Shown here one piece after another: positions 1 through 64,000 of a DNA stretch of 64,000 nt. The position numbers and the translations under genes were made by a program. This DNA is from Laetmonice hystrix (Eukaryota), in NCBI GenBank assembly GCA_965235115.1, contig OZ249436.1, positions 26,600,001 to 26,664,000 of the forward strand. Direction: 5' to 3'. The notes under the pieces are model-generated. The model made no database searches, was not told the DNA's origin, and worked only from the letters and a program-made list of their open reading frames with translations. Every line of letters starts with the position of its first letter. The first letter of the stretch is position 1.

Positions 1-1
1 G

Positions 2-1102
2 AAACTTGGCCGTATTTGCCGTCCGCATTACTTGATCCTCCATAGTGGGCCACACTGAGTTAGGTTTAAGGAAAACACGGTCTCCAAGTCTCTTGATACG
101 TAAGGGGTCATTTTCAAGCATGATTTTCCGTCCAATCGCCTCGTTACCAGTGATTTGGCATTTTTTCCATTGGAAATATTGTTCACTTGAGTTGTAGGTT
201 TCCCCATCGATGATAATTTCACAGTTATAGAAGTTTGATAGGGGAGAGTGAGCACTGTGGAAACCTACTGCAGTACTCGAAACCTGAGGGGTCATGGCCG
301 CTGATAGTGAGAGTTGGGGGGGGGGTAGAAGATCAAGATCATCGAATTTATATTTGGATTGGTTCAATACCAACATGTCCCCTTTGACCACAGCAGTTTC
401 CTTCAAGTGTCTTGCATATGAGGCTATAGCACGCATATCGGCCCGTTGTTTCCTTATTTCAGGGGGTAGGTCCTCATTGATGTAGATTTGAGAGCGTGAT
501 TCACGCAGCTTTTTGATGTTTCGCAGTACAAGATCACGAGTCCCGACTCCAAAGAAACGCACCAGTATTGGTCTCGGTTTATTGTTGAATGATAGACCAA
601 ATCTATGAGTCTTATCAATGTCCGAAGACTTTATGTCCAGACCTAATTCATTGTTTAGGAGTTGAAGCACTGGGTCCAATACAGTGGATTCCCCAGTTGT
701 CTCAGGCATCCCTTCTATGACTATGTTATTTTTACGGGAGTAAGTTTCTAGCTGAAGGATATGTTGTTTAGCACAGGTTAGTTCACGTTGAGCTGTTGCA
801 TTTTTCGCCCGCTCTGACTTGAGCTTCTTTTGCAGTTGGGTTACAGTGGCCGCAGTAGCCGTACATGCTTTAGTGGTAGTCTTTACTTCATCCTCGATAA
901 TCTTTATGCTCAATCTAATATCTTCATTTTCCTTAGTGAGTTTATTCTCTAAAGATTTCAGCATGTCAGGGAGTGAGCAGAGCCGTTTTATATCAGCTGA
1001 CAACAGTTCTAACTTTCCTGAGAGGTGCTCAAACATTCGAGTTGGTTCTACCGTGCACTGTATGTGTGCACTCACCTGTGACTCTGTGTTGGTTTCGGTC
1101 AT
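2..1102 (-). CDS. LINE ORF1p-like protein (coiled coil + RRM + CTD) fused to a C-terminal NADAR/YbiA-like domain; 3' end runs off the window
   Basis: Manual translation shows no stop from 1270 to 2 (ATG at 1102, 367 codons in window). Coiled coil (KSLENKLTKENEDIRLSIK...QLQKKLKSERAK). L1-ORF1-type RRM/CTD motifs LETYSRKNNIVIEGMPE, DIDKTHRFG, KPRPILVRF, IYINEDLPPEIRKQR, VKGDMLVLNQSKY. Then NADAR motifs GFHSAHSPLSNFYNCEIIIDGETYNSSEQYFQWKK...IKRLGDRV...W...VMRTANTAKF. Confidence 0.85.
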   Translation of the reverse strand, partial: MTETNTESQVSAHIQCTVEPTRMFEHLSGKLELLSADIKRLCSLPDMLKSLENKLTKENEDIRLSIKIIEDEVKTTTKACTATAATVTQLQKKLKSERAKNATAQRELTCAKQHILQLETYSRKNNIVIEGMPETTGESTVLDPVLQLLNNELGLDIKSSDIDKTHRFGLSFNNKPRPILVRFFGVGTRDLVLRNIKKLRESRSQIYINEDLPPEIRKQRADMRAIASYARHLKETAVVKGDMLVLNQSKYKFDDLDLLPPPQLSLSAAMTPQVSSTAVGFHSAHSPLSNFYNCEIIIDGETYNSSEQYFQWKKCQITGNEAIGRKIMLENDPLRIKRLGDRVFLKPNSVWPTMEDQVMRTANTAKF

Positions 1103-1314
1103 ACTGTCTGAGTCTTGATCCAGGTGAGGGTCCCGGGTGTCTGAGGTGTTTCGTAATTTCCTCGGTTTTTTCCTTGTTTCCCACTCATTTTTGGAGATCC
1201 GTGTGCACTGGAGATTTATACTGTTGTATGAAAAATCATGTTGGTCGGAGTTAACTATATCCTTCACATTTCAGTGAGTTTTCACCTCTGCCCTGCCACT
1301 GCCACCTAGCCAAC

Positions 1315-1326
1315 GGCAGCCATCTT
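1315..1326 (-). promoter_or_regulatory. YY1-like motif, probable 5' end/internal promoter of the ORF1-NADAR element
   Basis: The minus strand reads AAGATGGCTGCC about 220 nt upstream of the ORF1-like ATG; AAGATGGC motifs are typical of LINE 5' termini. Confidence 0.45.
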
Positions 1327-2300
1327 GTATTCGAAGAACTTACTTTCGCTGGCAGAGAGCCTTAAAATAATGTGCTGCCTCAAACATATTCGACCTGCGA
1401 AATGGTCTCGGATATTTGATCTTAAATAAGGCTGGAATTACTGGTGTGCTACATTGGTCGGAACTGTATACAACAAGTTAGCAATATTAACGTTTAACAT
1501 GATTCGATTACAATGCATGCAGTTATTGTGCTCTGTCTTTTCGTGATCACGACCGTCTTGCTTTGTTCCAATTAACGAGGAATTTTTAAAACTATTCCTT
1601 GAAACAGTCAAGTTAATTCTACAGCCAAGCGCATACCCCCGCCGGATGACGGAAAGATAAGTGAAAACCAAATGGCCAGATTAACAGACACTATTGATCC
1701 GATTATAGTTTAGCTCAACCCGGAGTCGGTTCTCCGCTTCGCTGCTGACTATACACAGAAAATCTCAGCGGGCACAAACTACTCAAATATTCGTCAATCT
1801 GAGTAGTTTTGTCTACTCAATCCAAGCACCTCAAAAGGAGTAGTTTTGGGTACTCAAATCTTCCTGTCTGACGGAGGTAAACTCGTCAATTCGTCAAAAA
1901 TTCGTCAGAAACTCGTCATCATTTGTAAATAGGTGTTATAATTTCTTTTCTTTTCTGAACCAAGAGAACGCAGTCCAGTACTGTTAAGGGGGACTTATAT
2001 ACCTGAAACAGAGGGCGTCATTTTTATGGATTACGTGTAAATACAAAGGAATTAAGCAAAATCAACTTTGAAGAAAAAAAGAAATACAAAACATGTCTAT
2101 TTCAGATAGATTTTAATGTAACCCTATTACAAAGGTCACATCCATTCAGTATCCAGTATGCTCAAATTAATTATCGTTCAAATATTTGTCTATTGACTAA
2201 TCTAGATTCGTCAATTTAACGAATGCTATTCGTCATATTGACAATATTTTGTATTATTACAAAACTTTGATGTTTTACAAGTATGTATGAAAATACCAAC

Positions 2301-2509
2301 AAAAAATCGTTGTAATTTTACCAGAAAAAGTTTGGCAGCAGAGTTTCCAAACATTTTCTTGTATAATTACAAAATTTGCTATTTTCACATGATATGTAAA
2401 ACAACAAAGTATTGTAACAATACAAAAAATTGTAATTTTACCAGAAAATGTTTGGAAACTCTGCTGCCAAACTTTTTCTGGTAAAATTACAAAGATTTTC
2501 TTTACAGTG
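2301..2509. mobile_element. Palindromic end fragment of a CACTG-terminal MITE
   Basis: tgtaattttaccagaaaaagtttggcagcagagtttccaaacatttt (from about 2310) is inverted at about 2445-2491; the right end reads CACTGTAAAG on the minus strand. Confidence 0.55.
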
Positions 2510-4055
2510 TACCCCAAATGAAGTAATAGCTTTAACTAGCCCGACTGATTGCTGAAGCAATACAGGGATCCCTTCCCCTGACGAGGAACGATGAAGCATA
2601 ATGACTTTATTAACCCTTTAGACATCATAGTAATCATAGGGCCTAGTTATTAGAATAAGACTTTCTTTATATACATACATCTCTGTGTATACATCTACCA
2701 TAACAAGTCATGGCCACAAGAAAATATCCATGACATCGTTGTGACATTATAGGTCACGTGACCTAAGTATGGTGTCAAAAGAAAGAGTATACTTCTTATC
2801 ATCCTCCCCCGGGGTTGAACCGCTTTCACTTGCAGTTGATTCACCCCCCTCCCACCTGCCCGTCTATTCTTAGAAACGCGTTCCTCGCAGCGCCACCTGT
2901 TTCCCCCTTGCTGCCGTCTGCGGCCGCGCCATGAGATTGGAGCACTGCCTGTGGCGCGATTCATAAAAATTAGAGTGCATTTCTGGTTAGCCAATGGGAA
3001 CGTTCCCACGGTAAAGTTTGCGGCAACGGGTAGGCATTTAATCCTGACACTATAGTGACAGTGAGAGGAACAACTTTGAGTTGACAGGGCTGCAAGGACA
3101 CACACTATAACTAACTATATTGTTAGGAAGCGACACATTTGTTTATCAGCGACCTGGGCAAGGCTATCAGGCATTTCTGCGAGAAGTAAGCCTTCGGTCT
3201 GGACCGTTAGTGCAGCATTCGGGAATCCTCGGCCATATCTTCGAAAGTAGCCTCGGGTGAAACAGGTGCCATTTTGAGCATTGCATCTCGGGTACATTTA
3301 GCCGGGACTCTCGACAGCATGGCAGTGCTTGCAGTATTTTGTTTGCATCAGGCATGGAAGCAACTAAAATAGGCCTACAATGCTTTCCCCGAAGTCAGTG
3401 GGCAATATTACAATAGTATCATGTCATGATACAACTTATTACAACATGATTACAAGTAGTCCTACCATGTGTCGGGCCAGTGTCGTACGCGTGTCGTACA
3501 TGGGCGCGGCCATATTGCTTCCCAGAATTTAATAAATTACCGTATTGACGCCCATTTAGGTAAATTGGGTGATTCATTTTTCTTCTTCAAACGTTCCCCT
3601 TCATACCAGAAATTTATATTTGCACATACAACGCCGAAGGAGCGGGTGTCAATAATGCACTACTTCCTGGCTCGATGGGATATGACGGTTCACTCAGTGC
3701 CTCGCTACACACCTCCATTTGGCGGTGTATCTGGTTGCCAAACATGGCCGCTATTCCACCCGAGGGTATATTCGAATAGCAGGAAGTGACGTCATATGCC
3801 CGAGGGAGTCCCGAATGTTAGTGCAGGTGGAGCGCCGATGACAGGTCCTATTAATATTCATAAGGTTGACCTCAGGGTCAACTTCTGCCCAGTTAGCATG
3901 GGCTGCGCTCAAGGGGTAGAATGCAGGATGCGCGATGCCCCTTGACAACTCAAGATGACTTCTTATTAGCATTAAAATAGTAACTATAGTTCTAACATCA
4001 ACCATTCTCAAGTTATAGCCATGAGAAAATATCGATGACATCTTTAAATGATGTC

Positions 4056-4331
4056 CACTGGCGGATCCGGGATTTCACTAAAGGGGGTGGGGCACAGAAA
4101 AGCAATTCATGATTGTTTGCATTACTAATTAAAGGTCATGCTCTTGAGTTTTAGAGGTATAAGCCTAGGCTACATAATAGCTCGGGGTTTGCCTGAGATA
4201 CACCGTCAGTGTTAAAATTAATTAAAAATATAGACTATAGCCGTGTATAGATCTAGGCCTATAATTAGTGAAGCTAAAGTGTGGGGGGCACGTGCCCTCT
4301 TTGGCCTCTCCCCTAGATCCGCCTAAAGTTG
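4056..4331. mobile_element. hAT-like MITE (cactggcggatcc family)
   Basis: Ends cactggcggatcc / tagatccgccta; gatgtc repeated on both flanks (4050-4055, 4332-4337). Related ggatccgcc termini recur at about 18555, 30012, 34003 and 59660. Confidence 0.5.
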
Positions 4332-4643
4332 GATGTCATAGGTCATATGATCTAACAAAATGATGTCAAACTTAAGAGCATATGACTTCCTATTAGTGTT
4401 AAATAGTAACTAAGCCCCTAACTTCAACTATTTACATGAAGAGAGAAAATATCGATGACATTCTTATGTTGTCATAGATCACGTGACCTAAAATGGTGTC
4501 AAAAGAAATAGCACATAGATCTAGGCCTATGAGTTCCTATTAGTGCTCAATAGGAAGTATGGGTCGAACTTTAACCATTTCGAAGATTTGGCCTTAGATT
4601 ATAGATATAGATTATATGACATCATAGGTCACGTGACCTACAA

Positions 4644-4810
4644 GTGAGTGAGTGAGTGAGGGAGTGAGTGAGTGGGGGAGATGATAGGAGGAAACCCGGC
4701 GAACCCCTATACTCTTATCGATAGATGCCAAGGGATCTTCAACGTGCTGCTCCACATAAACGTATCGTGACACAGCCGGCCTTTGATAAAGCAGTCGGCA
4801 GCAGTGCTAT
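4644..4810 (-). mobile_element. 5'-truncated SINE (MetaSINE-core-like) with (TCAC)n tail
   Basis: Perfect 13-bp TSD acgtgacctacaa (4631-4643, 4811-4823); (gtga)n tail; core tactcttatcgatagatgccaagggatcttcaacgtgc...ggcctttgataaa. Confidence 0.65.
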
Positions 4811-5191
4811 ACGTGACCTACAAAATGATGGTCTCATTTGAAAGAGAACATATGGGTGCGACGGATTACCCAACAATTGTGTGTTTTTTTAAGCCATTTT
4901 GAATAAAAATCCTCAAAATCTCGAAAAGAGTTGAAGATATCAAGGTCGCATTTTCACCATTGGATTTAGCAGATTCAAGATGGCCGCCAAAATTTGCAAA
5001 TTTCTAATTTCTCCACCATTTGATAGCTTATAGGCCTACCTCCCATTCTCACACTCGAGTCCTTTCGGCAATCTTCGTTCGTTCGAGGAAAGCACTCTCA
5101 CAGATTACATAATACTCACGGCCCAAATAGGAACATACATGTGCGCCACCTCACTCGTTAGCTTACTACACCAGTGACATAAAGTAGGCGA

Positions 5192-5248
<57 letters not shown>
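5192..5248. repeat. (AAT)n microsatellite at the LINE 3' junction
   Basis: 19 perfect AAT units. Confidence 0.95.
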
Positions 5249-5249
<1 letters not shown>

Positions 5250-6049
5250 TACACTTTTAAAAACTTCCAGTGCAATGAGACGAAGTCTTTTCAAGTGTAT
5301 CGCTATGTATAAGCCTCAACGCCCTTTCCTGTATGCACTCCATTTTCTTCGTGCTTACCTGTGGCGCAGAAGAGCCATACAATGGGACAGTAATTAAAAT
5401 TGGCTAAAATGAAGGCGTTATAGATCTTCATCTTGTCCTTCACATTGAATGCGCGCTTGAACCTTCTAAAAAATATGTTGAGCTGCCTGGAGGCTTTCTT
5501 GCAAATTTGATCCATATGTCGGTCAAACGACAGTTTAGAGTCTACTATAGTGATTCCAAGCTTCACGTAATCCTCATTCTGTAGTTTATTTCCATCGATA
5601 GTGATAAACTCGGGCGTTTCTGTTACATTGTGGATGGACTTCATGTACATGACCTGGAACTTGTTCGGGTTGACTTTCATGTGGTTTACCATGAACCATC
5701 TGATGGCATTATCCGCATCAAGTTGCAGTGCTGTGGTCACCATATTGAAAGTCCCCTCACATGCGCTGAGGGTATTATCATCCGCGTAGTTAGCAAGGTC
5801 ACACTTTTCCATAAAGTAGAAAATATCGTTAATAAAGATATTAAAGATGATCGGCCCAAGACACGATCCGTGAGGGACACCCTTACTTGTCTGTGCCCAG
5901 TTACTTCTCTTGTCGCCTATCTTCACTCTCTGCATATAAGTTCTGACAAGTAATTGCCGATGAATCGGCATGCACTGCTGCTGAAGCCGTAGGCCTACAG
6001 ATGAGGAGGCTGTGTGGTACACAGTCAAAAGCCTTTGATAGATCCATAA

Positions 6050-6373
6050 TGCCCCAGTCCCATATACGCACGGATGGACACGGCAGTCCCGGAAAGTGCC
6101 GGATCCCGCCGGATCAAGATCCGGGACGATCCTTGCTCTTTTGGGGGTTTTTGAGCGGTGGCAACACGGCAGCTACACGGACGAACCCGTACAAACACGG
6201 ACAAACACGGCAGCAAGCAACAGGGCGCCCACACGGATGACCAAGGACCGTCCCGGACATTCACGGCAGAGCGACGGACTAACATGGACCAACACGGCAG
6301 AGACACGGACAGCCCCGGATAAACACGGACTTACACGGCGTGTACACGGACCATCCCGGACCTACACGTAGGG
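6050..6373. mobile_element. PIF/Harbinger-like MITE fragment inserted in the RT
   Basis: Splits RT VGTLL|MDLSKAF; taa duplicated at 6047-6049 and 6374-6376; internal acacgg repeats. A matching right TIR is not evident. Confidence 0.55.
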
Positions 6374-6556
6374 TAAGGAGGGTACCGACACATTTATTAT
6401 CGTCCAGGGCATATTTCCAGGATTCTAGCAGGCTGATGAGGGTGTGATTGCTGCCATATGACTTCCTGTATGCGCACAACATTTTGTAGAATTTCAAGCT
6501 GAAAAAGTCGACCATTTGGTCTGCGATAATACTTTCGAAAACCTTCTCTAGCACAT

Positions 6557-7011
6557 TGAAGAAAACCGCCCATTCCAAGCGTTGAATGCGCGGCTTTCGA
6601 CAGCCAGAAAGCAGAGAGAGAGATCTTGCTTGTTTGGCAGCTGGCGAAGATCTACCGAGCGTTTATTCTACAGTATATATTAAAGTATAGTGGTCGGACC
6701 GCCGGCAGCCTGCTCCTCCCCTCTCCAGATGGCGTTGCTGGGATTTAATTGGCGTTATCTGCCACACCGCCTCTGCAGAGATCGGGATAAGCCAGGCTGG
6801 CAAGAAGTACATCCGGCGTCCGGCCATGGAGTACATTTCTTACAGTTGGTACATCTAGAACCAACTCTACGCATCAGTATTAGTGGTGAATAAGTAATAA
6901 AGGTTACAATAAAGATACATAATAGATGTTATAATAAAGAGGCGTACATAATAGATGTTATAAATAATAAAGGTGTATAAGAAATATCTGAACGTTCCTC
7001 CATTTTCTACA
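6557..7011 (-). mobile_element. Solo LTR (Gypsy-like, 455 bp)
   Basis: TG...CA ends with short TIR tgtagaaaa/tgaagaaaa; 4-bp TSD acat (6553-6556, 7012-7015); AATAAA on the minus strand. Removing it restores RT RPVSILHVLEKVFE. Confidence 0.85.
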
Positions 7012-8139
7012 ACATGTAGAATACTGACAGGCCTGAAGTTATCCCTCGACATGATGTTGCCTTTTTTGAATAATGGCGATATCTCGGCAAACTTCAAATC
7101 CTTAGGGAAGACTTCCTGAGAGAAGCTGGAGTTGATAACCGCTGTTAGGCCTTCCACGAGCTCGTTGGACGCATACTTGATGAGCTTGGGGGGGGGGGGA
7201 TGAGGTCGTATCCTGTGGCCTTATTGGGGTTCACCTGCTGTAGCCTCTTTGTGATAGTCTCTGAATCGACTGGTCTGAAGTTGAAGATGGAGATGTCGTT
7301 AACATCCCGGGTGGTCTGTACACTGGGATGGCTCTCGTGCCTGTGGAGGACGGTGTCCAGCCAATCAGGGTCATCGAGAGGGATACTGTCATCTGGTCCG
7401 ATGTCGCTGACAACATTTGTATAATAGTCATTGAAGAGGCTGCACACCTCGGTTGGGTTGCTAACTATATTCCCACCTTCATTAAGGATGATGTGACCTT
7501 GATCGTATGATGTGCTTGATAAGAAAGGCTTAATACATTTCTAGAAATCGCCGGGGGTTGACTCTGGTGAGCATCTGGACACGAAGTACATCCTAATGGA
7601 ATCCCTCCGCATGGCCGTGGCTGTATTTCTTTCTATTCTGTACTTTAATATTCCAATTGTGGGTTGTTCTTTGTTTCAGGTATTTATTCCTGGCATTGTT
7701 TAGCCGGTACATCTGCTTGCGTAGGTTAGAGTTCATGTATGGCACATTGTTTGACCTTTGGACACGTTTCTTGATGGTTGCATGGTCATCGATTAGATCT
7801 CTACATAGCTTGCTCATGAACCAATACTGATCGTCGACATCATCAAAAACTTCCATAACATGAAAAGGTGCATGTGACATGTTTTTATATGAACGATACA
7901 CAATGGTTTTAGGTGTCGTGCGAGGCGAATGCATTTTGGTTATGCAACCCACCAAGTTATGCCAGTCACTCATGCCGCACCGAATATTCAATGGTGCGTG
8001 AAAACGGTTGGGGTTTATCACAACTACTGGGTCAAGTAGGGTACCAATAACACATTTGTAACACGTGGGGCGGTCTATTAAGTTTGTTAGCCCGTAGACA
8101 TTAAATAGGTCACTCAAAGGGTTAGATGCTTCCATTAAG

Positions 8140-8386
8140 TTCACATTCACAACGCCCAACATAACAATCTCTTTCGTTTTTTCATTTTCTTCGTGCTTAC
8201 CTGTGGCGCAGAAGAGCCATACAATGGGACAGTAATTAAAATTGGCTAAAATGAAGGCATTATAGATCTTCATCTTGTCCTTCACATTGAATGCGCGCTT
8301 GAACCTTCTTAATATGTTGAGCTGCCTGGAGGCTTTCTTGCAAATTTCACATTCACATCGCCCAACATAACAATCTCTTTCGTTTT
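8140..8386. repeat. Self-templated insertion: copy of 5341-5508 flanked by a 41-bp direct duplication
   Basis: 8183-8347 matches 5341-5508; ttcacattcacaWcgcccaacataacaatctctttcgtttt occurs at 8140-8180 and 8346-8386. Confidence 0.9.
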
Positions 8387-9034
8387 GGCCCCATTTAACA
8401 GGTCGTTATAGAAACGTGTCAGTGTATCAATGAACACATGATTAGGAACCTTTGGATTTTTGTAAGTGACCAACAAGTACCACTGCTCTTTCTTTATAGT
8501 CAGATTGATGACCATTGATTCAGTGTGGTAGTTGTCGACTTGGAATTCAAGATCACTGTCTCTGAAGTGCGGTATATCGGACCTGATCCAGGCGGCCAGT
8601 CCTCCAGAGTTCATCTGTCTGTCTTTCCTGTGAAGCTTGTAGCCGTCAACATCAAGGTCGTGGGTTACATATTCGTCTGACAATTTAGTCTCAGTTATGC
8701 ACAGAATGTCTATCAGGTTATTTGACAGCAGTTATCTGAAATAGTCGCGTTTTTCTCTCAGGCTATTTACATTTACATGTGCGAATATAAGGTTTCTGCC
8801 ATATTTTGATCTGCTTAGTCTTAAACTCTGTACGAGATCATCACAACATTCTGATGTGCTGTGTGTACTATCCCTAGAGAGCAGTGAATGATCGATATAA
8901 CTGTCGCTGTCATCTGATGTATTTGATGCAGTATCTAGTATGTCTTGAGAGTCATGGGTGTGTTGAGATTCCGGGGTAATTGCTAGGAGTGCGTGTTCCT
9001 CGTTGGTGTCGGCACTCTCTTCGTGGCCGGGGAC

Positions 9035-10234
9035 CTAGTCTGTGCAGAACTTGGCCTTATGTCCAGAACGATTGCAGTTATGGCACGTTATACCCTCTGG
9101 CCATGCCTACAGGCATGAGTTACATGGTTGGATTCACCGCAATACCAGCAGCTTTTCTGGTTGTGCTGTTCCTCCGAGTTTTCACGATTGTCTCTCCATT
9201 GTGGTCTGGGCCGCCTCCTGTAGACTGTCTGCCACTCTTCGGGCTGGGTGGCCTGCCTCCGCCTATCATCGCTGTGTTCGTGGGTTGGTCTCGCCTTCTT
9301 GGATGCCCTTGTCTTGCACACGCTCACCGCGGGATCCCGGACCAGTTCTAGGTTTCTTGTCAGTCGGTTAGATCCCTTGTTGGTCAGGTGCAGGCCATCC
9401 GCCTGGAGGTAGCCATCGTTAGGAGACCCATCAGCCAACTTGAATGTGGGGTCGTTGTTAATGAAAGTTGCACCTGTGTCCTTGGCGACAGTGCACAGGC
9501 CTGCATTCAATCTCTCGACATTTTCTTGAAGTTCTGTTGAGTCGGCCCTAGGTGGTATGCTCGAGATGACTATGTTGTCAGCTTCTGCAACTTTCGTCTT
9601 GGCGATGTTTATCACCTCTCTGTGCTTGGCGGTAACTTCATCTCCGTCGAAATTTGGGCTGCTACAGTCATTGGTGCCAGCACAGATGATTATGTTCTGG
9701 CAGAGTTTTGCTCTTTCTAAATGTGTGGTTTGGGCTCCGCGACTTTGATCCCACTGTGGGACATAACATTGGTGTTTTCCAGCTTCGCCTCATCAAAGTC
9801 CTTCAACAGAGAATCGCCAATTAACAAGGTGGGTTGCGACACGCCGTTCGTAGCCTTAACGATCTTGGTTAGTTTATCGTGGAGCCCCTTATTGTCGATT
9901 CTCAGAGCGTTGCATTCTTCTTTAATTTCCTAAAGGGCTTCCTTAGTAGCATCTTGGTCGGACTTCATATTTACAACCAGACGCTTCAGTTCCACCATGT
10001 TATCGCATAGCGTCTGCATGAGACTGGGAAGCTGTCAGCAGCTCAGACAGCTCCATAATCCGATGATGTCTTCTGGGTCCGCTCCTATGCAGTCATAGTG
10101 ACACCATGTTTGACACAGGTGACACTGTACCATGTCGAAATCGTGTTGTTTAGTCTTATGCTTACAGTTTTTAACACAGAAAGCCGAGCCGCCTTGTCAA
10201 AGGGGGCTGTCCCTGTGGTATTCTGCTTCACCAT
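9035..10234 (-). pseudogene. LINE ORF1: PHD finger + coiled coil + SGNH/GDSL esterase + two CCHC knuckles (stops and frameshifts)
   Basis: CVKNC...MVQCHLCQTWCHYDC...WSCLSC; LLIGDSLL; ISSIPPR...DGLHL; CWYCGESNHVTHAC and, after a frameshift, CHNCNRSGHKAKFC then a stop at 9035-9037. Confidence 0.85.
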
Positions 10235-13200
10235 TCTTGACTGTGACAGAAACCTAAGTACGCCTATGGCCCTGAATGGCAAAACTATCTATCCTGCAAC
10301 CATCACTCTATTTCTTAATTTGTTGATGTGACACCGTTGTGTTGGTTAACACACGAAGTATAGAGTCGGAATCGAGACAGGGAACCCAGACGGGGCCCGG
10401 CTGGCGAGCAATAAAACATCTCACAGGAGGAGAGTGGAGATTAGGTTACAGGGAGCGCAGGCAAGTAGGCGAGAACAGCGAGCGCAGGGAGGTAGATAGA
10501 AGGGCGAGAACAGAAAAAAAAAATGTGAGAGTGCAGGCAAGTAGATGGAAGGGCGAGAACAACGAAAAAAATGTGAGAGTGCAGGCAGGTAGATAGAAGG
10601 GCGAGAACAGCGAAGAAAAAAAGCAGGAAAGAGGGGAGGCGAGTAAATGGAACAGCTGTAGGTATAAAAGGTAGATACGGAGATCAGAGAGGGAGAACGG
10701 AGAGAGAGCGAGGAGCGGATAGCAAGGAAATATACGCCCCGGGTGATGGTCGAAGGCTAGCGCGTCGGAGTTGTGCGGAAATCACTTAGCGTATCTTTAC
10801 TGTCGGAAACAGCTAGAGAGTTGGAGGCGAGATTCAAGAGTTACAGCACAGAATCTTCCAAATGACCCAAGTCAAGCCCAAGTTCAAAACTTTCAGGTCA
10901 CATGGTTCAGCGAAAATAGGTCAAATCGCTTATCCGCCTTGCAATCTGGTGGAGCTCTCCCGAGAGAATACTTCTGCCAAATATTGTCAAAATTTGTGAA
11001 AAAATGGGGAAGGAATAACCATTTAAGCGATTTGTGAGCTAGGGACATCCCTAAGTTCAAAGGTCAAAGGTCAAATGAAGGGTCAGACTTATGCAACACC
11101 CTTGCCTGACTAAAACGCCATGACGGATTTTTGAAATTCCCAAGATGAGGTTCAAAAATGGCCTAAATGTACAAAACACGGTTCACGTCATGACGTCATG
11201 ACGTCCATCCCCCTATCGGGGGAAGGGATAATGAGGCCGAGGTCGAGCTCTTCTTAGAGTGAACAGACTATAGAGAGGTTCAACTACTTACCTCTCATGT
11301 AGATCTAGGCCTCCGAAGTTCGATCTCTCGGGTTCGACCTGCTCTTCGCGAACTTCTGGTTAAAAGCGTATTCCATGTAACCCTTAAAATTCGTCAAAAC
11401 CCTTTATAACGCCGAATTTACGAGTAGTTGCCTACTCAAGATGAGTACCTTCTGAGTACCCAAAACTACTCCTTTTGGAGTGCTTGGATTGAGTAGGCAA
11501 AACTACTCAGATTGACGAATAATTTGAGTAGTTTTTGCCCTCTGAGATTTTCGGTGATAGGGGGTGAGTTCCTCAAACAATGAGTAGTGGCAAGTCGGCA
11601 CGACTCTTTAACTGGTTAACCGTTTGTTCTAAATCATGTTTGAAATACAATTTGAGTGTCTAAGGGGCGTTCCTTCACTATCTCGTACCAGTTCCGCTGG
11701 CGGATGTGGCCAATGTTATTAATTAGACTGCGATTGAACAGGTTGTAGATCTTCAACACGTGTATTACCCAGTCTGTCGACGAAAGAAACGGGTTAACGA
11801 TAGCATTGGGCAAACGGACCAGGGAGCATCTAGATATATTTTTTTATCAATCTGTTGCGGTTACTGGTATTTTAGGGCAGAAGGGATGTGTTTCATAATT
11901 TTATGCCTCAACTTATTTTGATCGATCCCGTTGAATAAATAAATCAATAAATAATTAAATAATTAATTTTTAAAAATAGAAAAAATTTAGGGAAAACGGT
12001 GGGCATTAGATTTGTAAGCAGTCATATTATTTGGACGAAATTTAAATCTGCCTATATCTGCCATGATGCAAAATCTATTATGAAATTCATTCTCATACAT
12101 GAACAACGTCTGCGGCGCATGCAGTTGCTGTGTTTGATATATATAGCATGCACGTGATTGTCCCGCTTCCACCGTTGTGTCGCTAGGATTGACAACACAG
12201 CCATATTGCCAATGCCGCCTGGTATTTTTTTAACCAGGCGGCAAGAATGGATTTATGGCAGTATTCATTTTGATGACGTCTTTTATTGTGAATACAGGTT
12301 TATCCTACTGCCGGCCAGAATGAATGTTGACAAATCGTATCATTACCATCGAGTCAAATTAGTTTACATGTCAGAGACAGGGCTCGCGGCTTAAAAAATG
12401 GAAATGGAAGTTTACAATATATATCTCTCCAATCAACAAATAGAACACTAATTGAGATATAGTATGAGTAATTAACCCAGGACCACCTGTCATTCCTGCA
12501 GAAGGCCGCAGTTCTATGGATCATCTAATTAGACTTTGAGGTGGCAGATTAGCAGGAACAGTGAACATTATCTTCAGTGGTTCTAAAGGTCGTGGCTCAA
12601 AGAGAATTCATTACGGATTCAGACTCATTTGAAGTCTCTGGAACATCATAGACAAGCGGCCGATCTAGGTTTTAATTGACCGCGGTATAATATTAAAATC
12701 GAAATTACCCGAGCCAGTTTATTCCCGTTTATCGGTGGGGTGACACAAAAGGGGCAATAAGGACAGATCCACTCTAGAGCTACGGGGCATTCTGGACTAA
12801 TTGGCTTGTCTTATTATAACAAATATAATGTTCTGATACTTTGTGTGCATAGGTAAAGAGAAACATGGTAAATGTATCCATCCCCTTAAATATATCAAAT
12901 ACAAAATAGAAAAAGTGCCCGGATATAATCCCTGCAGAATGGTACCAATGCATTAACACCGATCTTTAATCTAGCAATGGCCGCTAATTAATGTTATCTA
13001 AATCTGGTATCAAGAAATGTTATCTCAAGTTTGGGGTCACTACTCTAATGCCAATGTATCCATTAACCTAATTGCTACGATTGAAGTGTTAGTGATATTT
13101 TTAGCAGGGATATAGGCCTACTTCACGTGCCTCTTATAGGTGGGCCCACTATTGACCAAAAGTGTAAAGAATTTTCATTGTCATCTGAGTTTGGGGAAAA

Positions 13201-16200
13201 GCTTAGTTTTTACTTTGACTTTTTACTTTGACTACCATATACTATCGTATCTTCCATCAACTGCATAACTTTGAGCTGCATAGTTGTCCCTTTCAGAAGT
13301 AACCCGAGCACCCGAAATGTTCACCCAGCGAGTGCTTCCTATACAGAGTGTTCCCCAAAAATGGCCAGGCAACCTCAGAATCTATGTTCCCAAGGATCTA
13401 GAACGGGAATCTTCTTACATGAAAATTAGTCTTTAATTGATCAAAACCAGTTAAGCGAATCAAAAGTTATATTTTTTTTTCTTTGCACTTTCCTTATTTT
13501 TTCTTTCTTTATTCCTTTTTTCTTTGCTCTAAGTTGCCATTACGATTATCAATTACAAATAATTTTCTTTGTCTCTTTTTACGGCGGCCAGTTCTAATCA
13601 GGGGATCTGGTTAGGTAGCATACAGAACAGTCCTTGCTTAACGTAACAGCCATTAAAAGGAGCACTCTAGATGCGGTCTAACATCTATTTATTGAGGCAA
13701 GTGTGCAAAACAGCGAAGGTGATATCAATAATCCGGTAGTGTACACCCCAGATAAAAAAAAGTAATATAGCGCTCCTTTACAGGTGTTCTCGCCAGAGTG
13801 TACCTCACCATGCACTAAAAACGACGCACGTAGTCCATAAAATATAGACCTGTTTATGGGCAAATGTCCACGTGTGCCAAAGTCTGAGGAAACAGTCCCA
13901 GAAACACATTATGGCCACTTCATAAGATAGGCCTATAGGATAAATTGCAGTCTACGAATAAATATGATTGAAAAGATTAAGCAATGTAGAGATCAGAGGG
14001 GCAAATATGTTTTTGTAAAGATGTTGTTGGAGTGGTGAAAACTTATCTCTTATTTCATTAATTAATAATTTGTTTAAAATCACGAAATAAAAAAAAACAA
14101 CATTTCTAAATAACGTTGATGCCCGCAGAAATAATAAAAAAAGGGGAGACACAGCGTAGTTGACAAATAAAATTTAATATTTGCAATATTGTCTACTGTT
14201 GAATGCACATTTACAAATTCAGTAAGAAGTGAGTCTCATCTAGAAATCTTTGTCCTATGCAATGATTTTACAACCCACGCAATAACTAACAATGTTCATA
14301 ACTTATATAGGATAAGCAGACGAATTAATTGGATTGTAATCCTATACGTTTAGTATGGATCCAACATTCAAGCATTCATGAGCGATAGTTTTTTTTATCA
14401 AATATAATGATAGTAATCATATATAGAGAGTTAATGCGTTCATATTATGCACACTTTACAATATATAATTAGCAGTCTATTTACATATTTTCAAAAACAG
14501 CAAGTGTGATAAAATTAAACAATGGTATTATCTCACACATTTTTTATAGCCTTTAATCATAAAAAATATATACATTTGAAAAATACAATGCCAAGTCGAA
14601 AGATAAATACTCTGACATTCGTAGTCCATGTGGGTTTCTTCGACTTTCTTTGGTAATAATCTACAATGTTTCACACGAATACCTTGAATAACAAAATCAG
14701 CCATTTCCTGCAGGCCTTTCGCCGGGTGTGTTCTTCTATATTCCCAAGCATAAAGGAGACCAGATTTTGACCATAAGTTGGCTCCAGAATCAATGCAGGA
14801 AATGAATTTGGCCTACAGTGAACATCAACATCGACAGGCTCAAATTCATGAGGGTGTGTAGAACAGGTGTTACATAAACAGAATGGTAATCCACAAAAGA
14901 CTGGATGACGACTGAAGGTTCAGGTCAGTTTAAGAAACTGGTTGGGTCGTGTCCTATTTCTCAAATATCCTTATCATATCGAGCATGGCAAACTTTAAAT
15001 GATGAACCAAATGAGATTCTTCCGAGAATATGGTGTTTTATCATGGGGCTGCAAAACCTCAAGTCAGGTAGCACTTCAGAGCAGAGATAATACTGATAAT
15101 ACATTTTATACATAATCAAATAATTTTTCAGATAGTGCTCCCCCATGTGAAAAATCGATGCTTGTGACTTCAAAGTCGGTCCAATTTGGCGCAGTACAGA
15201 GCCTTGATGGATGTCACTAAGGCCAAACAAAGAAAGGCGCTTACATTTTTAATCAGTTAAACATATTACTTACCAAATGATATTGTCCTAGCTATGCGTG
15301 ATAATGAACCAGGAAAAGTTCAATACAGTATTAGTATATGAGATTTCGTTTAAACATAGGCCCCCCTATAATCACATTAACAATTCAAACAATACAAACA
15401 ACCAATAATAATAGTAAGGGGTCGTTTCGAAATAAACTATGGGTGTGGTGGTCGGGTGAATCAAACTGCGCCCCAAACCAGGTGCAAAACGGTGCAGGTA
15501 AGCAAATCTAGAAGGCGCCGCCTATAGTAACATCCCGAGGAATCACATTTAAGAGATTCCTATTATGTGAACGTATTCACAAACATCAGCGCTACGATTG
15601 AGACGCGGAGGGGGGGGGGTCTGTTGTTCCCCCATACAGAAAGATCAGTGCGACGGAATCTGCGGTGTTTGGAACAAGTCATAAGAATGTCATGAGAGTG
15701 AACAAGTCATATTAGAATGGACAACCGTTGTGAGTGAGGAGCTGTGGGTCCTTGCACGTCGGGTCGGACGTGACAGAAGCCCATGAGGCCAGGACAGCAG
15801 GGACGACCGTGTCATGCATATTGTATCCCTGTATAAACTGTGTGAACACAAACAACTGGCTGGTGCCAAAGGAACTGCCGACCACTGCGTGCTTTATTCG
15901 GTACAATTTACAGTCATAAATATTGCCGGCTGTCATGTGGTGGAGTGTACGTCGTGCAGGGTCCAGGAATGGTAGGGCCTAACCTTGGGACTTAACTTAG
16001 TCGACATTTACTGCTCAAGCTCAGATTCGGGTTTCATTTTTGTTTTCGGGATGAATAAAAAAACTGTTTCCAGCTCAAGCTCAACCTAAAGCTCAACACC
16101 ACTGAGCTTGACGACAACCCAAGCTCCACCAAGAGATGGGGGTCGGTGGAGAGACGACAAACGTCGACATCCAGAGCCTTGTGAAGAAGTCGGGTGCTTT

Positions 16201-16222
16201 TGTAGGCCTACTCATATATAAT

Positions 16223-17335
16223 CTAGGTGTCATTGACTACCAATTTTTCCTCGTCCGAGGGAAGGGCTTCGGATACTTTGAGAGAAGTGTCTGTTGATTC
16301 TTCCGCCGCGACTTCGGATCGATCGCAGCCGGCTCTGGTTAACACGATGACAACAACCGCTATCATGATTGCCGAGAGAAAAGCAAAAGACGACACGACC
16401 GCCACGATCCACACGTAGCCATTCTCCATCTGATCCACTGGGGTCAGCGTCGTCTGCTTAATCACGCGACTTCTCGGCGAGACTTCTACCCGCGCCTGCG
16501 CACGCAGCGAATCAAGGAGAGCTCGTGAACGTTCAGAGAGAGGGTTATTCGTGAGGTCGACCAACCGCAGTTTGGGCGTGTTAACAAACGAGCGGTTATC
16601 GATCTCCGATATGTTGTTGTCGGCTAAATGTAACTCCTCGAGCAGTGGGGTATTTAATTCTGGGAGATATTGAATGTTGTTTAAATCTAAATACACTGCA
16701 TGCACACCGCTTGGCAGGAGAGGAAATTCAACTAGTCTGTTCCTTTCCAAACTCACAACCTCAAGGGAAGGGACATTTAAGAAATTAGCATACTCCAAGT
16801 TGTTGCTCGACAAAGACAGCAACGACAAATTATGCGTATGCTTAAAGGTTCTAGATTCTATTTTCTTTATGGCATTAAAATCAGCCACAAAATCATGTAG
16901 ATTTCTTAAGTGAAGAAGAGGTAAGCGAGAAATGTTATTCCCTTGAATATGCAATACTCTAACAGTTCCTGGTACGTAAGGGAATACATTCAGTTGATTT
17001 TCAGACAAGTAAAGATGATGAAGGTGATGTAAATGTTTAAACGCTGACGTTGATATGTCAGATATCATATTCTCTGAGAGGCGCAGGTCGATGAGGTTTC
17101 GATATGGTTTGAAATCGTACGAAGATATTTTGTCCGATTGAAACGCCACAAGCTGAAGCCAGGTGAGCATCCTTGGGAGGTTACGTGGGACGCGCGGACA
17201 GAAGCCACATTTGTAGGCGGTGCCGTGCCACACCTGAGAGACGTTGCGGCACCAGCGGCACGGATCTCGGCGGCACGTTACGAGGGAGGTGAGCAGCACG
17301 GTGAAGACCACCAGGCCTCGCCATCCGAACTGCAT
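16223..17335 (-). CDS. Type-I transmembrane leucine-rich repeat protein, 370 aa, single coding exon
   Basis: Signal peptide MQFGWRGLVVFTVLLTSLVTC; Cys-containing N-cap; about 10 LxxLxLxxN repeats; TM VWIVAVVSSFAFLSAIMIAVVVIVL; short acidic tail. The ATG at 17335 (gccATG) is preceded by a splice acceptor ttgcAG (17347-17346), implying an upstream 5'-UTR exon. Confidence 0.88.
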   Translation of the reverse strand: MQFGWRGLVVFTVLLTSLVTCRRDPCRWCRNVSQVWHGTAYKCGFCPRVPRNLPRMLTWLQLVAFQSDKISSYDFKPYRNLIDLRLSENMISDISTSAFKHLHHLHHLYLSENQLNVFPYVPGTVRVLHIQGNNISRLPLLHLRNLHDFVADFNAIKKIESRTFKHTHNLSLLSLSSNNLEYANFLNVPSLEVVSLERNRLVEFPLLPSGVHAVYLDLNNIQYLPELNTPLLEELHLADNNISEIDNRSFVNTPKLRLVDLTNNPLSERSRALLDSLRAQARVEVSPRSRVIKQTTLTPVDQMENGYVWIVAVVSSFAFLSAIMIAVVVIVLTRAGCDRSEVAAEESTDTSLKVSEALPSDEEKLVVNDT

Positions 17336-20300
17336 GGCTGGGACCCTGCAACCGCCAAGAGAAATCACCATTGAAACTTTAGGTAACGACGAAATACTAT
17401 GCATATATGGTAAGGCATGCATGTAAAGTGTCAACCACTTTGTTAAACCATTGTCACTATAAACGTATTTTATACACAGCCGTTGTATGGGATGTTTACT
17501 TATTTGTGTGCCATTTTAGCAGTCATAAAATCATATCCTGACTTCCTTAGTAATAGTTGGGTCTCCCAAACAATACAATCCAGTGAAACTTTATTACAAA
17601 GTTTATTATAACTGTGTGTATCATACATGAATTTGATTGGGATGGCATGTAATTATTGATAGACTGTTGCCTTTATGATGCTGATTCGTTTTAAGACGTG
17701 CATGTCTGAAGTATATCAAGTCAGACATCGTAAAATTACGGAAACCAGTCCGTGCCATGGGGATGCATGGAGAATATTTAATTTCTGACTAAACATTGTT
17801 TTTTGTGGGGTGTCTACATAAAGTGTTTCTGCGCTCACATTAAATATGTTTTCTCCCCACTTCAACATGGGGCACGAATGGGCATTCGTTTGAAACAGAC
17901 GCTAAAATTTAAACAACAATAAAAATGAGTAATGCCTATTATATGTCTATGTACTCTCTCTGTATGTTTCCAAGATGTCTCTACATTTAAATGACCTTGA
18001 ATCGAAGAACGTGATGAAAACGTTTTCAATGCTGTACATAATATTAATGAAAGTTAGAATTTCCCATTACCTAATCAAAACTGTCTTCATCGGCCAGTAA
18101 CTATTATATCAGCTCTCTTCAAGATTGATTGAAGATTTATACTGCATCTTGCATGAGTTTTTGCTTGGATTTTGGTTTCCATTTCAGTAATAATACTGAA
18201 GGTAGTCAGCTATTTTAAATATTGTTTCATCAGACCTGAGATAACGAGCCAGGGGAATGAGATTCTAATACCGCCGACATTAACGTGCTCGGGTGAGGTA
18301 AAGATGAACTAACACAAAGAAATACCCTCAGTGCATCTACTTCGACACGGTACTTTGTGTTCCCAACTGATGCAGTCAAATTGTAATACTCCAATTCAGA
18401 GTTTTTTAATCCTCAACATTGTTGCCTGTAATCACTCCTCATTCCAGCAGCACGCTCTATTAAATCTCCAATACTCTTAAACTTTTTAGAAATGGTAAAT
18501 ATGAAATGCTGATAGTTTGGTTAAGTGCTTTAAATTACGTAGCCTCCTTGATCGGATCCGCCCATCTTTGCTGACATTGAACTTGAAAATATCCTATAAA
18601 TACACAGTCAGTCCTTCCATTATACTATATAGCTATATAAATTCCTAGAATTACACTAGACAATGAACGATAGCGTTAATTACTAATTAAACCAACACAA
18701 TTCAGAACATGACGTCTTCTGACAAGATAGAGGCTAGAAATATAGCAGCAAAAGGTCACCTTCCAATATTTCCTAGTAATTTTATCGGAACATGCCATGG
18801 AGTCATCATAAAGATCAGCTCTGCCATCCACTTCACCTTTTATCGCCCACTCTGCAATAAAACTCTTTCCCAAGTCTACATCCATGGATTACTTCTCATA
18901 AATAATCAGGTACGGTGTTTAGTTCGTGCTGTTAAATCACTAACTACCTTTGCATATAACTACTGTCGTGAAATTCACTTTCACACTTAAATTACAAATA
19001 CACGTCTACCTATTTCCCCCTCCGAGGTCCTGTGGAATATCCCATGTTCGTTTGAAAGCCTCTGAATTCATTCAAACGCAAAAATGATACTAATTTCCAT
19101 GCGTGATGCCAAAGAAGATAGCTGTCTGATAGTCGTGGCAACGTTGCCATCGCTGCCCTATAATTAAATCACCTCTTAAATTGCATTCTAGCAATGAAGC
19201 GAAAGACGACTTCACCATCATATTACATATTATATATAGATAATGTACACACAGCATTGGCTGCTTACAACATGCGTTCATGCTTCCTCTAAATGCCTAT
19301 CGATTGGTAACGGCTATAGGGAAGAAGTCGATGTAATGTGATTTAATGTAACACCGCCCACTTCACATTCCCAGCTTGAACGAAGATTTTATACATCCAG
19401 GTGATTGAGATCTTATCATTCCAACTGTCAGGAACACGTACCGTACACCGATCCCTGGTAACTAGAACACGTAGAGCGTACCATAAGCTGATTAACCGGG
19501 TCGACTCTAACCCCGCTACAGATTAATTACTGCCCATCACTGGTGCGATAGTATGTGACACGGAGGGCGTGCATGAGCAGAAGAATGATGGTATGTCTTC
19601 ATCAAATTCCCATATTGCACTAACAACATTCATATCGACTGCCGGGATCTTTTTTATGGGGAAAATTAGCCTTATAGTTAAAGAACCGTCTCAGATAAAT
19701 AGAAACCATTTCTCAAGAAATGGCCAGAGTGACGTATTTCTACTTAACTCTGACCTATTTCATGGTCAGAAAATAATGGCAAACGAAGACCAAATAATTC
19801 TCTCCCTCTTTTAATAATGAGGAAGAGCTCCTTTACCCAAGGCCAAATGCAAACCCTTTGAACTGTCAATACTAACACAAGGTACAAAATATTATAATGA
19901 ACTGATAGAAAAAATTGATATAAATTGCTTAATATATACATATAAAAAGAAATTGTCAACCTTTCTAATGAGCACTATATAGGATCACTTTTCTATGTTG
20001 TTACAATTAACTGTTATAATCAACCTTGCCCCATTGTACAGGCATCCCATATAACATCCCCGTTGTCCATAAGTTCTTATATAGGCCTACTTATTCTATT
20101 ATACGCCATATATCGTTACAAATATAACACTTGTATCTTGATCAGGGATACCATAAGCATATAGCTTCATTTCCCTAATTAAATATACCGCAAATGATGT
20201 ATGTATATAATGGATTAATAAAATGATTGATTGATTGATTGATTTACCATGCATAAAAATAAACCATTCATATTTCAAACCTAATCATAATTACATTTTC

Positions 20301-20559
20301 TGATAGAGTGGCCCCAAAACTATCGGTTTGAAATCTAGCAGCCCAAATACACACGTTTTTTGATGTTGGCCTTTTCCATGATCTCAGATCCATTCAAAAA
20401 GATAGACTGATAGTTGAAATGAGAAAAATCCATATATTCGTGCGAATATCGCATCTAATATCGAAGTTTAGATGTATACTTGTAGGCCTACGTGTATTTT
20501 AAAGCTCCCCTCGTCAAGTTTAAACTTTCAGATTTCTCTGGGTTTTTTTCTCACTTTTT

Positions 20560-21127
20560 CTGCCCTCAAAATTATTGTAGGTAAAGTTTACTTTGAAGGA
20601 ACTGACAAATACTTGTCCACACGCGGCTGTCCTCCGTCCTGTTGCCAGGCCTGAAATATTAAAGACGTTGTCGATGGGCGCCGGCGGCTTGCAGCCGCAG
20701 ATAACGAGCTGGTTGATGGTTGTCGTGGGAAACCACACGGCGTGTAATGCCACGTTTAACTCCCGTTCCAGATCCAGACCCTGCCACTCTCCTGACTCCA
20801 TGAAACGGGATAAAGGGTTCTCCCGCTCGTTATGGGCCCCCTTTCACCCTCCTTTAGACTACTTACTGTCCAAACCATTCCTTACGCTTCTTCCAGTGTC
20901 TAATACCGTATAGTTTGTAGTCATATACAGCATTTGATGCTCAATGTCTTCGCCAAGAGCTCGTCCAAAGTTAGAGGCGCACTTGCAAGAGGACGTAGTA
21001 TTTTTTGACGGGGCTGCGCGATGTCGGAGTGAAATTTATGTGTGTTTTCGATCGAGTAAATTAAGGCTTCGCCATTCGGTAGTCTTCTCCTGACAGACCT
21101 GACTGAGATGTTGGCCAGAGATTCCAT
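20560..21127 (-). pseudogene. Highly decayed C-terminal fragment of an Academ-like (XPG + Cys-cluster) transposon protein
   Basis: APLTLDELL..., W.....W.P....QLVICGCK...SGL resemble the LPPT...IW...GW...W...LxxCxC tail; frameshifted. Confidence 0.3.
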
Positions 21128-23989
21128 GGTGAGCTACTATCAGGGAGATCTCCTAGTATGCCGGACAGTCAGTCCTAGACTCTTGATGTCAGTATATTAT
21201 TTTGTGTGCATCGATTCAGTATTTCAGTGCAGAATAACACCATCTTCCCCGAAAGGGATAAATCATTGTGCTTGAAACAGGAACTTTAATAGGCAACTAT
21301 GAAAATATAATACATGTACATCCGTAAAGGCTGGTTTTTCTTCTGTTCTCGAGAGAATTAGTACATAATAATATTATAACTCTAGGTCAAAAGCATGAAA
21401 TGCATCGGTTCATCGCCCGATGGATTTATTTGGCTATTCAAGTCAATGCTTCATGGTGACCACAGGCAACTGGAATGTTGAATTTTATTGGATTTTTCCA
21501 TTTCTGTGGGTAAATATTTATTTATTTATGTAGTCTATAAGGTCTTATCTAACCTAACATTCCATGTCTGCATTTTGGAGTCATTGCAATTAGAGATAAC
21601 CTCTGATTGCTTTAGTCAATAAATACTAGCCCTCTATACATGCAAGTGTCGGCCCGGTTTCTCGATTTCTTCAGCAGGAGTACAAAACTAGCAGACGAAG
21701 TTTTGGTATAGGCCAATAAGTAAGTTATATTATAACTGCACAGCAGGATTAAGTCTGTATCTGCATCTGTATATAATGCATAATATATAGCCTACTCCGT
21801 GTTCCTTCCTATATTTGGAAACATCCAACCCACAGACGTTTTGCCAAGGGATGCCTATTCATAACTCTTTCCGTCAATAAACAAGATGCTAAGATGTTTT
21901 TATGTCACTGAAGTCAAGGTTAATTACTGCGTTAACCTTTCCATAAGGCGTAGTTTTAATGAGTGGATTATAATTATGTGTAGAACCCGTTGCTTCTGGA
22001 TAACGCAAGTAGCTATGTACGTAAGTAGCCTACATGCACGTAGGTTCATGTGTCGATGCATGCATGATGCATGGATTTATGCGTATGTGTGCAGAAATAT
22101 AGGTATGTGTTCTGTGCATGTGTAATTATTACAAGTTAGAAAGAAAAATACATTGCATTCTTTGAAAATGTAAATATAGTCCTTCAGATTAATTATCGAG
22201 AAACCTCCTCCGGGAGTCTAGTCTGAATCTTGAAAGTAACGATATATTTTCTTATTTTGTAATGTGGTATCATAGCCATAGGTTTTAAATCATGAGGCGG
22301 AGAACCTCTCACGGCTTGTTGCATTCCTACGTCATTATGCCTCTATAAATGTATGGCTCCACACGGAGGTCCCGTGCTGTGACGTCACAATAACCGTCCC
22401 GATTGGCCCGATCACGTGCTGCCTGTCGAGTGGTCGCACCGATTGCAGACAAAATTGACCACACCCGTGGATATATTTGACTCCATGGACATGTACCAGA
22501 CCATTAGATCGCCTGTCTTGTCGACCTGTACGTTTTAATGTTCAGACTGGGGCCAAAGATTAGAGAGTGATGGATGCATCAGTAGCCTATACTACAGTGG
22601 TTTATGGGGCAGATATAAAAAGGCCCCGAGTCTTGTCTGAAATTTGGTCAGACCCATTTCCCACTCTCTGCATTGTGCCGGGGCTTAGATCTATTCTCCT
22701 GGTAATGGGATATCTTGCTATATTACCGATGGCTGTCTTCCTCACCATTAAACGTGAGGTCGGTTTTCTTTCTGTACAAATCGTGAACTGATTAACTCAG
22801 CCCCAGTGCGGGTCGTTGATCGAAGCAATGTGCCATGAAGTCGTGTCCACTGTGGAACATTTATCTAAGGAATGCGATGTCTTACCGGTCAGCTATGAAT
22901 AGATCCATATAATTCCGAGTAAGACATCGGAAGCTCTCACTGCCTTCAGTCTCCGGCACTCTTTCTATTCATTAACGCTCGTTAAGTCGAGTCAATGGTG
23001 TTCAATGTCGTTAATGCATGGGTCCCAACCAGTCTCAACGAACCAGCAATCTCTGCTGGAGTACGTAGTAACCCGAGTAGCCATGGACAAGGTTTTTGAT
23101 GTACCCCCTATAGGTGATCCAGATCCAACCAGTACAGAAAGGGGACCTTCCCTGATTACCTGTAAGACTGTAAACCAGCTTCCCTCGGCGTGCTGTTCCC
23201 ATTGCGGAAGGACATTCCGTCTACTATCCTTTGCCGAATAATAATATTGATATACCCATTTACAAGAGTATGTTTTTATTAGAATGCCGCCTTTCTGCTG
23301 TCAAGCAGAATTAATGACGATCATATAACATATCATAACTCTGTTTTCTTTAGTTCGTTAGAATTATGATCGGGAGAAGGAAAAATAATTAGGACGGGTC
23401 GGTATTTTCAGTTCATAGCATGCAATGCGTATAATACATAAATCTATAAACCTAAAACCAATCTCACTTCAAGGCAAATAAGAAAAATAGTAATAAGCGT
23501 ACAATTTGGCTGGGCAAAACGCGGTCTGTGGCTGCTTTGAGAAGAGTTATGGAGAATAAAACTCAAGGAAGGTTTTAACGATTTACCATACGGAAGAGGG
23601 ATACTAATGGAAGAACATTATAATAAAACGACATCTCGTTTGTCTATCTCTAAATAGCCATGTAATCGAGATGAAAGCCTGCACCGTATGGATGTCCATT
23701 TTGTGTTTGAACATCAGTACTGCCGCATCTATTGAAACCGTTCGTTTTGTTATTCCGGTCCAGATACTGTCAGATATTAAATTTGTATTTTTCACATTGA
23801 TCACAAAGCGTGGAAGTGGTACTACAGAAAAAAAGTTTGCATAAGGACAGAGTATAACTTCTGAGCGTTTTCACTTCAAACCACTCGTTGGTATCCAATC
23901 CATACAGGTTTTTTTCGGGGACATACTAAAATGAGACATAATATAATTTCGGGACAGGACTCTTTTGGGTACAGCAAGTGTGACTTTGT

Positions 23990-24424
23990 AACAAGACAAT
24001 GTCTAAATGAATGAATACCCTCGCCTTACAATGCATATTGTCCCTAAGTCCTATATCAATGACCTTGACCTTGGTTGCAGGGGCCTGAAGTGTCAATTTA
24101 AGCTATTGTCGTTATGTATCATTGTCAAATTATATTGAAAAATGAAGGCCTGTATTAAAGCGATAGAAGGGGGTACCTACATCGAGCATCTGCGACCTTG
24201 ACCTTGGCAAAAAAAAACCTGATGCCAGCTGGCCTCGTTCAAGATATTCAAGGCCCTGAATGGGTTGATTCGATTAGGATAAAATAAGTATGATCAAAAT
24301 CCATTGTGAAACGAGGATGTTTGAGCGTCGACAGTTATACTCGTACGGACGGACGTAACGGGGCGGGGCTAAAGGACATGGGTAAGTATTACACCCCTCC
24401 CCCCATTTCAACGCGTGCACATAA
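23990..24424 (+). mobile_element. Short Helentron/HINE-like element
   Basis: Starts aacaag, has gaccttgaccttg motifs and a (cgga)n microsatellite near the 3' end, and ends in a C-rich stretch then ataa. Confidence 0.4.
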
Positions 24425-27400
24425 TCTTAGTGATGACCTTTAATGAAGCAGAAATAGTTATCGTTACTTCGAACCCCTAGTGTAAAACATAGCATCAAAT
24501 TCATGATTATAATCAAATATCAACAAAAGGGCGCTTGTTAGACCTGTGAATCCGCTGGCCCTCCCGCTGTCAAGGAACCGGACACGTGAATAACATGGCT
24601 CATGTCTGTATGCAAGATTGTTAAAACAAATTACCACCACCACGACTGTGACACGCCGTGGGTTCAAGGGTCGACCAGGGAGTGACTGGACTACTTGTCA
24701 GACAGGCAGTGTGACAGTTTGCTACGTTTATCGCTCGACTTGGAGCGCATACAAATACGGTCTGGCGACACAGTGGCGAGTTAGGCTATGTAGGCCTATA
24801 GCCGGGCAGATTGCCAAACACGATGGGTAATCATGAAGCAAGTGATGACTGCTTGCCACAGTCTTACAACATACACTCTATGTATCTTAATAATAATGCC
24901 ACATATTTTACAAGATACATTCTAAGATAAATAGATACAGTTAATTTGAGCAATATTATAGTTAATTTCAGGGTGAGAATCCAACATTTATTATTTGTCC
25001 AGGCCAAGTGGAACTTATATATTGCTAATACCTAGAATCCACTATGAGATAAGAAATCGGACCGACACATGAAAGTGGCATCGGAGGAAAAAAAACCTAA
25101 CTAAATCGGACTGACTGGTCCGTCAATCATACGAAAATAATTCACAAGGTGGTGAAAATAGTGTTACAGTATCGTCCATGCTGCAGTAACACTGGCGCAT
25201 AGTTTAAACGGTGCAAGATACGCAGACACAAACCAAACTGGACACGAAGCGAATGACCATTGCTACCATAATCGCAGTTTTAGAAGAAGATGAAGAATTT
25301 TGGGAATCAGCGGGAACATTTCAGACCGAGATTTATTAACATGTTTATAAATAATTATTATCGTATGCCCCCAAATCGGTTGAGATTTCATCGCTCCAGA
25401 ATTTTTCGGACAGATTTCCTTACTCCACCGTGATGTATTTTTGCAATATTTTGCTAATCGGATCAAAATTTTGCATGGTGGATCCACCCCTTAAGGATAC
25501 AGCCTGTAACTGGATAGAATACCCTACTCTTGTGGAAGAAAAGGTTCTGGGGTTCTTATTTCCAGCTGCACGTACGTATACGTGCTTGAACCACCGAACC
25601 CCTTAATGATCAAGTTCCCGAGCAATTTGGGAGGGACAATGAGAGAAGGATACCAACGTATCTCTGGCCTCGAGATGACATTGCGGGACGCTCAACCACA
25701 TTACCAGCCTCGGTTCCTTCGTCGTCTGAGCTAGGGGCGGAGGTTGAGGTTTACCAAAGGGACCGGGGTGTTGAGTGACCATAACCAACACAAGGCCAGA
25801 TGCTAACCAGCATGGGGCCAGTATTGAGCCGATTATAAAATATGAACCAGAGTTAAGCCACACCGCTGAAGAGTTGGGCCACCGCTGGATGCCATATAGT
25901 TACTTATTTATATAAGACCGCAATACACATCTTAGTTAATACTACATAGATGCTGGTGACACACTTTTAAACTCCTGAAATTAGACATGCAGGTGTTTAT
26001 CAACACGCTGTCCCAAAGGGGAGTTTGACATCTAAGGATGAAACCGGTTTTAAAACTAAAAGAATGTCAGTCCTCGATTTCTAACTTCCACTCTAGATAT
26101 GGAAAATCGCCCCCTTCCAGGTGATAAAATCAGCATATCCATGTATAATGATATAGCAATATAGGAAGCCCTTCTTCACCTGCCTTGTCGTGTCGGACTA
26201 TGTATACACCCACACTCCTCTCATTATAGTCCTCAACCCCCCTGCTCCCCTGAGTTTCTTGGACGGGTATGCATAGGCAACGTCCCTGAGTCATAAAGGT
26301 CACCTTGGAAATTCCAATAACTGTGCGGCGGTTGGCAAGGCCGTGACATGATCGATTGCCAGACGGTGACATCAATGATGATTGTATCCAATCTCCGTGA
26401 ACAATTTGCATCAATATACGAGGAGAGCCACACGCAGTCGGATATGAAGCTCTGGGCCATGAGGGGAAATGCCATTTCCATGACCATGTCTTTGAGATAG
26501 AACCAGGTGCCGAGATTAGATCAAAGACGGTCGGTGTACCACGTTTAGGAATGGGGCGCCAATCTTTCAGCTACTAGTTCTAGATGCGTGCCTTCCCAGC
26601 GATGGCAGCATATTGAAATGTTACTTTTCATGTATTTTGGAAAGAGCAATTCGACTGTTCCGTTTCCATAAACCAGTTATATGGCTTTCCTGCCTAAACT
26701 AACGTGAAACAAGATAACGATTCCTGTGATAAAATGTTTTAGACACTGTCGTATAGTTACTACTTCTCAACCATACAGCGAGAGGCCTACAGAAGCGTTC
26801 GTCCAGTCGAATAGAAGACAAGGCCAACAAAACGATTTACTCACGTACGGTAACGACCTGGGATGTTACTATTAGGAAAGTAAAAAAGACGATCCTCATT
26901 GCAGTCTTACCGTCGCGAGGAAATTACTGAGTTGTGCTTACATATTGACGTACAATGCTAGAATTCGTTTGTTCGGACACATCGACCACTTAGAGCTGCT
27001 GTTACAGAACCGCAACGTTCCCCCGCGTCAATATGACCAATTTGGATTCAGCTCTTAAAGGTAGACTTGCTTTTATCTGTTACGAATGTGAAGCAGGCCT
27101 GTGACGTATCTTTTTATTTTGTCGGATGTCGGGTGAAAATCCTTTGTATTTTGTCAAATATCGCATAAATTATCTCACAACATTGGAAACATAAAGGTTG
27201 TATCGATATCCACGTATTTTCCTTGAAAGAAAAGTAAAATAAAAAATTGAAAGAAAATAGATTAAAAATCAGATTAAGAGGATTAAGAAATATAATTCTT
27301 TCTTTCGTCCTTCCTGCCTTCCCCCTTTCTTCCTTTCTTTTTCACCAACAACACCCTGGCCTTCTCTATCTGTCAAACATTTTTGGACTGTGAGCCACTC

Positions 27401-27523
27401 TAAAAATTACCGACGCCCGCTATTTTTACGGCGTAGAAGATCGTGTATTGTGTAATCTCTTCCATTTGTTCAGGATGTAATGATATTAGTTGCACTTTCC
27501 CTTTGGGTACGACCATGGTAGAC

Positions 27524-28240
27524 ACGGTCAGTATAACAAACCTGCCGGAATCTGTCCTACGGTCAGTATCATAAACCTGCCGGAATCTTTCCTACGGTCA
27601 GTATCATAAACCTGCCGGAATCTGTCCTACGGTCAGTATCATAAACCTGCCGGAATCTTTCCTACGGTCAGTGCCGCAATCTGTCCTACGGTCAGTATCA
27701 TAAACCTGCCGGAATCTGTCCTACAGTCAGTATCATAAACCTGCCGGAATCTGTCCTACGGTCAGTATCATAAACCTGCCGCAATCTGTCCTACGGTCAG
27801 TATCATAAACCTGCCGCAATCTGTCCTACGGTCAGTATCATAAACCTGCCGGAATCTGTCCTACGGTATCATAAACCTGCCGGAATCTGTCCTTCGGTCA
27901 GTATCATAAACCTGCCGGAATCTGTCCTACGGTCAGTATCATAAACCTGCCGGAATCTGTCCTACGGTCAGTATCATAAACCTGCCGGAATCTGTCCTAC
28001 GGTCAGTATCATAAACCTGCCAGAATCTGTCCTACGGTCAGTATCATAAACCTGCCGGAATCTGTCCTACGGTCAGTATCATAAACCTGCCGGAATCTGT
28101 CCTACGGTCAGTATCATAAACCTGCCGGAATCTGTCCTATACGGTCAGTATCATAAACCTGCCGCAATCTGTCCTACGGTCAGTATCATAAACCTGCCGC
28201 AATCTGTCCTACGGTCAGTATCATAAACCTGCCGCAATCT
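27524..28240. repeat. 35-bp minisatellite, about 20 copies
   Basis: Unit cggtcagtatcataaacctgccggaatctgtccta. Confidence 0.95.
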
Positions 28241-28645
28241 CAGACAATCAGCTCAGCATGCCGACAAGACTAGTGTTAGCGAATTGTATCAGAACAATAT
28301 CAGAGAGATATAGCTAAAATAACCGCTGGCGTTTAGGATCTAAGGTGCCCTTTCCATGCACTTTCCTTAATATGTATTATCTTGAGGTGAACGATGCGGA
28401 TCCCTTCAGACGTAATCCACACAGAGTTTACAGCCGCTGGCCCTCACATTGGATGGTATGAGGAAGGGGAGGGGCGGGTGTCATATGCTTTTGACGCGTG
28501 GTAAACCGCGGGGACATGTTCTTTCATGTGCACGGCCATGGGACCTAAACATCTGTTACAGTTGGCAGGGCCAGAGAATTGCACTAAACAACTTCAAAAT
28601 CAGAGGCACCAATCTACAGCGCGCAGGCGACAGTCGATTGCGGTG

Positions 28646-29326
28646 AAGGGGCGTGGTGTTGGAGGGGTGCGGGTACGTGTTGGAGGGGTGTGGTGTTGGA
28701 GGGATGTGGTGTTGGAGGGGTGTGGTGTTGGAGGGGTGCGGGTACGTGTTAGAGGGGTGTGGTGTTGAAGGGGTGTGGTGTTGGAGGGATGTGGTGTTGG
28801 AGGGGTGTGGTGTTGGAGGGGTGTGATGTTGGAGGGGATGCGGGTACGTGTTAGAGGGGTGTGGTGTTGAAGGGGTGTGGTGTTGGAGGGGTGTGGTGTT
28901 GGAGGGGTGTGGGTACGTGTTGGAGGGGTGTGGTGTTGGAGGGGTGCGGGTACGTGTTGGAGGGGTGTGGTGTTGGAGGGGTGTGGTGTTGGAGGGATGT
29001 GGTGTTGGAGGGGTGTGGTGTTGGAGGGGTGCGGGTACGTGTTGGAGGGGTGTGGTGTTGGAGGGGTGTGGTGTTGGAGGGATGTGGTGTTGGAGGGGTG
29101 TGGTGTTGGAGGGGTGTGGTGTTGGAGGGGTGCGGGTACGTGTTGGAGGGGTGTGGTTTGGAGGGGTGCGGGTACGTATTGGAGGGGTGTGGTGTTGGAG
29201 GGGTGTGGTTTCGGAGGGGTACGGGTACGTGTTGGAGGGGTGTGGTGTTGGAGGGGTGTGGTGTTGGAGGGGTGCGGTGTTGGAGGGGTGCGGTGTTGGA
29301 GGGGTACGTGTTGGAGGGGTGTGGTG
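28646..29326. repeat. G-rich minisatellite of mixed 16/21-bp units
   Basis: ggaggggtgtggtgtt interspersed with ggaggggtgcgggtacgtgtt. Confidence 0.95.
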
Positions 29327-29425
29327 ACGCCCAATGTAGTGACGAAGTATTTCGCATGTTCTGAGGTCACTTACCGCAAACAGAAGGATGCGCAGAAACT
29401 ACTTCAGGTAAACACAAAACCTCGT

Positions 29426-29736
29426 CTCAGCTGACCCAAATCCCGTGCTCGCGAGAGAAAAACGCGAAAACCTCTGCTCGGCCACCTATCCAATCAAAAC
29501 CTCGATTATCGGCTCGGCTAACCCTAACCGTAACTACTCCTAACCCTTACGGCACCTGCCAGGTGATGGAACCGCAAAGCAGACCAGCCAATCAGAAGCC
29601 TGTTAGTTTAAGTAAGCTTTACTCAAGGTGAGAATTTGTGAAAAACTGGGCCCAAGTGACAGAACCGATGTTTTCGCCAGCCCAGCCGAGGTTCGCGTTT
29701 TTTCGCTAGGCGTGCCGAGGAGCTGGGTTAGCCGAG
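29426..29736. mobile_element. Diverged MITE
   Basis: Imperfect TIR of about 55 bp: ctcagctgaccca...gaaaaacgcgaaaacctc versus reverse complement ctcggctaaccca...gaaaaaacgcgaacctc. Confidence 0.5.
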
Positions 29737-30689
29737 CCTTAGTATACTTTTGGGCCACCGTATTAATATGCGTTAGCGGAACCTCTGGTGGAAAACCCGT
29801 CGGTTGGTTATTTTGGGTTCATGAGAAGTACTCCCTTGACACACCAGGCCGGATCGAGGAATTTGGAAAGGGGAAAGGTACAACACGGTTAATTCAGAAA
29901 GCCTGATGGAAACAGAAAAAAAATGAAGCCAAAGGGGGGGGGGGAGGGAGTCAGTCCCCCCTTTGGCTTCATTTTTTTGGGGGGGGGGGGGCTGACTCCC
30001 TCCCCCCCATGGATCCGCCACTGCACATTATCTGACATAATTATGATGCATGATGCGAACCTTGAGATAACAGGACAACACGACATTGCAGAACATATTT
30101 CTACCAGACACATCTTTGTATGATTTCTTTAGAATACTAAAGCGGTTAAAGAAATTTTCGACTTCGGCAGTGTTAAATGAGCCCTTGAGCAGATTAACGT
30201 ATTACTAACAAATCCACGACCGTTATAGTTTTTTTGTGTGTGATATGGTACCTATGTTTAGCTATAAAAGGCGATTAGCATTTAGATCTAAACATTGTTT
30301 CTCCCAACAGCCAAAGATCTTAACGTGATATAAAATGAAAATCTTACTTGCACCTAAAACATGACCTTTCTTCCAGGAAAATAAACAAAATATATAATAA
30401 ACAAGTCGAAGACAGCGCATGCACAAATTGCTCTAGTAGTTTACAAAAGGAATTTGTCACTGTTCTAATAGAGAAAATACCTCCGAGCGAGTTTTAATAG
30501 GCATAAACAGATCGCGATATTTCTTTCTGAACGAGTTCTGAAAGCATTACGCAGACAGAGGTTTCAGCTGGGGTAACATCAAACTCTATGCAGTGTACAT
30601 CACTGTCGAGAGAGAAAAATATTATTGATCTCACTTCTATAAGTAATTCCATTTCATTCAACACAAGTGCAGGGATTTCTCTAATCATG

Positions 30690-30705
30690 AGCGAGAGAGG
30701 GAGAG

Positions 30706-30750
<45 letters not shown>

Positions 30751-30870
30751 AGAGAGAGAGAGAGGGGGAGAGAGAGAGGGATAGAGAGAGAGAGAGGGGG
30801 GGAGAGAGGGAGGGAGAGAGAGAGAGGGAGAGAGAGATAGAGAGAGAGAGGTAGAGAGAGAGAGAGAGAT
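30690..30870. repeat. (GA)n imperfect microsatellite
   Basis: Direct inspection. Confidence 0.95.
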
Positions 30871-31277
30871 CCAGACAAACAGACAGAGACAGAGCGACAG
30901 ACAGCGAGACACCCTGAACATCCTGAATACCATATGCCTCGATTTGGAACTGAGATGAACTTATTCTTGGACCAGTAAAAGTCCACATGGGATGAAGGCG
31001 GTGGCTCTTGTATTTATGATATTGCCAATGTGTTCATTGATAGTGTGAACAAACAAGCAGAGAAATGGACGCATTGTTCCTGCCTCTACACTCTCCCAAA
31101 CAGGGAGCCTGTCTGATAATAGCACATCCCCAGATTTGACGGCATATGAATGCTTCCACCATAATACTAATACTAACAGGATCCTGAAAAGCAATAATCT
31201 TTGCTTCCCGTGATTGCTGACCAGCCGCTGATTAAAAAGCACAGCGCTAACATCGCAAACGGTGGACTGAAGCTTTA

Positions 31278-31844
31278 AGCCTACCTCACACTACACGATT
31301 TGGGGTTGCGAAAGTATAGGACACGATTTTCTGTCGTGTCTTAAGTTTTCGTGTTGTGTATAGTCGTACGACAGGTGTCCTCATACTACACGATTTCTGC
31401 TATTAACGATAACTTCCTACGACACGATAAGACAAAGTGTTGGCGGGAAGTTTCTGGTCATTTGACCTGGAAAATGAGGTGCGCTCGCAGTTGTACAGTT
31501 GTGTGCGATACCACACGAACCTCACAGATTTCCTACGATATTCCCCGATTCTTCACGACACGATTTCTTCTCTACGGCACAAGAAGACAGGTGTTCTCAC
31601 ACATTACGATTTCCCACGACACGAGAAGAAAAACTGTCGTGCGACAGAAAAATGCATGCAACATGTTCAAAACCCCAGGATAGGAGATCCTGGCAGAAAA
31701 GACAGAGTCGTAGATGTAGGGACAATCGTGTCGGCCAACCTCTCACACATACGATAACCACCGACAGCACAAAACAATTTTGTTCTGTCTTGTCGTGTCT
31801 CACAAGTACGTGTCGTTAGAAAATCGCGTAGTGTGAGGCAGGCT
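31278..31844. mobile_element. PIF/Harbinger MITE
   Basis: TIR agcctRcctcacactacRcgattt; TTA TSD (31275-31277, 31845-31847); internal acacga repeats. Confidence 0.85.
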
Positions 31845-33118
31845 TTACTCGTAGACAGGACGGCTGTGTGTCACATTCACAGATTGTTCCATTATGTGCG
31901 AGGAGCTCTAATATTAAAGCGATGACGAAAACAGGCATCCAACGCTGGTTTGTGTTCGCCCACACGCCTGTCGCACTCCACTCGCTCCCCGTCATGCGGA
32001 ATGATGTCTGCGATCTGCCCACAGTTTTGTCAGCGTGAACGCCGTCGAGTAAAAAAGATAATCGAGCACAGAACGCGAAGCGTTGAGTCCGTTTTCTGTT
32101 TTAACCGGTCCGCTCCACTGATTCCGATCGCTAACACAGGATCGTCGGTGTTGGTCCACAGACAAGTGCAGTCAACATGTTTACGGTGGGTGAACACGGA
32201 GGGGGGGGGGGGTGCAAGCTGTCATATTTCGCCCATGCATATTCAGGGTGAAGATAAAGGTTTCAAAACTTTCAGTCTTGGGACCTATTGTGGCCCTCGA
32301 GTTCCGTGGTCTGGAGGCGGGGGTCGAACTAGATCGATGAGATGGTCAGTGTCAGAAAGAGATGGACATGCACTGGGGATGGACAATTAGAGCAATGGTA
32401 CTGGAAGGAGGCAACCCCATCTGTGCCAGAATATTCTGTAATCCGACCCTCAGTCACTCTCCCTCTCCCATCATACGATAGGCGTATGAATACGGCACTC
32501 CACCTTCGGTGTCGTGCCGTATTCATGCACCATACATCTCGTTCCATACTTTACTGCGGTGAAAGACCCTCATCGCGTTATAAATACGTGTTGGCATGTT
32601 TCCCCGGAAGACTATAGAATACCTATAGACGTTCCTCAAATTGCCTCACTTCGTTCATATTTTCATGACGATGACCACGCAGTCCGATGTACCTTCAAAG
32701 GAACTCCGAGACGTGTACCGGCATGTCGTATACATTACGATGTAACGTGCAGAAATGACTGATCTTCAAGGAAAAGGAAGCATCTGCGGAGACTGATGGA
32801 CTCATATATGCAGCCCCCCTTTTACACAGCAGCCCGTGTTTGACATGTTCGATCCTCCAGACGCGTCGCTTACAGCAAGCACAGCAAATGCTCCGTTGTC
32901 GTCGACGTCGTCAAGAATACGGATTTCAAAGCAATGTGTTTGTATTCGGCGTCTAATGATAAGCGTTCGTAAAATCCGGGCCGAGTAAATCATATAGTTT
33001 GACTCGAATCGATTCCATTTTTTTATGTAGTTTTGTTTAAATATACAGTCAGAGTATATTCCATTAGATGGCAAATATGTAAGCCTAACACTTCAATGTA
33101 TATTACGTCCGTTTGATA

Positions 33119-33830
33119 TATCGGGTTCAAAAAGAAACCTGGAACACTCTTTTCTTGACTGTAACTTCTATACTTTTGATCCCAATGTCATAATATTTGG
33201 CACATTATATCATTTGGTTATTGGGGCATGTGTAGCCTGGTCCATATCTCTATATTGACTACGTATATAGCCTGGTGAAGGCTATAATCGAAGACAGAGC
33301 TGTGATTGGCCCGGGCCCATCGAAAACATGGACGCAAACGTTGAAGGTAGTTCCGTATCCTCCGTATTATCGTCAATCCTTTTACAATACAAGTGTTAAA
33401 TGTCCTCGCTTTTCTGGATGTAGACATTGTGTCATCGGTCTCTACGCCAGGCTACGGTCTGCATCACACATGGCCAAGTTGTCACACTCCAAGCAGAGAT
33501 CGATCACTCCGTTGACGCTGGCCAACGCAACGGAAGTGGAAGCGCTTGGAGCTTGAGCAACTTCCTTCCGCTTGTCGGTTTTCTGACAAGTGAAATTACC
33601 CATCACCTGGCCTAACATAGCGGACGCTTCTGGTAGGCAGGGGACCAGGCTAGGGTATGAGGTACAAATTTCAGATAAATAGGCCAAAACGTCTAAAAAT
33701 AGTGGCATTTTAGAAACTGCCCCTCAAAAACTGCAATGCCGGGTCAGGGCAACGTTTTCGACGTGTGAATGACGTTACATCTGTGAATCAAATGCCACCT
33801 TTCCAAAACAGGTGGCGGGTCAGACTCTGT
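33119..33830. mobile_element. Tc1/mariner-like non-autonomous element (homolog at about 63269-63455)
   Basis: ta|tatcggg start and shared gaacactcttttcttgactgtaac...catttggttatt...cagataaatagg. The right end is approximate. Confidence 0.5.
33233..33652. mobile_element. TAG-terminal MITE with 9-bp TSD (AcademH- or Mutator-like)
   Basis: TIR tagcctggtcc/ggaccaggcta; gggcatgtg (33224-33232) versus gggtatgag (33653-33661); absent from the homologous host copy at about 63380. Confidence 0.7.
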
Positions 33831-35825
33831 TTTTCTACATTTCATCAGAAACTTTCACACAGAGCAGGTTGTTTTCCGAAATTTTCTGCATGGCGTTCAG
33901 TACGTGATGGCAGGTCTCGGCAGCCTGCTTAACTGCATTTCGGAGCACAACATGGGGTAGTAAATGAAGTGAGCAACAAAACACAAAACAACCCCCCCCC
34001 TCTGATCCGCCCCTGACATCCATTTGCTATGCTCAGTTTAAAATTCTCTATGTCGACTCGTCCATCATAGAGTGCCAACAACAGTGCGAGGACGTTGAAA
34101 TACAAGAGAAGACCAGACTGAAGCGTTATCTAATTTGTAGTGCTGTTTCTAGATATGATCTTTTTAAGATAAATCTCTGCGTATGGATATAAATTAGAGC
34201 AGTGAAGTGATATATAACAAAAACGTGTTGAATTATAAGCTGTCATTGTCAGCGACAGAAGCTCTGTAACGTCGTTAAAACTAAGAATGGCAATGGAGGT
34301 CCATCTTGTGTGCCAGATATAACAGTTTTAAAAACGGTTAGACAGTACTCTTGGTAGACCAAAGAGAATATACATCGGTCCACGACTATTCAATCGTGAA
34401 CTCTAAAGATAACGTCATTACCAGGTTAGTAGTAACTATAATAGATAATTGGAAGTAAAAAGAATAAGGAAAATATTTCAACTTTGATCATGAATTTGGC
34501 CATAACATAAGCCGTACTATACGTACTTATTACAAAACATTGCGCATAACTTAATAAAACAGAAATCTTCTGAATTAGGGTAACGGATTTTCATTTGAAT
34601 CAGAATGCCACGCAAACTATAGAAATATGTTCTTGGCGATGATGGAGAGTTCAAGTGGTATAACATTGTGTAAAAAATTTATCCAGCAACTGCCCCCCCC
34701 CCCCCCCATTAAAGCCATCACAATCATGACTGTGCCATCTTGTGCGATAACGTGTCATATACCAATACAAAATGTGTTATCCTACTTGTGGGTCTGTATA
34801 TGTCGGCTCTTATCATCAGTAAAGAGAACCAACAGAGTTTTCATGATTTCAGGTAGAGGTTGAAGCGATTGTATATCACATACATTACTATACTCGATGG
34901 CATGAATTCACCTCATCCATACAGTAGATCAGAACGAAGAATCCGTGGGAAAGAGACACGTGGCGTCGCAGAATATCTGGTTTGACAGAGACTCGTGTGT
35001 AATCAGCCTAGTAATTATTTCCCTACGCCATGGATATCCTGATATCCTTCTGGTTGTGTCTATAATATTGGACCATCCTCTCTGGAAAACACCCCGCCGA
35101 CCTTGAGGCTTTGTATGGCACGGGTCAAGAAACAAAGTGTGTTTCGCACAGCTTAAAACAAATGGAATTTACACCGAGACAAAATTAAAAATACAGTTGT
35201 CGCAGGCAGATGTCGATCGATACAGATTAGATGATGAAGGTCTCAAAATAAAATGGTGGGAACCGTTCAATTCATTTGTTCGCCATCATCACTTAAAGGG
35301 GCATGCTATGAAACACGTTTTGGAGGATTTCCGGCAATTATCCAACATGATCGTGTACTAGGGATCCAAGTAAATAACCCTACCACAGCATTTTGTCCTC
35401 CGACGTGTTTTCGCTGCGTATGCAGCACAAGTAGTTTCTATACGACCAAACCTATAGATTTCTCCCGATAGCACATCTTCCGCCATAATTTGCTATAGAC
35501 AACCTCCCATCAACCCGTGTAATTGCATACTGTGTCACATCCTGCGTGTGCACTCTCTGCATGTGCTTAGTCACGTGCTTCGCTTAGTTGTAAACAATTC
35601 AGCAGTTGCACTCGATCGTTCGGCATCAGAATGCCACCCAAAAAATATTTAAGAGATCAGGGGGGTGGGGGAGATCGGGCAACCAGCTAGCCTAGTGGGC
35701 CAGTGGAGGCTTTACCAACATCTCTCCTCTCTAGTCCTTTACGGAGACATCTTTTCACTACGATTCCTGCTAACCCGGTAATATTACGACTTGGGCCGAC
35801 TACGGTATGAGTGATGTCGACGGGA

Positions 35826-36032
35826 GATCGTCATAACACGGCTATCAAAGACAGCGTGGAATACCCCAGACCATACAGCGAGGGGACGCGACTGTCGGCC
35901 TCCGAACTCCCGCTAAAATTATTGTCTGATCGTCATAACACGGCTATCAAAGACAGCGTGGAATACCCCAGACCATACAGCGAGGGGACGCGACTGTCGG
36001 CCTCCGAACTCCCGCTAAAATTATTGTCTGAT
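35826..36032. repeat. Perfect 102-bp tandem duplication
   Basis: gatcgtcataacacggc...attattgtct occurs twice. Confidence 0.95.
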
Positions 36033-39000
36033 GACAAACGGCTGAATGAACCGTTTCATCTCAGACACGACTCCCGCTGAGCGTCGCCTTTTATCAGACG
36101 GAATATGGCCTACAGTCCAAGAAAGCAATTAATTCTGGGTACAGACTGATTATACAAATTGATAGTATTTTGCAATATGTTATGGACGAGACTGTACCTC
36201 GGCCAATAGTTTGGTGATTTTTTTTCTGGATCTTGTGAGCTCAGTGATGAGTTCCGTGACTCTGTGGATTGACGATCCAGTTTCCATACATTACTGTGAT
36301 TGGAAGTCATAGATGGGAAGATAACGTTTGGTGGTCAATGCATAACGTGCTCACTAGCCGTACGTCACAGTGAGCCAATCACACAACCATTGCTAGGTGT
36401 AAACGGAGTTGGGCCACCAGCATTAGATCAATATTTGGACATTAAATATTCCTTCTGAGGTAACATCGTGATGCAGGCTTGATGAGCTCTACTTTCGGTC
36501 CAGGTCTGACAGAAATCAGCCTTGTCTAAGTTCTTTTATAGTCGATACCTTTGCAGGCAGTTGCCTACCAAAAATCCACTGCAATTGTCCTCCGGCATCC
36601 ATTGTGTATTTCCGAAGGAATCACAGCATGTAATGAAATGAGGACAAAGTCGAGACAAAAGATATCATTGAATTTTTAGTCGTTTTTTTAAACTTGACAT
36701 TTCAATCAGTTTCGACGGGTAAAACCTTTGGTCGTGTCATTGTTTTTCATAATAAATTATTTCAGGTACCCGGTAGTTCGGTTTATATTTAATCTTTATT
36801 AATTCACTGTTATTTTTCAGTTTTCCTATTGTTCTCTGAATACTGTTGTGTGTTAATGATAGGAGAAATTCCGTATATCATTCCCTGTCCACTGTGTGTT
36901 ATCTTCTACGTCAACCTAATGGTTATCCTTCCCGAAATCTAATATTATGTTGACATTTTCCTGACGTCGGGCATGAAACAGCTAGATGTATTACCAGAGT
37001 CGGGACAAGAATACCTTGCCATATAACCAAAGAAATGGCCAAGCCAATTGATTGGTAATACTACCCTAACGCATCTGAATAAACCCGGGCCAAGTGGAAT
37101 ATTCTGTTATAAAATAAATTATTCCCGCAAGAATTATCAATACACACCTGCCTAAAATTACTATGTTAAAATATGTTTAAACAGTAGCTATGTAGACTGT
37201 AGAACATTATTCGTAATTTTGTTTATCGAATTATAATCAAGCAAATCCAGCAAGTCTAGAGCCTTCATTAATCGATCGTGTAACACAAAGCTCTGGAGGT
37301 TTGTATGTACATCCGTTTGTTCCACTAATACAATCATTGAATAGTACGACAGTTATAGGAATATCGTATAGAAGGGGGTCCAGACACAAATAGACATAAG
37401 AGGAAATCCAGGGAGATTGTGTTTATAATAATATTATATTCAGTCTTCCATGTTATATATTCAAGCAAGGAGGCATACAATATGTTGTGTATGATAGTAG
37501 TGGTTACCATGAAATGGCACATAATTTAAATGCATAAATATCTGTACATGATTATCTTCTCCATGAGACATAAATCCATGGATTAAGTGCGCCTGGAAGA
37601 TTAATAGCTCATTTTTAATACTGTTTGCCTGTATCATCTCTACACGTTATCTTTAATTAGCCAAACAGTCTCAATACTCTGGCAGTATTGGTGCTTTGTG
37701 TTTAAAGGAGAAGTCCAGTCAAAAATCACATTTGGACAGCTGCAAGGCCTCTATATATACTCACCTTTAGGAGTAGTGGTTAGAAATAAATGTCCCCCCA
37801 TTGCAAGATGTCATATATGTCGAACATGACAACCGTGTCAAAATCACTGGCTTCAGCGGCGCAGCCATTTGTGCCCATCTTTGCATCTATTGAGCATGCG
37901 CTGAATTGATCAGTTGAGCCCGGGGTTGCCGGGGCTAGGCTAGACTAGGCAAAAGGTGGCCGAGGCGGGTGGGCGAATCGATGGGGTCAGTCCCACAGTC
38001 ACAGTTACCCCACAGTCACAGTCACAACTAAACGCAACAGGCCCTGGTTTTTAGTTTGCAAACAGAGTCTTAAGATTCAAATCTTTTCGGTGTGTCAACG
38101 GTATTAGAATATCACGGCCTGTGTGCCTGGCCTGTACACACTGGCGGTGGTCGTTTGTTTTAAAGCAATGTGACAAAAACCCACGAACACAACATGTTTC
38201 ACGTCACAACATTATTAATACTATTCATATCCCTGAAGCATCGACTCGTGACATTGTTAACTATCGCTATCCTTCCAACACGCCCACTCTGTGAAGTCTT
38301 CAATAACAGGTCCGTCTATATCCTACACGGATGAGTAACTTGTGTTGTGTGTAAAGTGTAAAATCAGTCCGCTATTCAACTACCTGGGGAACTGCCCCGT
38401 CAAAAAGAAGGAAGGAAAAAAATCCAGTCTACATAAGAAAACTGGCGCGTAAATTTGGCTTACTATTTCACGCAGTCTTTTGTGTATCTGAATAGGCCGC
38501 TCTCTTATAAATCACTAGAAATACCATACGCGGAGGAATAGTCTTTATAGGTCTACTTGTAGTACGAAAACACCTTAATGGTGAACATTAATATGATAGA
38601 ATACTCACTTAATGGCGAACCCCGACGACGTTACATAGCACGAAACTCCTGTCGCAACGCTGCCACTTAAACACTGTTCAGCGAAACACTGAAGTATAGC
38701 AAGGAACGTCGGATGAAAACAGTTCAGAAAATGGGTTTGAGGAAGAGTATCAGAGGCCTCGTGTGAGGCACATCCCTATCGCCGGGGTGAAATTGGATCG
38801 CTCCGTATCGTTTTTAAACGTCGTTGACGGTCCTTCAGGGTTTCGGGACCTTTAAGGCGCTGAAATCGAACAGAGACCGTTGGCCCTTGCGATGACTGTG
38901 TGCGGACTGCGACTACCACACCCTTCACTCCGCGTTTGCTTTTATCGGCGCCGTCGGCTTGGTGGGGTCTTCACCACTGGCACCAGCACCACCACCGCCT

Positions 39001-39854
39001 CCTCCGTTACCACAAGCACCACCGCACCACTATCACCACTGCTGCTGCAGCTGCAGCTGCCGCTGTTGATAGTTCGGTGCTTGTCTTATTCTTCTTCCAC
39101 TCTATCCCTTCGGTTCATCATTTCTAAGACACACATCGAGGCGCTTTATAAAAATGTATATTGGTGAGGCTGAGTGGCTTGAAGCCGTGCGTTTAACAAG
39201 CGTCACGCTTAGGGCGATGCCGTGCTTCTCGATGGGCTTCTCGACGGACACAGCTCTAGGTGGCTTATGGCAGAGACTGGCGTAATCCGACGGTAGACCA
39301 GTGAAGATGCTGTCGTAAGTATCTTTCTTCATCCCTCTTTTGAACCCATGTAAGGCGGTTTGGAAGATTAGGTTGTGGACCACGGCCGCCCGCTAATTTA
39401 GATGCGACACACTCCTGTCCCAAAACAGGAAAACTCAATATTTAAAAAATATTAAAAAATTAGTAAAATTGAAAATAAATAAAATAAATAAATAAAACGT
39501 CTTCATAAAACCGAAGAATTCATCGCCTTCTTGTGTTTGATTCTGAAGTTATATGTTTGATCCTCTCTTAGTTCCCACAGCTCAAAATTATGTCATCATT
39601 TGGAATCGCCTTTTTTAAGAGTTAACCGACCCTTTACTGTATTCTAAGTTTTAAGAATTTGTTAATGCATGGGTAACTGATACCTTTGTAACGAACCCTG
39701 TCTTCTCCTTATGTTGTCAGTTTGTCATACTTCCCCGGCCACGTATGACCGTCACAAGTTTGTCACTGCAGGGTGAGAGGGCTTGGCTTTTACATTCTGT
39801 CACAATACCATACTCTCCAATCGCTCAATCCCATCATCAGTTCATTTTTAACTT

Positions 39855-40234
39855 AGTTATTATTATACCTACCTGGAGTTATTATTATAACTACCTGGAG
39901 TTATTATTATACCTACCGAGTCATTATTATACCTATACCTTGAGTTATTATTATACCTACCTGGAGTTATTATTATACCTACCTGGAGTTATTATTATAC
40001 ATACCTGGAGTTATTATTATACCTACCTGGAGTCATTATTATACCTACCGAGTCATTATTATACCTATACCTTGAGTTATTATTATAACTACGTGGAGTT
40101 ATTATTGTACCTACCTGGATTTATTATTAGGCCTATACCTACCTGGAGTTATTATTATACATACCTGGAGTTATTATTATACCTACTGGAGTTATTATTT
40201 TACCTACCTGTAAGTTATTATTATACCTACCTGG
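39855..40234. repeat. Minisatellite of about 22 bp
   Basis: Unit acctggagttattattatacct with variants. Confidence 0.95.
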
Positions 40235-41209
40235 AGGACTAACTATTGCATTGTTGAATATAAAGCGGGCCCAATTTGTTGTAGATATCCTCTATCAGAA
40301 AACAAGGATCAATCGTATGGTGACGTCAGAATAAGGGAAACAATAATATTATTAGTATGAGTCGCAAGTGTAGATAAAAACACGTTTCTAAATCTCTCCC
40401 TAACGATTATTTATAACGGCCTACGTAAAAACGATTGATTTAAGCGGCCATTTCACCACCAAATTCCTGTCAAATTCAGTAACCTGACAGCCATTTAAAG
40501 GCATGCCGTTTTATATCCCAAAGTAAAACTTGTTTCATTTTTATCTAATTTGAATTGAACTTGAAGCAACTTGCCTTGCACGTATGCCATTCTAATCGAG
40601 TAATTCAAAATGCCGACCATGGCTGGCCAAATGACGTCAGCACCATTCCCCATTGTCAGTGTGGCATCTAATCACAGAGCTTTAAAAATGGCTCATTGCG
40701 ACTTTATTTGTTGCTAGCGTATAGGTATGAGGTCCGGATTGATATGTCGTACCGATGTCACCAACAAAATGAGTCTGGCTGTCAGATGGTCCCTGGGAAT
40801 AACTAGGACTACATTTCACCCATGCATTGAAATACTTGTATTGAGTATCATTAAAAGCTTGCCACAGAGACCATACCATCAATTAATGTGTGTGCCCTGC
40901 CATCTGCTGATTGTGTCTATATTCAGGTGTGGCTTGCTGTACCTCACCAGGACACTCTGAGTGGATTTTACACGATGGAACTTCCAAATGACGCCAACCA
41001 TTTGTGGGCAGAAATAACGATAAACGATTAACACATCGCGGTAACCAGAGCAACGACACTGACAAGACGCAAGAGTATAAATGTAATCTGGAGACAAAGT
41101 CCAAGTGAGTGATACTGAACCGACATCATGGGGTCGAATTCTCCCTAACGTTTGGCAATCGATAAAATATTCCATGGCATAGAGAAGGAGTAAGAGACGT
41201 TACATTTTC

Positions 41210-41572
41210 ATGGCAGAATTCAAGGGTGAGCTGGAAACTGATATCATATTATGGCAGAATATAAGGACCGGTTGGTGCTGATGTAATAAATATGGCAGAA
41301 TTCAAGGGTGAGCAGGAAACTGATATCATATTATGGCAGAATAAGGACCGGTTGGTGCTGATGAATTAAATATGGCAGAATTCAAAGGTGAGCTGGAAAC
41401 TGATATCATATTATGGCAGAATAAGGACCGGTTGGTGCTGATGTAATAAATATGGCAGAATTCAAGGGTGAGCTGGAAACTGATATCATATTATGGCAGA
41501 ATATAAGGATCGGTTGGTGCTGATGTAATAAATATGGCAGAATTCAAGGGCTGACTGGCACTGATGTCATAT
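41210..41572. repeat. Dimeric tandem repeat of about 81 bp made of two alternating subunits of about 40 bp
   Basis: atggcagaattcaagggtgagctggaaactgatatcatatt alternating with atggcagaatataaggaccggttggtgctgatgtaataaat. Confidence 0.9.
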
Positions 41573-42067
41573 ATCTTAACGACCGTTAAAGGTCAATTCG
41601 GAATAATCAATCTCATGTGATGTAAAATGCAATATATGATACTAAACTGACTCCGAGGGTCACCGTCGTCAGAGCGTTTTGGCATTGATGCCGTGACCAG
41701 ACATGTTGTTTTCCAGTATGGCCGCCGTACATAGCAATGCATGTTCTGGGAAGCACTGTGGTTGCGGTCACTATTTAACATTGCTATATCATTCTCCCAT
41801 CGACCCTAACTGGCACGTCATCCTAAGAATCGAAAGAACAGGCCAGAGGGACTGCTCTGCACACTGATGCCGAGGGGTTTGCTACATTTTGTGGATTTTG
41901 TTGAGCAAAGAAGGCGCGACAATAGGAGAAGATGCCGTTGGGCTCCTCCGTCGTTTACGCCTTTTCTCCATTGTTTTGTTCGGGCGAAAAGTTGCCTCTT
42001 GGCACTACCCACACAGACGCCACACATCGTATATACCTTTGTTAAGGTAAGCCTCCTTGGGCATGGA

Positions 42068-42597
42068 AACAAGAGCATTAACACCGGGCGCCCGCCGACC
42101 ATACAGGGAAACGGTCTGTTAACAAGAGCATTAACACCGGGCGCCCGCCGACCATACAGGGAAACGGTCTGTTGAAAAGAGCATTAACACCGGGCGCCCG
42201 CCGACCATACAGGGAAACGGTCTGTTAACAAGAGCACTAACACCGGGCGCCCGCCGACCATACAGGGAAACGGTCTGTTAACAAGAGCATTAACACCGGG
42301 CGCCCGCCGACCATACAGGGAAACGGTCTGTTAACAAGAGCACTAACACCGGGCGCCCGCCGACCATACAGGGAAACGGTCTGTTAACAAGAGCATTAAC
42401 ACCGGGCGCCCGCCGACCATACAGGGAAACGGTCTGTTAACAAGAGCATTAACACCGGGCGCCCGCCGACCATACAGGGAAACGGTCTGTTAACAAGAGC
42501 ATTAACACCGGGCGCCCGCCGACCATACAGGGAAACGGTAACAAGAGCACTAACACCGGGCGCCCGCCGACCATACAGGGAAACGGTCTGTTAACAA
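42068..42597. repeat. 53-bp minisatellite, about 10 copies
   Basis: Unit aacaagagcattaacaccgggcgcccgccgaccatacagggaaacggtctgtt. Confidence 0.95.
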
Positions 42598-43239
42598 GGG
42601 AAATATTCGCAAATCAATCCAAAAAAAGATATTGGCGTTCATCCTGGTTTTCAGAATATAGAACTTCTGTACTGCAATATACATTCTTGTATCAACATCC
42701 ACTTCGAGAATCACGAACTGCATGCATGTTCTGTCCGACCCGGACGATATTATTTAAAATTATTTAACAAGGAACTGGTCTGACACCCGGCGAATGACTA
42801 ATAGGCCCTAACGGCGACTTTTGGGTGGCAACTTGGGACTCTTTTGCCTCGCGAATTACAGGCGGCCGTCCCAATTTGTTTACAACCATAGATTGTGACG
42901 TCAGCACACAATGAGGGACTTCACACTCCTTGAGACGCATGCGCAAAGGCGCATTTCAGGTCATATCCGCGTGGCGGCAGCACTGTCGCCCGGTCCTCTT
43001 GGCTAAACATTGGGTATGACGTTAGATAGGACGACGATATGCTAATCTGTGGCAGGATGTGTTTAGACTATTTGTTATGAAAAATTATAACTTGATAGGC
43101 TTCACCATGTTGTAGAACTCCTAAACATACCATAATATTTCACAGCAAATAGCTCTACGGCACCCAGCGATAGATTAGCATTTCGTCGACCTATCTAACG
43201 TCATAATAATGTGGCCCAAGGGGACCGGGTTGATAGTGC

Positions 43240-43864
43240 TGCCGCCACGCGGAAAAGACGGTAACAAAGTCCCTCATTATCTTATGCACTCTCACGCTCT
43301 CGCGCAGCGTGAGACAAAAATGAGACTCCATGTGCATTCGACCCACCTCGGGACTGTTCGGGATATTCCTCTCGGCCATCGCACGGTCGTCGCCATGTTG
43401 GATCTACTTTTATCACGTGACACACAGTGATCAAAATGGCGACTGACTCTCCGGCCGAGAGTCTGTTTAAAAACAGATATCAGCTTGGTACCTCTGACAG
43501 GTAGATTAGCGGTCAAATAAAATCTATTCAGTAGATAGTGTTTTAGGTGTTGATATTTCCATTGTTTATCGTCATACGATATTATGTGGGGTATGCCGAC
43601 GCAAGCTGGTAAACTCGTGTGATTTCATCAATACTGCTAAAGTGAATGTGTCGCAGCTGGTAAGAGCATTCGAGACTGCCAGTCTGAAAATAATGACAAA
43701 AACTCCACCTTTCCCAACGAACAATCCCGCGCTGGGCCGGATACTGAAGATCGGTGAACTACTTTGCACACTATGTGATTTGGATGCGGCCGAAAGGCTA
43801 TAGCAATAACCGTAGAATCTGCCAAATATCGCCATAGACCTCTATCTTGCGAGGTCCGAGACTA
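43240..43864. mobile_element. Interspersed non-autonomous repeat, diverged copy A (copy B at about 60106-60859)
   Basis: Shared cattcgRcccacctcgggactgt, catgttggatct..ttttatcacgtgacaca, tgtttaaaaacagat...tacctctgacaggt, and terminal cttgcga.gtccgagac. Confidence 0.7.
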
Positions 43865-46800
43865 TAATTGTGGCTCATGTCGGGGAGTGGTCGTGACGTC
43901 ATAAAAATGAGCGACAAAAGATGTTAAACCTAACCCTAATCCTTACCCATAACACTCATGATCGGTCATTTGGTGACGTCACGGCGGCATATTCAGGGGG
44001 CTGCCGAAAAGTCCGGTGGAAGGACTTCCCCTTTCGTAACGCTATGGTGTGGGAGTGATCCGGCCGTGCGAGATTCTATATCTATCATCTTACCCGTGAC
44101 GTCACGGCAGTTCCCCGACTTAAGCCGTCACGGCCATTCCCCGACTTGTGCCATAATTGTAGCGAAGCGGAAACGGAAATATACATGTAGTCGAGGTGTT
44201 CCGACTGACTCCATGTGGAATGATGTGGTTAGGCGGAAGGGGATTCTCCAACATGTGCTTGTAATGTAAACAGACGTTCGTCTGCATTTAATTCTTGCTG
44301 CCATAGGCAACATGCCACGGGACGTCCCCCATCCACAGCCAGAGCTTCAGTTAAAAAAAGCACGAAACGTGAACGCGATATTAGTAGATCTCGGCGTAAT
44401 TTTTATTGGCGACACATTTGAGCGCTGGGTGCATTTACGGGAGTTTTTGGAATTGCGACCCACTGACAGTTGACACCAGAGAATTCCCCCATCTGTTCCT
44501 AGTCCCAGTTCAAATAGTGTCCAAAATGCGCGACAAAATTAAAGGCCAACGGAGCATGACTGACGAATTCATGTTAATTTGTCCAGATTATCGGGGTTTT
44601 TTTTCTAAGCTACAAGGCACGCAGAAATCTGTTACCTATGATATCGTTTCTTTTTGACGTTGAAAGCGTTTGGAGAAGTATAAGAACAGAAATATTGGTT
44701 TAAACATTAGTTACCACCGGCAACCTCTTTCTGCCAGCGTACACAACTTTACATACTATATTATTATACATTTATTATGTTTCTATACTGGTAATTTATG
44801 TCGTATCCATTTGGCTTCAGTCTTAACGTGTATGTATAGTTATCGTGCCGTTACAAGCTCTCACATATTGCACGTAACGAATGGGTAAGGTTGCAGGCTG
44901 AGGCAAATAATAGGTCAAGATGCACTCTTCCTTTGACAAGGACGAGTGCTTGATCACGAGTCGGCCAACAGCCCGAACTCCCGGTGAGACTAAAAATTGG
45001 CTTCCAATCCATCTGCGGCGGCGCAACTGCGCCTCGAGCGAGGTCGCGCGAGACAGGGGAGAGAGATATGCTACCACTTAACGTCGTTAGGTGGCGCTCC
45101 GGGTGCGCACACCAGAACGATGTGGCCGGGCCGGCTGACCATCACTAACGAAGTCGCAGGTTGCACTGATGGCTCGAGACTTCAAGAGGAGCTAGAAAAA
45201 AGGCGCTTCAAATGTCGAGGGCGCACGTCGTAGGTAAATGCGAACAGGGCACCGCCCTAAACCGATTTTCTCTTTGCAGGCCCTACATTTTACCACCGTT
45301 ACCACGACAGGACCGGCGCCTCATAAGATTACCGAGGATACCTTTAATGGTCGGGGTTAAATCACGTGAATAAACACGTACCGCGCCGTTAATCACAACG
45401 TATACGTCATACTGGAGCTTTTGTAAATTAAAGGTATAAAGGGTGAAAAAAGTATTGACGTGTGACCTCAGGCGTGTAGGACCGTTGTCAAAAACTTAAC
45501 GGCACGTGTTGGTGCTACGGGGAATTCCAATAATGCTATGCTATAACTGCCCGTATGGAAAGATTTTTCAGACATTCTAGGATCTGGGCTTGTCCCTCTG
45601 GTCAGTACCAGACTTAAAGGAAGGTTTCTGTGCAGTCAAACTTGTAAAATACCATATTATGGTAATACCATATTATGGTAACATAAGGATTGGGGGGGGG
45701 GTGTGTTCACAGATGCGTTACATAATTTTAGGGGGGTGTCTGGGGTTGCGTTACAAAACGTTACAGGGGGTGGGGGGTGATAATTGAAGAAAATAGCGTT
45801 ACATAATTTATGGACAGCCCCTTTGCGGCGACCGGTTCGCGACCAACACACTGATCGCCAAATCCTTTGGCTGCGATGAATTCAGTGAACGACTCTCTGG
45901 TCCCAGCCCCAGACTCTGATTTCTCTGTAATCATCTCTGGCTCCATCGGCTTCTGCATGGTAAAGATCACGAAGCTTCGACCCTGCTGGTATCCGGTTCT
46001 TTACAGCAGACGCAGGGAACCAGCAGAAAGGGTAAAAGTAATGCCCACAAGCACTCTCTGCTTTGATTGGAGTATGCAGCAGTAGGTACCTTGAGGAAAC
46101 TGCCCTTGTGTAAGAAGCCTTCCAAAAGTACCGTAAAAATGTAGGAGGCTATCCTACATTACCGTAAAAATGTCAGGAAGTCATCTTACAATTCCATAAC
46201 TCATACCACCCTGTCCAACAGGCGAGAACCAGCCATATAGTAACACCCTTATAACGAAAGCTGTGATGGATATGTCGAGAATTAAACATTCTGTTCGTGA
46301 AAAATGGGATTTCAATATAATATCAACCCTGTTTCTTCATCAGAACGCGTCCTCTTCACAGACCTGCTGAAATGATGAACTGTTCTCCGCATGATACTTT
46401 TACTTCAGCCTTTGCCTGTCGATAGAGATGGGATGGAGTTTTTGTCCGGGAGAGTGAGTGGCTGATCAGATACCAAGAATTACGCCTATAGATCAAGGAT
46501 AGAAACGATTCGAAGGCTGCAGACACTTCTGTGGCTGGCTCTCCAGTGATCGTTGCCACCAGCTATACGACAGCACCCACTGCTCAGTCCATACATTATC
46601 TGCAATGTACCACAGCCGCCGAATATAGACGTTGCTTTAAAAAGTATCTTATGTGTTTTATTGATTAATAACTACTATCTAAAGCAGTGGAAAATATCAT
46701 TTGAATTGATAAACTATGTCACGTGAAATATGAGACAAGTTCACAGAAAGACTCACTATACTCTAGGCTCCCGCTGTGAAGAGTCTGCGCATGTGCTGAA

Positions 46801-47899
46801 CATTGATCATCTGGCTTGGGTAGAAGTGCCTATTACCCATAAGGTGAATAAAGCCCGCTATGAATATTTTATCCACTCGATATAGTTCATAACTATATTA
46901 CACATAATGGTTAAAACACAATGTGTAATTTACATAAAAGAAATTATACGATTTGTAATGCAAATCTATCCCTGTATATACTGATTAAGTTTACCATGCA
47001 CGCATAAAAGAATATAGGAAATAACGAGTGTATTTGATAACGAGTGAATCTGATATAAAGTGTATTTGATATAATGTAGTAGATGACACCAGGCCCGCGT
47101 CCCTCCTCTGTCTCTGTCTCCCAGCATCTCAGTGAAAGGTTCCCAGACGAAGCGGCCACTCTGGGATCCTTTCCCCTAAATGCAATCAGTAATGTGCCAA
47201 ATTACTTTCCTTTCCTCCCGAGGTAGCCAATCCCATCGCTAGAAGTCTAAGTGCACGAAATACTGTTCAGAGCCGAAAGCATCACGTCTTTCCTATAGAG
47301 TTGTAAGAAGCTGTCTCATAATGTCTGCAAACATCTTCAGAGTAAGTGAACCTCCACTCTTTGTTGGGGATGTTCAATCACTCATATATTTGTATTGCAG
47401 TGCTAGCTTCCAGACCCTTTAGAGCTTTTACGAGTATTTCATCGTAACTCCTTCATCTGTAGAATGATTTTCATCTCCAGTCACATATAGAAGGATCGTG
47501 CAGTAATTCGGATCAGCTCCTGTCATACAGCGTGCATTGTGACAAACACTAACAATTCGCTACTTCTCCACTGGGACTCGCGTACTCATGCTCGTCAACT
47601 CGGTTTTGAGAGATCATTTCACTTCGACACCCAAAAATTCTTTCACAGTACCATAGATACTCCGGTAATTATGCAATGTTCAGGAGTTCTTCGAAGTTGT
47701 GTGAAAAGTAGTAGGCTTTTACTACTGTGAAAGTTATAAAAAAGACATGAATTATTTCCATTTAATTGTAATGGCAATCTACTTCATTTGTTTTTATATA
47801 TGTTTTTTCTATTAATCATATTTCACCAGGATATCCAGCTCGACTATCTTGCCGTCACAAATGCAGGATCCTGGAGTAGGGCCAACAGTCACAATACAT

Positions 47900-48620
47900 A
47901 ATATAAATCACACAATTTAATTAAATTATATACAATTGCTAATCAGCTCACTAAATTTGGATCCACGATTCGAGTTATTTGATGTGACAAACTAGCTTAA
48001 TTTTTGAAATTCAGAATTTATATAAAATTTGAACACCTGTTACGCCCACTCCCAAGCTTTGTTACGCCCGCTACCAAGTTTAAGATTGAAATTCTCTTGA
48101 ACTATTTTCTATGGAAAACCAGCGAACTTGAACAGTTCTTTATGTAAGTCTACGACTATGTAAGTCTACAGTATTGTCATCTATCTCTATTTAGAGCAAT
48201 TATTAAACCATTGTTTTTTATCACTTGGAGCTTATGTTTATAGCATTCAGTGCAAGTCCCATGAAATATATTTCCATATTCTAGATATGGTAGAACCATG
48301 GGGTTAAAGATAGTAAGAGCTATTTAAAAAAATAGAGTACCTTATTCTCGAGAGCATATAAATCTTATGACCTGCTTTTCTATTTTTTTTTTGGTGATCA
48401 TTGAACTGAAGCTGAATTCTTAACTTTTAACTTTTAACCTTTTAAATTAAGCAGTACTCCATTAAGCTCATTTTTTAAATGTCAACAAAAAATGCACGAT
48501 AAGAAAACCTGCGGATTTTCCTTGAAGAATAACCCATCATATTATGATTTCAACTCCTGTGATAATTTTCTAGATACCTGATATACACTTTATCTTCAGT
48601 GATTTATCCACAAAATTGCA
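47900..48620 (-). pseudogene. L2/CR1-like RT C-terminal relic
   Basis: The minus strand near 48200-48310 reads FNPMVLPYLEYGNIFHGTCTECYKHKLQVIKNNGL. Confidence 0.5.
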
Positions 48621-48999
48621 GCTTCATTTGAATATAGCGCTGTGCTACAGTAAATCGGTCACGTCCCTCAGTCGGCCTCTGTGAGAACACCGGCCCCCAG
48701 CAGGTGCTAACACTTCACACATTCTGCCTGCTAAGCCTGTCTTCGACCACGGATCTTTTTCCCATCCACCTGCTGTTTCTTTTTTCACTAAAAGTCTAGC
48801 CTACATCTACTTTACATTTGTGTGAGGGTAAAACGTCATCACTACAGAGATAACAGAAGATTTAAAGACAACTCAGATGAGATCCCCTGCACCCGTACAA
48901 GTAAACCTATCCACAAATCGGAAAAGAAAATATTAAAAGAAAGTAGGCCTAAAAAACGGCGGAACCGTAGGGTGTATTCTTCATACCTATAGACAGATA

Positions 49000-49260
49000 T
49001 TGACGCGGAAAGTGGCTGCTAACCTGAGAAAACCAGAATCTTAACATTTAGTCTGATGTAAACACATTCAACCAGCGTTATGTCTTATAAACTATGTCCT
49101 GACCAGACGTCTTTGTTTGGAGCGCTGACAGAGCCCATTTGAGGAGCCCATTTGACGATGCGGATGCAAACTCCTTTTATGATCTTATATGCTATAGGAA
49201 TATCTCTGTCCTTATCCCTCCGGGTGCTTAATCTACAATTGAAAAAAAAGATAGCCCTGC
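49000..49260 (-). pseudogene. CR1-like 3' ORF2 relic
   Basis: LSTRRDKDRDIPIAYKIIKG...SGHSL resembles the RRxRGDLIxxYKI..G...RGH tail. Confidence 0.35.
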
Positions 49261-50572
49261 CTCGCAAGAACTGAGATTATTTTAGGGTGTACGTGGATAG
49301 ATTGTAAGCAGGGCAAAGGTAAACCTGTTAACGTTAGTAGCAGTCGAAGCAAGGCTTATAGTCCTCCACATGACCGTCCATTTCTTTACATATAGCTTTG
49401 CTCTCCTCAGCACATCTTTCGATGCGGTCCTAGGCTTGTTTCGGCAAAAACCTGTCAGGATGATCATCCGGCCGCATATTACTGATGTGTCTGCGTTATA
49501 AGATACGCACACTGATTTCAAATTCATAGTACACAATTATATGAGACGAAACAGAAAAGGACGAATCGAAACGAGTCGTCAAAACGGATAATGAAAAGGT
49601 CCACACGGAAACCTTTTACAGTGGTACGTTTCAATGAGTGCGGATTCCAATGTTTACGCCAAAATAATTTTATGAGGTAAAACTGAGCAGCGATTACGTA
49701 TACGAATTCCCAGGCTCCCGTCGTTGAAGATTTCTGCACATTCTTTTCATGAAGTCCTGAAATATTTTAAATTCGAAGATTTTTCTCATGTAAACGAATT
49801 CCTCCTGTCGTGAGGTACATGGAAGTACTTGGGGCCATGCTGCTATTGCAGACCAAGAAGTCGGAACACCACAATACCTCATCAGCATACATGTACGCAT
49901 TTGGAAACACGAACCTGGACATTCGCATGATGCCGCATAGAACTACGTATACATTGGCATCCGCAGGTTGTACATGTAAACGGGAAACGTTACAATATTT
50001 CCATCACCATGCCAACACAGTAACCTTTGATAAAAGAGAAGTTGTGGTGGATTCCGAGGTAGATGGCATACGTGCTGCGTTCAACCAGAGAGTCTGGTTT
50101 AGTTCAAACAAGGAATCTAGCTCAACCCTTAAAAATGACAGGCCCTGTGGGGCATCAGCAGCGAAACGCCAGACCACTGGGCCACCTCTGCCCGCCTGTA
50201 ATTCAACAGTGTCTCATCAAAACGCGCTAAATCAAGTTTTATCGGCCAAGCCAGAGCGAGATTTTTGACTATGGGACAAATCAATATCAGTTCCTTGTGA
50301 AATATGATAGAGCAAACACCAACCTATCTACAGGGACCTATTATGAGTTGGATTAGCCCCAGACCCAAGGTCGAGAACCCTAGGAAAGATTCAATTTTCC
50401 TTCCATACATCATGAACCGGGGAAGACAGCTAACGGTGACATGAGTATTAATCTTAAATTGCTCTGACTTATTTTATAATCAGTCATGTCAGTCTATCAG
50501 ATTTGAGATTTGATTAGCATGCAGACATCCAGAGACAAGATTAGTCTTCTCAGACTAAAATAGACACTAATA

Positions 50573-50673
50573 CAGGGTTCATATAGGGCATCGGGTGGTA
50601 ATTTCCCTGACCTTTCCCTGACCTTGAGAAATTGGATTTCCCCCTGACTTTTTCCTGATCCGTATGAACCCTG
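50573..50673. mobile_element. 101-bp CAG-terminal MITE with 5-bp TSD
   Basis: TIR cagggttcata/tatgaaccctg; taata at 50568-50572 and 50674-50678; internal ttccctgac repeats. Confidence 0.75.
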
Positions 50674-51308
50674 TAATAGTTATTATTTTCAGGACAACAT
50701 TTCTCAACCAAATGTGGCCGAGAATATTAAAAGTTTCTGGGTTCGACGTTCCTATAGACCGATGTTATCGGATGTGTCGTCACACGGGAAGCAGTGCCAG
50801 GGTGGACAGTGTAATGATGTGTTGAAAAGTTCACGGGGAGAGGACAAATGGAGTTGGATTCCGAGGGCGGCACACTCGCTCGTTTAGATAAGGGCCCTCG
50901 GATAGCCCGGGGTCCCCCTCTGGGGCCAACGGCTGGGGATCGATCGCAGGATCAGAATTGCTTCGCCTTCGGCCTGATGTGCTATTGACCATCTGAAATC
51001 GCCGTGCCAGAACTGATGAGTTTGGAGCAAACTCCATTAGGTTGTCTCTCCCCCCTTCTTTTTCCCCGTGTTTGCAGAATATGGCGGTTGTGTTGTGACA
51101 GCTGTCGTATCGGGGTGTCAGACACAGATGGCTGGGAAGATCTCCAAGTGGTCGGCAAAAGTATTCATTACTTAATTTTCTGTTTGTAAGGCAGATTAAA
51201 AAAAATATATACAGAGTGGATTAGGGACGTCACGCTGTCTAATGTCAATATTATGTTTCTTAAAATACTGAAATATATACTCCCTCGTCTGTCTCACTCC
51301 CTACCATG

Positions 51309-53228
51309 CAACCCGATCTTCACGTTACACACTGTAAGTGGGACCCGATCTTCCAGTTTCAAACTCCAACCCGATCTTCACGTTACACACTGTAAGTGGA
51401 ACCCAATCTTCTAGTTTCACACTCCAACCCGATCTTCACGTTACTCATGGCAACCAGAACTACGCGTACACACTCCAACCCGATCTTCACGTTACTCATG
51501 GCAACCAGAACTACGCGTACACACTCCAACCCGATCTTCACGTTACTCAGGGCAACCAGAACTACGCGTACACACTCCAACCCGATCTTCACGTTACTCA
51601 GGGCAACCAGAACTACGCGTACACACTCCAACCCGATCTTCACGTTACTCATGGCAACCAGAACTACGCGTACACACTCCAACCCGATCTTCACGTTACT
51701 CATGGCAACCAGAACTACGCGTACACACTCCAACCCGATCTTCACGTTACTCATGGCAACCAGAACTACGCGTACACACTCCAACCCGATCTTCACGTTA
51801 CTCATGGCAACCAGAACTACGCGTACACACTCCAACCCGATCTTCACGTTACTCAGGGCAACCAGAACTACGCGTACACACTCCAACCCGATCTTCACGT
51901 TACTCAGGGCAACCAGAACTACGCGTACACACTCCAACCCGATCTTCACGTTACTCAGGGCAACCCGAGCTTGCGTCACACACTACAACCCGATCTTCAC
52001 GTTACTCATGGCAACCAGAACTACGCGTACACACTCCAACCCGATCTTCACGTTACTCAGGGCAACCAGAACTACGCGTACACACTCCAACCCGATCTTC
52101 ACGTTACTCAGGGCAACCAGAACTACGCGTACACACTCCAACCCGATCTTCACGTTACTCAGGGCAACCAGAACTACGCGTACACACTCCAACCCGATCT
52201 TCACGTTACTCAGGGCAACCAGAACTACGCATACACACTCCAACCCGATCTTCACGTTACTCATGGCAACCAGAACTACGCGTACACACTCCAACCCGAT
52301 CTTCACGTTACTCAGGGCAACCAGAACTACGCGTACACACTCCAACCCGATCTTCACGTTACTCAGGGCAACCCGAGCTTGCGTCACACACTACAACCCG
52401 ATCTTCACGTTACTCAGGGCAACCAGAACTACGCGTACACACTCCAACCCGATCTTCACGTTACTCATGGCAACCAGAACTACGCGTACACACTCCAACC
52501 CGATCTTCACGTTACTCAGGGCAACCAGAACTACGCGTACACACTCCAACCCGATCTTCACGTTACTCAGGGCAACCAGAACTACGCGTACACACTCCAA
52601 CCCGATCTTCACGTTACTCATGGCAACCAGAACTACGCGTACACACTCCAACCCGATCTTCACGTTACTCAGGGCAACCAGAACTACGCGTACACACTCC
52701 AACCCGATCTTCACGTTACTCAGGGCAACCAGAACTACGCGTACACACTCCAACCCGATCTTCACGTTACTCAGGGCAACCAGAACTACGCGTACACACT
52801 CCAACCCGATCTTCACGTTACTCAGGGCAACCAGATCTACGCGTACACACTCCAACCCGATCTTCACGTTACTCATGGCAACCAGAACTACGCGTACACA
52901 CTCCAACCCGATCTTCACGTTACTCATGGCAACCAGAACTACGCGTACACACTCCAACCCGATCTTCACGTTACTCAGGGCAACCAGAACTACGCGTACA
53001 CACTCCAACCCGATCTTCACGTTACTCATGGCAACCAGAACTACGCGTACACACTCCAACCCGATCTTCACGTTACTCAGGGCAACCCGAGCTTGCGTCA
53101 CACACTACAACCCGATCTTTACGTTACACACTGTAAGTGGGACCCGATCTTCCAGTTTCAAACTCCAACCCGATCTTCACGTTACACACTGTAAGTGGGA
53201 CCCGATCTTCCAGTTTCATACTCCAACC
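51309..53228. repeat. 51-bp minisatellite (about 33 copies) capped by related units of about 56 bp
   Basis: Unit ctccaacccgatcttcacgttactcaKggcaaccagaactacgcgtacaca. Confidence 0.97.
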
Positions 53229-53230
53229 TT

Positions 53231-53396
53231 CACTGGCCCGGCCGGCCGGCCGGCCGATTTAGTAATTTCACCGTTATGATTGGCCGTAAAATCAAAAATC
53301 AAGAATACATGATTTTATGTTTTCTATGTAATGCATTCTTGATTTTTGTCCAACACGGTCAACCATACCAAAATCGGCCGACCGGCCGAGCCAGTG
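53231..53396. mobile_element. Small CACTG-terminal MITE
   Basis: cactggcccggccggcc...ccgattt versus reverse complement cactggctcggccggtcggccgattt. Confidence 0.7.
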
Positions 53397-53523
53397 GATC
53401 AGGCACGGGGGAGGGGGACAGTCTGAGCATCAAACCACCGAGCATCTTTGCCCCGGTTCTCGCGCCCTTGCTGCCGGTGAGAAGGTCAGTTTTAGACCTC
53501 CGTCCGGGACCCTACCACCTTTA

Positions 53524-55146
53524 GGCCACTTAAAATTAATAAATTGTTTTACATGGCCGGCCGCCTCAATTTTTTGGCGCCGCCTCGATTTTTTTTATAT
53601 TTTATATTTTTCAAAAAGTCCGTTTTTTTCATCCCCAAAACCGTCTCCCACAGTTCTGTCAGGGTGTTACAGTTAAAGTGACCCTCAAGGTATAGAAGGG
53701 CTGTACAAAATGTTGAGATAATGGGGTCATTGCACAAGATTGGCGACGGCTGTCGCCGTATGGCGACGGCTGTCGCCATACGGCGACAGCCGTCGCCGGG
53801 TGGACGGCGATGGCGACAGCCGTCGCCGGGTGGACGGCGATAGCGACAGCCGTCGCCGTGTGGCGACAGCCGTCGCCGTGTGGCGACAGCCGTCGCCGTA
53901 TGGGGACACCCGCCCGTACGGTAGGGTTCCGTACTTTGACGGTCCGTTTCGGTCCCTGCCCTGGACCGAGGCGGTCCCATTGTGGGTCCATAAGGTATAT
54001 CTCCGTCCCTTCTTTCTTTGTAGGGTCCGTTTCGGTCCATACCTGGTCCCCTAGGGTCCGTTTCAGTAGGGTTGTGTACTTTGACGGTCCGTTTCGGTCC
54101 CTGCCCTGGACCGAAGCGGTCCCATTGTGGGTCCATAAGTATATCTCCGTCCCTTCTTTCTTTGTAGGGTCCGTTTCGGTCCATACCTGGTCCCCTAGGG
54201 TCCGTTTCAGTAGGGTTGTGTACTTTGACGGTCCGTTTCGGTCCCTGCCCTGGACCGAGGCGGTCCCATTGTGGGTCCATAAGGTATATCTCCGTCCCTT
54301 TTTTCTTTGTAGAGTCCGTTTCGGCCCATACCTGGTCCTCTAGGGTCCGTTTCAGTAGGGTTCCGTACTTTGACGGTCCGTTTCGGTCCCCGCCCTGGAC
54401 CGAGGCGGTCCCATTGTGGGTCCATATGTCGATCCCTTCTCTCTTTGTAGGGTCCGTTTCGGCCCATACCTGGTCCCCTGGGATCCGTTTCGGTAGGGTT
54501 CCGTACTGTGACGGTCCGTTTCGGTCCCTTCCCTGGACCGAGGCGGTCCCATGGTGGGTCCATAAGGTATATCTCCGTCCCTTCTTTATTTGTAGGGCCC
54601 TTTGGTCCATACCTGGTCCCCTGGGGTCCGTTTCGGTAGGGTTCCGTACTTTGACGGTCCGTTTCGGTCCCTGTCCTGGGTCGAGGCGGTCCCATTATGG
54701 GTCCATAAGGTATATCTCGGTCCCCTCTTTCTTTGCAGGGTCCGCTGGGGGGGTCTAAGGGCATCCACCCGAAAAGTTTTGATATTGACAGCCGTCGCCA
54801 TCCCGCGACAGCCGTCGCCGTTCCGCGACAGCCGTCGCCGTTCCGCGACAGCCGTCGCCATCTCTACTTGTGCAATGCAAGCCGTCGCCATCTCTAGTTG
54901 TGCAATGCAAGCTATCGCGGCCCATCTCGCCGTTCCGCGACCGTCGCGGAACGGCGATTTTGGCCGCGACAGCCGTCGCCAATCTTGTGCAATAGGCCCA
55001 ATGAGAAATTAAAAGTATTTTTCCAGTAATGGTGATCTCTGCTGTCCTTCTTCTTGTCGAGGAAAATTATAAAATATAAAATGCCCTACTCACCAACATT
55101 TCAGAAGTTGGGGTCATGTAAAACAATTTATTAATTTTAAGTGGCC
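53524..55146. mobile_element. PIF/Harbinger MITE hosting the first 1.28-kb element
   Basis: 32-bp TIR ggccacttaaaattaataaattgttttacatg; TTA TSD (53521-53523, 55147-55149). Confidence 0.85.
53720..55000 (+). mobile_element. Young non-autonomous TIR element, copy 1 (1281 bp)
   Basis: TIR ...attgcacaagattggcgacggctgtcgc; subterminal ggcgacagccgtcgcc arrays; central tandem repeat of about 145 bp, about 5.6 copies. Confidence 0.85.
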
Positions 55147-55237
55147 TTAAATGTTATATATTAAAAGATTCTCGAGTTCAATGAAATGTTATACCGTATC
55201 GTGTATAGGTAACCCATGTCAATAACACTAAAGACAT

Positions 55238-56515
55238 TGGGCCTATTGCACAAGATTGGCGACGGCTGTCGCGGCCAAAATCGCCGTTCCGCGACGGTCG
55301 CGGAACGGCGAGATGGGCCGCGATAGCTTGCATTGCACTAGAGATGGCGACGGCTTGCATTGCACAAGTAGAGATGGCGACGGCTGTCGCGGAACGGCGA
55401 CGGCTGTCGCGGAACGGCGACGGCTGTCGCGGGATGGCGACGGCTGTCAATATCAAAACTTTTCGGGTGGATGCCCTTAGACCCCCCTAGCGGACCCTGC
55501 AAAGAAAGAGGGGACCGAGATATACCTTATGGACCCATAATGGGACCGCCTCGACCCAGGACAGGGACCGAAACGGACCGTCAAAGTACGGAACCCTACC
55601 GAAACGGACCCCAGGGGACCAGGTATGGACCAAAGGGCCCTACAAATAAAGAAGGGACGGAGATATACCTTATGGACCCACCATGGGACCGCCTCGGTCC
55701 AGGGAAGGGACCGAAACGGACCGTCACAGTACGGAACCCTACCGAAACGGATCCCAGGGGACCAGGTATGGGCCGAAACGGACCCTACAAAGAGAGAAGG
55801 GATCGACATATGGACCCACAATGGGACCGCCTCGGTCCAGGGCGGGGACCGAAACGGACCGTCAAAGTACGGAACCCTACTGAAACGGACCCTAGAGGAC
55901 CAGGTATGGGCCGAAACGGACTCTACAAAGAAAGAAGGGACGGAGATATACCTTATGGACCCACAATGGGACCGCCTCGGTCCAGGGCAGGGACCGAAAC
56001 GGACCGTCAAAGTACACAACCCTACTGAAACGGACCCTAGGGGACCAGGTATGGACCGAAACGGACCCTACAAAGAAAGAAGGGACGGAGATATACTTAT
56101 GGACCCACAATGGGACCGCTTCGGTCCAGGGCAGGGACCGAAACGGACCGTCAAAGTACACAACCCTACTGAAACGGACCCTAGGGGACCAGGTATGGAC
56201 CGAAACGGACCCTACAAAGAAAGAAGGGACGGAGATATACCTTATGGACCCACAATGGGACCGCCTCGGTCCAGGGCAGGGACCGAAACGGACCGTCAAA
56301 GTACGGAACCCTACCGTACGGGCGGGTGTCCCCATACGGCGACGGCTGTCGCCACACGGCGACGGCTGTCGCCACACGGCGACGGCTGTCGCTATCGCCG
56401 TCCACCCGGCGACGGCTGTCGCCATCGCCGTCCACCCGGCGACGGCTGTCGCCGTATGGCGACAGCCGTCGCCATACGGCGACAGCCGTCGCCAATCTTG
56501 TGCAATGACCCCATT
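55238..56515 (-). mobile_element. Young non-autonomous TIR element, copy 2 (1278 bp, inverted)
   Basis: Reverse complement of 53720-55000 with two substitutions and one 3-bp indel seen. Confidence 0.85.
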
Positions 56516-56695
56516 ATGTACCTTAACACACACCACAGTACTCGTTCTAGACGCAAAACAAGGGGACAAGTACATGCGTACCATGGTGCCACTAGCACCC
56601 TTATGGTCCCTTATTGGCCCATTTGTACAGGCACGCGCGCGCAGGTCCATTACGTCCACGTTAGTAGGCGGAAAGAAGTTCTTTACATTGGACTG

Positions 56696-59289
56696 GGCCC
56701 TGTTTCATAAACCACGACCAAAATAGAACGATAATTCTTAAAAAAAAATCGTAGCAGGAACGATAATCGTTACGATATATCGTCGGTTCCGTTTCATAAA
56801 GTGCATCGTTGAAGAAAATCAAAATCGTTACATATTTGAAAATCGTTCCTCGACCCTGGGTAAGACCACCGGGAACCAGTTGAATGAACTGAATAGTGAC
56901 GTCAGGAGGGGAATTCCGGGAATACCCCCTTGACACACGCTTGTTCTGCCGTATGTACGTACGTCCGTATGTCCGTAGACAGCGATTTCTCAGGGTATAT
57001 CGCCCATGATAACTTAAACCCCACGAAATTTGGTGGAAAGTAAAGATCCATATAGCCCTGACCTTATCCTTACCCCTAACCCCAGTCCCTACACCTCCCA
57101 AAAACATATCCCTATCCTATCCCTATCCCTATCCTTGACCTTAACCCTAACCCCTGCCCAAACATTTCGTGGAAAGTTATCATGGGGGAAGAACCTTTCT
57201 CAGAAGTGTATGGGTCGATTTCTTTGAAACTTCACACAATGATCAGGGATGATCTGAGTATGATGCACGTCAAACAGATTTTTGATATCCGTCAAAATGG
57301 CCGCGTGGTGGCCATCTTGGATATAATCTCATTTGGAGCAATAACTCAGACAAAACGATCCCGATTTCTTTCAAATTTGGTAGAAAGAAGGTGCATATGA
57401 GGGGCAACGAATATGCCAATGTATTCCCAGATCAGAGCAAATATGGCGACATATTTGGCTCGTATCTCGAAAACGGTGCAAGATAAGGCAATAGTTACTA
57501 TTATTGACAGATAGGAAGTCATATATGAAGTTTCATTTGGCGCCATTTCCCATGACCTTGAGCGACCTTGAAAGGTCAATCAAGGTCATGCATATTTTAA
57601 TGGCCTGTACCTCCAAACCAGTTGAAGATAACAACATCTAATCTTGCATGAAATATTATATAATAACCAGGGACAGTCTAAGGAGGACACAGGTCAAACA
57701 TATCATTAAAAATGGCTGCTTGGTGGCCATCTTGGATATGAAGAAATTCGAAACAATAACTATGACTTTTCCTGTCCTTCTTTCTTGAAGGAGGCAGAAG
57801 GCATGAGGGGCAACAAGCGTGCCAAAAGTACACATAGTTCCTGGACCCACAGATAATTAGTCCCTACTCAGTTGGTGGGTTGTGACTCTGACGGGGTCTG
57901 GTGAAATTTACTAATATTATTAAAAATTGAGAGAGAAAATCATGAATTTCCATGAATTTAACTAACCTCCAAAGGTCAATCAAGGTCAAGCATATTTGCA
58001 ATCGCCTGTATCTAGACAAAACACTTCACGTCGGATAACTGTACATAACTGCATAGTTACTATAAGATGCGGACGAAGTACATACGAAGTTTCATTTGGC
58101 AATATTTACTTTGCCCTTCAAAGATCCATTGAAGTCGTGCATCGTTTCTTCAAGAATCCATAGTTCTTGGTGGGGGCTATAAGCTTCACAAGCTTGTTTA
58201 TAATGGGCTGGTATGGTAAAAAAACATAAGTAGTTGGGCGACCAAGTATTTCTGCTGAATGGAAAAGACTACACCGTATAGACCTATAGTAGATAGTAGG
58301 GCTAGTACTAAGACTTAGTGCTTGTTATCCGGTAAATAAAGGATAAAATCATGTAGGCCTACATTGTAGGCATACATGTCTTATGTTTTGCCCTCCACAA
58401 GAAACCCCATGTCCCGGATGCTCCCAGTAAAGAGCACAAAGAACACAAAGAGAAGAAAAAGTCATCATCTCCCAAGATAAAGCACAAGATGAGAGAGGCA
58501 CAGTATGGACTCCCTCAATATCCGTCACCTTCCCTACGGCCCGGCTAACGGTGGGCTTGCTAACACCCTATAGAGGTCGCTCAGAACTCTGTAGTTGGGC
58601 CCTGTCGCGTAGTAGCACAGGGCCAAACACATCTGCAAAATGAGGAAGGGGTTATTAACATATTTTTTAGTGAGTTAGTTTTAGGCCTACACAGCTGATA
58701 TAGGCATCTTAATTACTTTAAGAGGAATTACCCTATTTAAGAAGTATACCTTACTTATTTCTAAGTAATACATTTGGGAAATTTTGAATAAATGTTAGGT
58801 TCTTGACACAAATTCAAGCTTTGACTATATGCATGATACTACTTGGGTCGCCGGACGTTGAGCAAAACGGCGAGTCTTCATATGTTCTTGAAAGGGCGAT
58901 CACTGACTCCTTGTCCATCCGATACCGTTTCCCGAATAAGTCGCCGTCAAACCTATTAATTGGGTCTATTCGCGCGAAGAACCACCGACGCCTCCTTCTC
59001 CCCTCCATAAATGACGGTTGTAGTAAAATTCCGCCAAAATTCACTCATTTCGTGTTTTTATATTATCCTACGACAACCCTCGGGGTGGTCGTGGCCAACG
59101 ACTATTTTCGAGGAAATAACGATTGAAAAAAAGCCAAGAACGATTTTATGAAACACTTGAGCGATTTTTCATTTGGTCGTGACAAATTTATCGTTCTTCG
59201 ACAAAAACGATCTTTTATGAAACAGAATCTATCGTACATCGACAATATGATTAAATCTAAAATGTAAGATTTTTGTATGAAACAGGGCC
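56696..59289 (-). mobile_element. Harbinger deletion derivative with a HARBI1-like transposase N-terminal remnant (58889-59008)
   Basis: TIR ggccctgtttcata; CTG TSD (56693-56695, 59290-59292); MEGRRRRRWFFARIDPINRFDGDLFGKRYRMDKESVIAL resembles the HARBI1-type R.F..R..P...D...F..RYR....I..L start. Confidence 0.7.
56920..58198 (-). mobile_element. Helentron/HINE-like insertion(s) inside the Harbinger derivative
   Basis: aacaag start on the minus strand at 58198 with tatagccccc, (tccg/tacg) microsatellite near 56960, and gaccttga/aaggtcaa motifs. Confidence 0.45.
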
Positions 59290-59492
59290 CTGGATGGATT
59301 GCCACCAGTCGTCACGAACTATATACAAAATTCAGATGCTCGGCTAAAAAGGAGTTTTGATTATTGGGCAGCAGAGAGTGTGACGTGACGTTGGAAATGT
59401 TCTCTCAATTATCATTAATGACATACAAGGTGTTCGTAAAAGAAAGCAGTTAGAGCAATGAAAACCGTCAGATACATATTGATTTGTGAGGG

Positions 59493-59528
<36 letters not shown>

Positions 59529-61134
59529 TGGGTGTCGGGTGTCATGATCGGCAGGAGGGGCGCCATGATCGGCAGGAGGGGCGCCATGATCGGCAGGAGG
59601 GGCGCCATGAAATTGTAGGGGGAGGGGGAACCAGACACCATTGTGACCCCCCCCCCCCCGGATCCGCCAGTGGGGTATGTAGTCAGTACGTTACATTTCG
59701 TTGGCCTTCCATCTCCCCTCTTGCCATTATACAACTTGCAACTTCGAAAACCGAACCGCCACAATATAGAGCCTTCTTTAATCAACATTTAACTTCAAAT
59801 TGTGCTCACTTTGTTTAATGCCACCAGTGTCATCCATCGGCATTATGTGATTCCAAGTAATATTAAAGGTCCGGAGAAAATACGAGATATACCGTACGTT
59901 TCTGCATGCCCTAGCTATATGATGTATAAATCTAAGGATTTATATGGGATCCCCCCGTTGACTGGCGTTGTTGACAAGATGTCAAAGTGGCGTGGTCAGG
60001 CTGTTGAGATGCCATTGCTGTCTGCTTTTTGTTTGCCCTATCGTAAGGTCATTCTACTGGGGGGGGGGGAGGGGTCAGCCCATGTGACCTGAACTTACAT
60101 GGCATTGCCGCCAGACGGTAGATCTACAAGGCAGGTCACTCCGTCTTGGAAGAGAATGATCGACGGCCACGCCATCTTGTGTGAGACCTTGAAACTACAC
60201 GGCAAACGACTCTTGCATGGTGTCGCGAGTGAGTGGTTGAGTGACTGTACCATTCGGCCCACCTCGGGACTGTCCGGGCCAGATCCTCTCCGCCCTCGCA
60301 CATGTTGGATCTTCTTTTATCACGTGACACAACCCACACGTGGTCAAAACGGTGACAGCCGACACACCGACAAAGGTGAAAGACAAGCAGTGTCTGGCTT
60401 GTTTAAAAACAGATCTCCGCTTGATACCTCTGACAGGTGGATTAGACGTCAGAGAAAATCTATTTAGGTCTCTATAGATACTTTTTTAGATGTTGACATT
60501 CCTATTGGCATTGTTTATCGTCAGACGAAGGTCTACTTTTGTCCCACGGACGAACTGTCTCACTTGGGATTCCCTCGGGATTCCTTTGGGCGTATGACGT
60601 CATTTCTTATGTTGATGCAAGCTAGTAAAGTCGTATGATTTCATAAATACTTCAACACTGAATGTGTCGCGGCTGCTAAGAACGATCGAGACTGCAAATC
60701 TTCGGAAATTATCCATCTTTCCTGATGAACAATCCCACGTTAGGCCGAATACCGACGGTCTATGAACTACTTTGCGCCGTTGCGCACTACGCGAGTTGTG
60801 ATGTACCCAAACCCGTGGAATCACTGTCATATCTCTACGGCTTGCGACGTCCGAGACCACAACTAGCGAAGCGACCGGAAGTTGGGCCGAGGTTTTACAA
60901 CTAGCGAAGCGACCGGAAGTTGGGCCGAGGTTTTCCGAATGTGACTGTACGTGAGTCCGGGAGAAAAATCGTCATAATTTCTTCATCTAAATTGCCAGCA
61001 CATGTACTGCCAATCTAGAGATCACATTCTGATTAAAATGAAGAGCCCTGCAGTGGTCTGACCGTCCTAGGGAGGCCTATAAGAATTTAGGAACATGGTG
61101 CGTGTTGGGGGGGGGGGGGGGGCGGAAAGATACT

Positions 61135-62350
61135 AGCGACTAGCGGTAAGGGCGGTCAGTGGGGGAGGGGGAGGGTACCGCCAGCTTATTGACGGTCACT
61201 GGTATAAGTCAGTGTGTGTTGAAGTGATCCTGGTTAATGATTAGCGGTAAGGGCGGTCAGTGGGGGTACCGCCAGCTTGTTGAAGGACACTGGTATAAGT
61301 AAGTGTGTGTTGAAGTGATCCTGGTTAGCGACTAGCGGTAAGGGCGGTCAGTGGGGGAGGGGGAGGGTACCGCCAGCTTATTGACGGTCACTGGTATAAG
61401 TAAGTGTGTGTTGGAGTGATCCTGGTTAGCGACTAGCGGTAAGGGCGGTCAGTGGGGGAGGGGGAGGGTACCGCCAGCTTATTGACGGTCACTGGTATAA
61501 GTAAGTGTGTGTTGGAGTGATCCTGGTTAATGATTAGCGGTAAGGGCGGTCAGTGGGGGAGGGGTGGGGGTACCGCCAGCTTGTTGACGGTCACTGGTAT
61601 AAGTAAGTGTGTGTTGAAGTGATCCTGGTTAATGATTAGCGGTAAGGGCGGTCAGTGGGGGATGGGGGGGGGGGGAGGTACCGCCAGCTTGTTGACGGTC
61701 ACTGGTATAAGTAAGTGTGTGTTGGAGTGATCCTGGTTAATGATTAGCGGTAAGGGCGGTCAGTGGGGGAGGGGTGGGGGTACCGCCAGCTTGTTGACGG
61801 TCACTGGTATAAGTAAGTGTGTGTTGAAGTGATCCTGGTTAATGATTAGCGGTAAGGGCGGTCAGTGGGGGATGGGGGGGGGGAGGTACCGCCAGCTTGT
61901 TGACGGTCACTGGTATAAGTAAGTGTGTGTTGGAGTGATCCTGGTTAATGATTAGCGGTAAGGGCGGTCAGTGGGGGATGGGGGGGGGGGGAGGTACCGC
62001 CAGCTTGTTGACGGTCACTGGTATAAGTAAGTGTGTGTTGGAGTGATCCTGGTTAATGATTAGCGGTAAGGGCAGTCAGTGGGGGTACCGCCAGCTTGTT
62101 GAAAGTATAAGTAATTGTGTGTTGGAGTAATCCTGGTTATAGCGACTAGCGGTAAGGGCGATCTGTGTGTGTGTGTGGACGGGGGGGGGGGGGGGTATAC
62201 CGTCAGCTTGTTAAAGGTCACTGGTATAAGTGTGTGTTGGAGTGATCCTGGTTAGTGGCTAGCGGTAAGGGCATTCAGTGGGGGATGGGGGTGGGGGTGG
62301 GGGGTGGGGGGTGGGTACACTGGTAAGCAAGTGTGTGTTGGGGTGATCCC
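61135..62350. repeat. G-rich tandem repeat of about 90-110 bp, about 12 copies
   Basis: tagcggtaagggcggtcagt(G-run)taccgccagcttRttgacggtcactggtataagtaagtgtgtgttgRagtgatcctggt. Confidence 0.95.
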
Positions 62351-62506
62351 CTACATTTAGCGGTTAGCGGTTAGGACAGTCAGCCCGGGTGTGTGTATAC
62401 ATGTGCACGTCCGAATATAAGTTCAAACTATCTATTTGTAATATATATCATATTCCTGCCTGCTTAGCTAATAAATCCTATCAAAAAATTCAAAGCATGT
62501 ACGAGT

Positions 62507-63210
62507 CCGTGGCGTCAGTTCCTTTTAAAAGTGGGGGGGGGGGGGCAACTCCGAATATTGCCTTTTCCCATTTATAGCGATGTTTAGGCAGAATCTTCCA
62601 GTATATTAACCACTAAAAAGTCAGACTCTTGACATTCTTGACCGACAAATAGTCAGACTTTTTATATTCTTAACTGGTAAAAAGTCAGAGATATTTACAC
62701 AAAAAGTCAGACTTTTTATATTCTTAACTGGTAAAAAGTCAGAGATATTTACAGTGATTACTAAAAAGTCAGGTTTTTAATTCGCGACCACTAAAAAGTC
62801 AGAATCTTCCAGTTTATTAACCGCTAAAAAGTCAGACTCTTGACATTCTTGACCGACAAAAAGTCAGACTTTTTATATTCTTAACTGGTAAAAAGTCCGA
62901 TATTTACAGTGATTACTAAAAAGTCAGGTTTTTAAGTCGCGACCACTAAAAAGTCAGAATCTTCCAGTTTATTAACCGCTAAAAAGTCAGACTCTTGACA
63001 TTCTTGACCGATAAAAAGTAAACGAGAAATGTTTTCAATCACTAAAAAGTCAGACTTGCAGATTTTTTACCACTCGCATTATTATAACATCAAGTACAAT
63101 ATTTAGGAGTTAGCCGCCTTTGACTTTTTTTTTTGGTGTAGGAAAAAGTGTGTGTGTGTGGGGGGGGGGGGCAACTCCCCCCCCCCTGCCCCCCTACTCT
63201 GACGCGCCTG
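62507..63210. mobile_element. hAT-like MITE with internal aaaaagtcag tandem repeats and 5-bp TSD
   Basis: Ends ccgtggcgtcag / ctgacgcgcctg; cgagt at 62502-62506 and 63211-63215. Confidence 0.65.
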
Positions 63211-63558
63211 CGAGTTTTAATATCATTATGAAGGAAGATTATGTTTCAGGCACCGGTATCTAGGCCTATATCGGGTGGGCCAAAAAAATTTGAACACTCT
63301 TTTCTTGACTGTAACGTCTAAAATTTTTACCCCAATGTCAAAATATTTGGAATATGATATCATTTGGTTATTTGGGGTCTGTGGTACAAATGTCAGATAA
63401 ATAGGTCAAAACGTCTACAAAAAATTCGTGTCAAAAATTGCAATGCCGGACCAGGGTCATTAGCGTGAAGCCGCACGTCTTTTAATCGGGAAACTGCCTT
63501 GAAAACTGAGTCCCGTCGCGTTGAATGACCCAGTTTTCTTGCTGAGTGTCCCGATTAA

Positions 63559-63755
63559 AGCCGCTTTCACATGCACACGGTTTGCGGCGTGCGGCATGCG
63601 GCGTGCGTTTTTGCAGAAATGGAACAACTGAAAATAGATATAACCGTTCACATGCCCCCGGTTTGCGGTGTGCGGCGATTTACATTGGCTACATTATTAA
63701 CAAAAACGCACACCGCATGCCGCACGCCGCAAACCGTGTGCATGTGAAAGCGGCT
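63559..63755. mobile_element. PIF/Harbinger palindromic MITE
   Basis: TIR of about 55 bp agccgctttcacatgcacacggtttgcggcgtgcggcatgcgg; TWA flanks. Confidence 0.8.
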
Positions 63756-64000
63756 TTAGGCAAGGTTGTTGCCACTGTGTCTGAATGACGTGACGTCAAA
63801 TGTATGAAGTTCCCCCTGCCAAAAACTGGTGGCCAGTCCCGACTTAAACCCCATGGATTAGGCCTACTGTAACACCATATGGGATTTCCTAGCTGTCTGA
63901 AAAAGTCTATAAAGGTCGCAAACAAAAATTTGCCGCGAACGAACTGAAGGAGAAAATTCGGGAAAGGTGGGAGGGAATTACTCTAGAAGAAGTCAGGAAG

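Follow-up and report, generated by a model that had tools for sequence, protein, structure and literature searches.

A NADAR domain has previously been noted in the Gypsy Pol of Ectocarpus and, in a single sentence, in the ORF1 of oyster Tx1 elements, with its role given as unclear in the passages concerned (PMC12477816). This was the sole paper in the literature searched in which NADAR, Tx1 and ORF1 occurred together, and its passages on these elements contain neither copy numbers nor an analysis of active site or selection and do not mention exchange of ORF1, in contrast to the data presented here. Type II ORF1 (types IIA-C) has been described in CR1/L2 elements along with horizontal acquisition of ORF1, and the accessory domains listed in the relevant sections of that work are PHD, esterase, CCHC and zf/lz (PMC4120745). 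Outside retroelements, NADARs remove ADP-ribose from guanine (G-ADPr) in DNA and RNA, and the YbiA-type enzymes also act on C-ADPr and not on phosphate-end ADPr, according to the relevant parts of PMC11543638, PMC11125620, PMC11833690 and PMC12945103. Both YbiA and a phage NADAR failed to give rescue from DarT1 (PMC11125620), so that activity in vitro does not fix the substrate in vivo. Orphan NADAR antitoxins are found in T4-like phages (PMC11825919), and in invertebrate RNA viruses, picornaviruses of annelids and bivalves among them, NADAR takes the place of Macro (PMC9503650).

We analysed a stretch of 64,000 nucleotides (the window; C1:26600001-26664000) from the 627-Mb, 35-contig genome of Laetmonice hystrix. 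The window begins with the 5' end of a young LINE of about 5.5 kb on the minus strand (1328-1), which continues past base 1 (Table 1). A preliminary description of this DNA had proposed an intact minus-strand frame in which an L1-ORF1p-like protein runs into a NADAR domain. The frame is indeed open over 423 codons (1270..2), and the NADAR profile PF08719 matched its residues 340-423 above the cut-off (E 1.3e-11). Among solved structures, the frame matched 8bau and 2b3w. Past base 1 it continues for 62 codons, with the motifs LVEAT-RDGHWG-GQNKLG, before a stop, and on the extended frame the profile matched over positions 9-162 of 163 (E 5.8e-28, 98.6 bits against a cut-off of 35.1). The first part of the open frame, 1270 down to about 1190, belongs to the 5' UTR, and the only long frames within the LINE were ORF1 and ORF2. 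The word intact was not borne out, since the start codon used by the family is no longer in frame with ORF1 in this copy, and an 849-bp MITE splits ORF2. The ATG is out of frame because the A-run at 1171-1166 is one base shorter than in both sister copies and in contigs from two of the four sequencing runs; the short run may represent a frameshift near the N-terminus of ORF1, an assembly error being possible. The MITE, a non-autonomous DNA element at L009:7215-8063, has terminal inverted repeats, and its TA/TATA target is duplicated.

Table 1. Positions of the features of the LINE at the start of the window and of related loci elsewhere in the genome (window coordinates unless a contig or locus is named).
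Feature	Position	Strand	Evidence or remark
LINE 5' UTR	1189..1328	-	5' terminus at 1328, where identity to the C11 copy stops
AAGATGGC motif at LINE 5' end	1319..1326	-	sequence
ORF1 family start codon (probable), out of frame in window copy	1186..1188	-	in-frame ATG in C11 copy
A-run, 6 A, one base short of sister copies	1166..1171	-	comparison of copies and run contigs
ORF1 from first in-frame ATG (1102)	2..1102	-	62 more codons past base 1; 429 aa in total
Coiled coil, approximate	737..1039	-	long helices in low-confidence single-sequence model; weak coiled-coil Pfam matches
RRM and CTD, L1-ORF1p (type II, Tnp22) fold	281..748	-	profile match to 2yko/2ykp/2ldy/2w7a; Foldseek
YbiA-type NADAR, N-terminal part	2..253	-	Pfam, alignment to 8bau, Foldseek
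NADAR E323 (=8bau E43)	184-182	-	
NADAR K330 (=K50)	163-161	-	
NADAR W367 (=W89)	52-50	-	
NADAR E403, D407, W410	directly past window base 1	-	frame extension
LINE remainder (NADAR end, spacer, APE-RT ORF2, 3' UTR, AATAA-(CATT)n tail)	past base 1, ending at C1:26594942	-	
Gypsy-type NADAR carrier	L048:2815-7794	+	
Gypsy-type NADAR carrier	L049:2255-7201	-	
Gypsy-type NADAR carrier	C7:33146742		
Type II ORF1 ending in IMPACT/YigZ (UPF0029)	L193:4639-5829	-	
Type II ORF1 ending in IMPACT/YigZ (UPF0029)	L157, L158, L159, L165, L191		

The preliminary description had pointed to a downstream ORF2, a tail and a target-site duplication as marks of a mobile element. The APE-RT ORF2 and the (CATT)n tail were found; a target-site duplication was not, the insertion having replaced 7 bases at its target. 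A sister copy on C11 is 99% identical to the window LINE from end to end over about 5.5 kb; its ORF1 has a 7-bp deletion, and its ORF2 is an open frame of 1037 aa with a match to RVT_1 above and to Exo_endo_phos below the cut-off (E 8e-4). Copies that are 5'-truncated and have the same 3' end are located on C19, C10, C30, C7 and C3. Contigs from three of the four runs, all from one sample, join the 5' flank straight to the 3' flank and so represent an empty allele of the site. These runs also contain the filled junction, at a similar depth, and the insertion therefore looks heterozygous. The mobile reading was thus upheld, and the alternative of a domesticated, single-copy ORF1 gene is ruled out by the sister copies, the dispersed 5'-truncated copies and the empty allele. 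Two further, different 5' flanks meet the LINE at its 5' terminus in contigs from the sequencing runs (loose ends L001:2829/2830), which point to further full-length copies.

An L1-type element is also ruled out: the ORF2 of the window family (P0004) had no match to human L1 ORF2p at E<=0.001, in contrast to the ORF2 of L054, which matched it at E 1e-108. No zf-RVT was found in the window-family ORF2 by Pfam scan. The LINE is called CR1/L2-type here on account of its split from the L1-type RTs in the RT tree and of traits that we take to mark that type, namely an ORF2 of about 1000 aa with neither zf-RVT nor RNase H, a microsatellite tail and the lack of a target-site duplication. The last 430 bp of the family are also contained in a tandem array at C3:13632676-13696724, with a period of about 1.77 kb and more than 30 units. 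In a rearranged copy (L003 / L012-L013, C5:32219528-32220607) ORF1 breaks off inside NADAR, with inverted and displaced pieces of ORF2 on its flanks. Near the sister copies we noticed by eye a long open LINE ORF2 bearing RNase H (L011:6908-10000, minus strand) and a Penelope-like RT with a GIY-YIG-like tail (L012:373-2321, plus strand).

To quantify the spread of the domain, we searched the genome with the NADAR profile; of 741 candidates 150 were scored, all above the cut-off, which gives at least 150 loci. Sister copies of the window family lie on several contigs. Internal stops were present in 4 of the 150 NADAR matches listed. A Macro profile gave 5 exon-like matches only, as against the 150 or more NADAR loci, and the NADAR expansion is therefore specific. 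Eighty of the 150 listed loci, picked for variety and not at random, were read. An RRM was located upstream of NADAR in 69 of these, and the downstream RT was of CR1 type in 54 and of L1/Tx1 type in 20, with zf-RVT in an example of an L1/Tx1-type ORF2; two lay inside a Gypsy-type Pol and four had no RT downstream. From frames of 380-600 codons (n = 54, window copy included) we defined 44 ORF1 families at <85% identity. The AAGATGGC motif at the 5' end of the LINE, which we take to be a 'YY1-like' motif, is probably an internal promoter element, and AA[GA]ATGGC upstream of ORF1 showed a modest enrichment, with 14 of the 44 families having it in sense and 6 in antisense orientation.

For the reverse control we used an RRM query. 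Among the 150 matches listed, 85 adjoined a NADAR of the first list, to which a further one was joined manually; 60 of the remaining 64 were fetched, 50 with NADAR and 10 without. In all, NADAR was located directly behind 135 of the 146 type II ORF1 loci examined (136 with the locus added by hand), a fraction that is biased upward because the RRM query came from a NADAR family. Of the 10 loci without NADAR, five have UPF0029/IMPACT at its position and five appear to be interrupted. Outside this genome, in the protein collection, 142 of the top 150 clusters matched by the profile contained both the RRM-CTD and the NADAR half, and 134 of these 142 were <50% identical to any ORF1 sampled in L. 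hystrix; the Atlas entry 'commonest Annelida' for the clusters rests on 1-3 records. Arrays of 2-7 tandem NADAR domains without an RRM were observed in the proteins P0020, P0021, P0024, P0025, P0050, P0113, P0140 and P0158.

Novelty, as had been implied for the fusion, holds in part. The relevant passages of PMC12477816 already place a YbiA-family NADAR in Repbase families of Crassostrea gigas Tx1 ORF1, to which the 20 loci preceding an L1/Tx1-type ORF2 correspond, and in the Ectocarpus Gypsy Pol. The window element and the 54 CR1-type loci differ from the C. gigas elements in their non-L1, CR1/L2-type ORF2. Not found in the literature searched were the non-L1 carriers, the scale and the swapping described below, neither NADAR in CR1/L2 elements nor exchange of ORF1-NADAR being mentioned there; Repbase may hold such families.

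In the Gypsy-type Pol, an open frame of 1660 aa, NADAR follows the protease and precedes the RT, and a second Gypsy-type family, 64% identical, spans the same NADAR region. Gypsy relatives 64% and 48% identical in the RT had no NADAR among the matches listed. This shows that the insertion into the Gypsy-type Pol was separate from the LINE cases. The arrangement also differs from that in the Ectocarpus Gypsy lineage IV, in which the relevant passages place NADAR at the N-terminus of Pol (PMC12477816), and it occurs in an animal genome. The 8.5 kb examined around the Gypsy-type NADAR elements yielded no LTR pair, and a weak, length-limited search of the protein collection gave no PR-NADAR-RT relatives among 4459 candidates of 913-2905 aa. 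UPF0029 had 25 matches genome-wide, and at L193 the IMPACT-bearing ORF1 is followed by a PHD-APE-RT ORF2. The literature searched had no mention of IMPACT in a LINE ORF1, though families of this kind may be present in Repbase. With UPF0029 in five of the ORF1 loci and Gypsy relatives that have no NADAR, the domain is dispensable in some lineages; type II ORF1 has an interchangeable accessory slot at its C-terminus, taken by NADAR or by IMPACT/UPF0029. A Tc1-like transposon (DDE_3, HTH_Tnp_Tc3_2) was observed inside the ORF2 of the IMPACT-bearing LINE (L193:1531-2603, plus strand).

We predicted the fold of ORF1p from an alignment of 43 of the 44 family representatives, leaving out L081 with its internal stop. 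The alignment-based model (pLDDT 96.7, pTM 0.88) superseded a poor single-sequence model (pLDDT 40.6). Foldseek matched it to 8bau (E 4e-10) and E. coli YbiA (2b3w, E 4e-9), with a TM of 0.73 by target, as well as to human L1 ORF1p (2yko, E 3.6e-7). A profile of the 43 families gave the same two-part answer, NADAR and L1 ORF1p, when searched against solved structures (2yko/2ykp, E 7e-11), although a Pfam scan of the single window protein had no match in the L1-ORF1p-like N-terminal half. The likeness to YbiA and to L1 ORF1p that had been read from short motifs is thus corroborated. Profile, model and Foldseek agree on the type II layout of a coiled coil, a single RRM and a CTD, which is common to the window protein and to type II LINE ORF1p (human L1 ORF1p, 2yko; Tnp22), the former having an extra C-terminal enzyme domain.

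The window protein keeps the equivalents of E43, K50, K75, G78, W89, E125, D130 and W133 of the Phytophthora NADAR 8bau, whose active-site residues are defined in the relevant part of PMC11543638; all but G78 are, like the fold, also common to E. coli YbiA. In the alignment, E403 corresponds to the last-strand glutamate E125, D407 to D130 and W410 to W133. Besides its fusion to ORF1p, the domain differs from YbiA and 8bau in that D357 and E371 replace the phosphate-binding R79 and R93, which are ligand contacts and not family-defining; R79 varies among relatives. Across the 43 representatives, with a mean NADAR identity of 38%, E43 and W89 were invariant (43/43), K50 was K in 38 and R in 3, and E125, D130 and W133 were kept in 38, 42 and 41, respectively. 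The E125 equivalent is apparently His in four families (L066, L091, L093, L103), as in phage NADARs. Among the outside relatives E43 was present in 142/142 and E125 in 140/142, the R93 column being unreliable due to gap placement. The NADAR on ORF1p is, to judge by its residues, catalytically conserved, with its putative activity taken from that of other NADARs. It is Glu-type, not Asp-type (BC4488) as in the DarTG1 and ART-NADAR pairs. A toxin-antitoxin pair of the DarTG1 type is ruled out by this and by the lack of a long frame beyond ORF1 and ORF2.

L1 ORF1p coats the RNA of its own element, and every RNP would therefore carry many NADAR domains beside the template. The reading that we favour, with as much confidence as doubt, is that ORF1p, as a type II RNA chaperone with a C-terminal NADAR N-glycosidase, would bring an active enzyme to the element RNA, and that the RNP would free the bases of its RNA or cDNA from ADP-ribose. 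NADAR would cut the N-glycosidic ADP-ribose bond on G or C of the RNA, the nascent single-stranded cDNA or the target. Base ADP-ribose lesions would stall reverse transcription or translation, and their writer would be either an ADP-ribosyltransferase that the host uses for restriction or a toxin of microbial origin. Given its position between protease and RT in the Gypsy-type elements, the step common to all carriers would be reverse transcription of RNA. The viral NADARs, of T4-like phages and invertebrate RNA viruses, likewise pair a selfish element with an eraser of base ADP-ribose; the writer is known for the phages (DarT1), whereas none was found for the window LINE.

The enzyme could instead act on ADP-ribosylated protein, on small immune signals derived from ADP-ribose or, as a YbiA-like housekeeping enzyme, on reactive nucleotide metabolites, dampening the host response near the RNP. 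YbiA of E. coli cleaves riboflavin intermediates and the targets of orphan NADARs are described as open in the relevant part of PMC11543638, soluble ADPr derivatives have been proposed as substrates (PMC9503650), and the R79 and R93 positions of the window protein are acidic. We consider this rather unlikely, since tethering to an RNA-coating ORF1p, and the position in Pol between PR and RT, would better suit a nucleic-acid substrate, and G-ADPr was hydrolysed by all NADARs assayed in the relevant part of PMC11125620. Unlikely, too, is that NADAR serves mainly in RNA binding or processing as a fourth structural domain of ORF1p, with catalysis secondary, in the manner of the NADAR protein SNA-3 in trans-splicing, which provides the precedent (PMC11125620). 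The model packs RRM-CTD and NADAR together confidently, and processing of RNA intermediates has been suggested (PMC12477816). The invariant columns, however, are the catalytic and ADPr-binding ones, and human L1 ORF1p chains match the RRM-CTD half only, which indicates that type II ORF1p works without NADAR.

We estimated synonymous and nonsynonymous differences for 20 between-family pairs chosen at >55% identity. The pS values of NADAR were 0.74-0.92, which is saturated, with pN values of 0.19-0.32; those of the RRM were similar, and the window family and its nearest relative had a pS of 0.79 and a pN of 0.31. These comparisons show NADAR on ORF1 to be under purifying selection; within-family values, which had been filtered at pS>0.02 and are biased for that reason, were left aside. 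That the domain is a neutral passenger captured once is hardly credible and refuted by this selection signal. The RRM and NADAR trees agree, so that all the LINE cases could go back to a single ancient capture, but synonymous sites are saturated while the active site is conserved across 44 families, internal stops are rare among the NADAR matches listed, and the insertion into the Gypsy-type Pol was separate.

We also compared trees of the RT and of ORF1. The RT tree comprised 36 families and one outgroup, seven without a long RT match being left out, and a long, fully supported branch parts the L1/Tx1-type from the rest. In contrast, the ORF1 tree mixes L1/Tx1-type and other families. By AU tests on quick trees (LG+G4), a single clade is rejected at p 2.5e-5 for the seven Tx1-type ORF1s; for those of the window RT group, 19 in number, it is rejected at p 5.9e-7. 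For individual pairs, identities were 59% in ORF1 versus 25% in the RT for L053/L054, 63% versus 35% for L108/L111, and conversely 38% versus 97% for L055/L074, in which a nucleotide identity of 94.6% stops in the spacer. The same ORF1-ORF2 linkages recur in second copies (L074/L090, L055/L068, L054/L089, L111/L127), and these are therefore families and not chance neighbours. The strong conflict between the trees implies that the ORF1-NADAR module has been swapped between LINE superfamilies, and since L1/Tx1-type and other families are mixed in the RRM tree and the NADAR tree alike, ORF1 is transferred in its entirety, as a single module. The data thus show, in a clear-cut example, that L1/Tx1 and non-L1 lineages have exchanged the whole of ORF1.

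The suggestion of the preliminary description that the domain serves counter-defence is plausible; the conserved active site, the presence in three retroelement classes and the purifying selection count for it indirectly. An eraser kept in dozens of retrotransposon families suggests that base ADP-ribosylation exists in host cells and acts on retroelements; according to the relevant part of PMC12945103, endogenous ADP-ribosylation of guanine and cytosine in eukaryotes cannot be excluded. Tentatively, and with more doubt than confidence, we suggest that some host enzyme may restrict retroelements by ADP-ribosylating bases of their RNA or cDNA, and that ORF1-NADAR may be a counter-defence cassette that spread by swapping through most LINE families with a type II ORF1 in two superfamilies, the Gypsy-type elements having acquired it on a separate occasion. 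If so, animals would have a further line of immunity against transposons, and among the 'metazoan NADAR genes' of databases there may be ORF1s of retroelements. Profiles for writers of the pierisin/Scabin-like, Tox-ART-HYD1 and ART families (PF22596, PF15633, PF01129) gave 0 matches in the genome, with the positive controls also silent, so that this is no proof of absence; a PARP profile had only 14 exon matches.

The lack of an endogenous writer in these same searches, silent controls included, would also suit the idea that the elements are kept because NADAR shields the host from microbial toxins that ADP-ribosylate guanine or cytosine, a role as a shield against actinomycete toxins having been proposed for metazoan NADARs (PMC12945103). 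This is very improbable, as the copies are ordinary young mobile LINEs, often truncated or broken, and not one of the 80 loci that were read could be shown to be a domesticated gene, 4 of them having no RT downstream. The ORF1-NADAR domains are ready reagents, and a substrate trap, for finding the writer.

Elsewhere in the window, decayed LINE pieces were observed on the minus strand at 9091-9789, 5306-6172 and 7596-8405, one of which has SGNH-esterase-like motifs and would thus be an ORF1 of the esterase type. An open frame of 430 codons at 16226-17515 on the minus strand is, by eye, probably a host-gene exon with leucine-rich repeats. Long tandem repeats occupy 28559-29398, 51338-53276 and 53552-56723, and the segments 53552-54863 and 55372-56723 form an apparent large inverted duplication.
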